From Octopus vulgaris (lineage: Eukaryota): a stretch of 64,000 nucleotides of DNA. Made by a program: the position numbers and the translations under genes. Positions 1 to 64,000 of the stretch are shown here, in pieces. Under the pieces are notes generated by a model, which saw only the letters and a program-made list of their open reading frames with translations, was not told the DNA's origin and did no database searches. Where the stretch lies: the NCBI GenBank assembly GCA_951406725.2, contig OX597814.1:117614001-117678000 (forward strand). Direction: 5' to 3'. Position 1 is the first letter of the stretch; every line of letters starts with the position of its first letter.

Positions 1-62
<62 letters not shown>
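1..62. repeat. (AT)n microsatellite, one of dozens of (TA)n/(CA)n/(TATG)n tracts in the window
   Basis: Pure dinucleotide repeat read directly. Confidence 0.95.
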
Positions 63-66
<4 letters not shown>

Positions 67-142
67 GTGTGTGTGTGTGTGTGTATAAATATTATAAATG
101 AAAGACATATATACATATATATATACATGTGTATATTACGCT

Positions 143-492
143 TTTTACTCTTTTACTCTTTTACTTGTTTCAGTAATTTGACTGTGGCAATGCTGGAGCA
201 CCGCTTTTAGTCGAGCAAATCGACCCCAGTACTTATTCTTTGTTGGCCTAGTACTTAATCTGTCGGTCTCCTTTTGCCGAACCGCTAAGTTACGGGGACG
301 TAGCACACCAGCATCGGTTGTCAAGCTGTTGGGGTGGGGAGTACAAACACAGACACACAAACACATACAAACACATACATATATATACATATATACGACG
401 GGCTTCTTTCAGTTTCCGTCTACCATATCCACTCACAAGGCTTTGGTCGGCCCGAGGATATATTAGAAGACACTTGCCCAAGGTGCCACGCA
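143..492 (-). mobile_element. tRNA-derived SINE family A, 5' end missing
   Basis: Reverse complement of the full copy at 28078-28495 (GCTGGAGCACCGC, ACTCACAAGGCTTTGGTCGGCCCGAGG, AAGACACTTGCCCAAGG). Confidence 0.9.
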
Positions 493-1620
493 ATTTGTTG
501 CATCGTCCGTGAATTTATAGAGTGGAAGAATTCTGTAGTTGGGTTTTCGTTAGTGGTGCAATTGTCGATGTATTTGCTAAATGCTATTTTCCTGTATTCT
601 CGAATTTTAATCTAGCATCTATCTAGGGTCATCCTATGGCGTAGCCTGTGTTTGGTCTGGCCTATGTATTGTTTTCGATGCTCCGAGCAAGTTAATACAT
701 AGATTATATTTTCCGAAGCACATATGAAGTTGGTTTACATTGGAAAACGTTGACTTTATTTAAAGAACTATGATCCCTAAATTCGGTTGACATTTAGGTC
801 TTCCGCATTTTTTCACTGGCGGTTTCAATGTTGCTGCCGAGTGTACTTGAGCTTGTGTAAGGAGACTTTTCATTGACTTGGGTGGTCCTTTGCTCCTTAT
901 GATGCTGGACGTTTGGAGGATTAAATTCTTTCTGTGATCTCTTTTTAGAATAGGAATGTTCTGAAGAATGGTGTCGAAGGCTTCACTGTTAAGGAGGTTG
1001 TGTTTGGAGATGGATGGTAGGGGTTTGGTTGTAAATCCTTCTTTAGTTTGGGATGTCCGAATTCATGGATGCTGGGTATAGAGCATGCTGAAAGCCTATA
1101 CCAATTAGTGATGGAGGGTGGTTCCTGCTGATGAGCTTACCCTTTAGTTCATGTAGTCCTGGTGGAATGGGGGTCCACATTTTTGGAGGAAAAATTCATA
1201 TAGGATAGATTCAAAGAAACCTATTATTAGGTTTGCAAGACCAGGCACTACTTTTGTTCCCATCGCAATACCGCATCTTTTGCCGGTAATATGTTTCATC
1301 GAATAGGAAGTCATTGCATTGTAGGAAGAACTTCAGATATTCAACGACAAAAGTCTGGTTCATGCAGTCCGGGCGAACTTCGGGGGTATTTTTCTAACCG
1401 GAATCGTATTGCCTCTATTCCGTAGTCGTGTGGAATGTTAGTGTAGAGGTTGATGACATCGACGGAGACTAATTGTGCTTCCTCGTTGGTGGTTTTCGGT
1501 AGATGCTCTAGCATATCCAAATCGTCTCTAATTATACTTTTAATGTATCTGAGGAAAGGTTTCAATAGTATATCCAGGAAATTGCTTTGGGGTATGTTTC
1601 ACAGGTTGGGCCCTCTTTAA
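493..1620 (-). mobile_element. Decayed Penelope-like retroelement (RT and GIY-YIG remnants)
   Basis: ORF 1341-1565 (LVSVDVINLYTNIPHDYG) is a PLE RT motif; minus-strand ENIIYVLTCSEHRKQYIGQT near 655-715 is a GIY-YIG motif; homologous to 51190-53970. Confidence 0.85.
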
Positions 1621-2269
1621 TCGAGCTTAATTTTAAGTCTTCTTGTGTTGGGGTGTTGACAGATGCGCAAGAAATGAAACACCAAATTTCCATATTTTTC
1701 CATCATACCAATGCAAATATTCAATCTCCTTACAAGAACGCCCAAAGAAAACCTGTTCATACAAAAGCACAGAACACACTTTAATATACAAACTTGACCG
1801 CCTGATCCTTACACGCTGCTATTTCAAAATCAAATTTATTTACCCCTATTCAATAACACTGAGGCTGTAGTTGCCCCCCTTGCCACCTATTGACGGCCTT
1901 TATTCACTCTCTTCATTCATTCTTACTTTTCAAGTTATCGGAAATGGCGTGATTTATTTGACTTAAGTAATGATTGCTTCATAATATCCCTTGGAAAGGT
2001 AATTCAAATAGTAAAAACCGGTTGGTTTTCACTATATATGTTATGAAACTTTTACCACTCAAAAAATATGTATATACATATTTTTTATAAAAAGATATTA
2101 AAACTACGTGAAACGAAGGCATTAATCGTCCGCTTGTTATATACCTTTACACATATTTTCACTTCATAATTTTGCCACGTGGTATGTACTAATTATCCAG
2201 CAACTTTGCTCCTTACACACACACACACATAAATATGCACACACACATACACACATACACACACACACA

Positions 2270-2331
<62 letters not shown>

Positions 2332-2463
2332 CAGCAAAATGTAGATTCAAATGAATATGGTACTGAATTTAGATGCACCAGAATTTTGTATGGTGTTATG
2401 CATATATGTCCATGGGGTGATTATAATCAAAATAAGCAACAAGAATAACTTCGGTTAATTTGG

Positions 2464-2548
2464 TACGATCGTTTCGCACTACATCATTTTATTAAATGTT
2501 GTAAGTATTACAGCATTTAATAAAATGATGTAGTGCGAAGCGATCGTA
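2464..2548. repeat. 41-bp-arm inverted repeat containing the hammerhead 3' half (GAAACGATCGTA on minus)
   Basis: Arms 2464-2504 and 2508-2548 are reverse complements with 2 mismatches. Confidence 0.85.
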
Positions 2549-2704
2549 TGTATATATATATATATATTCTACAGCGAGTGAAAGACGGGATGGACGCTTC
2601 GATTTTGTGTTGGTGCCCCACTCTGTCGTACGCGACTATGAGGATTTGCATCCCCAACGTAAAACTCATAATGTAATACATGTTCTTGAAGTAGTAATTG
2701 TACC

Positions 2705-2781
2705 CAGCTGAAGAAGGCTATAGACACACATTATGCATTGTTATAAAACCATCTAATAAAGGCCCGAAACATATGTACCGC
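2705..2781 (+). ncRNA. Degenerate type I hammerhead ribozyme with long stem II
   Basis: CTGAAGA (2708-2714), then GAAAC-ATAT-GTA (2766-2777); stem I is imperfect. Confidence 0.5.
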
Positions 2782-2992
2782 TAAATCCTTGGCATCATGT
2801 TTTTATTTTGATTAATATACTCTATCACCTACACCACTAAATGGTATATACAGGTGCTTACAATTATCAAGTATTCACCCTGAATTTATATATATATATA
2901 TCTGTATATACATACATATAAATAGAAGTATGTGCGCGTGCTCTTGTGTGTCTGTTTGTTTGTGTGTGTGTGTATGTATGTACTTATATACA

Positions 2993-3125
2993 CATGTCTA
3001 ACTTAATAGCACCACCTAGCAAACTCATTCAAATGAAGAATCGGACAAAATGATCCACAAGAGGAGTGAGTTATCGTTTACGGCGACATATCCGGCTGCA
3101 GGAAGATTTTCCGGGATTTTTTAAA
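2993..3125 (-). mobile_element. 3'-terminal fragment of the CR1-group LINE family at 22676-25752
   Basis: CATGTCTAACTTAATAGCACCACCT is shared with 22718-22742; minus translation YVAVNDNSLL matches YVSVNNNSLL. Confidence 0.75.
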
Positions 3126-3925
3126 GGAAATGTATGTGTGTGTGTTTGCTTATTTTTGCGCTAGCGCGCGAGTGTGCGTGCACTATTAAGGATTTCAGAG
3201 AAGTAAGCACATTCAATGATTAATTCTATTGATACTTGTACGAGAGAAAAGAGGAAACATAAAGCCACTCTTTCGTTTCTTTCCTTTACTCATTATACTT
3301 GAATATATGTCAGCTTTCAAGAGATGTATTTCGTTTATATATATATGTATCATCATTACGTAGATACACATATATACATATGTCTGTATTCATCTATCTA
3401 TCTATATTTATATAGGTATAAATGTGTTTAATTTAAAGTAAACAGATGCATTGATATCTATAGGAAGTGACATTTAGTATTATGCAAAAGAATAAAATTA
3501 TACAATATAAATAATGGGCGAGATGCATTGCAGAGATATTTGTCAAATAATACGATACGGAAACACTGTTATTTATATAAAATTTGCAAAAAAATTTTTA
3601 AATGATGTAATAGTGCCATCAATAATGACAGCTGTTCTATTGAGATTGTTCAAATATATGATTTTTTGTCTATAATATACTTGTTATTTTACTTCGTGAT
3701 ATTTTACCATTATCGAGAGAAATTTGCCAAGTAATGGAGAAAATAGCAAACAACAATATTTTTATTTTATATCGAAATACATTTTAAATATGTATTATTT
3801 GCTTTATTTCATAGCAGCATATCAGAAACAATCGTCAAAATAACATTCAATAATTTCGAAGCTGTATGTTTATATATGCATATTTATATATATGTGTGTA
3901 TATACGTTCATTTAAATATATGATC

Positions 3926-3991
<66 letters not shown>

Positions 3992-4002
3992 ATATATGTA
4001 TG

Positions 4003-4062
<60 letters not shown>

Positions 4063-4152
4063 GATATACAAACACACATACACATATCTATTAAACAGAA
4101 TGAGATAACAAATCCAAGGCTGTGAGGAGTTTTCAGGATATTTTTATAATGA

Positions 4153-4200
4153 GTCTTACAGCTGTTTCTGGGATATTACGGATATCCCTTCATCAGAGAC
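4153..4200 (-). ncRNA. Minimal type I hammerhead ribozyme (PLE pLTR type)
   Basis: Minus strand: GTCT-CTGATGA-A-GGGATA-TCCGTAA-TATCCC-A-GAAAC-AGCT-GTA-AGAC. Stems I and II pair; stem III loop is palindromic. Confidence 0.8.
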
Positions 4201-4215
4201 GGTGTGAGAAATTAT

Positions 4216-4265
<50 letters not shown>

Positions 4266-4337
4266 TCAGATGAATATGGTACTTAAGTTGAAAGCATCAG
4301 AACCTATTACCTCTGGAGTTCCTTGTTGCATATTTTG

Positions 4338-4383
<46 letters not shown>

Positions 4384-4470
4384 TAATCCAAACAAGAACA
4401 CACAACAACGCGAGGACGTGGAACAAATATAGTATTATTGGACGATCAGGGAAGAAGGAAGGAAAGAAGG

Positions 4471-4505
4471 GTTTAACGTTTCGAGCGGAGCTCTTCGTCG
4501 GAAAC
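4471..4505 (-). ncRNA. Minimal hammerhead-like motif, CCGACGA core variant
   Basis: Minus strand: GTTT-CCGACGA-A-GAGC-TCC-GCTC-GAAACGTT-AAAC. Confidence 0.6.
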
Positions 4506-4949
4506 ATAGGAGAAGGATAGATCCAGAGAAGGGAAGACAGAGGAAAACAATCTCCAACGGTACACACGAGGTCACTGTGCACACATACACAAATACCTTT
4601 ACATATATATGTATATATTTAGTTATAATTAATGTTTCTGTTTATATCTCTCTATATAGCAATAACAATTGTTATGCAGAAAAATATAACGTATGATGTT
4701 CAATATACATCATACGTCATATAAATTGCACTCATAATTAGCTAAAAGGTGCAGAGAAACATTATGTAATTATGCACCTTCCATCATCAATGTCCTGCAA
4801 GAAATATTTAAACCTCTTTGCTTTTCAGTGGTTGTCATTGTTAGTATTATTTGACTCGTATCCTGCATGCGATCCTTTGTTTTTTCCTTACAGACTACGA
4901 GGTCATTGCGCCTTTTAGATAGGTGGATAAAGGATCTCCAGTTTTTTTC

Positions 4950-5325
4950 CGGAGGCAGATCTTCTATGGACGCACACTAACCTTACAGGGATGATCTATA
5001 GCCAGGTTGGATATGATTCGTTCATTGCCATAGATGATGTTCTGGGTTTAATGCAAATGAATACGTTCGGCTACTGTAGAGGTAGCTTTCAAATTGCTAT
5101 TACAATGGTTGTATAAGTGGTTGATAATGGGAGTTTCACTGAATTAGTGGTAGCCTCGGTGTGTTATCCAGTGGTTGGTTTTGTTACTAGTTACTCATAC
5201 GCTACATTTGCTAGAATACACCTCATCTCTCATCTAGACCATCCCATAAAACACCCCAATTTTCAGTTTTATGCTCTCGTTTTTCTTGGAATGAAAATGT
5301 ATCAGTGCTGTGATGGAGATGTTGC

Positions 5326-5357
<32 letters not shown>

Positions 5358-7120
5358 ATGATGACGTTGGTGACAATGATGACGATGATGATGACGGTGG
5401 TGATGGTAATGTGATAAGTAGATTGTCAGTAGTTCTTGGAGAGGATGCCCTATAGTTTTCGACGTTGGTAGTTTGCTGGATTGAAGTATATTAATTTCGA
5501 CAGTGAGCCGATACGAAAATTCTAGGTTCGTGAACCACGTCTTCGTTTAACAGTATATATGTATGTGTATGTATGTGTGTATATTTGAGGACGCGTGCAT
5601 GTGAGTGTGTGTATTCATATGTCTGTATGTAAATCATTATGCTGATATGAGTGCAAGTAATCAAAATGTTATAGAATACTTTGGGCAGATTAGAAGTAAT
5701 TTTATACACCGAATACTCAATTTCAATCAGAAAGTCCATTCACACGTCGAAGTATATATGCTCACAAACCCCCAACTAATTTAGTTTGTTTATATTAGTT
5801 TGTTTATATACGTTTTGCCAACAATTGGGAACAGCTGAAACATTTCAATGAAGTTTTGGCGTTACGGTAGTAATGCATTCCTGAATTACTTCGCGTAACG
5901 CTTAGTCCTATAATGTGAAATTTACCACCATTGTTTTTTTTTATATATTATAAGGTGATAATACGTTTTGATGAATTATCTGAAAACAACCCCAACAACG
6001 ACAAATGAGCAACACGAACACTATTATGCTACAGTGACAATTTCTAAATAAAGTATGCTCACCACTTTGTGAGAGTTGGTGGTGATAGAATAAGTGTTAA
6101 TGGCGGAATAAGGGACACTATCGGCATATATTTTGTGTTATCTAATTTCCTTTTAATGTTCACTGTTTCTCGGAGCAGATTTGTCTTGCAAATCTTGGGT
6201 GCAGATACTCCAAAACAATACGTATCTCCATGTCTCATCAGCTTGTTGAAAGAAAAAAAAAACCGCCCAACTAACTAGACACAGCAATTAAGACAAAAGT
6301 GACATTAAGGAAAATATAAAGGAACCATTCTTCTTATCTTTTCCAATTCTTCTGAAAATGTGGAGTTAACATGTACACCCAAACTCTGATCACCGGTAAC
6401 AGGGCCAATTCATATTTTAAATCTTCTGAAATTTTAAATCTTGACATTTTCCAGTTTCAATGTTATATTTCTTAACGGAGTAAGTTATTGTAGAATTGCT
6501 GTTTTCGCAGATATTCCTCTTTGGATATGTGCGATGATTTCTAAGACTGAAGACACCTCTCCAGTTGAAAGGCATCACTTCGATCTCCTGTAGTGCATTT
6601 GTTCCCATAATACAGAGTAAAACAACGTCGCACGCTGTCCCAAGCCCGGTCATATGACAATAAGTTACTAATTAGAATCGACCACAAGAACTGCCTTGTC
6701 TGAAAATTGTCTGAAGAACTGACATTATGTATAATTATTGAATGAATAATTTCTATTGTACAAGACGTTAGTTTTTCGCTTTGCATTTAAAATATTCATG
6801 AATGGGCGTGGTTAGTGACTGTTTTTCACTGAGTGTGTGTGTTTAGGATGTCACAATTTCCATATCTCTCTCGTAAAATTTGCTTTTGAAATTATTCATT
6901 TTAATGTCGACTACAAAAAATATCTGCATGAACCTAGTTTTTCTTTGTAGGTAACACCGTTATTAGTACCGTTACACATTGATGTAGCTTTGCAAAAGCC
7001 TGTCGAAAAAAAATGCAACATAATGTTATCACGATGAGTTACTGAAGTGGATACAAATGCGTGGCTTAAAATCATTACTAGCATCGCAGTAAGCACAAAA
7101 TGAAGGTGGAGAAGATTCAT
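4950..7120 (-). pseudogene. Possible decayed gene: signal peptide, C-type-lectin-like domain, Ser/Thr-rich stalk
   Basis: MNLLHLHFVLTAML; acceptor TTTTTTCGACAG then FCKATSMCNG..GSCRYF; FLWS..LSYD.AW..GNKC and FNWR..NICE in two frames; Ser/Thr-rich minus-strand segments at about 5100-5490. Several stops and frameshifts. Confidence 0.3.
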
Positions 7121-7329
7121 AATAGCATGGCTACCCATCGTTTCTTTCAAATAACAGATCTGTTTCTGTAACTATATTACGTTTAAGACGCGATACACTA
7201 CTTGGTAAATGTATCTTCATGTTCGCATTACACATGCAAACACGTACACAATCGCAAGAATGCACACAGACTAAGTCCCCACCCACACTCGCACACAGAA
7301 AAACACACATAAACAAGTCACAAACATAC

Positions 7330-7377
<48 letters not shown>

Positions 7378-7608
7378 TTTTACTCTTTTACTTGTTTCAG
7401 TCATTTGACTGTGGCCATGCTGGAGCACCACCTTTTAGTCGAGCAAATCAACCTCAGGACTTATTCTTTGTAAGCCTAGTACTTATTCTATCGTTCTCTT
7501 TTGTCGAACCGCTACGTTACGGGGACGTAAACACACCAGCATCGATTGTCAACCGATGTTGGAGAAGGGAACAAACACAGACACAGAAACATATACACAC
7601 ACATACAT

Positions 7609-7690
<82 letters not shown>

Positions 7691-8275
7691 TTATTTGTGA
7701 CCTTCGTGGGAGAAATTCTGGAGGGAGATACGAATTCACTTGTCTATATAAATGTGGATATGCTGGTCAGCTTCTATATGTCCGATGTCGCCTGTTCGGA
7801 GTATGGTTGTAAGATTTCCTAGCATTTTTAGATTTATTTATCGGAATATTATGTTGATGAAGGAAATGAATCTCTGATTTTAATCCAGAAACGTATGCGT
7901 CCATAATTGACCGGACACTGTTTGATTTCGTTGTTTTTCATGTTTTTTTGGGCCATAGTGAGTTACAAATACTCTTGTCTGTGGGACTTATTTTTATAGT
8001 AAAAGAAATAACAGTCGTCTGGCTGCTATTTCTAATACTTTCGGTATGTGGTCTAGCAACCTGTTGCAAAAATCCTCATTGGTATAATTTTATATATATA
8101 TATATACATATATACAACGGTCTTTTTCAGTTTCCGTCTACCAAATCTAATCACAAGCTTTGGGTCGGCCCGAGGCTATAGCAGAAGACACTTGCCCAAG
8201 GTACCACGCAATGGGACTTAAACCGGAACCATGTGCTTCGTAAGCAAGCTACTTACCCCACAGCTACTCCTACGC
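7378..8275 (-). mobile_element. SINE family A split by an approx. 400-bp insert in its internal microsatellite
   Basis: 3' half at 7378-7600 and 5' half at 8115-8275, same strand; unrelated sequence at 7688-8090 between (TA)n runs. Confidence 0.8.
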
Positions 8276-9533
8276 CCGTGATGGTAAGTTCAACAAAATA
8301 GCATTCCCCATCTGGTGATAGATAAATATTATTTACTAAACGTACCATATATTTTCATGAGCTACTAATAGTTTAATGCAATATATAAAAAAATGACAGC
8401 ATGCTATAACACAACTGGTGACATTACTTAATAATGAAGCTAAAACTGGACGATAGGATGAGAGAAAATACGAGAAAAGGCGAGAAAGAAGTTGATGTCA
8501 AAGGTGGAAGGTTGAAAAACCGGAAACCGAATAAGTAAAGACACACAAACACACACACACACATTTATACACATATACACATATACACAATAAGTAGATA
8601 AAGAAAAAGTTTATCGGTAAGCGCACACAATGCCTTTATCTCTATGACACCTGCATTTTAGAAATCGGAAGACTACAGTGCAAGAAACGTAGATAGATTA
8701 AAGCTCAGATTGAGTACTGCAATGGAAATGGCCTATCTTTCTGACTTCTCAGGATTTTAATGTAATTACACACGTGTTGTTGGTGATATTTGTCCTTTTC
8801 CTAACTAATTCATTTTCTTTTCTGACTAAGAGCAATGCTCAAAACGTCAAAAACTTTGTCTTTTTACCGAACGTCAAACTACTACGTTTCATATGCACAC
8901 CAAACTGTTGTTTTTTTCTATTTTTAAACGTTCGATTTCTCTACATGTATGTATACATTCAAATGTTTATATATGTAGATACATAAGAGATAGTGGTGTC
9001 CTTGAGACACAAAAGTGTCAGGTAATGCTGAATAAGTGCTATAGACAGACCATAGTTATGTTCCAGATTCGGTAATATTGCGAATAAAGGGTTCAACGTT
9101 GGTTCTATGTCAGCGTGTGTATATAAGAATTTTTTGCGTAATAAGATAAAAGACCAAGGCTGTGTAGGTATTTGAGCATTTATAGATAGCATGTATAAAT
9201 GGTCTATAATGCTTTATATGCATCTATAAATGCTCTATCTACACAGCCTTGGTCTTTTATCTTATAACGCAAAACATTCATTTATATATATATATAACAC
9301 CCGGGTGTCCCCTTGTTCTTTTAAATGGCGGTGCCCCAGCATGGCCACAGCTCATGAGCTGAAACTGGAAAAATCAAAAAAATATGTTTGTTTGTGTGTG
9401 TGTGTCTGTGTGTCTGTGTGTGTGTCTGTATGTATATATGTGCGTATATATATGTATGTATGTATACATTCAAGTGTTTTTATATATAAATTGACAGTAT
9501 GAAAAAAGTCTAAGGCTGTGAATAGTATGAATA

Positions 9534-9582
9534 GTCTCACAGTTGTTTTAGGGATATTTAAATATATCCCTTCCCCAGAGTC
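9534..9582 (-). ncRNA. Degenerate copy of the 4153-4200 hammerhead element
   Basis: GTCTCACAGTTGTTTTAGGGATAT...ATATCCCTTCCCCAGAG aligns by eye; core is mutated. Confidence 0.5.
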
Positions 9583-10439
9583 GGTGCGAGAAAATGTTTA
9601 AGTCATAATTTTTGTAGAGAAGATATGAAATAGAGAAGGAAGTGAAGGAATGAACATAGAAGTGAGATGCATACGGATATTGTATATATTCTATATATTG
9701 CATATATGCATGCATAAAGGGAGAGAGAAAGACAAAGAGAGAGAGAGAGAGAAATAAAGAGAATGTTTTACATGTATGTGCGTAAAAATTTATACAAAGA
9801 AGGAATCACGCGTGTGTATACACATGCTTGTGCGTATATATAATGGAACATAAAAAGTTATAGTAGTCAGAACACTTTGAAATGATAAAAAAATATTGAA
9901 AATCTATAATAGATATGAACTACAATGTAAAACTTACTACACGGACAAGTGCACTAAAGAAAAAAGAAAATTGTGTACTGAATCTCATAGCAGATTTACA
10001 TAACTCAGAAAAATATATTACTTTTCAAGTTTAACGAAGAAAGGTGAATTTTGAAAGTTTGGTGTGTGAATATTGAAAATATTTCACAATTGTTATCAAT
10101 AGACACAATGTAATCCACTGACAAAGACATGACACAAGAACCATGTGATTTCCTATTTGATAAATAATATAAGGAAGTTCGGGAGCAAACAATTTTTCAA
10201 AAGTATCGATAACAATATCATCATTAACTTATTTATTTCAATGATTCTTGTATAAAACTGCAATAAAAATGACACAGAAAAATATAAAATTATTCATCCA
10301 GACGACAATATTGGCAAATATTAATTTCGACAGATAGAAAAATATATTAATGTTGAAAGCAAAATATAATTGATTATTAAGGAAATATAGGATATTTCTT
10401 AATACAATCAATGAAACCAGATTTTACATAATAATAGGT

Positions 10440-10712
<273 letters not shown>

Positions 10713-12155
10713 TTAGGAATCCATGAACTCGATAAGACACAACACACACAAATGAAAGAGAAAATAAAAAAAGAATATTATAGACGAGTTAGATCAATAC
10801 TAAACACAGAGCTCAATGCTAAAAACAAGATAATAGGTATCAACACTTTAGCTGTCCCAGTTATAAGTTACAGCTACAATATCCTTAACTGGACACGAAA
10901 TGAACTGACCAAAATAGACAGGAAAACAAGAAAAATAATGACAGGATCTAGGATGCATCACCCAAAATCTGACATAGAAAGACTATATATACAACGTATA
11001 GAGGGTGGTAGAGGCCTTATACAGCTGGAAAACTACTATAAAATAACCACCATAGGACTGCAAAAATATCTACTTCAGAAGGAAGGAAAACTGATCCAGA
11101 TAGCGGCAAAACACGAGCAAAACAAAAAACTGTTCTCAGTATTTAAGGAAGCTGACAAATACAAACAAGAAATCATACCACCTAATAAACATGAAGAAGA
11201 AGAAGAAGATGAAGAAACAACAAAAGCTATAAAAAAAATGAAATCCAAACTAAAAATAGAACAGCAACGAACCATGATAAAACGATGGCAAGAAAAGCCC
11301 CTTCATGGTAAATACTGGACTAAACTAAACGCAAAAGAAATAGACAAACAAAAATCCCAGCAATGGTTGAGAAGCTCAGGACTCAAAGCAGAGACAGAGG
11401 GATTTTTAATTGCAGCACAAGACCAAAGCCTCCCCACCAGAAATTACCAAAAACATGTAATGAAAAGAAATATTACAAGTAACTGCAGAATATGTGGAGA
11501 TGGACAAGAAACAATAAATCATATTATCTCTAGCTGCCCAGTCCTGGCTAAGAAGGAATATATTCACAGACACGACAGAGTTGGAACTTACATACATTGG
11601 AAGCTATGCCAACATTATGGAATAACAACAGAAAAAAGATGGTATAGGCACACACCAGAAAAGGTCACAGAAAACGAGAAAGCAACCATACTCTGGGATA
11701 TGCCGATACACACAGATAGAGAAATTAAGGCCAACAGACCAGATATAGTTGTCAGAGACCATGAAGAAAAAAATGCTTTCTAATTGATGTATCAGTACCG
11801 GCAGATGACAACGTGTCTCTAAAAAAAATGGAGAAACTCTCAAAATACAAAGACCTGGAAATAGAGGTAACTAGAATGTGGAATCTGAAAACAGAAACAA
11901 TTCCTATCATAGTAGGTGCATTAGGCATGATAAAAAAATATTCAGACAAATACATAACAAAAACACCAGGACTTACAAACACATATAACATACAGAAAAT
12001 TGCACTACTAGGCACTGCACACATCCTACGCAGAACACTTTCCATACAATAACCATCAGAGCATCACAACAAATCACAGCACATACCCAAGGCACACAGA
12101 GCTGCGCTCGGTAGTGAAGTGAAAGCACGCTATAAAAATAAAAATAAAACTACTG
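10713..12155 (+). mobile_element. 5'-truncated R4/Dong-clade non-LTR retrotransposon (thumb, CCHC finger, REL endonuclease)
   Basis: GGRGL, CRICGDGQETINHIISSC, RHD, NRPDIVV, KLSKYKDL motifs; one frameshift in the A-run near 11770; bounded by (TAA)n. Confidence 0.92.
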
Positions 12156-12167
12156 AATAATAATAAA

Positions 12168-13475
12168 ATACGAAAACTGTTGACAATGCATAGAATGCAA
12201 CACCCTAAGGCAGATACAGAATGACTTTATCTGCCAAGGAAAGAGGGAGGCCGTGGACTTTTACAACTGGCAATAACAATTAAGATTGCTCCAATTGGTC
12301 TAGACAGCTACCTGAAAAACTCTGAGGACTGGATGTTAAAACTTGTTTCAAAACATGAAAACAAGAAAGCATCATACTCAGTAACAAAACAGGCAAAGGA
12401 ATATATAAGTGAATTCCGAATACAACAAATTTCGGAATTAGAGATAGACATACAAGAAACAAGCATAGAAAAAGCTAGGCGCATGAAAACCCGTGCTAAA
12501 ACTGCTGCCTTAGATATTCTGAATGATAAATGGCAAGAAACACCTCTCTATGGCAAATACCCAAAGAGAGCGAATAATGCAGATGTTGACAAAGCCCTGA
12601 CCCATCATTGGCTAATGGCCTATGGCTTAAAATCTGAAACAGAGGAGTTTATCACAGCAGCTCAAGATCAATGCCTACTAACAAGAAACTACCAGGCCAA
12701 CATATTAAAGAACGGCAGTAGCCCAACATGTCGTGTATGTCAACAACAAAATGAAACCATTGATCATGTTGTCTCCAAGTGCAGTCTTCTAGCGCCTACA
12801 GAGTATCTCAACAGGCATGATAGAGCGGCACAATATATTCACTGGGTAATCTGCAACAACTTGGATTTGCCCCATGAAAAAAAATTGGTTGGAACACAAA
12901 CCACCCCCAGTGCTTGAAAGTGACAACATCTCACTCTTCTGGAACTTCCCCATTCAAGCTGACAGAAATATAGATGCAAATAGGCCAGACATCATATTGA
13001 AAGACTTCAGACAAAGAACATGCCTCCTCATTGATATGACTGTCACAATCGATATAAACGTATCTGTCCAGACCTACCAAAAACTGAGCAAATATAAAGA
13101 TCTTGAAATAGAAATCAGCAAAATGTGGAACCTGAAGACTAAAACAATACCTGTTGTCATAGGTGCCCTGGGAATGATAGCAAAAGGGGCTGATTGCTAC
13201 CTAACTCAGATACCAGGAAACCCCAAAATGGCAGAAATTCAAAAGTGCTCATGGGAACTGCTCATATCCTACGCAAAATACTTTCTATGTAATCTCAAGG
13301 TTTAAAACAAACAATTTTTTTTTTAGACATCCACTAGTACAACAAAAAAACAACAACCCAAGATATGGCACACTAGGCATAACAACAACGTGAACTTCCA
13401 ACCTGTTGTCTCTTGAGGTCTCTGGGTGAGACTTGGAGCTAACTTGTACAAGTATAAAGCAAAAGTCAAACATAG
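12168..13475 (+). mobile_element. Second 5'-truncated R4/Dong-clade element
   Basis: ORFs 12333-12917 and 12874-13305: CRVCQQQNETIDHVVSKC, RHD, NRPDII, KLSKYKDL; followed by (TAA)n. Confidence 0.9.
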
Positions 13476-13554
13476 AATAATAAAAATAATAATAATAATA
13501 ATAATAATAATGATAATAATAATAATAATAATTATAATAATAATAATAATAATG

Positions 13555-13978
13555 ATAGAATGCACCCCCCCCCCCCCCAAGGTAGATACAGAATGACTTT
13601 ACCAGCCAAGAAAAGTAGGTAGCCGTGGACAGTTACAACTGGAATTAACAATGAAGATTGCTACAATTGGCCTGAAAAACCTCTGATGACTGGTTGTGAA
13701 ATCTTGACTTGAAGTACGAAAATAAGAAACCATCATACTCAGTAATAAAACATATAATAAAATATATAAATGAATTCCAAATACAACAAATCTCAGAATT
13801 AAACGTGCTCGAAATAAGCATAGAAAAAAGCAAAGCGTGTGCAGACGTGTGTAAAAAGTGCTGTTTTAGATATTATTACTGATAAATAAGAGCACCCTCC
13901 ACCTGGCAAATACTCTATGAGAGCTAATAATTCCGATGTTGACAAAGTCCTTATCCATCAATGGTTAGGGGTCTCTAA
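13555..13978 (+). mobile_element. Third, more decayed R4/Dong fragment
   Basis: Nucleotide similarity to 12190-12630 (GATACAGAATGACTTTA, GATGTTGACAAAG). Confidence 0.8.
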
Positions 13979-13996
13979 CATAATTTAAGAAAAACC

Positions 13997-14046
<50 letters not shown>

Positions 14047-14094
14047 CAGAGGAAGAAAATTTGGCAGGACAATTAAATATAGAGTCAGTTCTTA

Positions 14095-14745
14095 AAGAAT
14101 AAAGATGAGATTCGTTGGAATAGAATGACTGCAGAAAGTGAGTGCTGTAAGCTCGCATAACGCGAATACAAACGGAGGCGCGATAATGTACCCAGATATG
14201 TCCACTAGCTGTTGTGCACCAATGTAAACCTCGAGAGAGCTGAACAACGATATGAACACAAGCCAGAGGGATTCAGGGAAAACGAACATTAAAAAATACA
14301 TGAAATGCGACCAAGTCATAGACTCAAGACGACCAAATATCGTGCCCACCCACAGATTTGAAAAATAAGCAAAGATAAAAGATGCTGCAATACCAGGCGT
14401 TCCGAGGATGAAATGTAAGGAAAAAGAAAGGATTGAGAAATACCAGCCACTACGGGGCGAGATAGGAAAGTTGTAGGGCATGAGAATAATAGTGGTGATA
14501 ACAGTGGTAATTGAATCGTTAGCTGCAACTTCCAGGGGATTTTAAAAACATATTAAAGAATACTGGAGCTGCAAAATGGTTCGAGGTGTTCCAGAAAAAA
14601 GTATTGTTGGGTGCAGCTCGCATTCTAAAGGAGTGTATTGCCTCTTTGTGTCACAGCAGAAGGCACTACTTGAAACCTTTGTTGATTTGTTGTTGCCGAC
14701 ATCCAAGTAAAGAACAACTGGTAATTTTTAAAAACCAGCTGCAGT
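14095..14745 (+). mobile_element. Decayed REL-endonuclease LINE 3' fragment
   Basis: Remnants R(H)DN, RRPNIV, KIEKYQPL, FQKKVLLGAARIL; followed by (GCA)n/(GTA)n. Confidence 0.6.
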
Positions 14746-14774
14746 TAGTAGTCGCAGCAGCAGCAGCAGCAGTG

Positions 14775-14831
<57 letters not shown>

Positions 14832-15459
14832 CAACTCCATTGTTATGGTATATAAATATATGTTATAATCGCTTTCAGAATGATTCCTATCGAACAACTT
14901 TTCGGACTCACGAACTTTCTATATTCTACAGAACAGTCTCTTTGTTCTTCATATTTGTTCCTCATTTCTATCGAAAATTTTCCAGACGACTCCTGCTGCA
15001 CCAAACGCACATTTTTATTTATGTGGAAAGAAGCATAGGCAGAGGAATAATAGATAGCCCTTAAATCCTCCCTGTGTTGTAAAATGTTATTGCACTAAGT
15101 AATATCTCTACAATTTGTCGATTAATATGTATTACGCATAGGTGAGATTTTGAAGAGCTTTCACCAAAGCATCAAATACAAAGTACAAATATCGAATGCC
15201 ATTCGAGATATTGGCAGGATTAGAACTATTTCTTTGACTCCTTATTGAAAATCGAATATATTACCCGAAATCATGTCCTGGAGATCAAAAACACACCATA
15301 TTTCTAGAATTATTTCAGATGCTGTATTAAATTTTTTCGTTGATTTCTATAGCATGATTATTTCCAGAGTTATTTTAATTTTGCAGTAAAATTTATTTTA
15401 ATTTGCCGTAAAATTTGTATATTTATGTATGCATGTATTTATGTATGTATTTACAATAG

Positions 15460-15614
15460 GGTTCTTTCAGGTTCTGTCTATCAAATCCAATCACAACTCT
15501 TTGGTCGGCCCGAGGCTATAGTAGAAGACACTTGCCGAAGGTGCTACGCAGTGGGACTGAGCCCGGAATCATGTGTTTGGTAAGCAAGCTAATTACCACA
15601 CAACCACTCCTGTG

Positions 15615-15618
<4 letters not shown>
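15460..15618 (-). mobile_element. SINE family A, 5' (tRNA-like) half
   Basis: GGGACTGAGCCC (B-box complement) and AAGACACTTGCC match the other copies. Confidence 0.85.
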
Positions 15619-15685
<67 letters not shown>

Positions 15686-15690
<5 letters not shown>

Positions 15691-15924
15691 GAAATGAAGA
15701 AAATGCTGACAAAATAATTTAAGTTAGGGAGATAGAGTTCCTTTCTGATAGATTTTTTTCTCTTATCTGAGAAAAAAAATCTATCAGAAAGGGACTCTAT
15801 CTCTCTTTAAAAATATCTTTTGATAAGCATAACAAATGCGCAACCGGTAAAAAGAACTTTCACCTAACTAAATACACTCTACCTTACTTAAATTATTTTG
15901 TCAGCATTTTCTTCATTTCCTTTT
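15686..15924. repeat. Fold-back insert with 38-bp outer inverted repeats and an internal hairpin
   Basis: 15686-15723 is the perfect reverse complement of 15887-15924; inner hairpin 15726-15762 / 15769-15806. Confidence 0.85.
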
Positions 15925-15961
15925 TTTATATATCACAACTCGTGTTCCACATCTCCTTTTT

Positions 15962-16018
<57 letters not shown>

Positions 16019-16240
16019 TACGGAGATGTACTTGCATAGCGAGTGACTTTATCTGAGATCGTGAGCAGGAACGAAAACAATTGCAGCGTGGAAGGTGTTC
16101 ACTGACAAAACTTCATGCAGCACGAAGTTTTGTCAGTAAACAGGGGATATTTTGACAAATTAAATTTAAATGCTGAAGTGAATCTAACAGTTTTTGTGTG
16201 TTTCTTAAATGGGTTATAAACACCTTCCACGCTGCAATTG

Positions 16241-16277
<37 letters not shown>

Positions 16278-17106
16278 GTGTGTGTGTGTGTATGTGTGTG
16301 TGTGTGTATAAACATATACATATACATATTGATAGATAGGAATAGAGAAAGGGGACAGAGAGAAGGGAGACAGATACAAACTGACAGTGATGACAACTGA
16401 GACAGAGAAATTGAGAGGTTGAGAGAATGATAGATAGATACATATAAGTATAGTTATATAGACATAGATATAGATATATATTATCATTATTATATTTGCG
16501 GCTGTAATGGAAGATGCTAATACCTTCAAATATTTGTTACGGCAAGTGATATTCAATTGAATATCGAAATGATCGAATGATTCGTAAATATGTAGATTTA
16601 CCTGCAGGGTTTCATTCATTTCTTAATTTTTGTCAAAAACGTATTCAATATGGAGTAAGGTAGCAAAGAATAAATTGCACATTTTGAAATGAATAAGCAA
16701 TTAAGCTAAAGGGCTTTTGACATTTCAATGAGGGTATTTTATTCAACTGTGAAGAGAATTGAATAAAACGTAATTCAAAATCAATATAAATGGAAAGTAT
16801 ATAAGGTATGATAGTCACAACTGACGTTTTTCATGTCCCGATATTAAAATTGATGTGCAGCTTTGTGAATGATTACGTACTGTATCATAAATATTGGCTA
16901 AGCTTAACAAAACTTTATCTTTATTTTCCCAGTATATCAATGTATTACTGTCATTTTAGAGTTGCAGTTCTTGCTATTCATACACTGTTATCATATACAA
17001 ATAGACTTCATTAAAATATACGCTTATATCTAGAATTTATTTTTCTTTCTTATTGGGTAAGTCAACAAATTCAATATTGTCAATTATAACATAGATATAA
17101 TTATAA

Positions 17107-17970
17107 TCTCTTATTATAAAAGGCAGATTTTATCTGCCTCCCTTTGTCTCTTATAGAAATCTACAATATAGGATTTCTTCAATTACAATTTACCTAGCAT
17201 TTTTAAGAGTAGAATGCATCGGGTCGTGCCAGGTCCAGTTTTTAAAATTTCAACCCCAATTAAGCAAAATTTAGAGAAAACTCACATTGTGGTGTGTGAG
17301 TCAAGTGCTTTTCTTAGTGTGGGCTATAGCACACGCACACACACACAAAAAGGGAGCGATCTGATTCACTCACGCTATCACTCTAATTTCTACGACTTTC
17401 TCTTTGCAAGTTTGCAACGATTAAAGTGAAACTATTTCGATAAAACGAGAGAAGTGTACCTTAAACCACTACTAAAAAAACACAGCAAACAGAAACAAAT
17501 AAATACATAACGATTTACTCCTCACACAATTTCTTCAATTAGAGTTTACCCATGATTTTTCAAAGTACTTCCATTGGGTCATGCCATACAAAATTTGTTT
17601 CAATTTTACCCCCAATTAAGACAAAATTCGAGAAAACTCAATATTTTAACATTTCACTCCGAAAGCATTGATGTACATGTGTGCGTGCGTGAGTGTCTGT
17701 GTGTCATTCCTCACACACACGCATACACATATATATATGACAGTGACAAACATAAACTTTTCAAACAACTACATACAAACACGTGTGTGTTTGTTATTAG
17801 TAAAAAAGACGCCAAAACACAACTCACTTCTCATTCCAACACATTTGCAAAGACACACGGACGGTCGAAATGCTATAACAATACAGAAAAAGTAAATTGG
17901 TTTTTATTTTACTTTCTGTCGTTAAATTTTGGTAGTATTAATTGGCGAGCCGAGCTTGCAGTATGAAACA
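17107..17970 (+). mobile_element. Probable non-autonomous Helitron-like repeat (5' part)
   Basis: Starts A|TCTCTTATTATAAAAG, like the 5' end of the Helitron at 18144; internal duplication near 17250 and 17605. No 3' end of its own was found. Confidence 0.4.
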
Positions 17971-18143
17971 GTGTTTATGTATAAACAGCCGACACTTATA
18001 TATAGTTATTAATAAATGTATGCATCCGTTTAAAAGAAAAACCAAAAAATATTTTATTCTTTATAAATGTTGTGTTCAAAATAACATTTTCTTTTAAGAA
18101 TGTGTATATAACAAAGTATGTGTATATAACTACGTGGCTTATA

Positions 18144-18543
18144 TCTTTATATATAAAAGTGAAGTTGTGTGTCTGTCTCCTACGATTTAGATTCCTAACT
18201 ACTCCCACATTTTGCGGTGCAGTGTAACCAAAACCGGGTATCTTATAGTCGTGATTCATATCGAGCCCTTCTGGGTATTAGCGTGCGTCTACGATGAGTC
18301 TACGATTTAAAAAAAAAATTACCATGATATTTTTCCATTTTAATGCATTTTTTTCGCTATTATATAAGGGAAGTAACTCTCTAAAAATATCTACGATGTG
18401 TCAACGATTTAAAAGAAAAATTTACCTTAATTTCTTTTCCATTTTTAATGCATTTTTTTGCTATTTTTTGGCTATAACTCTCTAAAAATGCTTATATAGT
18501 TATTTCCCTTACAAACCCGAGCAACGCCGGGCGATACTGCTAG
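18144..18543 (+). mobile_element. Non-autonomous Helitron
   Basis: A|TC 5' end, subterminal GC hairpin CCCGAGCAACGCCGGG, CTAG|T 3' end, no TSD. Confidence 0.8.
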
Positions 18544-19335
18544 TGATTAACTATAAGTAAAAGTGTATGTGTCAGTTATATTAGTATAGTCTTTGTATAA
18601 TTCAATGTAATTTTCGCCCATTATTATATTCCATATACAGAATCTTTTCTCTTTCCATCTTTGCAATACAACCCCACAAGATCCTGAGGAAGATGTCGTG
18701 TAGTTAGCGCTATTACAAACATTGGACATATTTATAGTGACAATAAACAATACTAATAAAATGGAACACCATTGTATTAGGGGAAATAAGTCATAACTCC
18801 AATGTATTTAATGTAAAGCATTAAGTATTATTCTCGTTACCAAATTATTTGGGAAGATAACTGAGCTAGAAATCATTGAGATGGAATATAGATTAGAAAA
18901 ATTTGAGAAACTTCAACTAGGAGTTGTTTTTAAAAGATGCGGTGCATGGGTATGTGAAAGGAATACCACAGTTTATTTAATCGAATTTAAAAGTTGAAAG
19001 TTAACGCCGGACAAATTTAGTGTATTTTTAATACATGTCAGCCTTCATCTCCAAGATCAAGAATTCCAGACCTAGTTAGAAACATTCCAATTCCTGTATT
19101 GCGTATGGATTAAGCATATTCGTATTGACCGACTACGTAGATCGTATAACATTTGCTGCAAATTACACTGAAGAATTTTAGATATCTCTCATTTTAGACA
19201 TCAGTTGCTGAACAAATACAACTGTAATGGTATAAATGAACATAAATTCGATATCCTTTTAATACCTGAAGTCCAAACGCACCAATGCCGAGGCCGTTAT
19301 GAGACCAGCCCTGCTAGAAATAACTGCAACTTAAG

Positions 19336-19497
19336 GTGGCGGGCTGGCAGAAACGTTAGCACGCCGGACGAAATGATTAGCGGTATTTCGTCTACTGTTA
19401 CGTTCTGAGTTCAAATTCTGCCGAGGTCGACTTTGCCTTTCATCCTTTTGAGGTCGATAAATTAAGTACCAGTTACGCACTGGAGTCGATGCAATCG
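19336..19497 (+). mobile_element. SINE family B
   Basis: GAAACGTTAGCACGCCGG...GAGTTCAAAT (B box)...GAGGTCGACTTTGCCTTTCATC, shared with 27761 and 31626. Confidence 0.8.
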
Positions 19498-22400
19498 ACT
19501 TAATCTCTTTGTCTGTCTTTGTTTGACCCCTCTATGTAGGCAATAAAGAAATAAGAAATTACTGCAACAGCATTGGATGGAAGTGGAAGGGCATTAACTG
19601 TGGTAGTTACTATTTACTTAACCATATCTGTGTTCTACGCTTCAAAGTCTGATGTTGAACTAAAAAACAAAAGAAGATATCAAATCGAATAAAGAACCTG
19701 TAAAAACAAATAATTGTTGAATGATATTTCAGCCATTGAAATAAAATCTAATTCAGCAAGTTGATTTAAGAAACTAAATATTTTGTTTCTGTTTCGTTCA
19801 GGCACTCCGTTCCTTCGTAAAATTAAAAAAGGTAATAACTACGTTAAAAGGTAGAAAATCCCGATGGGATATAAACCGTTTATACATTGGTCATGCTAAG
19901 AAGAATCTGAAACGAAAATTACACACTCGCAAGTAAGCCTGGAAACCATTCAGCTGACATATGCTTGTATTAAATTGCGATAATAAGGGATGATTTAAAA
20001 TGATTATTGTATCTGTCAATACAGCTTGCAACACTGAACGGGGAAGTTGTAAATAGCATATGAAAAGTAAATAAAAATCAAACAATGCAATACCATGATA
20101 TTGAATTTCTCACATACTCTGGTGTCACTCAATAAACATTTTAACCGTTACATGTTTTTATGCTAATCGATAATGTCAGACGTTTGCACAAAATATATTC
20201 CAAAGGGTGGCAAGGCTAATATGTTCGTACGGGTTTCTGCATAAAATAGAATGTGATGTATAGTTGGACTATGTGACGTGTTCTAAGAAAACTAACAGCT
20301 ACAAAAGATATCGAAATAAGATGTTAAACTAAATATCAGTAATTTAAAGGATGGAGTGGTAGTGATGGGAATACATATGCAATAAATTAGAAACAATTAT
20401 TTAGTTTTCTTACATATTTCACATAAGGAAGACATAAGATTTATTATGCTTGGAATATATAGGAAATCGAGGAGCCTCAATAATTTGATTTCTCTCCGTG
20501 AAGGTTTTGTTACTAAAATATAATAATGAAATAGACAATAAGTGTTAGGTAACAGTAAATATACTGAAAAGAAAATCGTACTTATAATTAAAAAGCGCAC
20601 GTATGTGAATGCAAACATTTGTAATGTAAAATAACTTATCTAGCTGACAATGGAAAATATGATGGAAAAATAATTAGACCAAGAAAGGCCGAAATCACGC
20701 GATTGCTAGTCTCGCCACGGCAATGGCGTTGATTTGATTCTTGATAGTGATGAAAACAAGGATGCATATATGTACCAAAAGACCATACGAGGGACTTTTC
20801 AGGGTAAATTTCTCAGCATGATGTGTTCTAACACAACATCCACCTTTCATTTAGGATAACTATTACATAATTGTAATATTTTTAATGTGAATTAAATTTC
20901 GAAAACTTTTAAATAGGAACGGTTATTTGAAAATATCCTCAAGGGTAGTATTTGACCGTTTAGCACGCTAAGAAATGCCACAGAAGCTACAATTCCTATT
21001 TGTGTGTTTATGTAGGAAGTAAATATTTCGGATGTTATGATGATCTGTAATGTAAACCGATATTTTCTGCCAAAACAGTTATATATAAAAACCACTGATA
21101 ATTATATGTGCAATATCCATACTATATCTATATATATTAGGTAGTTGGTTAATATATATCTATATATATTATGTTGTATATTGTATGGTAATATCCATAC
21201 AATATCAATATATATTATGTAGTTGGTTAAGCATGTTCACTAAATATATTTTATTTACACATACAGTGATGTTTGAAATCGCGACAGCTATTGTGTAGTG
21301 TATCATATATTGTTAAAATCGGTCTTTGGAAACTTTAGACATATTAGTGCGCAGATTATTACGGTTTCCGTGATATATCATGGAATGAATATCCTCAAAG
21401 GAAGGCTAGTCCTATGCAACGTTAATTCCTGCTTTTCCTGATATTCATTTTTATTCGAGTCGACTGAAGTATCATAAAAGGAAATAGAATGAAAACCAAC
21501 ACGTTCAGTAATACGTATTGATACATATGTTCTATTTATTTATTGGCATACTACTCGTGAGCTGAGTGCAATTTTCTTATTTAATTCCCTGTTATTTATG
21601 CACCGTATCTACAAATACTAAACCGTCTTTTATAATTTGGAGAAAACTGAGATTGTAGAATGATTTACAAATCATTCAATGGATATAATTCACCTGAGGA
21701 ACCCCTCGTATGAAATCCAATATGAATACAATAATCTATTTTGTTGTTCAATATTAATATAGTGCAAGATATCTCACAGAAAAATTTTCTGGAATATTGT
21801 CACGTAGAAAATGCAATTTCCTTTGGTAGTGTATGTGCATTTGCACAGCGGTTTGATTGAATGGGTCTAAAGTTGTTATAATTAACAACTACAGATTACG
21901 CTTATATTGCAGCTGTAAACCTGTGAATACACAAAATTTACAGTCCAATAACAGCTTATGTACTGAGACAATAATAATAAACTATAATAACGAAGAATAT
22001 TACAAAACTTATATTTAAATTGGCCATGTGATAATGTATGAAAACATGTAAAACTCTTACTTTATCGAATTATACATGGAGAAATGTAGATCGTTGTGAG
22101 CGTTGCTTTTTTGCGCAGAATTAGTCAGCTATCATTTCATACAGGAGGTGACTGAAATGTAATTAATACATGTACGGTATTAATTGCTGTTAACGTATAT
22201 ACTTCCATATTCAGCAAGATCAAAGTAGTGTCATGTAATGCAATCCAAACGAACAAGCAGCTGAAGCATAGCACGTTGTCCTCGTATTTAAATATTCATC
22301 AAAAATATACTGTGATCGATAAACGCTTCGCATTTGTTTTAGGTACATGAAACAGCTCCCGAGAGACTACGTAACAGTGAATAACGAGAGAGAGAGGGGG

Positions 22401-22560
22401 GTAGAGAGGGGATGGAGAGAGGAAGGGAAGAAATGAAGGTAGGGATACTAAAGGAAGAGACAAAGGAGATTATTGCAGCATTGCAACAGAACCATGTGTG
22501 AGTGTGTGTGTGCGTGTGTGCATATATATACACAGAGATACACACACATATAAATATTTG

Positions 22561-22600
<40 letters not shown>

Positions 22601-22675
22601 GATACATATAAGTATGCATATAGATATAAATAGATGTATATATATGTTTGTTTGTATGTATGTATGTATGTACTT

Positions 22676-25600
22676 ACTTTGATACTTTGATAGGTTTCGG
22701 CCATTATTGGCCCAGGCCATGTCTAACTTAATAGCACCACCTGGTGAAGTCTTTCAAGTCAGAATTTGGGCACTATGGCCCACTCAAGTAGAGAGTTATT
22801 GTTTACAGAGACATATCCGGGTGTAGGGGGTTTATCCGGGATTTCTTGAAGGAATCTGTCCAAAGACTTCTTGAACCCTATAGGGTCAGTTTCTGTTTTA
22901 ATGTGTTTTGGTGTAATGTTAAAGAGAGCGGGGCCAATTGAGGTGAAATAATTGTGCCGTATTGTTGTTATGAGATGAGAGTGCGATTTTTGTTTTGGGC
23001 GGATGGCACGGGGCCCAAGCCTTGGATGTACCTTAAAGGTGATGCCAACATCATTTGGGCAATGCTGATGGAATATTTTCCACATCATGCAGATGATGTA
23101 GCGCTCACGACGACGTTGGAGAGAATAGAGTTTTAGCTTTTCTAGTCGACCCCAATAGTCGAGGCCTGTCATGCCATCTATCTTTTTTGTGATTGCCCTT
23201 TGAGGTGCTTCGACTTTTATGATACCTTGTATTGTGTGGGGAGACCACAGTGGACAACAGTATTCAAGGTGGGGTCGGGCAAAAGTGGAGAAGAGAAGGA
23301 TAATGGTGTGGATATCTCTCGACTGGAAAGTTCTGAGAATCCAGGAACACATTCTGCGGGCCATGTCAACTTTGGTGTTTATATGAGTGGCCCAGCTTAC
23401 GTTGTTGTCCACAATTACTCCCAAGTCTCTGATGTTGTTGGACGCCGCGAGAGTTTCACCTGAAGGAAGGGAGTATGGGAGTTTCAGGGCATCCTCTTTT
23501 CCAAAGTGGATTAGCTCAAATGTATCCTCGTTCAGCAGCATATTGTTTTTTTCTGCCCATTGGATAACAGCCAGTAGATCTGACTGAAGGCATGTCCGGT
23601 CACTCGCCTCATTTATGACCTTCTGTAGCTTGGAGTCATCTGCAAAGATTTTTATGTTGCTGTGCTTGATGATGTCATTAATGTCATTAATGTAAATGAT
23701 GAAAAGAAGTGGGCCCAGCACAGTGCCTTGCGGAACGCCACTACTGACTTTGGCTGGGCTTGATTTTACCCCTTCAACTACAACATGTTGAGATCTGTCT
23801 GTCAGGAAACACTTAATCCATTTCAGTAACTTTCCAGAGACACCAATGTTGGATAGTTTTTTCAATAGGATCTTGTGATCGACCCTGTCGAAGGCCTTAC
23901 TGAAATCAAGGTAGATGACATCGGTGTTGGAGCCCTCTCCCAAAGCTCTTAAAATGTCCTCAAAGTGATGCAGGAGCTGCGTTAGGCAGTCCCTTCCATT
24001 ACGGAACCCATGTTGGTTGGAGATCAGCCGTCTGTTGCTTTCCAGAAATTGGGTTATTTGAGATCTCACCACCCTCTCAAATACCTTGATGATATGAGAG
24101 GTGAGTGAGATCGGACGGTAATTCACTGCAAGGGACTTGTTTCCCTTTTTGAAAACTGGGACAACAGACTGGGACAGAAGGTTTTTTGGAATATAGCCAG
24201 CATCCAGTGAGTTTCTCCACAGATTAGCAAGGGGAGATGCAAGTTGGTGTCGACACACCTTCAGGACACAAGCAGGGAACCTATCGGGGCCTACTGCTGA
24301 ATTGTGTTTTATTTCGTTTATCGCCGCTAAGACATCAGGGGTACTAAACGTTATGTCCGATATAGTGTGTTGGGGGTTGACATCACTGATACAGCCCAGA
24401 TCGGCCATATCAGGATTGCTGAAAACGGAGCAGTATTGTTTCTGCAGTATCTCGGCCATGGATTTGGCATTATCTTGGAGAGTGCCAGTTTCGTCAATTA
24501 GAGGGCCTACAGTGGAGACAGTGACCCTGCGTTTCCTCGCAAATGAAAAGAACACTTTGGGGTTGAGTTTGATTTTTTCAATGGCCCACTTCTCCTCAGC
24601 TGATCTTTGGTTATTGATGAGGGACTTCATGCATTGTTGGAGGTTATATTTTTTGGATTCAAGCAGTGCGATAGCCGTCGAATGTGTGTGTTGCTGTTGG
24701 CAGTACTTTAGTTTGTTAATTTTTTTGTTTGTTCTTTTTATTTTTCTGATAATGGTTTTTCTGTTTTGGGGGATTCTGCACTTTTTGTTCACAGGTCTTG
24801 GTGGGGAGTGTTTTGCACATATGTCTGTGACGGTGTCTACAAAGATCTGCCAAGATGTTTTATGGTTGGTGGAGATGTGTGTATGTGTAAAGGACCAGTC
24901 AACATTTGATAGCTCGTTCCTGATTGCATCCCAGTTGGCTTAATGGAGATCCATGTTGTCAAATGGGTGGGCTGGAGGAAGGTCACTAGGATTAGCTTTC
25001 GGCTGGTGTAATTTCATGTTACAGAGAACCATGTCATGGTCTGAAAGAAGGGTTTTTTCCACTGTAACGTTATGTATAGTGTTAGTGTGGTTACTAAACA
25101 CTAGGTCCAAAATGTTCTGATGTCTTGTTGGTGCAAGGACAAGTTGGGACAAGAAAAACTCATTCGTAAAGTCGAAAAGTGACTCTGCTGCTTCTTTGTC
25201 AGCGGTTGAGGCGGGAGTGCTTGGTTTCAAACAGTTTGTAGTCCAGTCAACACAGGGTAGATTGAAGTCTCCCATCATGAGTATGTTGCTAGAATGGCAC
25301 TGTTGAATAAAGCACTTAATGCTGTTGAGGCATTCTTTAAAGCACAGTATGGGTGTTTGGGGCGGCCTATAGAGCCCAATTACTGTCAGGTCATTGGCTT
25401 TGTTGTGCACGGTGACTGATTCACAGTAGCCGTTGGAGAATATACTATTTCCATCTGCCGTAAATGAATCATGCAGGAAAATGGCAGTTCCACCCTTCCT
25501 CCTGCCGATACGATCCGCGCGGATGGTTGTGAAATTCTTCACTCTCACTTCGGCTTCCAAGTGGGAGTTGTCAAGGTGGGTCTCAGTGAGAATGAAGAAA

Positions 25601-25752
25601 GGGATGTGGTGTGAATGGTTACCAACCCAGTCTTCAATGAATTGGACCTTCCATTTTTGTGCATTGATGGAAGGGCTGACACCTTGTGCATTGAGTAGGA
25701 ATGTGGAGGTTAGTGTAGTGGCTGGTTTTGACTGTTGCAGGGGGCTTGGATT
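22676..25752 (-). mobile_element. Young CR1-group LINE, ORF2 (APE endonuclease + RT) with one premature stop
   Basis: LTETHL, GDFN, SDH (APE); YRPISL, QHGF, YLDFSKAFD, GVPQG, FADD (RT). ORFs 24940-25827 and 22759-24792 are in the same frame, separated only by TAA at 24940-24942. (TATCAAAG)2 tail; inserted in (TATG)n. Confidence 0.95.
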
Positions 25753-25904
25753 TATGTATGTATGTATGTACATGTATGTATGTATGTATGTATTTATGTA
25801 TGTATGTATGTATGTATGTATGTACATGTATGTCTGTATATATGTAAGTATATATATGTATTTGTGTATAAGTGCGTATGCATATTTATGTCTATATATT
25901 TAAG

Positions 25905-25939
<35 letters not shown>

Positions 25940-26000
25940 TTATATGTATATATATATATATATATTTACATATTTATATGTGTGTGTATATGTGTGTATG

Positions 26001-26054
<54 letters not shown>

Positions 26055-26590
26055 AGTGAGAGAGAAGAGGATAGAGAGGGAGAAATAAATATAAGGGTGA
26101 TTCATTCTTTCGTTATTACACAAATAATATTGGTACAAAGTATGTTTATTGGTTTGAGATATATGAAGACTTGTGCTTTCTGTTGAGCAGTTCATTAATA
26201 ATGATATTAGATACTTGTAAATCCAACTTCAATTCATAGCCTGACACAGCCTATAAAGGAAACTGCAATGTACGTCTTTAAATGCAATCCTATGTTATGA
26301 AAATCTGTGTAAATATATTAAACCGGTCTATAAGATATATGTATTGATTTTTACATCACCTTCAAATATAGACGTTCTACACGTTCTTTTGTTTTACATT
26401 TATTCAACAAATAATAGACTGCATAATATATGCCACACTGGCCAGACATGTTGCGTAACATGCGAGATTTTTCTCAGTTAAGATATGCAATATACTGAAA
26501 AAAACATTAGGAAACGTGGGTTATGCCCATTAATTTTGGCTGCAAAGTGAATTGCTTTACGCATTTATGCCGATATGCAGATAGGTTGCG

Positions 26591-26648
<58 letters not shown>

Positions 26649-27760
26649 TAGAGAGAGAGAAAGAGAGGGAGCGAGTGAATGAGATATACAGCGTGGGAAC
26701 ATTGTATGTACGAGAAAATATAAAATGGTGAGTAGGGAAAAGAATTCAGTGAAGGTAACCTCTTTTAAAAAATCATACTGCATTTGATGTAAAAAACCCA
26801 GATTTTATTGCATTCTGAAGATGCTGTATAGATTCTCTTCAAATGTTTGAGGTTTACGAATTCCTATAAAACCGTTAACTGACAACATTTCTTTTACTCA
26901 CTATCGTGAAAATAGTAAATATTCCAAGAAAATAATAAAATACTACGTGTTTTTTTTCTCTTGCTCTCTTGTTTGTTGTGGTTTTTGCTTTTCTTCTTCT
27001 TCTCCTCCTCCTCCTCCTCCTCCTCCTCCCCTCCTCTTTCTCTGCATTATACTTTCGAAAGTCTCCTGAAAAGGTATTTCATATTCAATGGTGACTTTAC
27101 TTACTAGTCTGTTCAGGTGACACTAGAACCTTTGTGGTTTACACCCACATCTACTTTTAAAGTATTCTCACTTCTCACTTCGGGAGACACCAGTCTTAGT
27201 ACATTAAACAGTCGGCAATAGATGAGTGGCGCTTTGTTTTATCGACACAGGAACGTTAACTGCATGGTTTGCCTCATCGTGATTTGAGCTCACATCTTAA
27301 ATCATCGAAATAACCCAGCAGCATATATATGTTTGGTCAGAAACTAATAATACTAACACTTCTGTTATGTCGTTAGTTATAACCTAACCGCTAATATGCC
27401 CAATAAACTGATAGCAACTCACACAATATCAAGCGTCATACGACAGGTTTTCATTCGACATATTTGATGGCATTCGTTTATTAGCAATAATAACCAGAAA
27501 CTTTCTTAATACCAGAGAGAAATATCTTAATTTATTGAAAACTTCATGTTCAGTATTTATGAACATAAATGAAGGATTGGCAATAAAAACAAAAACGCTA
27601 GAATGGATGGTGAATAGCAATAATTTCCGCTGTTGTATTCCCTAAAGTTTAACTTGAGATAAAGCATTGTGAAAAACGGTATTATCCAGTCAATTTTCTA
27701 AATTCCCTTTTAGACTTTCCACTGTTTATGACTGCATTATCCACTGACTCCAATTTTGTT

Positions 27761-27980
27761 GGTGGGAGAAACGTTAGCACGCCGGGCGAAACGCGTAGCC
27801 GTATTTTATCTGCCGCTACGTTCTGAGTTCAAATTCCGCCGAGGTCGACTTTGCCTTTCATCATTTCGGGGTCGATAAATTAAGTACCAGTCACGCACTG
27901 GAGTCGATGTAATCGACTTAATCCGTTTGTCTTTCCTTGTTTTTCCCCTCTTTATTTAGCCCCTTGTGGTTAGTAAAGAA
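27761..27980 (+). mobile_element. SINE family B
   Basis: Same head, B box and body as 19336-19497. Confidence 0.85.
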
Positions 27981-28009
27981 ATATATATATATATATATAT
28001 GTACGAATG

Positions 28010-28077
<68 letters not shown>

Positions 28078-28079
<2 letters not shown>

Positions 28080-28495
28080 CGCAGGAGTGGCTGTGTGGTA
28101 AGTAGCTTGCTAACCAACCACATGGTTCGGGGTTCAGTCCCACTGCGTGGCATCTTGGGCAAGTGTCTTCTTCTATAGCCCCGGGCCGACCAATGCCTTG
28201 TGAGTGGATTTGGTAGACGCAAACTGAAAGAAGCCTGCCGTATATATGGATATATGTATATGTATGTGTGTGTATGTGTTTGTGTGTCTGTTTTTGTCCC
28301 CCTAGCATTGCTTGACAACCGATGCTGGTGTGTTTACGTCCCCGTCATATAGCGGTTTGGCAAAAGAGACCGATAGAATAAGTACTGGGTTTACAAAGAA
28401 TAAGTCCCGGTGTCGATTTGCTCGACTAAAGGCGGTGCTCCAGCATGGCCGCAGTCAAATGACTGAAACAAATAAAAGAGTAAAAGAGTAAAAGA
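28078..28495 (+). mobile_element. Full-length tRNA-derived SINE family A
   Basis: A box TGGCTGTGTGG, B box GGTTCAGTCCC, internal (TA)/(TG) tract, 3' stem-loop CAGTCA-AA-TGACTG, (TAAAAGAG)n tail. Confidence 0.92.
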
Positions 28496-28505
28496 ATATA
28501 TATAT

Positions 28506-30830
28506 ATGATAGCTATCACCGAGACTTGGCTGACTCCAGCAGTAAAGGACTCAGAAATCCACCTACAGGGCTACGTCCTCTTCAGATGTGACAGAGAAAA
28601 AAGGCGAGGTGGAGGTGTTGCTGTGTATGTTAAATCTGATCTCAAACCGTCCAGTGGTATTCTACCCACTAATGCTCAACCTACAACAAAATTCGATGAC
28701 GTCTATTGCAAGCTGAGCCTATCCGAGTTTTGCCTGCCCGTGTTAGCTGTCTACATGCCGCCTCTTGCCGCCCTCCAGGACGATGCTCATTTACTCGAAG
28801 CGATAAGATTCGTTTCAGCTTCGCATGACTGTTTGATACTAGGAGACTTCAACGCACCCACGATCGATTGGCCCGCATCAATTTGTACATCATCTTCCCG
28901 GTTCGGCCAGGCCCTTCTTGACATGGCTGAAGATTGTTTTCTATCGCAACATGTTGAATATCCGACAAGGCATCGGTCTGGGCAACAGCCATCTATGCTG
29001 GATCTGGTATTCTCCCGCTATCCAAGATCAGTGTCAGACGTATCTGTGTGCGCCCCTCTTGCCAAGAGTGATCATGCGGTCCTGAAGTTCGTCATGCAAA
29101 CAAATTTTTCTACGCCCACGACTACTTCGCTGCCACGTAGAGTCTTCTCTGCAATTAATCTTGAAATTCTAACCGAGGCTTCCGCGCTTCTGGACTGGCG
29201 ATCCCTGATGACGTTGTCCTCAGTTGACGATCTATGGTCATCCCTCAAAGCATATATAATCTGGTTGAATGACCAGGCAGTTCCCGTTGAGCTTCCCAAG
29301 AAGAAGAAACACAAGCCCTGGGTGACGAAGAAGGTTAAACGAGAACTTCGACTCAGAGATATTGCTTGGGCTGAATTCAAAAATCTGGATTCGACTGCAG
29401 CTTTTGAGGTGTACAAAACTCAACGAGACCAATCTGCCCAATTTTCAAGAAAGGGAGCCGCGAAGACCCGCTTAACTACCGACCGGTTTCTCTTACATCA
29501 ATAATCAGCAAGATGTTCGAAAGCATCATTAAGAAAAGTATGATGCTCCACCTCCAAAACACAGCCTCTATCTCTGATTCCCAACACGGCTTCGTGCCGA
29601 AGAGATCATGCTTGACCAACTTACTGGTAATGGAAGAATTGGTGACGCGCATCCTTGATGATAGTGATGCTGTTGACATCGTTTTATTGGACTTTGCCAA
29701 AGCTTTTCACTCGGTAAACCACCGCCTATTACTTGTCAAGCTTCAAGCATATAGTTTCCATCCAGATATTGTACGATGGGTTGGTGCCTTCCTCTCAGAT
29801 CGCTCCTTCCAAGTCCAAGTTAATGGTTTGCGGTCCGATGTCTCCAGTGCGAGCAGTGGCGTGCCTCAAGGTTCACTGCTTGGGCCCTTATTGTTCTTAG
29901 TCTTCATAAATGACTTGCCCGACGACCTCACGCAACACACCCTTCTATTTGCCGACGATGTCAAACTGGTCGCTCCTCGCGGTGATATAGAGGATCTTCG
30001 TCGATGCCTCCACCAAATTTGGAGATGGTCTAACGAATGGGACCTGTGTCTGAACGTGTCAAAGTGCTGTCATCTGCCTGTTGGCTCTCCTCCTGCAACT
30101 CAACCTGATTTCGAGTCGGGTCATCTGCTGCTGGAGAGGACCGATCAGGTAAAGGACCTGGGTATCTTGGTGGATTCCTCCTTTTCGCCTTCCGCCCAGT
30201 GCGTCCATGCTGCCAACAAAGCACGCGGAATTCTGTTCCTGATTCGACGGTCATTCGGAATGCTCACAGCAGCCATATTCCTACCACTCTATGTCACGCT
30301 GGTGAGACCCATATTGGAGTACGGGATTCAAGCCTCTTCTCCTTATCTCCTCAAAGACATACAGCATCTCGAAAGAGTCAAGAAGCTGGCTACCCGCATG
30401 GTTCATGGTCTCAAACATTTGTCCTATGAAGAAAGGCTGAAGACGCTCGACCTTTATTCTCTAGAAAAACGCCGCCGTCGTGGTGATCTCATTCTCGCCC
30501 ACAACATCATAAGCGGAAAGTGTAACCTCTCGAAAGAGCTGTTCTTCACTCCTGCTCCAGAGCGTCGGCTACGGGGTCATTCCGAAAAGCTCTACCTGCG
30601 ACGATTTCATCTCAATCGAAGGAGAGGAGCTTTCTCCGTCCGGGTTGCGGTTCCGTGGAACTAAGCTGCCAGACGAGATGGTGAAGATGCCAACGACCGC
30701 TTTGTTCAAAGCCTCCCTTGACCTCAAGTGGCCTGAACTCTTTACCTGAACACCATACTGTACTTAACTCCATGTCTCCCTACATGGCCTTGCTATTTGC
30801 TTTTGAGCCAAATGAACTAACTAACTAACT

Positions 30831-30833
<3 letters not shown>
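28506..30833 (+). mobile_element. CR1-type LINE with internal deletion (APE + RT)
   Basis: ITETWL, GDFN, SDH; abrupt jump near 29430 to CPIFKKG..NYRPVSL; QHGF, DFAKAF, GVPQG, FADD; stop at 30662; (AACT)n tail. Confidence 0.92.
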
Positions 30834-30877
<44 letters not shown>

Positions 30878-31625
30878 ATATTTCGGAATGGTCATTTTGC
30901 CAGTTTAGCCAATAAAAACACACGCACTATATATTTGGTGTTAATTTGCTTCAGTGTTATTTATTTTTTACATTCATCTTAATCTAATTTCGGCCAGAGT
31001 TCTTTCGTCACACTTCTGTGACCGCATCAGTGGTCCTTTGTTTTCTTCTTTCTTATTTATGTCTCTCCTTACTAACCATCAGCAATTTTGTATTTCTATT
31101 GTATGTCTTCATTTGCACATGCTTACATCTCTATGTGCGTCTATGTTTATTTAGTGTGTGTGTGTGGGGGGGTGCCTGTAAAATTTGTATCTTCTGTTTA
31201 TATCCCTTCATGTAATTTGTTTTTGTTGTTGTTGTTTTTGTTTATTCTTATTTTTATCATGTGCTTACATCCACTTATTATTATTATCATTACGTATGCT
31301 TGTATATATGTATAACAACAATACTAGTAATAATAATAATAATAATAAATTAAAAAAAACTTTTAAATTAAACAAAAAAATATATAGTTATTTATTTCAA
31401 TTTGTGTATTTATCTGTATCTTTCATTTATTCTGTTTTTGGTTTTGTTTATATTGTAACCAGTTTATTGGGATCCTCTACCGTCGTATGCTAAGGTGTGT
31501 GCTAGTGTTCCATTCCAGTTTCCTATTTAGGCCAGGTTTATCTTCTATTATGTGTGTAGCTTCTGTAAATTACAGAAGAAAATTTCATGCCATGCTACAG
31601 TACACGTATTATTTTCAAATATAAA

Positions 31626-31825
31626 AGGCGGGGAGCTCCAAGAAACGTTAACTTAGCAGCATTTCGTCTGTCTTCACGTTCTGAGTTTATATTCCACGGA
31701 GGTCGACTTTGCCTTTCATCCTTTTGGAGTCGATAATATAAAATACTAGTCGCGTACTGGGGTCGATCTAATCGAATAGCCCCTCCCCAAAAATTTCGGA
31801 CCTTGTGTCTAGAATAGAAAAGAAT
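31626..31825 (+). mobile_element. SINE family B, diverged
   Basis: GGAGGTCGACTTTGCCTTTCATCC body shared with the other copies. Confidence 0.75.
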
Positions 31826-32764
31826 ATTTTCAGATTTAATTTACAAAACGTACCCAACATTTGCAATGTAAATGTTAAACCTATCTTCATATGTTTTCGT
31901 GCTTATCATTCACCAACAGGTCAGAATTAATCTAAAAATGTAAAAGTTCAAAAGTTGTGCAGAGTAGCAAATAGGAATTGAAATGAAACAATTAGAACCC
32001 TTCGAGATTATTTATAAGCTTCAGAAATAGAAGAGAGAATTAAGCGAAGATACGGAGTTACTAATCAATATATTCATTGAAATAGAAAATTAGGAATATT
32101 GCATGATGGTGATCCATTGGATGGGTACGGAACTAATTTAGCAGGATATACGCAATTATAAATGTAATTGACTGAAATATATGATGTTTCGAGTAAATCA
32201 AACCTGGTTCCTATATAATTTCATGTAACAGACTCTGGATTCTTAGCTGGGTGCAATGAAGCTGATGACCTATCGCGTATGCATAATAAATTATTTGGTG
32301 AATGTTGATAAAGTATGTAAATCAATTTAAATAATAGCTAACAATTTCTATGTTGCTACAGAGGCCAGGCAATTGTGGATAAATTATGAAATATGCAATG
32401 GATACAAAGACTACAAGTTGACGCTATATATATATATACATTCAATAGCTTAAGAAGACGAAAAAAAGCAGCAATCTGTAAAGCAGAATCCTAAAAAGTT
32501 CTTCAAACGTAAGTGGTTTCATTAGACAAATACATGTTTAAATATGCAAAAATGCTAAAGCTTTTTGTTGTCCTAAAGTCATCATTCTTGATATGCTGAC
32601 TCTATCTAGCTATACAGATATTCGTTAAAATATACCTGATACTTGCGCCAGTGTGTTTACTCAACGCCATACATTTTTGTTGAAAGTATCGTAAAATGAT
32701 CTTATTTTGGCTATGATCGTTATCGCAATGAGGATAGTTACACAGAGTAATAGACTGATTGTTT

Positions 32765-32918
32765 CTACTCCCTTACTTGTTTCAGTCATGCTGGAGCACC
32801 GCCTTTAGTCGAGCAAATCGACCAAGGATGTATTCTTTGTAAGCCTAGTACTTATTCTATCGTGTTTTTTTGCCTACCCGCTAAGGTACGGGGAGGTAAA
32901 CACAACGGCATCGGTTAT

Positions 32919-32972
<54 letters not shown>

Positions 32973-33134
32973 TACGTTGGGTTTCTTTCAGATTCCGACT
33001 ACCAAATCCACTCACAAGGCTTTGGTCGACCCTAGGCTATAGTAGAAGACACTTGTCCAAGTTGCCACGCAGTGGGACTGAACCCGGAACCATGTGATTC
33101 GTAAGCAAGCTACTTACCACACAGCCACTCCTAC
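32765..33134 (-). mobile_element. SINE family A
   Basis: Reverse complement of 28078-28495. Confidence 0.9.
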
Positions 33135-34267
33135 TTTTAAAATTTTAAAATATTTCGACTTGAGTATCATAATATGACAACATAATTCTATTTTGATCAT
33201 TTCATCCTACTATAAGTACAATGCCTGACGTGTTGGGTGTAGAGACGTCGTCAATTTCATTGACCCTGGTATGCAACTCGCATTTATTTTATCGATCTAG
33301 AAGAGATGCTTCTAAGCGTGTTCTCTGGTGTGCTAACGGTTCTCCCAGCTCGCTGACTTAAGCAGCTATTGTTCATAATGGCAATGATCACACAACTGTA
33401 CCTGACGACGAATCAGATAGGAAAAAAAATTATACTCTTACATCAAATCTTTTATAATTTTAGATTTTTGTTTCCATTTTCACATTAGAGTTAATTAAAA
33501 AACAAAAATTATAAAAACTGTTTACATATTTGTTTCTTTCTGTCCAGCTCGTTATTTTTAAATTGGAAACACTCTGACGTGAGTTTTATCTATATTTTCG
33601 TAATTACACATTTTGTCTTGAAAGACTTTAGAATAGCGTTAACAACATCCATGAAAGGAATTTATATTGAGTTAATGTTTCAAATTATATGTAACTGCTG
33701 GGAAATATTTTAAACATTTCTTTTATGCATCATATAATTTTAACATAAACCATTATTTGAGGAGAAATTCATTCTAAGTGACAATAATTTCAGCCATTAT
33801 CACAGTTTCTATTGAAATAACGCTTTTAATTGACAATAATTCTCGAATTCTTCAATACACGTATACGAAACAGTCATAGCACTTACATGATATTTCTATG
33901 ACGTCACTATAGCTGTTCATATGAGGGTTAAGGCACTTCTTGCAATGATGATGTACTTGCGTAAGAATATTAAATACATAATATCAAATAAAAATCAATG
34001 TTTTGATTTACTTTGCAGTTGAAATATGAAATCAGCTCTCACATGTCGAAATAATGACAGAGCACATATCGAAATACATTCAGCCATCAATATATTTATT
34101 GACATATACACGGGCACACAAATACACATGCAGACACACAACACAAACTCTCTCTTTCACTTTCTCTATCTCTCTTGTATATATATATATATGTATGCGT
34201 GTGTGCATGTGTATTTGTTCGTCTGTGTATATGTATTTCGACACGTGAGAGCTGATTTCGACACGTA

Positions 34268-34658
34268 GGCGCAGGAGTGGCTGTGTTTACCAACCACATG
34301 GTTCCGGGTTCAGTCCCACTGCGTGGCACATTGGGCAAGTGTCTTCTACTATAGCCTCGGGCCGACCAAAGCCTTGTGAGTGGAATTGGGAGACGGAAAC
34401 GGAAAGAAGCCCGTCGTATATATGTATATATATGTATATATATGTGTGCGTGTATATTTGTGTTTGTCCCCCTAGCATTGCTTGACAACCGATGCTGGTG
34501 TGTCTATGCCCCCGTCATTTAGCGGTTCGGCAAAAGAGACAAATAGAATAAGTACTGGGCTTACAAAGAATAAGTCCCGGGGTCGAGTTGCTCGATTAAA
34601 GGCGGTGCTCCAGCCTGGCCGCAGTCAAATGACTGAAATAAATAAAAGAGTAAAAGAG
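34268..34658 (+). mobile_element. SINE family A
   Basis: Near full-length match to 28078-28495. Confidence 0.9.
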
Positions 34659-34690
<32 letters not shown>

Positions 34691-34691
34691 A

Positions 34692-34876
34692 TTTGTTTCA
34701 GTTATTTGACTGAAGCACCGCCTTTAGTCGAACAACTCAACCCCAGGACTTATTCAATCCAAGTACTTATTCTATGGGTCTCTTTTTTCCGAATCACTAG
34801 GTAGCGAGGACGTAAACGCACCTGCATCGGTGTCAAGTGATGGAATAGGGAACAAACACAGAGACACAAATACGTG

Positions 34877-34958
<82 letters not shown>

Positions 34959-35087
34959 CAGATACATATGTCGGGCTTCATTCAGTTTCCGTTGATCAAA
35001 TCCACTCACTGGGCTTTGATCAGCCTAGGCGTGTAGTAGAAGGTATTTGGCCAAGATGCCACGCAGTGGGACTGAACTCGGAACCAA
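34692..35087 (-). mobile_element. SINE family A, diverged, tail-to-tail with the previous copy
   Basis: TGTTTCAGT..GCACCGCCTTTAGTCGA...GGGACTGAACTCGG. Confidence 0.8.
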
Positions 35088-35106
35088 CTACGTGTGTATG
35101 TTCATA

Positions 35107-35137
<31 letters not shown>

Positions 35138-35240
35138 ATATATATATATACACACACATATATACCGGAGTAAGCACATAAATAGGAAACAAGGTGGAGA
35201 AAAGAGTGCTCATATACCAGAGGTAAAGGAATATGCTTTA

Positions 35241-35357
35241 TTTAAAAGCAGAAGAAATATAGCAAATGCTGTTACTCGTAGTTTCATGTTCCCGTTCGTC
35301 AGACTGGGATGTGAAACTCTGAGTAACAGCTTTTGCTATATTTCTGCTGCATTTAAA
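35241..35357. repeat. Fold-back centred on a minus-strand hammerhead motif
   Basis: Arms 35241-35286 / 35312-35357; minus strand GT-CTGACGA-ACGGGAACAT-GAAAC-TACGA-GTA-AC at 35271-35304. Confidence 0.7.
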
Positions 35358-35358
35358 G

Positions 35359-35426
<68 letters not shown>

Positions 35427-35631
35427 TGTGTGTGTGTATGTGTGTGTGTGTGTATTTAATTACCACTAGCCATATAAAGAAGTGTGATTTTATGCTCCAC
35501 AAGCACATAGGAGAAATTCTATTAAGGAAACTATTGCAGTATTCCATCTTTTGAATACAACTTACTCACACATACACACACAAACACAGACACAGGCATA
35601 TATATTTATATTCATGTATGCAAAACCTGGA

Positions 35632-35677
<46 letters not shown>

Positions 35678-35689
35678 GTATGCGTATAT

Positions 35690-35750
<61 letters not shown>

Positions 35751-36794
35751 AAGACGCGTGGACTAGTGCTGAGTCTTTGCACTTACGATCGTGAAATCGT
35801 GGTTTCATTTCCTAGACCCAGCGGTGTGTTGTATTCTTGTACAAAACACTTCATGTCATCTTGCTTCGCGATCACTTCCATACCATAGCGAATGGTATAC
35901 CGTGTAGCTGTTTAGGCAACATTGATCCCATGGACGGCGTGAGATAATGTACGGCACAAGTATTTAATCACATGTCTATTGTGCAGTTCGTTCAGCAAAA
36001 GCTGAACGTTCATTGCGTTTCCTTCGACAGAACATAACAATACTTACTATCTACCCTACGAACTACCCTTTTTTGACGATAAAGCTAGATATATGGCTCC
36101 AGTACATTGGGAATCTAGGAAATTGTCTAACATTAATTGATTTATCACTATTAAATAGAATACAGTTGGTAACTCCCTACTACATCTGAATTCATTGAAA
36201 ATGCGCCTCCTGTGACTAAGGTCGAACCAATGAATTATTCTGCCATTCCGAAATCTGCATACAAAAATATTAAAACAAGTCTAACATCAGCGCCCATTCC
36301 TCGTTCTCTTTTACAATAATCATTGCTCTCTTTCTTTCCATCACTTTCTAATCCTCGCCAACAAACTCACACTGAACTGCTTACATACCCCAATTAAGAT
36401 TTTCATTATTGAAAATTGATAAACAACATTCACTTATACATTCACTCTTTCCAACGTTAATTACATATCTCCGGAAAAATGAACAAATGAATCATGATAC
36501 ATCCGATGTCCCTAGATACTGTACTTTAATCATCCGAGTAGCTCGGACCGAAGGAAATTTTGGATTTGTCTAAACGCGTGTAATGATGCATTAAATTATT
36601 TATAAATCCCATCCATGGATTACTATTATCATTCGTATTTTATTCTAGATTATATAGGCACAACTCAGTAAATCTTTAAAAAAGCTGCCATTGTTACTTG
36701 ATATAATTAGACCGTAGCTGGCAAAATAAAATAAACGCTTTTTGTATGCATACGCAATATCCTTTCCCGTAAACAAACTTAAGGGATATATATG

Positions 36795-36855
<61 letters not shown>

Positions 36856-36931
36856 TATATATATAAGACGAAGACAGGTGGTGTACAAAACAAACAGAGG
36901 CATTAGTATAACGCTCAGGATTAGAAAAAGT

Positions 36932-36967
36932 CTTTTACGTTTCGAGCCTACGCTCTTCTACAAAAAG
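36932..36967 (-). ncRNA. Hammerhead-like motif, YUGUNGA-core family (element about 36865-37030)
   Basis: Minus strand: CTTT-TTGTAGA-A-GAGC-GTAG-GCTC-GAAACGTA-AAAG. Confidence 0.55.
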
Positions 36968-37029
36968 AGACGGAGAAAAAACAAGGAAAGAAAAAGATGT
37001 GTGTAGTGGCTAACGATCTATCATGGCGA

Positions 37030-37091
<62 letters not shown>

Positions 37092-37226
37092 AATATATGT
37101 CATGCATGGGGACAAAGGTATGAGCAGAATTTAGGTTAGAATATATTTTTACCGTAAGAGATATTTTTCTCACAGTAACTGCAGATGAAATATGTGACAA
37201 ACCTATTTCAACTAACGTAAGTTCTG

Positions 37227-37278
<52 letters not shown>

Positions 37279-37957
37279 TGTATATATATATATATATATA
37301 TATATTCAAAGATAATATTAATCTCTCAAAAGAACACAACAAATAAAATAAGAACGCGATGGTAACAGAAGTGGTGGTCTTTCTGTAGCTGTGTGTTCCT
37401 TTAGATGTGCTTAGAAGGGATGGTCAGTGGAATGGTGCTTGACCGGCAGAATGAAGGGTGTGTATTGGTGTGTATGCAATCGTGTTCGTGTATGTACGTG
37501 TTCTTATGTGTGTGCATATATGCGTGTGTGCCTGTGTGTGCGTATATATGCGTGTATATGCGTGTGTTCGTGTGTATGAGCGTTTATGTGCATGTGTATG
37601 TATGCGTGTGTATGTGTGTGCATGTATGTACGTGTGTGTGTGTGAATGTACGTATGTGTGTGTGTGTGTAGTGTGTCTGGGAGGTACATATGCATTGATT
37701 TGTGTGCGCGTGCGTGTATGTGTGCGTATGTGTCTATGTAGGTGTGAGTATATATGTTTGTTTTTTGTGTATAAAAAATAAAATAAAATATATTAGAGAA
37801 AATACTAGAGAAAAGGGGAAAATACAAGATGAAAAAATAAAATTAATAAATCGAAAAATGAAAAATAACAAAAGCAAGATAAAAAGCTAAAATTAAGAAC
37901 GCAGTTCTATATTTAAGAGATGAGGAATTATTTACATTATTTATATTTTGACGGACA

Positions 37958-38025
37958 TATGGCGTAGTGGTTAAGAGCGTGGGCTACTAATCCCAAGATT
38001 CCGAGTTCGATTCCAATCAGTGACC
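37958..38025 (+). mobile_element. tRNA-like SINE head
   Basis: A box TGGCGTAGTGG, B box GAGTTCGATTCC, no acceptor stem; followed by (AAT)n. Confidence 0.6.
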
Positions 38026-38399
38026 TTAATAATAATAATGATAATAATAATAATAATAATAATGGTAATAATAATAATACTGATAACAAAACATCGAAAA
38101 TACCTTAGAAACGAGAACTTAGGTTCGAAACTTCCCCAAGATACTTGACGAAGGCTGGAGGGTGTATCTACCAAAACTGTGTGTTAGCAACAAACAAGAT
38201 TAGGACAAAATTCGTCAAAAGGTATATAATGTAAGTTAAATTAGAAATAAGTTCAATTATAAAAAAAAGGAGATAATATATAGATGAAAGGAGATAAAAG
38301 GATCGAAATAAAAAATTACGACGGGAAAGAAAATGATAAAAAAATCGATAAAAATGAATAAACGTGTAAAAAAGAGAGTGAATATAACTTATTTTTAAG

Positions 38400-40250
38400 G
38401 TGGATTTAGAGACAGTCATAGTGAGGACGGTGTTGTGTTGAGTCTGAAAATGTAACGCTGTTCAAGGCAGAGTCGAGAGTGTATAAATGCATGGTGTGTG
38501 GTGTAGGGTGAGACCAAATTAGGATATATTAGAGGTGGGTGGAGTGGTTGGCCAAACGGAGGTGACGGGCCTCGTGGGTGATCGTACATAGCCGAACATC
38601 TCGTAGATGTTCGGTGAACCGGTCAGCCAGCGGCGGCCCATCTGCCTAACGTAAATTTTTTTGCAGAGATTACATCTAATGTAATAAATAATGCCGGAAG
38701 AAGTGCAGCAGAACGAGTGTCTAATGTGGTGTGTGTGCTGGTTGAATCCAGAGAGGGAGGTGGTTTTGCTGATGAAAGAGCAGGTATAGCAGTGGGATCC
38801 AGAACAAGACGAAGATACCGGTTGGGTTGGGATGGAAAAGGGAAGGTGCTACAGACTAGCAGATTGCGTTGTTTATAATCACGTATAAAAGAGATAAGGG
38901 TGGGTTATAGAAAATGGGGCGGGTGGATTTATCTAGCTGTAGACGACGGAAACCCATAGGACTCTCCTCCGACGGAGAAGGGTGGAGGGGTGAAAAGGAG
39001 GGAAAAGTGGGTGCGGTGAGGGATTAGTGTTGGGAAGTAGAGCGTTCGGCGGTGAGATCGATTACACGAGCGCGGGCAAGGGCAGTTTGGACATAGTGTG
39101 GATGGGTATTTTCAATGCATGAACATGTGGGCTAGGTACTGGGACTGGGTCTCGAAATCCTGGTCCCGGCTACACAAGCGTCGTAGGCGGAATAACTGTG
39201 AGTAAGGGATGGCCCAGTTGGTGTATGAGGAATGGGAGGAGGAAACGTTGAGGTAAAAGTGGCACTCCATGGGTTTAAAGAAGGGTGGAGATCGTGAGAG
39301 AATGGGAGGTGTGGTCAATGGTGAGAGATATCTAAGGTCTACAAGGGTGTCACAGATAGTAGAGGTAAATTGGAAAGAAGGGTGAATGTTAGAGAGGAAA
39401 GAGATGAAACCGCAGAATTGTTCGTGGGAGAGGGAGGTGCACTCTATACAATCGTCTATGTAGCGACTGTATTGTTCTGGGGTCGGTCCAGAGAATTGGG
39501 AGGATACTTGGGCTTCAATGTAATCAACAAATAGGTTGGCGGAATTGGAGTCCATTCTCGTTCCCATAGCGACGCCAGAGAACTTTTGGTAAATGTCCCT
39601 AGCTAACGAAAAGCGGTTGAGGGTATGGACGAGTTCTGGCAGATGGAGAAGGGTGGAGGTCTGAGTGTGGGGTCGGGACGACGGTCGAGGGAGTATTGGA
39701 GGATTAAGGGACCGTGTTTGTGAGGGGTCACGGTGTATAGGGATTTGATATCCAAGGTGAAGAGTATGTGCGAGGAGCCGGGAGGGAAGAAGTAATTGAA
39801 AAGGCAAAGGGCGTGTTTGGTGTCAGGCATATTGTATGGGAGGGCAGCAACTAAAGGTGACAAAATGCGGTCAAGGTATTTGGAGATAAATTTTCATGGG
39901 CAATTACAAGTGGAAACAACGGGGTGGCCAGTGTTACCGGATTTATGTAATTTGAGAAGAAAATAGGTGGTGCTTGTATGGAGTGTTTAGACGTGGAGGT
40001 TGGTATGGGTAGGTGGGGACAGAGAAGGAGACGCGGTCATGGATGGTGGATGACAAGCGCTGGTTCCTAGCAGGAAGCGATAGAAGAGGGTATTTCGAAG
40101 CTGACTGAGCGCCTCCTACTTATAAAGGTCCACGCGCCGCACCACCACTGCTGCACTTTTTACTACCAGCTTGGCGACGACGTCGTAGCAGCGACGGTGG
40201 TCGCTAAGGGCAATCGATTCAGCCCGGGTGATGTTGGTCCGGAAGGATTT
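38400..40250 (-). mobile_element. Decayed Neptune-type Penelope-like element
   Basis: NITRAESIAL..AAVVV; TLDIKSLYT; GVAMGT..ANLF..RYIDDC; Cys-rich linker HCYTC and GIIYYIRCNLCKKIYV (GIY-YIG) near 38650-38800. Confidence 0.88.
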
Positions 40251-40275
40251 TTTTTTTAAATATATATATATATGC

Positions 40276-40308
<33 letters not shown>

Positions 40309-41067
40309 TGTATGTATGTATGTATGTATTTATGTATGTATGAATGTAATCTCACACATAGACACACGCGCACACAGTTATTAGTCAGTGCGTATTTCAT
40401 CTTCAGTGTACTTAATTCGGCTAAAATTTTGTACTTCGAGGACGCTGCCTATTTTACACGTTTATCTCCACTGCAAATTAATAGCGAAATCAAATTTTAA
40501 GTAACATTCAACATAACGTTAGAACACATATATGTCTTTGATAGCAACATATCTCGTGTATCTGAAATTAAAAGGGGATTACCGAAATATTTCCTGGCAA
40601 AAATAGCACTAATTACAATTAAATTAAAACCAATACTATAAAAGAGAAGTAATGAACATGCGGCTAATTTAAATTGCAATGTCAAATTAAGCTAAAATTG
40701 GGATCATTGAACTTGAGTAAAAGGGCAACTAGTTACATGCTACCAGCTGACAAACTGAATTGGATAATTCATGGTACGGCTAATCAAATAGGAGTAATTA
40801 GGAATGTAATTATATTCGTAAATTGCAAATTAAAATTTCACAAATGTCACGATTCAAGTAGTGTCTTAATACTTTTAGCTCTGAATATTTCAGGGTGAAT
40901 TATCCGATTACTCGTGATATCAGGTAAATGTTTGTTAAAATTTCTATAATCGGAAACGTGATTCTTCACTTCGACATGCTTTACTAATGACGCTTCAGAA
41001 TTAGAAAATTACTATTTTTAAATCTCATGTTGTGAGATATTCAGAAACAGTACTTTGTAGTAAAAAA

Positions 41068-41299
41068 GTTTGCCAACATAACATGGCAGTCCTGGTTAAG
41101 GACGAATGTTGCTGTAATTTGACCCCTGGAGACATCATCTTCAGCTGACTATACGACACGATCTGTGTCCAGATATTCCCTTGTTCGAAAATATAAGGAC
41201 ATAGATCGTGTCGTATAGCCAGCTGGAGACGATGTCTCCTGGGGCTGATTTACAGCAACATTCGTCCTAAACCAGGACTGCCATGTTATGTTGGCAAAC
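41068..41299. mobile_element. Fold-back (MITE-like) palindrome, approx. 103-bp arms
   Basis: 41068-41170 is the reverse complement of 41197-41299 with few mismatches; 26-nt spacer. Confidence 0.8.
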
Positions 41300-41309
41300 A
41301 GTCTTTACA

Positions 41310-41638
41310 ACGACGCTCCAGAAGTTGAGGGGGATTTGGCTACTAAGTTCTTCCCCACCCAGCTTATTTCCCCACACCTTTCTCCTAACTACTACCTCTT
41401 TTGAAGCACCTTGAGAATTTAAAAAATCTAACCGATGCTGAAAGTTCGTTCAAAGAGTTCATCAGTTCCAGGTCTCCAGATTTTTATGTTACCAGAATAA
41501 ACAAACTTGTAATTCGTTGGCAAAAATGTGTTGATTGTAATATTACTTACTGTGATGAATAAAATTTCCGCATTGTTGAAATATGGTTTGATGAATTTCA
41601 TGTTTCAAACCGTTGATTGCATTTTACTCAGCCTGATA
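41310..41638 (+). mobile_element. mariner transposase 3' remnant
   Basis: PAYFPHLSPNYYLF (YSPDL-type motif) and INKLVIRWQKCVDCN. Confidence 0.75.
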
Positions 41639-41642
41639 TTTT

Positions 41643-41815
41643 GTTACTCTTATATTGGTTTCAGTCATTTGGCAGCAGCCATGCTGGAGCACCATCATTA
41701 GTCGAACAAATCGACTCTAGGACTTATTCTTTGTAAGCCTAGTACTAACGCTATTGGTCTATATTGCCGAACTGTGATGTTACGAGTACGTAAACACACC
41801 AACATCAGTTATCAA
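41643..41815 (-). mobile_element. SINE family A, 3' half
   Basis: TTTCAGTCATTTG..ATGCTGGAGCACC..GGACTTATTCTTTGTAAGCCTAGTACT. Confidence 0.8.
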
Positions 41816-41875
41816 AGATATACATATATACATACATGCATACGTACATACATACACACACACACACACACACAT

Positions 41876-41920
<45 letters not shown>

Positions 41921-42052
41921 CTTTATCACTGATTCTTTTGACCACTCCCATAAGAAAGACAGTTTGCACCATGCCTACCCCCAAAAAGTCCCCCACCACC
42001 ACCTCTTTAAATCTGCCTAAATGTATAAATGCCAAAACTATTCTTGACACAA

Positions 42053-42103
42053 AGCTTCCTGATGATTTCATTTGAATGAAACAGTTCTAGTCGTGTAGAA
42101 GCT
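42053..42103 (+). ncRNA. Type I hammerhead ribozyme
   Basis: AGCTTC-CTGATGA-T-TTCA-TT-TGAA-T-GAAAC-AGTTCTAGTCGT-GTA-GAAGCT; 6-bp stem I and intact core. Confidence 0.75.
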
Positions 42104-42174
42104 CCTTCTATAAAATAAAAAATATATATATACATATACATATATATATATGTATATACATATATACATACATA

Positions 42175-42230
<56 letters not shown>

Positions 42231-42250
42231 TGTATATACGACGGCGCCTG

Positions 42251-42328
<78 letters not shown>

Positions 42329-42400
42329 ATGTATATATGCATTCATGCATGTGTATGCGTGTGTATGTGAGTGTGTGTAATCCAGCGTAATCTGGTATTA

Positions 42401-43797
42401 TTAGGTCGTCAAGACAAAGAAAAATAATTTTGGTAATGTTTTTACATAGAAGGAATGGCTTTATTCATCAAAGTGTGCACCCACATTGTCAATACACTTT
42501 TTCAATTTCAACAGTTGCTTGTCCAGACCGAAACTGTAAAAAAGCTGGCAATATAGAGTCAATAAAATCTTGGAAGAACTGTTTTGCAGCATCGTTAGAA
42601 TTTTTATCCTATCAAAATATTATCCAAAGTCTGGAAGAATTAGTAGTCAGTGGGGGCAGATCAGGTGAGTATAGTGGATGATGGATAACTTCCAACTCGA
42701 AATTCTGTAGTTTCGCCGAAGTCATTTTTGCGATGTGTAGTCTGGCTTTGGCTTGCAATAAAATAGAAGTGGATCTACTGACTAAAGTAGGCTGTTTGTT
42801 TGTAAGTTTTTTTGCATCATTTAGTCCAGGTAGCTGCAGTATACGTCGGCCGTGATTGATGAGCCAAGTTTAATGAAATCATAATGGATCACACCTGGGC
42901 CAGAACACCAAATACGCACCATCAGCTTCTTTTGATGAATTTTTCTTTTTGGATTCTTTTGGTGGGTTGGCTCATCTTTGTCCAGCCATTGTGTTGAACT
43001 TCTATGGTTGTTTTATTGGATTAATTTCTCATCATTCAAAAATGAATCATTTCGATCTCGTACCTTTGACCTCGCAAATGAGCAACGCGGTCCTTCAGAA
43101 ACAAAGGTGGATAATGATGAACTGAAAGCCACAAACGACTTAATAATTAATGCAGGTGATATCTAAGTATCTAGAGCGAATCGGTTGCGCAGAATTTGCA
43201 ATATTTTCTGTGGAGGTTGTATGTATTTAAAGAAAGTAGCGTAATGCAGGCTTCCAAACGTTGTTATTTCTAATTTTCAATGAGCTCATATAGAACCCAT
43301 TTATCCAAATTTTTAACTTTACCCATTTGAACTATGTGAGTGAATATTGTTTGCTTGAAAACACCAAACAACAACGATAATTCCGAGGCACTTTGAAATG
43401 GATGTGACTCGGCTGTGGCTTTCAGTTCGTTATTATCCACCTTTTTTTCTGGTGGACCGCGTTACTCATTTATGAAGTCAAAGGTACGAGAACGAAATTT
43501 CGCAAACCAATTTTTACTGCCTGTTCTGAAATAAAATTAGAAGGAAATACTCGATTAATAATCGGAGTTGTCTTTGATGCTGCATTTCCAAGAAAGAACT
43601 CATATCCATTTCGAAAAAAAAAGTAGCAAAAAGTGATTTGTAAATACTATATAAAGCGCAATGAGTTAGAATTTAAAAAAATAGATGTGCCAGCTTTCTA
43701 ACAAAAAAATATTATCAAAATATTATAATGGTGCAAAATGAGCAGGTATCACAGTTTACCATATACCTTACTACAAGTTTCATACCTGACGACCTAA
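42401..43797 (-). mobile_element. Decayed, rearranged mariner element
   Basis: TIRs TTAGGTCGTCA / TGACGACCTAA, each flanked by TA; minus-strand HPLYSPDLP near 42655-42685; N-terminal KVDNNELKA remnant near 43420-43450. Confidence 0.8.
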
Positions 43798-44279
43798 TAG
43801 TTACTACATGTGATACCTAAGTATCTAGAGCTAATCAGTTGCGCAGAATCTGCAATATTTTCTGTGGAGGTTGTATGCATTTAAATTACTGGTAAGATAT
43901 ACAGGTTAGCACACTCGAATGGATTAAGTTTTTCGTTCTACTCAAATATGATGATAGAAGTAAAATTAAACTCACTTTACATGATGATGTTTGTATAATT
44001 TCTTGCTGGCAGGGCTCCGTTACTCATTTGTATTGTTGATGTTGTGTAACTCCTCATTAATTCAGTTTTAACAGATGTATCATTCAGACTACCCAAGCAG
44101 GGCGAATCTTTTATTTTTTGTAAGGACATGTGTCAATTAGCAAATAATTAAGATTTTTCAATCACTTCAATATGCTTTGAGGCAGTTGTATCTGTTTGGC
44201 AGCTCTTGGTTTGCTCTAGATCAAGCTGATCTACAAACTTTGACACATATAGGTATAGAGATTCTATGACAATTTTATA

Positions 44280-44842
44280 TAAAGCGTTTTTCCAATCACT
44301 TTTTTAAGGATGCCAGTTGATGAATAGAGGAAAATTGGTTGCATATTGTAGGATTACGAGATATAACACAAAGCATTCTGTAAAGGATCACAATGATTTC
44401 CTTTGGTTGAACATTGTTTTCAAATTTACGAGAAAAATATAATCCTTCAAGTCCATCAATGGCTGCCTGTTGCCATATAAAGTCGCTCATATAATGGTAT
44501 TACTTCATGAGGCCGTCTCTCTGTGTCGTCGAATACTTCTGTATAAAGTCCAATAAGTTTATCTGATATTCTTTCTTTCGAATGTAACTGGTAATTAGAT
44601 TGTAATTAAAAAAAAAAAGAAATTGTCGAAAGAAAAATAAAAGGATTGACAAAAGTGGCTGGAAACAAAAAGGGACTTAAAACTGAGAACACAGTTCTAC
44701 GGGAGTTATAAAATTTCGTAGGTAAACAGTTGTAAATTTTTAGTGGGTACCTCATGTATTAAATTTTACAGGATGAACTTTGTGCCTTTGAATATTCTTC
44801 TTACATTCTATCAGTACTCGTTGCCGACTAGTAAGGGGTTAA
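44280..44842 (-). mobile_element. Possible piggyBac remnant
   Basis: End GGGG|TTAA at 44835-44842; minus translation LLDFIQKYSTT..MK*YH resembles the piggyBac transposase C-terminal part. No second TIR seen. Confidence 0.35.
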
Positions 44843-45167
44843 CTAATATCACTTTCAAAGATTTCATTATACGAATTAGTATTGACAGATTGCATGCTTT
44901 CATGAATATTTATTGATATGTATGTTTATATAAATAAATATGTAAAAAAATATACTTGAACATATATATGTGTGTGAGTGTGCGCGTGTGTGCGTGTGTG
45001 CCTGAATGTATATATATATGTGTGCACTCATATATCTATTCATGTATATATATATCCGCCATTTACCGGATATATGATTTATAAACATTCCATGTGCTTG
45101 GCCGGAGTGGGCAGTTGTCTGTTCGTCTTCGCTACGTAAGGTTGGTAGTTTATTTATGATGTGTTCA

Positions 45168-45236
45168 GAATCAGTTCTGCTGAGGATCATAAGACGTAAG
45201 TTGAATGTGAAATCACGGTGATACAGAACAAAATTC
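45168..45236 (+). ncRNA. Type I hammerhead ribozyme, copy 1 (predicted cleavage after A45223)
   Basis: GAAT-CA-GTTCTG-CTGAGGA-T-CAT-AA-GAC-GTAA-GTT-GA-ATG-T-GAA-ATCAC-G-GTGAT-A-CAGAAC-AAA-ATTC. Confidence 0.85.
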
Positions 45237-45647
45237 ATTTTTTAAATGTCTTGCTTTGAAAAACTGCATTTAGGTATGATTAGTATAATTTTGGTAGTAA
45301 TGACTTTGTCCCTCTTAGTGTGAGGCATTTATGTGTAATAATGCCCTTTATACAATATAGATATAATTAATTTGTTCAAAAGAAAAAAATTATTTTCGAA
45401 TTCTTTTCTTTTATGAGGTTTTCACGCTAACTACCCGATAATTTCTTGTTAATATCCCTTATTAAGAGATTATCCTTAATTGTTAAACTTATTCCGAAAT
45501 ACTTTTCATTACCCGACATGCAGTTCGTAAAAAGCCCGCCATTTACCGGATATATGATTTATAAACATTCCATGTGCTTGGCCGGAGTGGGCAGTTATCT
45601 GTTCGTCTTCGCTACGTAAGGTTGGTAGTTTATTTATGATGTGTTCA

Positions 45648-45716
45648 GAATCAGTTCTGCTGAGGATCATAAGACGTAAGTTGAATGTGAAATCACGGTG
45701 ATACAGAACTAAATTC
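45648..45716 (+). ncRNA. Type I hammerhead ribozyme, copy 2 (predicted cleavage after A45703)
   Basis: Same as copy 1; stem I extends to AGTTCTG/CAGAACT. Confidence 0.85.
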
Positions 45717-45967
45717 ATTTTTTAAATGTCTTGCTTTGAAAAACTGCATTTAGGTATGATTAGTATAATTTTGGTAGTAATGACTTTGTCCCTCTTAGTG
45801 TGAGGCATTTATGTGTAATAATGCCCTCTATACAATATAGATATAATTAATTTGTTCAAAAGAAAAAAATTATTTTCGAATTCTTTTCTTTTATGAGGTT
45901 TTCACGCTAACTACCCGATAATTTCTTGTTAAGATCCCTTATTAAGAGATTATCCTTAATTGTTAAA

Positions 45968-46005
<38 letters not shown>

Positions 46006-46060
46006 TAGTTATATGAGTGCGAATATATATATATATATATACATTTATATAAAACTATAT

Positions 46061-46142
<82 letters not shown>

Positions 46143-46687
46143 GTATGTTCGTGTGTATGTCTGTTTGTACATATGTATGAACGAAGAATGTAAAAAACAT
46201 TCGATACTTACCACTTAAGATATTTATATAATGCAAGTATAAGGCTGTATATTTTTCACGACTACATGTACGCAAACGTGTTGTCGCTATAGAAAAAATG
46301 GTTTTAAGTTCAACAAAAACAAATATTTTTGCGATGGCACGCATTTCCTAACAGGTGGCTAATATGACAGGCTTCAGACCGAAGACAAACTCTAACACCT
46401 TTGTAAAATACTGAAATAAAAAGCAAACGATTAAAACTTTGGTATAATCATTTTTTTAATTTTGCACATTTCGTTATGTTCCCTCCATCTATTTATCCCC
46501 TTTTAGCGTATTTTTGTGTTCAATATTACATTCAAATTTATGCCCACTCAGGTGTGTATAAAAAAGTGTGGGTGAGTGCAAAGTTTTGCTCTAGAATTTT
46601 ACTCATAAGGATCATATCCTGATCTACACAAACTTTTCCACCTCTTTTGCATATTGAACTATAAATATACATCGGTATATATACATA

Positions 46688-47072
46688 GGCACAGGAGTGG
46701 CTGTGTGGTTCGGGGTTCAGTCCCACTGCGTGGCATCTTGGGCAAGTGTCTTCTGCTATAGCCCCGGGCCGACCAATGCCTTGTGAGTGGATTTGGTAGA
46801 CGGAAACTGAAAGCAGCCTGTCGTATATATGTATATATATATGTATATATATATGTATATGTATGTGTGTGTTTGTGTGTGTGTGTTTGTCCCCCTAGCA
46901 TTGATTGACAACCGATGCTGGTGTGTTTACGTCCCCGTTACTTAGTGGTTCGGCAAAAGAGACCGATAGAATAAGTACTGGGCTTACAAAGAATAAGTCC
47001 CGGTGTCGATTTGCTCGAATAAAGGCGGTGCTCCAGCATGGCCGCAGTCAAATGACTGAAACTAGTAAAAGA
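46688..47072 (+). mobile_element. SINE family A
   Basis: Match to 28078-28495, with a short deletion in the head. Confidence 0.9.
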
Positions 47073-47349
47073 AAGAAAGAGAGAGAGAGACAAATATGTA
47101 TACATGCAAACATGTGCATTTTAGCGTAGCTTAGTTTACTTCTGTTTCACTGTCTAATGCAGACATCCATGATACATACACTCATACATACATAAATACA
47201 TACATACATACACACATACATACATACACGCATGCATACATACATACCCTCACACTGGTAGATTAAAGCCTGTTTATATGTCCTGGTCACTACTGTAAAA
47301 CGGTACGTGAATGATATACAAAAAGCGTACAAAACAGAAACAACGAAAT

Positions 47350-49605
47350 GCCATCATATGAAGAAATAATATAACTCGTTTACTGAAGACCAACAATCAT
47401 ATAACGATGCTTATTGCATGCCAAGAAGCAAATCATTATACGTCCCACCATCAAAAAGTAAAGGATGTGATAGAAATGATGTTTGGAGACAGCAAAAAGA
47501 GGACACTAACTTGCAAACTGACCGCGAGAAGAACACTAAAGAAAAACATTAACCGCAACCAGGCAAGAGAAAATAGAGACATGAGAGGAGGAGCAGTAAC
47601 CATCACGGAAGCTCCTTCACGATAAGGCATAAATTGCTTCTGGAGGAAAATATAGAGTGAAGAGAAGGGATATAACCAAGGCGCTCTGTGGCTGGACAAA
47701 ATCCGAAGAAGTTATTGCTCCTACGTTACATCGAAGACATATAACTTTGATGATGAAACTCTTGCAACTTCGATCCAGAAACTCCAGGATGGAAAACAAC
47801 GCCTGGATGAGACTTGATTGTTGGGTGTCGGTGCAAGAAGCTAACATTCTACCGATCATATGGTATGAATCTGTACTAGCAAGCTCTGATTGAGAACAGT
47901 AGGATACCACACTGGTTAGCACTGGCAGAGATAAAATTGATCTCCAGTTCAGAACCACCCACATGGCAACAGACTATTGGCCATTTGCATGCCAGAAATT
48001 AATACGTAAGATATATACAGCATGTTTCAACATTTTCCACCAGGACCATTGTGAAACCAATAACATTATCACAGCGGAACAAGCAACTGGGAAGAAGGGA
48101 GTTGGGGTATGTGCCGAGCAATTGTTGATCAACAAACTGTGATGTCAGAGGTGCGAGGAACCTAGTTTTAATGTGGCTAGACTACAAGAAAGCTTTTCAC
48201 TTTGTACTCCACTCATGGATGCTAGAAAACCTTCAACTTGCTAAAGTTCCAGTGAGCATACTCAAATCCATTGCTGACCTGACTTCATTGTGGGCCACCA
48301 TCTTGAAATTAAACACAAATAATGACTTATTATCACTGATAGAATACAGTTTCAGAAATGCATATTCCAAGGGGCAGCCTCTCTGCGATATTGTTCATTC
48401 TTTCTGTAAACTCCTTGTCATTCATGTTAAGGAAACTTGAAAGATATTTCACTGGTTCACAAGGAAACAGAAATACCAATATTACACAAGATTACACATG
48501 TAGGGTTGGATAATGGTCAGGATAAATGCTGTTCTATGGTGTTGTTAATAGGTGGAAATCTATGAACCGGACTAGAAACATCTCCATGAATGATTTGACC
48601 CTTTCCTCTATGTCTGACGAGGAATGTTACAGTCGGCGAGGGATGTTAAAATCTATGCATGGGTATGTTAATAGAAAGCTCCGAGATGATAATAGCATCG
48701 ATCATCAAAGCAGTTTATCATGGACCAATACCTGTATTACTACTACCCAAAAAGATGCCAAAAAGAAATAGAGATGCAAGAAAAGCAGGAAAATATGACA
48801 ACAGATGCAGACTTTCTGGAGTTCACAATGAAGATAAAATCCACTTCGTCGGCAGTTGTCCGAAAACATCATCACGGTATTTTCTACCGACGAGACATGA
48901 TGTTGTAGCTAAGTCAATCTATAATGAAATCCGCCGGAAGGATAAACCTGAGGACAAAGAAATAAAAGTATGGTAGAAGTTATAGCCACTCATAATAAAA
49001 CGGAATACGGGTGGAATGTCCCAGTGAAGACCTCATTAACATGTAAGCACAACAAACCTAATATATATTTGGGATAGTGAAGAGAAGCTGTGCGCAATTA
49101 TGAAAATTAGTACGTTATCATAAAACTGAAGATCAATGGAAAAGAGAACATTTACACTGAACTATTGAGAAATCTGCAGTTGCTCTATCCAGATTACAAT
49201 TTCAGATTTATACCAGTAATTATTGTGACCCTGGGATATGAAACACACTGCTTAAATACCAATCTTGAGAAATTTGAAAAGCCAGAAAAGGGGAAAGCTA
49301 ACTGGAAGGCTAAAGATCCAATCAATTACTGGAACTGTAAAAATCTGTAAAACTTTCAGGAACTTTATCATTTTATAAGCATGTTTAGACGTGCTTATAT
49401 AAGCACGTTTAGACATGCAACGATATGCATGGGAATACATACATAAAGAAATATATACAAATCTGTATATATACATACGAACATGCATACATGCATACAA
49501 ACAAAAAAAACAGCACTCTTTGTGCTGTTGAAATTCCAATGAAGGAGCATTGACTCTAAGTTAGAAACCGACTCCTTTGGCAAAGAATCTTGAAATAAAC
49601 TGAAC
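47350..49605 (+). mobile_element. Heavily decayed R4-clade (RT + REL) LINE flanked by (CATA)n
   Basis: EQLLIN, MWLDYKKAFHFVLHSW (RT); CRLSG..E..HFVGSC, RHD; YTELLRNLQLLYPDYNFRFIPVI. Confidence 0.8.
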
Positions 49606-49669
49606 ACACACATACATACACATACCTGCATGCTTTAATACATGCATGCATTCATGCTTGCATACATAC

Positions 49670-50295
49670 GTTTGGGCTGCTTGATTGGACGGTTGATAAG
49701 ATCCGAGCCATCGATGAGAATATACGAAAAATACCAAGAATTACACATAATTTAAACATAAATGGTGACGCCGACAGCCTTTACCTAAAACGTAAACAAA
49801 GCGGAAGAGGCTTAACATCCACCCAAAATGCCTTTGAGTGTCGCATCCTATCCCTTCAGCAACATCATTTAACCCTCAAGCGTCGATGTGCTTCCCTTCG
49901 CCAAGTTTATATACATGAGGTTGATAACATCTTACGAGTTGGAAAGTAGTTCCTTGAGCAACACAATTTGTCTGATAACCTTGAATACATGCCTAAATAA
50001 GTCACACAACTCTACCAGATGAAATAATGAGCCTAAATGAGCAGAAGGTTATGTATTGATATGTTAGTAGAAAGCTCCATGATGATAGTAACGTCGATCA
50101 TCAAAGCAGTTTGTCATGGACGAATAACCGGATTACTACCTCCTACTTTGAAGCGTATGCATTTACAATCCAGGAACAGGAAATATCAACGAAGTACCTG
50201 ATACAAAATGGGAAAGAGATGGGGAGAAAGCCGTAAAACCGATGAAGACTTTGTGGAGATCACACTGAAGATATCGCCCGCATCATAAGCAGTAA
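49670..50295 (+). mobile_element. Second fragment of the same R4-clade family
   Basis: DSLYLKRKQSGRGL; TCGATCATCAAAGCAGTTT shared with about 48700; AIQEQE-like motif TIQEQE. Confidence 0.7.
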
Positions 50296-50534
50296 GTATC
50301 TTATTTAATAAATATATATATGTGTGTGGTGTATGTTTATATATATAAAGTATTTGATGTGGCGTACAGATATAGTATATTAAGAAAAAAGAGGTAGTCA
50401 GAATTTTGGATAATTCAGTAATATCGCTTTCGTTCGTCTAACGATTAAAACAAGACCTTGGTTTTTATTATCGTGGAGGATTCGGTTAAACGAACAAAAG
50501 TGTTAATAAATAATTATGACTATCTCCTTTCTTT

Positions 50535-50815
50535 ACTGAAACAGTCTGGGTTTAAAAGGCCCACAGCGTTTTAATATTCTCCTAAAAGCCAGAGGGGCGT
50601 ACTGAAAGTGGATGTAGGTGTGTTCAAAAGAAACCTGGATCGTTTCCTGCCGGGAGTCCCTTATGAACTTATCTCATGGTAGGAGGCGCAAGTGAGAGCA
50701 TTGACATCAAACTCCCTTATTCACCAAATTCCACATATACGAGGAGGGTCTTAATGATAACAGTGTAGCATGACCGCAGCTTTGAGCGGAACCCGATAAA
50801 AAATTAAAATTAGAT
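50535..50815 (+). mobile_element. CR1-group LINE 3' fragment
   Basis: NSLGLKGPQRFN, VFKRNLDRFL, SNSL remnants; 3' UTR AGCATGACCGCAGC. Confidence 0.6.
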
Positions 50816-50826
50816 AAAAGATTATA

Positions 50827-50990
50827 GGTGCAGGAGTGGCTGTGTGGTAAGTGGCTTGTTTATCAACCACATGGTTCCAGGTATAGTCCCACTACGTACC
50901 ACCTTGGGTATATGTCTTCTCCTATACTCTCGGTTCGACCAAAGCCTTGTGAGTAGATTTGGTAGACGGAAACTGATAGAAGCTCTTCGT
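50827..50990 (+). mobile_element. SINE family A, 5' half
   Basis: GCAGGAGTGGCTGTGTGGTAAG head. Confidence 0.85.
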
Positions 50991-51054
50991 ATATACATAT
51001 ATATATACATATTCTATATATATATATATTTACATTTACATATATATATGTATG

Positions 51055-51109
<55 letters not shown>

Positions 51110-51138
51110 ATATATGTATGTGTGTGTGTGTGTGTGTG

Positions 51139-51187
<49 letters not shown>

Positions 51188-51189
51188 TG

Positions 51190-53970
51190 TAGTAGTAACA
51201 GAAAAGAGGAATTTCGATTGTCCCTACCTGGTGGGTTGTAATGTATATAAGAAATTAAAAAAGGAAAATACGCACATTTACATGGTTTCAATATAATTTT
51301 TAATATATCGACCGGTTTCGCTATCTCTATTCATGATATTATGTTTTATTTATTTGAATATATATTTTTTCTGAAGAAGAAATTTGGTCCATGTTGTGTG
51401 TGATGAAATTCACGAGTGAGTGACTTCACAAGTAGACAAATAAAGGGAGGTAATTTGCTGTTATTATTGTTATTGTTGTGTGTAAGGGAGATAACTGTTC
51501 AGCTTTCGGTAATGGGTGGGTATTATATATGTGTACAGAAAAGAGACAGATTTTAAAAAACCTTGTTTAGTAGGAGATTTATGTACAGTGATGTAATCGT
51601 GAATGGAATATGTAAAAATATAAAAGTTGGTTATGCGTGCATATTAAGACGTGTTTTGTATTTTTCAATGAAATAAGTTTCTTGATTTAAACGTTATAGT
51701 TGAGAGATTGCGTCTTTGCACTGGTAGAAAGGGAAGACTGTGAAATTTGGTTTGATGTTACTTGCACATTTTTCTATGTGTTCACTCAGAGGAATTTTTC
51801 TGTATTGCGGGAAACGGATATGCTCCTTATGTAGAGTGATTCTCTTTCTCAATGTCAAACTCATTTGTCCAATGTACTGATGACCGCAACCCGAGCAGGT
51901 TATTACATAAATTAGGTTCTCAGAGGCACAGATGAAACTAATTTCAATTGTGAACCTCTGTCCTTGTTTGAAAAAGGAAAGCAGAGCCTTCAAGCAGGTT
52001 GGGGCAGGTTCCACAGTTCGGGCGTCCACATTTTTCAACCGTTGGTTTCGTGGTTGTTTTGTAAAGCTTCGCATTTGTTAGTAGTCTGTTTAGCGATTTG
52101 TCTTGTTTTTTGCATGTGTTGGGTTTGTGTGTTTTCAGGATGTCGTTCATTTTTGGATCTCTAGTTAGTAAAGGGAGAGTTTGCACAATAGTGTTGAATG
52201 CCTCACTGTTTCTGGGGGTGTGTGTTGATATAAAAAGTAATGTTTTGGTTTGAGGTGTGGTGCTATGGTTTTTTTGTTCTTAGTGTTTTTGTGTCTAATT
52301 GTTTGGCACGTTTAATTCCCTCGTCGATAAGAGAGGGTGGATGTTGTCTTTCAAGAAGTGTTGTTTTGATGTCTTGAAGACGAAGGTCCCGAGTTGTTCT
52401 ATCAGACACTATTGTGCAGATCCTTTTTGCTAAGTTAAAAGGGATGTTTATTTTTATGTATTTCGGGTGGCATGAGTTAAAAAGAAGATATTGTGTTGAA
52501 TCAGTTGGTTTATAATAAATGTCAGTTATGATTTCATTGTTGACTTTTTTATCATGATGTCAAAAAATGGTAGTTGTACTTTGTTATATTCAATTGTTAC
52601 TATTTATGTCATGTAGTGTTGTTTTGAAATCCAAAAGTTTGTCGATGTTCTCCTTCCAGATGATAAAGCAGTCATCCAGGTATCGCTTCTAATTTTCTCT
52701 TATGTAGAGGTAAAATGGGTAACCATATTTCTGTAGTGGTACTTCATATAAGGTGAATTCAAAATAACCCATTATTAGGTTCGCAAGAACAGGAGCTGCT
52801 TTCGTCCCCATTGCAATTCCGCATTCTGACGATAGTATGTGTCATCAAATAGGAAATAATTGTTCTGAAGTATAAATTTTAAGGATTCAATAATAAAGAT
52901 CTGGTTTATGCGTTCCGGGAGGACTCCGGGGTACTTTTCCAACCAGAATTTAATTACTTTTATTCCATAGTCATGGGAGATGTTGGTGTAAGGATTGATA
53001 ACATCGAGGGTGACCAATACTGCCTCTTCATTAATCGTTTTTGGTAGGTGTTCTAGCATGTCTAAATCATCCCTAATTAAGCTTTTGATGTATTTCAGCA
53101 AGGGTTTCAGTAGGATGTCTAGAAAATTGCTTAATCAGTGGGTTTCACAGGCCGGCCCAGCTACAATGAGTCTTAAAGTCAAGTCTTCTGGCGTTTGGAT
53201 ATTTATATATTTGCCTGGTGGTTGTTTGCAGGCTTCATTGATTATCTTGCTCTTGTGTATTTTAGGGAGGCCATAAAAAAGACTGGGTTTACATTTGAAG
53301 TTCGTGATGTAGTCTGTTTCTTTTTCTGTCAGGCTTTTTCCATGTAGAAGAATTAAGGATGCAAGATTTTTCATTGTTTTTTGTTGTTTATAGTTTATAA
53401 CTTTTTCGTAGAATGCCTCGTTGTCAGGTCTTTGTCGTTTTTTAGTTCAGTCAGATTTTTCCATTCTAGATTGTTGAGGTAAGGATTAATTTTTCGTTTA
53501 ATGGATGTGTAGGGGAAATTTTGGATATGGTTGCAGTAGTCATCCAGTGTTTTATTCCTACCCTTATGTGGAAGGTAATTACTTCTGTTTTTGACTAGTG
53601 ATTCATCTTCGTTGTCGTGGTCAGTAAGTGCTTCTGCGAGACGTATTTTTCTGCAGAATTCCGAAATATTATCTTTAATTTCATTATGGTTAGCTCTTCG
53701 TGGGGTTCGGATGAACTTTAAACCTTTGGCTATGACTTTGGGTTTTGTTCCAACTTGTGTCCCTGTTTCTCTGCACTTGGTCTAAAACATGTTGATTGTA
53801 GTTCGGTTGGTAGAATTTATTATTTGTGTTATTGTTATTAATTAAATCAGTATTATTACTACTTATTATATTCGGGTAGCTGGGGGGGTTGGTGTTATTC
53901 CCTGGGTAAAATGGTTGGGGCCACGTTGTTAGGATTTCTTCGTTGGAATGAATTCTTGAAATGAATTCAT
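51190..53970 (-). mobile_element. Near full-length decayed Neptune-type Penelope-like element
   Basis: FYGLPKIHK, TLDVINPYTNI, RYLDDC (RT); KCGRPNCGTC linker; NLIYVITCSGCGHQYIGQ..LRKRITLH (GIY-YIG); degenerate hammerhead at 51305-51339 in the 3' region. Confidence 0.92.
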
Positions 53971-54010
53971 ATATATATATACACATATATATTTTTTCTC
54001 GCTCTTTTTT

Positions 54011-54221
54011 CTCTTTTATTTGTTTCAGTCATTTGACTGCGGCCACGCTGGAGCACCGCCTTTAATCGAGCAACTCGACCCCGGTACTTATTCTTTTGTA
54101 AGCCCAGCACTTATTCTATCGGTCTCTTTTGCCGAACCGCTAAGTAACGGGGACATAATCACACTAGCATCGGTTGTCATGCAATGCTAGGGGGACAAAC
54201 ACAGACACACAAACACAGACA

Positions 54222-54265
<44 letters not shown>

Positions 54266-54416
54266 TACGACGGGCTTCTTTCAGTTTCCGTCTACCAAAT
54301 CCACTCACAAGGCTTTGGTCGGCCCGAGGTTATATTAGAATACACTTGCCCAAGGTGCCACGCAGTGGGACTGAACCCGGAACCATGTGGTTGGTAAACA
54401 AGCTACTTACCACACA

Positions 54417-54420
<4 letters not shown>
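54011..54420 (-). mobile_element. SINE family A
   Basis: Reverse complement of 28078-28495. Confidence 0.92.
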
Positions 54421-54456
<36 letters not shown>

Positions 54457-54650
54457 TGCTAATATTAACAATCGGTAGAAGTTAGAGATTGACTCAAAAT
54501 CCGAAGGTTTCATGAGCGGTGCTCCTCTAGCACACGGTTTCGTATCCTGAAATCAAGTACATTTGATAAAAGCCAACGCACGAACTTTTCGACCCATAAG
54601 TCTCTCTGTAAATTCTACAGATTATATATGCACACACACACGCACACACA

Positions 54651-54724
<74 letters not shown>

Positions 54725-55096
54725 CACACACACACATATATATACCTGTATAAATTCACACGTGCGTATGTACACATTTGCCTACAGAATGTAGGTATGC
54801 TGCAGGGGTAAGAATTCGTATCGTGAATGTGCTGCAATAGTGTTGGGTTGGAAATGTGTTCGTATACTTGTAAATAAACATTCAGTTATAGTAATGTGTA
54901 ATATATGAAGACTCCGTTAGTTTTATAGATCGAAGTTGTGTGTTTATCTACTACTTGCTTGAATTCAATGACACTAGATTTCTAATTAGTATAACGAGAA
55001 TTTTCAAAAGGAAAAAAAAATCAAAAACAAAAGACGAAATCTGGTGTGTAAAGAACAAACAGATGTATTAGTTTAGCGCTCGGGAAGTCAGAAAGT

Positions 55097-55132
55097 CTGT
55101 TACGATTCGAGCCTATGCATTTCGACAGAAAG
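55097..55132 (-). ncRNA. Degenerate hammerhead-like motif, CUGUNGA family
   Basis: Minus strand: CTTT-CTGTCGA-AATGC-ATAG-GCTC-GAATCGTA-ACAG. Confidence 0.45.
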
Positions 55133-55395
55133 GAACACAGACATAAAGAAGGAGAGGAAATAAGAAAAAAGGTTTAGTGACTGTTTCACTAGATATTTCT
55201 CTCTTGTGTATTTTATTGTGTTCAGTTTATATTTGTGACATATATTTCGCAAACTTTGTCACAGGTGTATTTGTGAAAATGTTGGGATATATATAGATGA
55301 TAAATTTAATGAATTTACCTAAATGAATGTTTTTGTTTTCACGCCAAATTCTCGGAGGCTCTTCTAATTTTGCTACCTTGCCAACGCATTAATAA

Positions 55396-56393
55396 CACTG
55401 TGCAACACTCAAAAAAGTACAAGGGATCTGTGGCCATATATATGTGCAAATTGACATGGGAAATCCATTTCTGGCTTTCTTTTTGTTTAATTAGGCATGG
55501 ATTCTACAGAATTGTCACTGTATACCCTTTTTATCATCATTATTAAATAAAATTCTCTACCGCGTTGTAAAATGGGTTTCAACTAGAGACCAGTCTTAGT
55601 AACACCTACAATGTGATTCAAAGCTTGTGTTGAATGTTATTTTTTATCTTTCAGATCTTATTTGTTTTCAATAATGAGTGCAAGACTGCAAAAATGATCT
55701 AAACAGATTCTGTTATATCTGTATGTAGGGAATTGACTTTTGCTAAAGAAAAGCACAGTACTACATGCCGTATCAAGAAAATATACAAGGCATACTTCGA
55801 TTGTTACTCAGGAGACCAGGATAAGTCATGGGTACCTCATGTGTGTTGCCTTACATGTGTGAAGACATTGAGTGCCTGGTATCATGATATGGAATGTAAC
55901 ATGTCTCTAAATGTTCATGTGCTTCACTCTCATTTGGATTGTTTTGCGGAAAGTCTTGGTGATGTGAGTGATGAGCATGGCGAAAGATTCCATCAGGATA
56001 TTTCAGTGATGGAGCGATGATTCAAAGGAATATGGATTCCTGGTATGTTAGCGGACTACTGCTGGGGTATAAAAAAGATTACACTCCGCACAAGAGGCTT
56101 AGAAGGTCAAACGTTGTTTAAACTGATAGGTGTGTTTTAATTCATAACTAATATATGTTTTGTTATACCAACTAAATTTTTGTTTAGTTTTTTGTAACTT
56201 TCAGTATTTGCAATGTTGTGTTCAATATGTAATATTATGCAATATATCATAAAACATATGGTTCATGGTACAGGAAACCGGTGCCTGATCTGGAGAAATA
56301 AAGGTTGGAATCAGAATCAGCACAATCTTTTGACCCAGAAAAAAGTCTTACTTAACTTGTACTTTTTTTAAACCTGAAATTTGTTGCACAGTG
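55396..56393 (+). mobile_element. Internally deleted Chapaev3 (CMC superfamily) DNA transposon
   Basis: 12-bp TIR CACTGTGCAACA / TGTTGCACAGTG, TAA TSD on both sides; FCYIC, DQDKSWVPHVCC and MSL.VH.LHSHLD.F..LG.VSDEHGERFHQDI..MLADYCW motifs. Confidence 0.85.
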
Positions 56394-57499
56394 TAATTAG
56401 TGCACTTATTAACGGCAAAATATTTAACGCAAGTCTTGTCCATCATATTATTCCTAATTTCACTTTACAAAAACATTTTACACAATAGAGTACACTTTCC
56501 GTATATATCACATTTCAGATATTCTCAAATATCTTCCTTGTTCCCTTATAAATTCAAAGCCTGTCTGTGTTTGTAACCAAATTAATGCTTTGAGTGACCT
56601 TATCGCTGAATATGTTATCGCCACTCTTGTCGATGGCAAATTGGTGGCATATTCCTCATCATACTCAAGCGATAAACGAAAATATTATGGATTCCAGTAA
56701 CAAACGATTTACCTGAGTATTTTCGAGCATATGAGCTGAGCATGCAACGTTTTAGGCTTTCAACTATTATTTATATTTCCAATTCATAATCGTTTTACAG
56801 CGGATTTATTATTTTCTGGAATGCAGTGTTGAGTCGTCCGTAGCATACTTTATTTTATCGTAGTTAGAATTTGTTATGCTATGTATAGCATACATTGTGA
56901 TTTTTTGATCGTATGGTATTCTGTATGACGAGATGCTTTATAGATAAGATTTTCGATTTCACCTTCTCTGTACTAGTGTTAGACTACTACGGTAGAAATA
57001 AACAATTGTGTGAACAGTATTTTAGGAAACTTCATTATCAGTACATTAATCTCTTGAAACCACTTCAACAGTTTTTATTTCTGTCAGATGAAATATTTGC
57101 ACGAAAAGATATTTAATCATTGTTACCATACGTGTGGAATATCGCGATTTAGAAATTGCGAACTTACTAAATATGAAAAGATCTTTTGTACACTAAGTTC
57201 ATATGTAACTGAAAACTTCTGATAGGAAGGTTTCTACTGCATGAAAGAGAATAAGTAATTATAGAGTATAAGGACACCACAGTTTATCCAACTACTTCGA
57301 ACATTATCGACGATGATGTGGCAAAATTTGAAGCGCACCAATCCATGCACGTCGGGTGTCGCAGAGGAATATCACATGCACAAAGATACTAGGTACAATT
57401 CCTGTTTACTGGGGAGAGCTCAGTTCATATCTACAAAGCTGAGGAAAACATTCTCATGCGTACAAACCTTTTACTTAACAAGTTTTAAATAAACCTTTT

Positions 57500-58100
57500 G
57501 AAACTATTATTCTTTGAATTTACGCCGATGATAAAAGGAAGCAGAAATTTCACGCTGACCAGAAGTTTGTTAGTATGGCAGATGGTTCATCGTTGTGTGC
57601 AGATGCTTCCCATTTCACTGGAGTGATTTACACTATGTTTCTAGGAACTGCGTTATCTTAAAAAGTCGTGACTAACGGAAATCTTGTCATGTCACTTTTC
57701 AACAGAGTTTGAGAATTAATGCTGCTGGATACGCTGAGGTACTCGAAAAAGTGGTTAAAGCCTTTGGAGACGAAGTGAAAAATGGAAGGCCATGTGTTTC
57801 ACCACGTCTCAGCACACTCTGAAAAACAAGTGACCCAAGGTTGCATATCATCCAATTTTACGGAGCTGGAACTCCAAACGGGTTGCCTCGACATATGTCA
57901 ATTCCATTGGCAACTACATGTTTGTATTGATGTTGGAAAGCAAAGTATTTGACTCCTTCCAAATACAATAATTTCACTGAAAGCCGCCATTGCGTAGATG
58001 ATAATCGAAATGAATATCAATCATGGACTACAGACATCATGACGATTGAATTTCTGCGTTCAAACAGTCATCGAGACTGAAGCTAAAGTCGTAAATCAAT
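57500..58100 (+). mobile_element. Very decayed Tc1/mariner-like transposase remnant
   Basis: YAEVLEKVVK..GRPCV remnants only. Confidence 0.35.
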
Positions 58101-58221
58101 CTCAGAGAATTCGAGCACATTCTTAATTAAAATCAATACGAAAAATTTGTGCGAGATTGGAATTGTTTTATTAAATTGCTATTTATATCCTCAATTAACT
58201 TCGCACCCTATATATACATAC

Positions 58222-58680
58222 TTCTCTTATCTTCTATCGTTTATATTTTTCTGCCCAAAGGCTGTGGTCAAGCTGGAGCACCGCCACTGAAATAATCTTT
58301 TTAGTGACCATTCTTATGTGCTTGGATTTAGATGAAACAGCGAGTTCGACACATCTGTCCGCTTTTGAGTATCTTAAGTTGATAGGCTCATCTTTGTCGT
58401 TAGACAGTAAAAGATCAAGTTTTTTCTTGAAAACATCTAAATCTGCTCCTGGAAGAACTCTCAGATAACTTAGCTGCTGGTCCTAGAATCTCAACGTATT
58501 GCTCTACATGGTCTTCATTCCAGGCGTGTTAGATGGGAATTTTGAAGCAGTGCAGTGACTTCCAGTTAACTGCCAATCCCTCTAGAATCTTCCTCCAAGA
58601 TCAGTTCATAAATGTCTATGATGTTTCCATTCCTTCAAGACGTTGGTCTTCAAGCGACATATGACCATTCTTAAAGCGAA
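58222..58680 (-). mobile_element. CR1-group LINE 3' fragment whose UTR matches the SINE A tail
   Basis: Minus translation GADLDVFKKKLDLLLS..DEP; UTR GGCGGTGCTCCAGC at 58272-58285. Confidence 0.65.
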
Positions 58681-59239
58681 AAAAACACTCATAAACTTGT
58701 TTACTGCTCATGACATTGTCCTTTTAGGTTGTGTCAGGCATGAAAACTGTTTCAACCGCCGTTTTTCCTTAGTAGAAAACAGAATTTCACGGAAGCCCAC
58801 TGCTCCTTCGTTTCAGCTATCGCAAAAATCTACGAACAGGAGAGACACACTTCAAAACAAAGACGCATCACAAAGTAGTACGACCCGAGCAGACGACGTC
58901 AGTCGTCAGACTAGTGACGGAGGGTCGTACCTAGTGGCGTCTAACGGCAGAAGCCAGAATTATAAAAACTCCCACTGAAAACGTTTCTGATTACTGTTGG
59001 GTGATCCTGAATGTATGTCTCTATGTACGTTTGTGTGTATATATATTAATCAAACGACATACTAAATATGTCTAACTGATGAATATAACAATCAAAGCTC
59101 TTATTCAAATAGCCTAAAAAGTCACTGATAATAATTGCAGAAATCAACCGTCTGCGAGCAAACGGGTCAAGACAATATTTTAACATACATTCAAGTATTT
59201 AGACTTATATATGTATGTAAGTATATGAATGGTAAAGAC

Positions 59240-59545
59240 ATCCTCCGGCCACGAATGATCTTGGGGCTGCACCTAGAAACTTTACTTTCGGGTAAGATTG
59301 TCTGTGGAGCAGAAGTAGTCGCCCATGCAGACCGGTATCTTCTCTCCTCTGTATCAATGTTGGTCAAGGGAAGGCCAACTCCAATATAGCTTAGCATCAG
59401 CGACGTAGCAGCTCATTTCTACAAATAAATGACGTGGAGTAACTTCAAATAAAGTGTCTTCCTTGAAAACACAACGAACAGCCCGGTTCGGGAATCGATA
59501 ATAAACCTGAATCCCTAAGTGCTGACTAACGCGTCTTCACAGGCA
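59240..59545 (-). mobile_element. Diverged tRNA-derived SINE (family C; related head at about 35750-35880 on plus)
   Basis: Minus strand GAAGACGCGT head, TCGATTCCC B-box remnant, AAGACACTTTATTT body. Confidence 0.5.
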
Positions 59546-59819
59546 CACACAAACTACACTGCCATCATCCCGGGAATACGGAACATGATCTTAAATAACA
59601 CGAGATGTGGGAATGCGGGGAGTGTGTCATTAAAATACTGATAAATTCCATCTAGGGATTATTATTGTTAATACTATATTTATCCATCATTATATCGGCA
59701 CAGCACGTTGCGACCGCTGGTCTGTTGTTGCCGGTTGACAGTACTTAACTATAGCCGGCATAATAGAATAACGGCATATATAAGAATATTCAAAACGTTG
59801 CCGGTAAAGGAACTTAAAT

Positions 59820-59893
<74 letters not shown>

Positions 59894-59999
59894 CATATAT
59901 ATACATAGGGGAAGAATTCGCGATAAAAACAAAAGACGAAGACAGGTGGTGTAGAAAACAAACAGATGTATTAGTATAACGCTCGGGAATTGAAAACGT

Positions 60000-60035
60000 C
60001 TTTTACGGTTCGAGCATACGCTCTTCCACAGAAAG
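60000..60035 (-). ncRNA. Hammerhead-like motif, CUGUNGA family (element about 59905-60110)
   Basis: Minus strand: CTTT-CTGTGGA-A-GAGC-GTAT-GCTC-GAACCGTA-AAAG. Confidence 0.5.
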
Positions 60036-60679
60036 GAACACACAAAGAAACAAGGACTGAAACAAGTAGAGAAAGAAAATGTGCGTATTGGCTACCGATC
60101 TATCATTATGAAATAAATATACGTGTGTGTGTGTGCGTGTGCGTATGCGTGTGTATGCGTGAGTCTGTGTGTGTACACGTTCCATTTAATATTTGTTTGT
60201 CTTGAAGTAGTGTTGCTGCTTTCATTTTGAATAGCTTGCTTTTAAATTTCTTATGACTTTAGAGTGCAATACGTCTTTAGCTATATACGTGTGTTATATT
60301 TTCTTCTTCTACCGAATCTGCTTAAGCTGTTCCTATTCCACAATTTTGTTTTCGTTCACTTAACGTTTTAACAGATTTTATCACATCAGAAAGACGGAAC
60401 CCTGTCGTCATTAATCTCTTAAGAAGATTTAGCATCGGCTCGTTTATTATGTGTTGGTCTTACCTTCTGTTGTACATGCCAACCTTCTGACATAATGCTG
60501 CCTCTCCTCTTATATTTCACGAAGTGTGCTTTCATGACATTCTGAAACATAATCATATATGTACCAATACATTTAAAGAAATAATCATATATCTTTTTAA
60601 CTCGTTTTCTTTTGGAGAAACTTAAGCTTTGTAATAGCTCCAAATAACTGGGATTATTCAAATTATCCATTGAGCATTC

Positions 60680-61830
60680 TGGAGAGAGACGCCTTTAATC
60701 TTCAGGGCGGTACGTTTTGCCACATACTATGTACATTCATAAGCACACACACATCACAGTATCATAAAACTGAATAGGCCATCTAATGCCGTTACACACT
60801 GCTGGTCACAATGCGGTTACAATTTTGTCATGATTGCGCCATTCTCTTCCATACTGACCCAAACTTCTTGACAAGAACTTCTCCCCATCCTAGTGAAGGT
60901 CTTCAAAATAGTTTTTCCTATCTCTTGGATAGCCCTCGGCGACTACAAATGCTGCGACATGTCCTCCTTAGGGAACATTTGATACTCTTCGATCACATTG
61001 TTCACTCATTTCCGTTCTCGAATTAACTTGCTTCAAACGTGCTCGCTTAGTGATATTCTTAGCATGGATCTTTCCACGGCCCGTTGCGTCGTAGCCAATT
61101 GATAATCTATCTTCTTCAGAGTAACCCACGTTTCCCCGACGTAATAAGAGTGAACGTAGGTTAGCTTTTTTATAGAATCTGACACGTATGGCATTGTATA
61201 GATTTGTGTGGAGCCCGTCTTTTATCGAGTTAAATGCCTCCCATTCTATTTAAGATTCCAGCATCCATATCTCGGCGCATATTTACTGTGTGGCTGAAGT
61301 ACAAGTTTCCACCTCGATGTCATTGCTTACCAGCTGAGAGTCTATTAAGGTTTCCATAAGAAGTATAATACAATAAATCACGTATCTTCTCTAACACCAC
61401 TCATAGAACAGGCGAAGGATTACAAGATCCCTCTGATTATATCGCTTTTTTTCATTATGAAAAGGTCTTTGATACTGTCGAAATGAAAGTATTGATATCT
61501 CTGGAAAAGCAAGGTACTGGAGCGCCATACGTTAACCTGCTTAGGGATACGAACTCTGGATGAACAATAGGTATACCTCCGCTATCAGTATCAGTATGGT
61601 TCCCGATTGAAATGAGTGTCAAGCAAAGAGATACCATATCTTCAAAACTCTTTACTGCAGGTCTATAAATGGCCATGAAGGACATGAAGAAGACAGGCGG
61701 CGTGAACAGCAAAGGCGAGCAAAGGACAAACTTCGATTTGCAGAGAGCGTTGTATTCGTCGCAAAAAAAAGGCTTGACCAGCTGCCTGCCATAGTTGCAG
61801 AGCTTTGCAGTAGGCCTTAAAAATTAACCG
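60680..61830. mobile_element. Decayed RTE-clade LINE with inverted 5' segment
   Basis: Minus 60680-61330: TTQRAVERSML.ISLSEHV..IRER; plus 61350-61830: YEKVFDTVE..VKQRDTISSKLF (RT). Confidence 0.7.
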
Positions 61831-62287
61831 CATTAAAACACAGTATATGAGGCAGGAGGTTATAGCACATGCCTGAATACATACATACGTACATGCATAA
61901 GTTCATACATACCTTCACACACACACACACACATACATACACGCATATATACATACCTTCATACATAAATGTATGTAGAGACATACATACATACAAACAT
62001 ACATACATTTCATTATAGAAAATCCTAGCTAAAACATCATGTCTTATTGGTAGATAATACCGTAATGACATTTTCGGAAAACTACTTCTGATGTGGGTGA
62101 TATCTTCAGCGTGAACTCCAGAAAGTCTGTATGTATGTATGTATGTATGTATGTATGTATGTATGTATGTATGTATGTATGTATGTACGTATGTATGTAT
62201 GTATGTACGTATGTATGTATGTATGTATGTATGTATGCATGTACATACATACATACATACATACATACATACATACATACATACATA

Positions 62288-63030
62288 CAGACTTTCTGGA
62301 GTTCACACTGAAGATATCACCCACATCATAAGCAGTTGTCCGAAAATGTCATTACGGTATTATCTACCAATGAGACATGATGCTAGGACTCTCTATAATG
62401 AAATCCGTCTGAAGGATAATCCTGAAGATAAAGAAATAAAGACCCATAATATGGTAGAAGGCATAGCCATTCATAATAAAAAAAGGAATACTCGTTGAAT
62501 GTACCAATGGAAACCTCAGTAACCTGATATAAGGATTTGGGATAGAGAGGAGAAACTGTACACACTTGTAGTAATTAGCTGCCCAGCGGATGTTAACCTA
62601 AAACTGGAGATCAGTGAAAATGAGAACATCTATGCTGAACTTTTGAGAAATCTGCAGTTCAGTTTTATACCTGTAATTATTGGGGCCCTGGGATATATAA
62701 CACACTGCCTAAATAACAACCAAGAGAAATTAGGCTTCTCAAAATCAGAAAGGAGACAGAAAGACAGCAAATTCAAAGACTATAATCCAATCCATCACTG
62801 GAACTGAAAGATCTGTAAAACTTTCCAGAAGTTTATAATTGAAATATATATGAGCATGTCTAGATATGCAACTATACGCATGAGAATACACACTTAAAAC
62901 ATACAAATCTGCACATACATAAAAAGAAAACTACCCTGTTATTTATGTTGAAATTCCAATGAAGGAGACTTGGATCTAGGTTAGGAGGCGGTTCTTTCTC
63001 TATTGGCAAGAAAACTTGAAATAAACTGAA
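62288..63030 (+). mobile_element. 3' fragment of the (CATA)n-associated R4-clade LINE
   Basis: RLSGVHTEDITHIISSCPK..RHD; 3' UTR GAAATTCCAATGAAGGAG shared with 49531; starts directly after (ATAC)n. Confidence 0.85.
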
Positions 63031-63151
63031 TAATGACATAAATGCATAAACGCAAACAATATACATACATATATTTATATATATGACTACACATGGACAA
63101 TTGACGATTTTCCTCATTCTAACTTTTCTTTTCGACTTTCCTATGTTAGCT

Positions 63152-63186
63152 GTTTCCGAAGAAGAGCTTTGCTCGAAACGAAAAAC
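63152..63186 (+). ncRNA. Hammerhead-like motif, CCGAAGA core variant, cleavage triplet mutated
   Basis: GTTT-CCGAAGA-A-GAGC-TTT-GCTC-GAAACGAA-AAAC; same family as 4471-4505. Confidence 0.5.
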
Positions 63187-63295
63187 GACCACTCATTCTT
63201 TCCTTCTCTGAGAGTCGAATTAATATTTTGTATGTATCACGTACTTGCGTCGCTGTTTTTTTCTTGTTGCATCATTTTCTCTGTTTTTCATTGAT

Positions 63296-63345
<50 letters not shown>

Positions 63346-63376
63346 TGTGTTTGTGTGTGTCTGGGGTGGGATGGGG

Positions 63377-63752
63377 GGCGCTAACGTGGCTGTATGGTAA
63401 GAAGTTTGCATCCGAACAACATGGTTCCTTTTTCAGACCCACTGTGTCACTCATTGGCTGTCTCCAACTATATAACGTCTGACCGACCAAAGTTTATGAG
63501 TACATTTGGAAAGAAAACTGAAAGACGTCAGCCGTATGTACATGTGCATGTGCGTGTATATTTGTAACTGCGTTTAACTACTAACACTGCTTGGAAACCG
63601 TTGTTGGTGTGTTTATGCTCTTGTAATGTAGCAGTTAGGCAACAGAGACCTATAGAAACATTACCAAACATGCATAAAACACTGGGAAAGGTCTGAAATC
63701 TTCAATGCGGTACCACAGCGTAGGCACAGGCTAATGACTGGAATAAATAAAA
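63377..63752 (+). mobile_element. Old, diverged SINE family A copy
   Basis: GTGGCTGTATGGTAAG head, GAAAACTGAAAG, GCGGTACCACAGC..TGACTGGAA tail. Confidence 0.7.
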
Positions 63753-63775
63753 GATTTTAAAAAACGGTGTATACA

Positions 63776-63879
<104 letters not shown>

Positions 63880-64000
63880 CATGTTACTTGTTTCGGTCTT
63901 CTTCGGTTTGCTGCCATACTGGGGCACATCAAATATTTTCTTCCTGTTGAACCCTAAAGTTACGGCATGCGAATAAAGCAACGGCGGTTGCCAATCGCTG

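Follow-up and report, generated by a model that had tools for sequence, protein, structure and literature searches.

What kind of element carries two hammerhead-like motifs 480 nt apart in a short tandem repeat of Octopus vulgaris, and how did it reach its site? The repeat lies in a 64,000-nt stretch of contig OX597814.1 (hereafter the window, to which all coordinates without a locus name refer). An earlier note on this DNA had proposed a retrozyme moved by the enzymes of Penelope-like elements (PLEs). We conclude, with a probability of about 0.9, that the repeat is a non-autonomous non-LTR retrozyme inserted by PLE enzymes. The form of RNA that served as the template is a separate and less certain question.

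Structure of the repeat

Tandem Repeats Finder delimited a repeat of 917 bp at 45056-45972 (period 480, 1.9 copies, 99% identity) with a GC content of 32.5% and (TA)n on both flanks. Four of 437 positions distinguish the copies (45117/45597, 45230/45710, 45348/45828 and 45453/45933), and the description of a 437-bp direct repeat with about 99% identity and a period of 480 in (TA)n was thereby confirmed. Both ends of the insertion lie inside the (TA)n, and no target-site duplication is readable (the retrozyme criterion is more than 4 bp when one is present). No ORF of 100 aa or more lies inside the unit; the sole stop-to-stop frame that touches it, 113 aa on the minus strand, starts in the flank. 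The features used below are as follows.

45056..45972, + strand: whole insertion, 1.91 units of the 480-bp retrozyme repeat in direct (non-inverted) layout, with the 5' truncation at unit position 1 and the long end
45056..45535, + strand: unit 1, 480 bp, unit positions 1-480
45536..45972, + strand: unit 2, 437 bp
45045..45055, no strand: (TA)n target, left part, assigned from the sequence
45970..46002, no strand: (TA)n target, right part, overlapping the last three bases of the element
45168..45236, + strand: type I hammerhead 1, core 45180-45186, GAAA 45209-45212, near-palindromic stem III, predicted cut after 45223
45648..45716, + strand: type I hammerhead 2, core 45660-45666, predicted cut after 45703
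45224..45703, + strand: 480-nt monomer RNA, predicted from the hammerhead cut sites
45324..45347, + strand: conserved hairpin immediately 5' of the short end, repeated at 45804-45827
45354..45365, + strand: short end site, unit positions ~299-310, a fixed 3' end of the family; internal in the window copy
45963..45972, + strand: long end site at unit positions ~428-437, a fixed 3' end of the family and the one at which the window copy stops; also at 45483-45492

The short and long end sites are probably the points at which reverse transcription starts. Folded as a circle, the predicted monomer has a computed energy of -109.2 kcal/mol (z -3.9 against 40 dinucleotide shuffles). The private variants of the window repeat (62A, 293T and 398T) were carried by none of 199 pieces from other loci, and none of these pieces joins A at 45597 to A at 45230 across the cut site. 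In the neighbourhood, 46690-47040 is presumably a SINE-like repeat, and sequences resembling it occur beside several other loci. A 90-nt inverted repeat pair (87%) within 43049-43498 and a 97-nt direct repeat (90%) within 43135-43885 are possibly MITE remnants.

The hammerhead fold and its conservation

Both units contain the CUGAGGA core, at 45180 and 45660, followed by GAAA and stem III at 45209-45223 and 45689-45703, and the AUA triplets end at 45223 and 45703. Stem I is 6 bp long in copy 1 and 7 bp in copy 2, and loop II is GUAA. Thus, of the complete hammerhead claimed for each unit, the cores, GAAA, the 6-7 bp stem I, GUAA and AUA stood, and stem II needed correction: its first pair (10.1-11.1) is a U·U mismatch and the stem contains a 2x2 internal loop. 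A U·U at 10.1-11.1 weakens hammerheads, and the axolotl HHR_Amex2, which has the same mismatch at the base of stem II, showed 22% cleavage as a monomer and much better cleavage as a dimer (PMC7229834). Eight of nine predicted Xenopus retrozymes showed no cleavage in vitro (10.64898/2026.07.22.740005). By the nearest-neighbour model, the hammerhead fold of copy 2 has an energy of -9.9 kcal/mol and that of copy 1 one of -8.2 kcal/mol, and an alternative fold, the computed minimum, is lower by about 3 kcal/mol. Stem III has +0.8 kcal/mol as a hairpin and -11.9 as a two-copy duplex. Since it is weak in the first form and stable in the second, folding as a dimer between copies is supported, as had been expected from its 1-nt loop.

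An Rfam 15 search, which the earlier note had suggested as a check, gave no hammerhead match in 11 kb (E up to 1) or in the repeat itself (E up to 10), yet the fold is upheld by motif counts and covariation. Genome-wide, the 18-nt stem III motif was matched exactly 864 times and the 24-nt conserved hairpin (45324-45347) 1238 times; both reversed controls gave 0. Among approximately 170 copies, N7 is the only polymorphic position of the core (C 109, G 45, T 14, A 1), and loop II is GUAA or GCAA. Across 18 sequences from three families, 93.2% of the cells were paired, as compared with 22-42% in slid controls. Changes on both sides occurred in 8 of 15 stem pairs, and the covariation score was reached by 0 of 500 shuffles, in a test with few independent events and a structure drawn from the same sequences. 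The covarying stems are I and II, across the three sister families. The U·U at the base of stem II is invariant in the window family, and the sister families have G-C, G-U or A-U there. From the motif counts (864 versus 0) and the covariation of stems I and II, a chance look-alike is ruled out, and these comparisons indicate that the hammerhead fold is under selection.

A young and dispersed family

A genome search with the unit gave at least 203 matches on many contigs (40 scored of 1606 candidates). Identity was mostly 96-100% among the 150 matches listed. Judged by sequence comparison, the window locus belongs to a tandem repeat family that is young, non-coding and dispersed as many arrays. 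The sample of this family consisted of 57 stretches: the window, 38 around the best hits and 18 in the list order of a motif search, two of which turned out to hold a sister family. Arrays contained from less than one to 12 full 480-bp units, lengths that are inflated because 38 of the 57 stretches were chosen as the best full-unit hits. Sister family A (30 loci) is ~73-74% identical to the window unit in the best-aligned part, and sister family B (21 stretches) is 81% identical over the aligned columns.

The unit and its head-to-tail joint were also present in contigs of four runs from four labelled organisms. In short-read contigs, loose TA ends occurred at 45365 and 45492 (both sites in X15, the short site in X16). 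As the contigs of independent runs contain the unit, the joint and the fixed ends, the family is not an artefact of the window's assembly. Unit depth was ~11-16 in contigs of X1, X5, X9 and X14 (up to 43 in X14), runs that we guess to be RNA. A 509-nt contig in X9 corresponds to one unit plus the word length, which a circle and an array fit alike. These contigs speak neither for nor against expression.

Several related loci differ in structure. Six (L250, L254, L256, L260, L267 and L275) belong to older subfamilies with other stems II, some altered cores and the same two end regions. At L094:1016-1746, L102 and L103, a sister family has a (TA)n tract inside the unit at the short-end position. 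The sister-family copies at L079, L091 and L094 (G000:C17) share kilobases of flank at 96-99.75%, probably through segmental duplication. In the array at L040 with L222 (G000:C2, ~63.53-63.54 Mb), a long retroelement with coding sequence has split the unit at position 76-81, with a 6-bp duplication.

Two fixed ends and their pairing rule

The arms of the arrays end at two places. Among 91 arms, 84 end at the short (~300-310) or the long (428-446) unit position, points ~130 nt apart, and 81 of these 84 run into TA-rich DNA. In the window family, 32 of 60 clusters are inverted: 26 of them join a long with a short end and 6 have one irregular end. A sister family gave 7 and 5, respectively, among its 12 inverted clusters. 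In all 44 inverted insertions, therefore, 33 were long plus short, 11 had one irregular end, and none was long plus long or short plus short. These counts treat the gap-split loci L033, L054, L056 and L040 with L222 as irregular or direct, and by inspection they look long plus short. Direct clusters ended at the long site in 17 cases, at the short site in 9 and elsewhere in 2; the window copy is direct and has the long end. The 5' ends are evenly spread, with 1 of 84 at the hammerhead cut site. An excess of 5' ends near the hammerhead seemed possible by eye but was not supported by the count (12 of 49 long arms, p 0.21).

The insertion features of PLEs were all observed: a tail confined to one end, truncated copies in inverted orientation, and a TA-rich target. 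In PLEs, the one-end tail and the inverted truncated copies are found together with a preference for (TA)n (10.1101/2021.04.23.441226). The tail has been traced to two internal start sites of reverse transcription, and the enzyme of the Anolis Poseidon PLE, a predicted dimer, nicks and extends both strands (PMC11167929). The unit behaves as a non-autonomous PLE; without an ORF for RT/GIY-YIG, it is not an autonomous one. Thus, the retrozyme identity given in the earlier note is supported by the type I fold with covariation in three families and by dispersal, and its proposal of PLE mobilisation by the fixed ends, the long-plus-short rule (33/44) and the TA-rich flanks.

The template of insertion

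Substitution distances were 0.26% within arrays (399 pairs, excluding L041, which consists of two insertions) and 0.39% between opposite arms (range 0-1.9% in 97 pairs from 20 loci). Different loci were 1.70% apart (15,389 pairs). At L051, L052, L056 and L065, private variants are fixed in all units and in both arms. If the RNA is mobilised in trans from a mixed pool, the near identity of the arms and the fixed private variants suggest that both arms were copied from one molecule, or at least from the RNA of one source locus. The cut site was passed once by 73 of 84 arms and twice by 42 of 84, numbers inflated by the choice of full-unit hits. The even 5' ends, the single end at the cut and the arms that cross the cut indicate that cut linear monomers were not the usual template. 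The earlier note had taken the 1.9-unit layout of the window copy as the mark of a circular RNA; this argument falls, because a fixed PLE-type start point with a random 5' stop explains the length.

The longest array is a sister-family insertion, L224-L225 (G000:C1:64639652-64655252), with 15.6 kb, 30 full units, an inverted arm and long plus short ends. Only 9 substitutions were found in 34 pieces of it. Its hammerhead has a short stem II of canonical appearance. A homogeneous array of 30 units would be explained most simply by a circle, and a purely linear lineage would shrink in each generation.

We consider it somewhat more probable than an even chance that the whole chain holds, that is, a PLE-mobilised retrozyme twin-primed on a circular RNA template. 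Read-through transcription of an array would be its first step. Neighbouring hammerheads, whose fold is indicated by covariation and whose cutting is predicted, would pair through the palindromic stem III and release 480-nt monomers, and a host ligase would close the monomer, as the literature on other animals suggests. A PLE enzyme would then nick both strands of the (TA)n. The two strands would be primed within a single RNA molecule, at the short and at the long site, respectively, and each cDNA would extend for a random length, often several turns, presumably by rolling on the circle. Survival of one arm would give a direct array, as at the window, and survival of both a head-to-head array. 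A bolder form of this account, which we put forward tentatively and at rather less than even odds, is that a viroid-sized RNA circle is still active and that an intact co-resident PLE supplies a dimeric enzyme, for which two fixed sites of a single circle serve to prime both target strands, with up to 30 turns. If this were true, the genome would record the retrotransposition of a retrozyme directly, and the template, the target and a candidate enzyme would all be intact for reconstitution.

Alternatively, the same PLE-mobilised element might use an uncut linear multimer as the template, the arrays being lengthened and homogenised later, in DNA by unequal crossover or conversion, or else by template jumps; the hammerhead would then serve another role, e.g., transcript trimming. 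We regard this as unlikely, though it is the most serious competitor. Insertion by the only PLE reconstituted so far was normal with mutated hammerheads, and its main substrate was RNA that had not been cut (PMC11167929). An autonomous PLE forms tandems as well, and the uniform 5' ends suit uncut multimers as well as circles. Furthermore, units of an array that are not neighbours sometimes carry the same variant (in the 30-unit array, 241A occurs three times; L031 and L045 are further cases), which points to duplication or conversion at the DNA level or to polishing. On the other hand, internal priming with 5' truncation would shorten such a lineage in every generation, yet very young arrays reach 12-30 units. 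Private variants in every unit and both arms would need a bottleneck of a single unit, arrays that mix subfamilies are rare (L048 and L049, one odd unit each), and the ribozyme fold has been kept across families ~20-27% apart.

At L248:1150-1560 (G000:C1, ~13.339 Mb), the 3' region of a PLE with a 1312-aa frame and the unit are finely interleaved over ~250 nt, hammerhead on hammerhead. Most likely, the assembly has merged two different insertions at a single TA site into one consensus, and consensus errors of this kind could homogenise arrays. A gappy outer unit at L043 resembles the interleave.

Co-resident PLEs as candidate helpers

Two young PLE-like families are present in the genome, with open frames of ~840 aa in one and of 1312 aa in the other, whose copies are 99-100% identical. 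The 1312-aa element (RT/GIY-YIG) is inserted in (TA)n and ends at two sites 57 nt apart, with two copies at an intermediate site; in 6 of 6 hand-picked inverted pairs, a short end is joined with a long or longer end. The spacing from the cut site to the short end is 123 nt in this PLE and 131 nt in the retrozyme unit. Its PLE label rests on weak RVT_1 matches to parts of the frame, on Atlas neighbours, which carry HTH_animal/GIY-YIG/RVT_1, and on the tandem and inverted structure, and may accordingly be called putative. We take motifs in the frame to be PLE-type, which adds to the label. In Pfam, the 1312-aa frame had no match at full length and the 841-aa frame had just one, weak and unrelated; a PDB search with the PLE-like frame gave none.

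This very young family is represented by L141:2263-6198 and L126-L153 with intact 1312-aa frames, and its hammerhead-like motif has C in place of the core A9 in 15 of 15 copies. The second family (~840 aa; L156:3907-6429 and L106-L125) has a minimal hammerhead in which stem III is palindromic and stem II opens with U-A or U·U; its 3' region exceeds 3 kb. An older PLE family, from L054, consists mostly of broken copies with 35-74% identity. Three candidates for a specific partnership were rejected. The end-motif match with the 1312-aa PLE failed as proof because the motifs are absent in a sister family that uses the same end positions, and the best common word of unit and PLE is 11 nt, at the score level of shuffles. 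The PLE frame beside the sister family in L091/L094 is not a joined ORF, since it lies ~820-840 bp off, beyond a TA tract. The ORFs of the window are LINE-type remnants and do not qualify as helpers.

10713-12917, 22759-25899 and 28476-30664: remnants of LINE type, in which RT, AP endonuclease or zf-RVT domains are found

Could the repeat be the pseudo-LTR (pLTR) of a coding PLE still to be found, and the loci its 5'-truncated partial tandems? The order of hammerhead, ~130 nt, short end, tail and long end does mirror a PLE pLTR, Xenopus retrozymes are homologous to pLTRs (10.64898/2026.07.22.740005), and the evidence against the idea spans five PLE protein queries and a sample of loci. Nevertheless, we find it improbable. 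In 139 stretches, 31 of which have a PLE protein match, the unit never continues upstream into PLE coding sequence except across a TA tract, and the common 5' flanks among them are the same locus twice, a SINE or one duplicated trio. The other copies thus did not prove to be pLTRs of coding PLEs, the outcome that the earlier note had named as damaging, and its claim of no coding signature holds for these stretches as for the unit. Moreover, up to 30 exact 480-bp units cannot derive from a PLE unit of 3-5 kb. The unit shares no significant sequence with either PLE family tested (33/60 and 27/60 shuffles score as high), and homology to a pLTR was not found for these two. A past origin of the unit from a pLTR is likely.

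That the repeat is a local tandem duplication, a satellite or an assembly artefact with a chance hammerhead look-alike is scarcely credible: the Rfam search was blank and assembly artefacts do occur in this genome, but the idea is refuted for the family by its fixed ends, dispersal and covariation, the joint recurs in four independent runs, and the window copies differ at 4 sites and stop at the family's long end.

Comparison with known systems

Like the window family, metazoan non-LTR retrozymes are tandem repeats, rich in AT and without coding sequence, in which each unit has a single type I hammerhead; a stable predicted circle and co-resident PLEs are further common traits (PMC7229834; 10.64898/2026.07.22.740005). 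The unit of 480 bp compares with 150-450 bp (PMC7229834) and 51-972 bp (10.64898/2026.07.22.740005). The family differs from described members in a longer stem II with an internal loop and a palindromic stem III of 4-5 bp. Neither (TA)n targeting, nor two fixed ends, nor inverted long-plus-short arms are described for retrozymes in the available portions of these two reports. All sequence-level features of non-LTR retrozymes that were tested were found, apart from pLTR homology, and this assignment is made on sequence grounds. Unlike part of the Xenopus retrozymes, the window family has no pLTR homologue in the two PLE families tested. In Xenopus, such homology was reported for 21 of ~57 retrozyme families; 24 families matched 22 elements, 21 of them PLEs (10.64898/2026.07.22.740005). 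Since the homology is seen in only part of these families, it is not obligatory.

Endonuclease-positive PLEs share with the window family the partial tandems, the inverted 5'-truncated copy and the one-end tail (10.1101/2021.04.23.441226), and PLEs share the internal RT start sites, two in number, the targeting of (TA)n or otherwise AT-rich DNA and the hammerhead upstream of the ends (10.1101/2021.04.23.441226; PMC11167929). In contrast, the window family has no ORF, a full-size instead of a minimal hammerhead, up to 12 full units (30 in the sister family) and a tail of ~130 nt, compared with 30-40 bp in PLEs and 57 nt in the co-resident PLE. The satellite 2 hammerhead repeats of newts and salamanders likewise have a weak stem III rescued by dimer folding (PMC7229834), whereas the window family consists of short arrays at dispersed sites, each inserted on its own and bearing PLE-type ends. 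Plant LTR retrozymes resemble the window locus in having two hammerheads that flank a non-coding monomer, which would circularise. Their type III hammerheads, LTRs, 4-bp target duplications and Gypsy helpers were not seen at the window family.

No cephalopod retrozyme was found in the literature searched (main texts, few of them from subscription journals), although supplements could list the family; the words ribozyme and retrozyme are absent from the available text of PMC13282606. PLEs are regarded as a strong candidate for moving animal retrozymes (PMC7229834), and the mechanism of retrozyme mobility is described as remaining to be elucidated (10.64898/2026.07.22.740005). What is new here is a readable PLE insertion signature in a retrozyme, for which no precedent was found in the main texts searched. 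The family is young enough for its insertion ends to be read, and nearly every copy carries the signature, with the strict long-plus-short rule and one haplotype in both arms. These features make sharp predictions for the existing in vitro PLE assay, and offer a way to ask whether circular RNA is a real template of retrotransposition.
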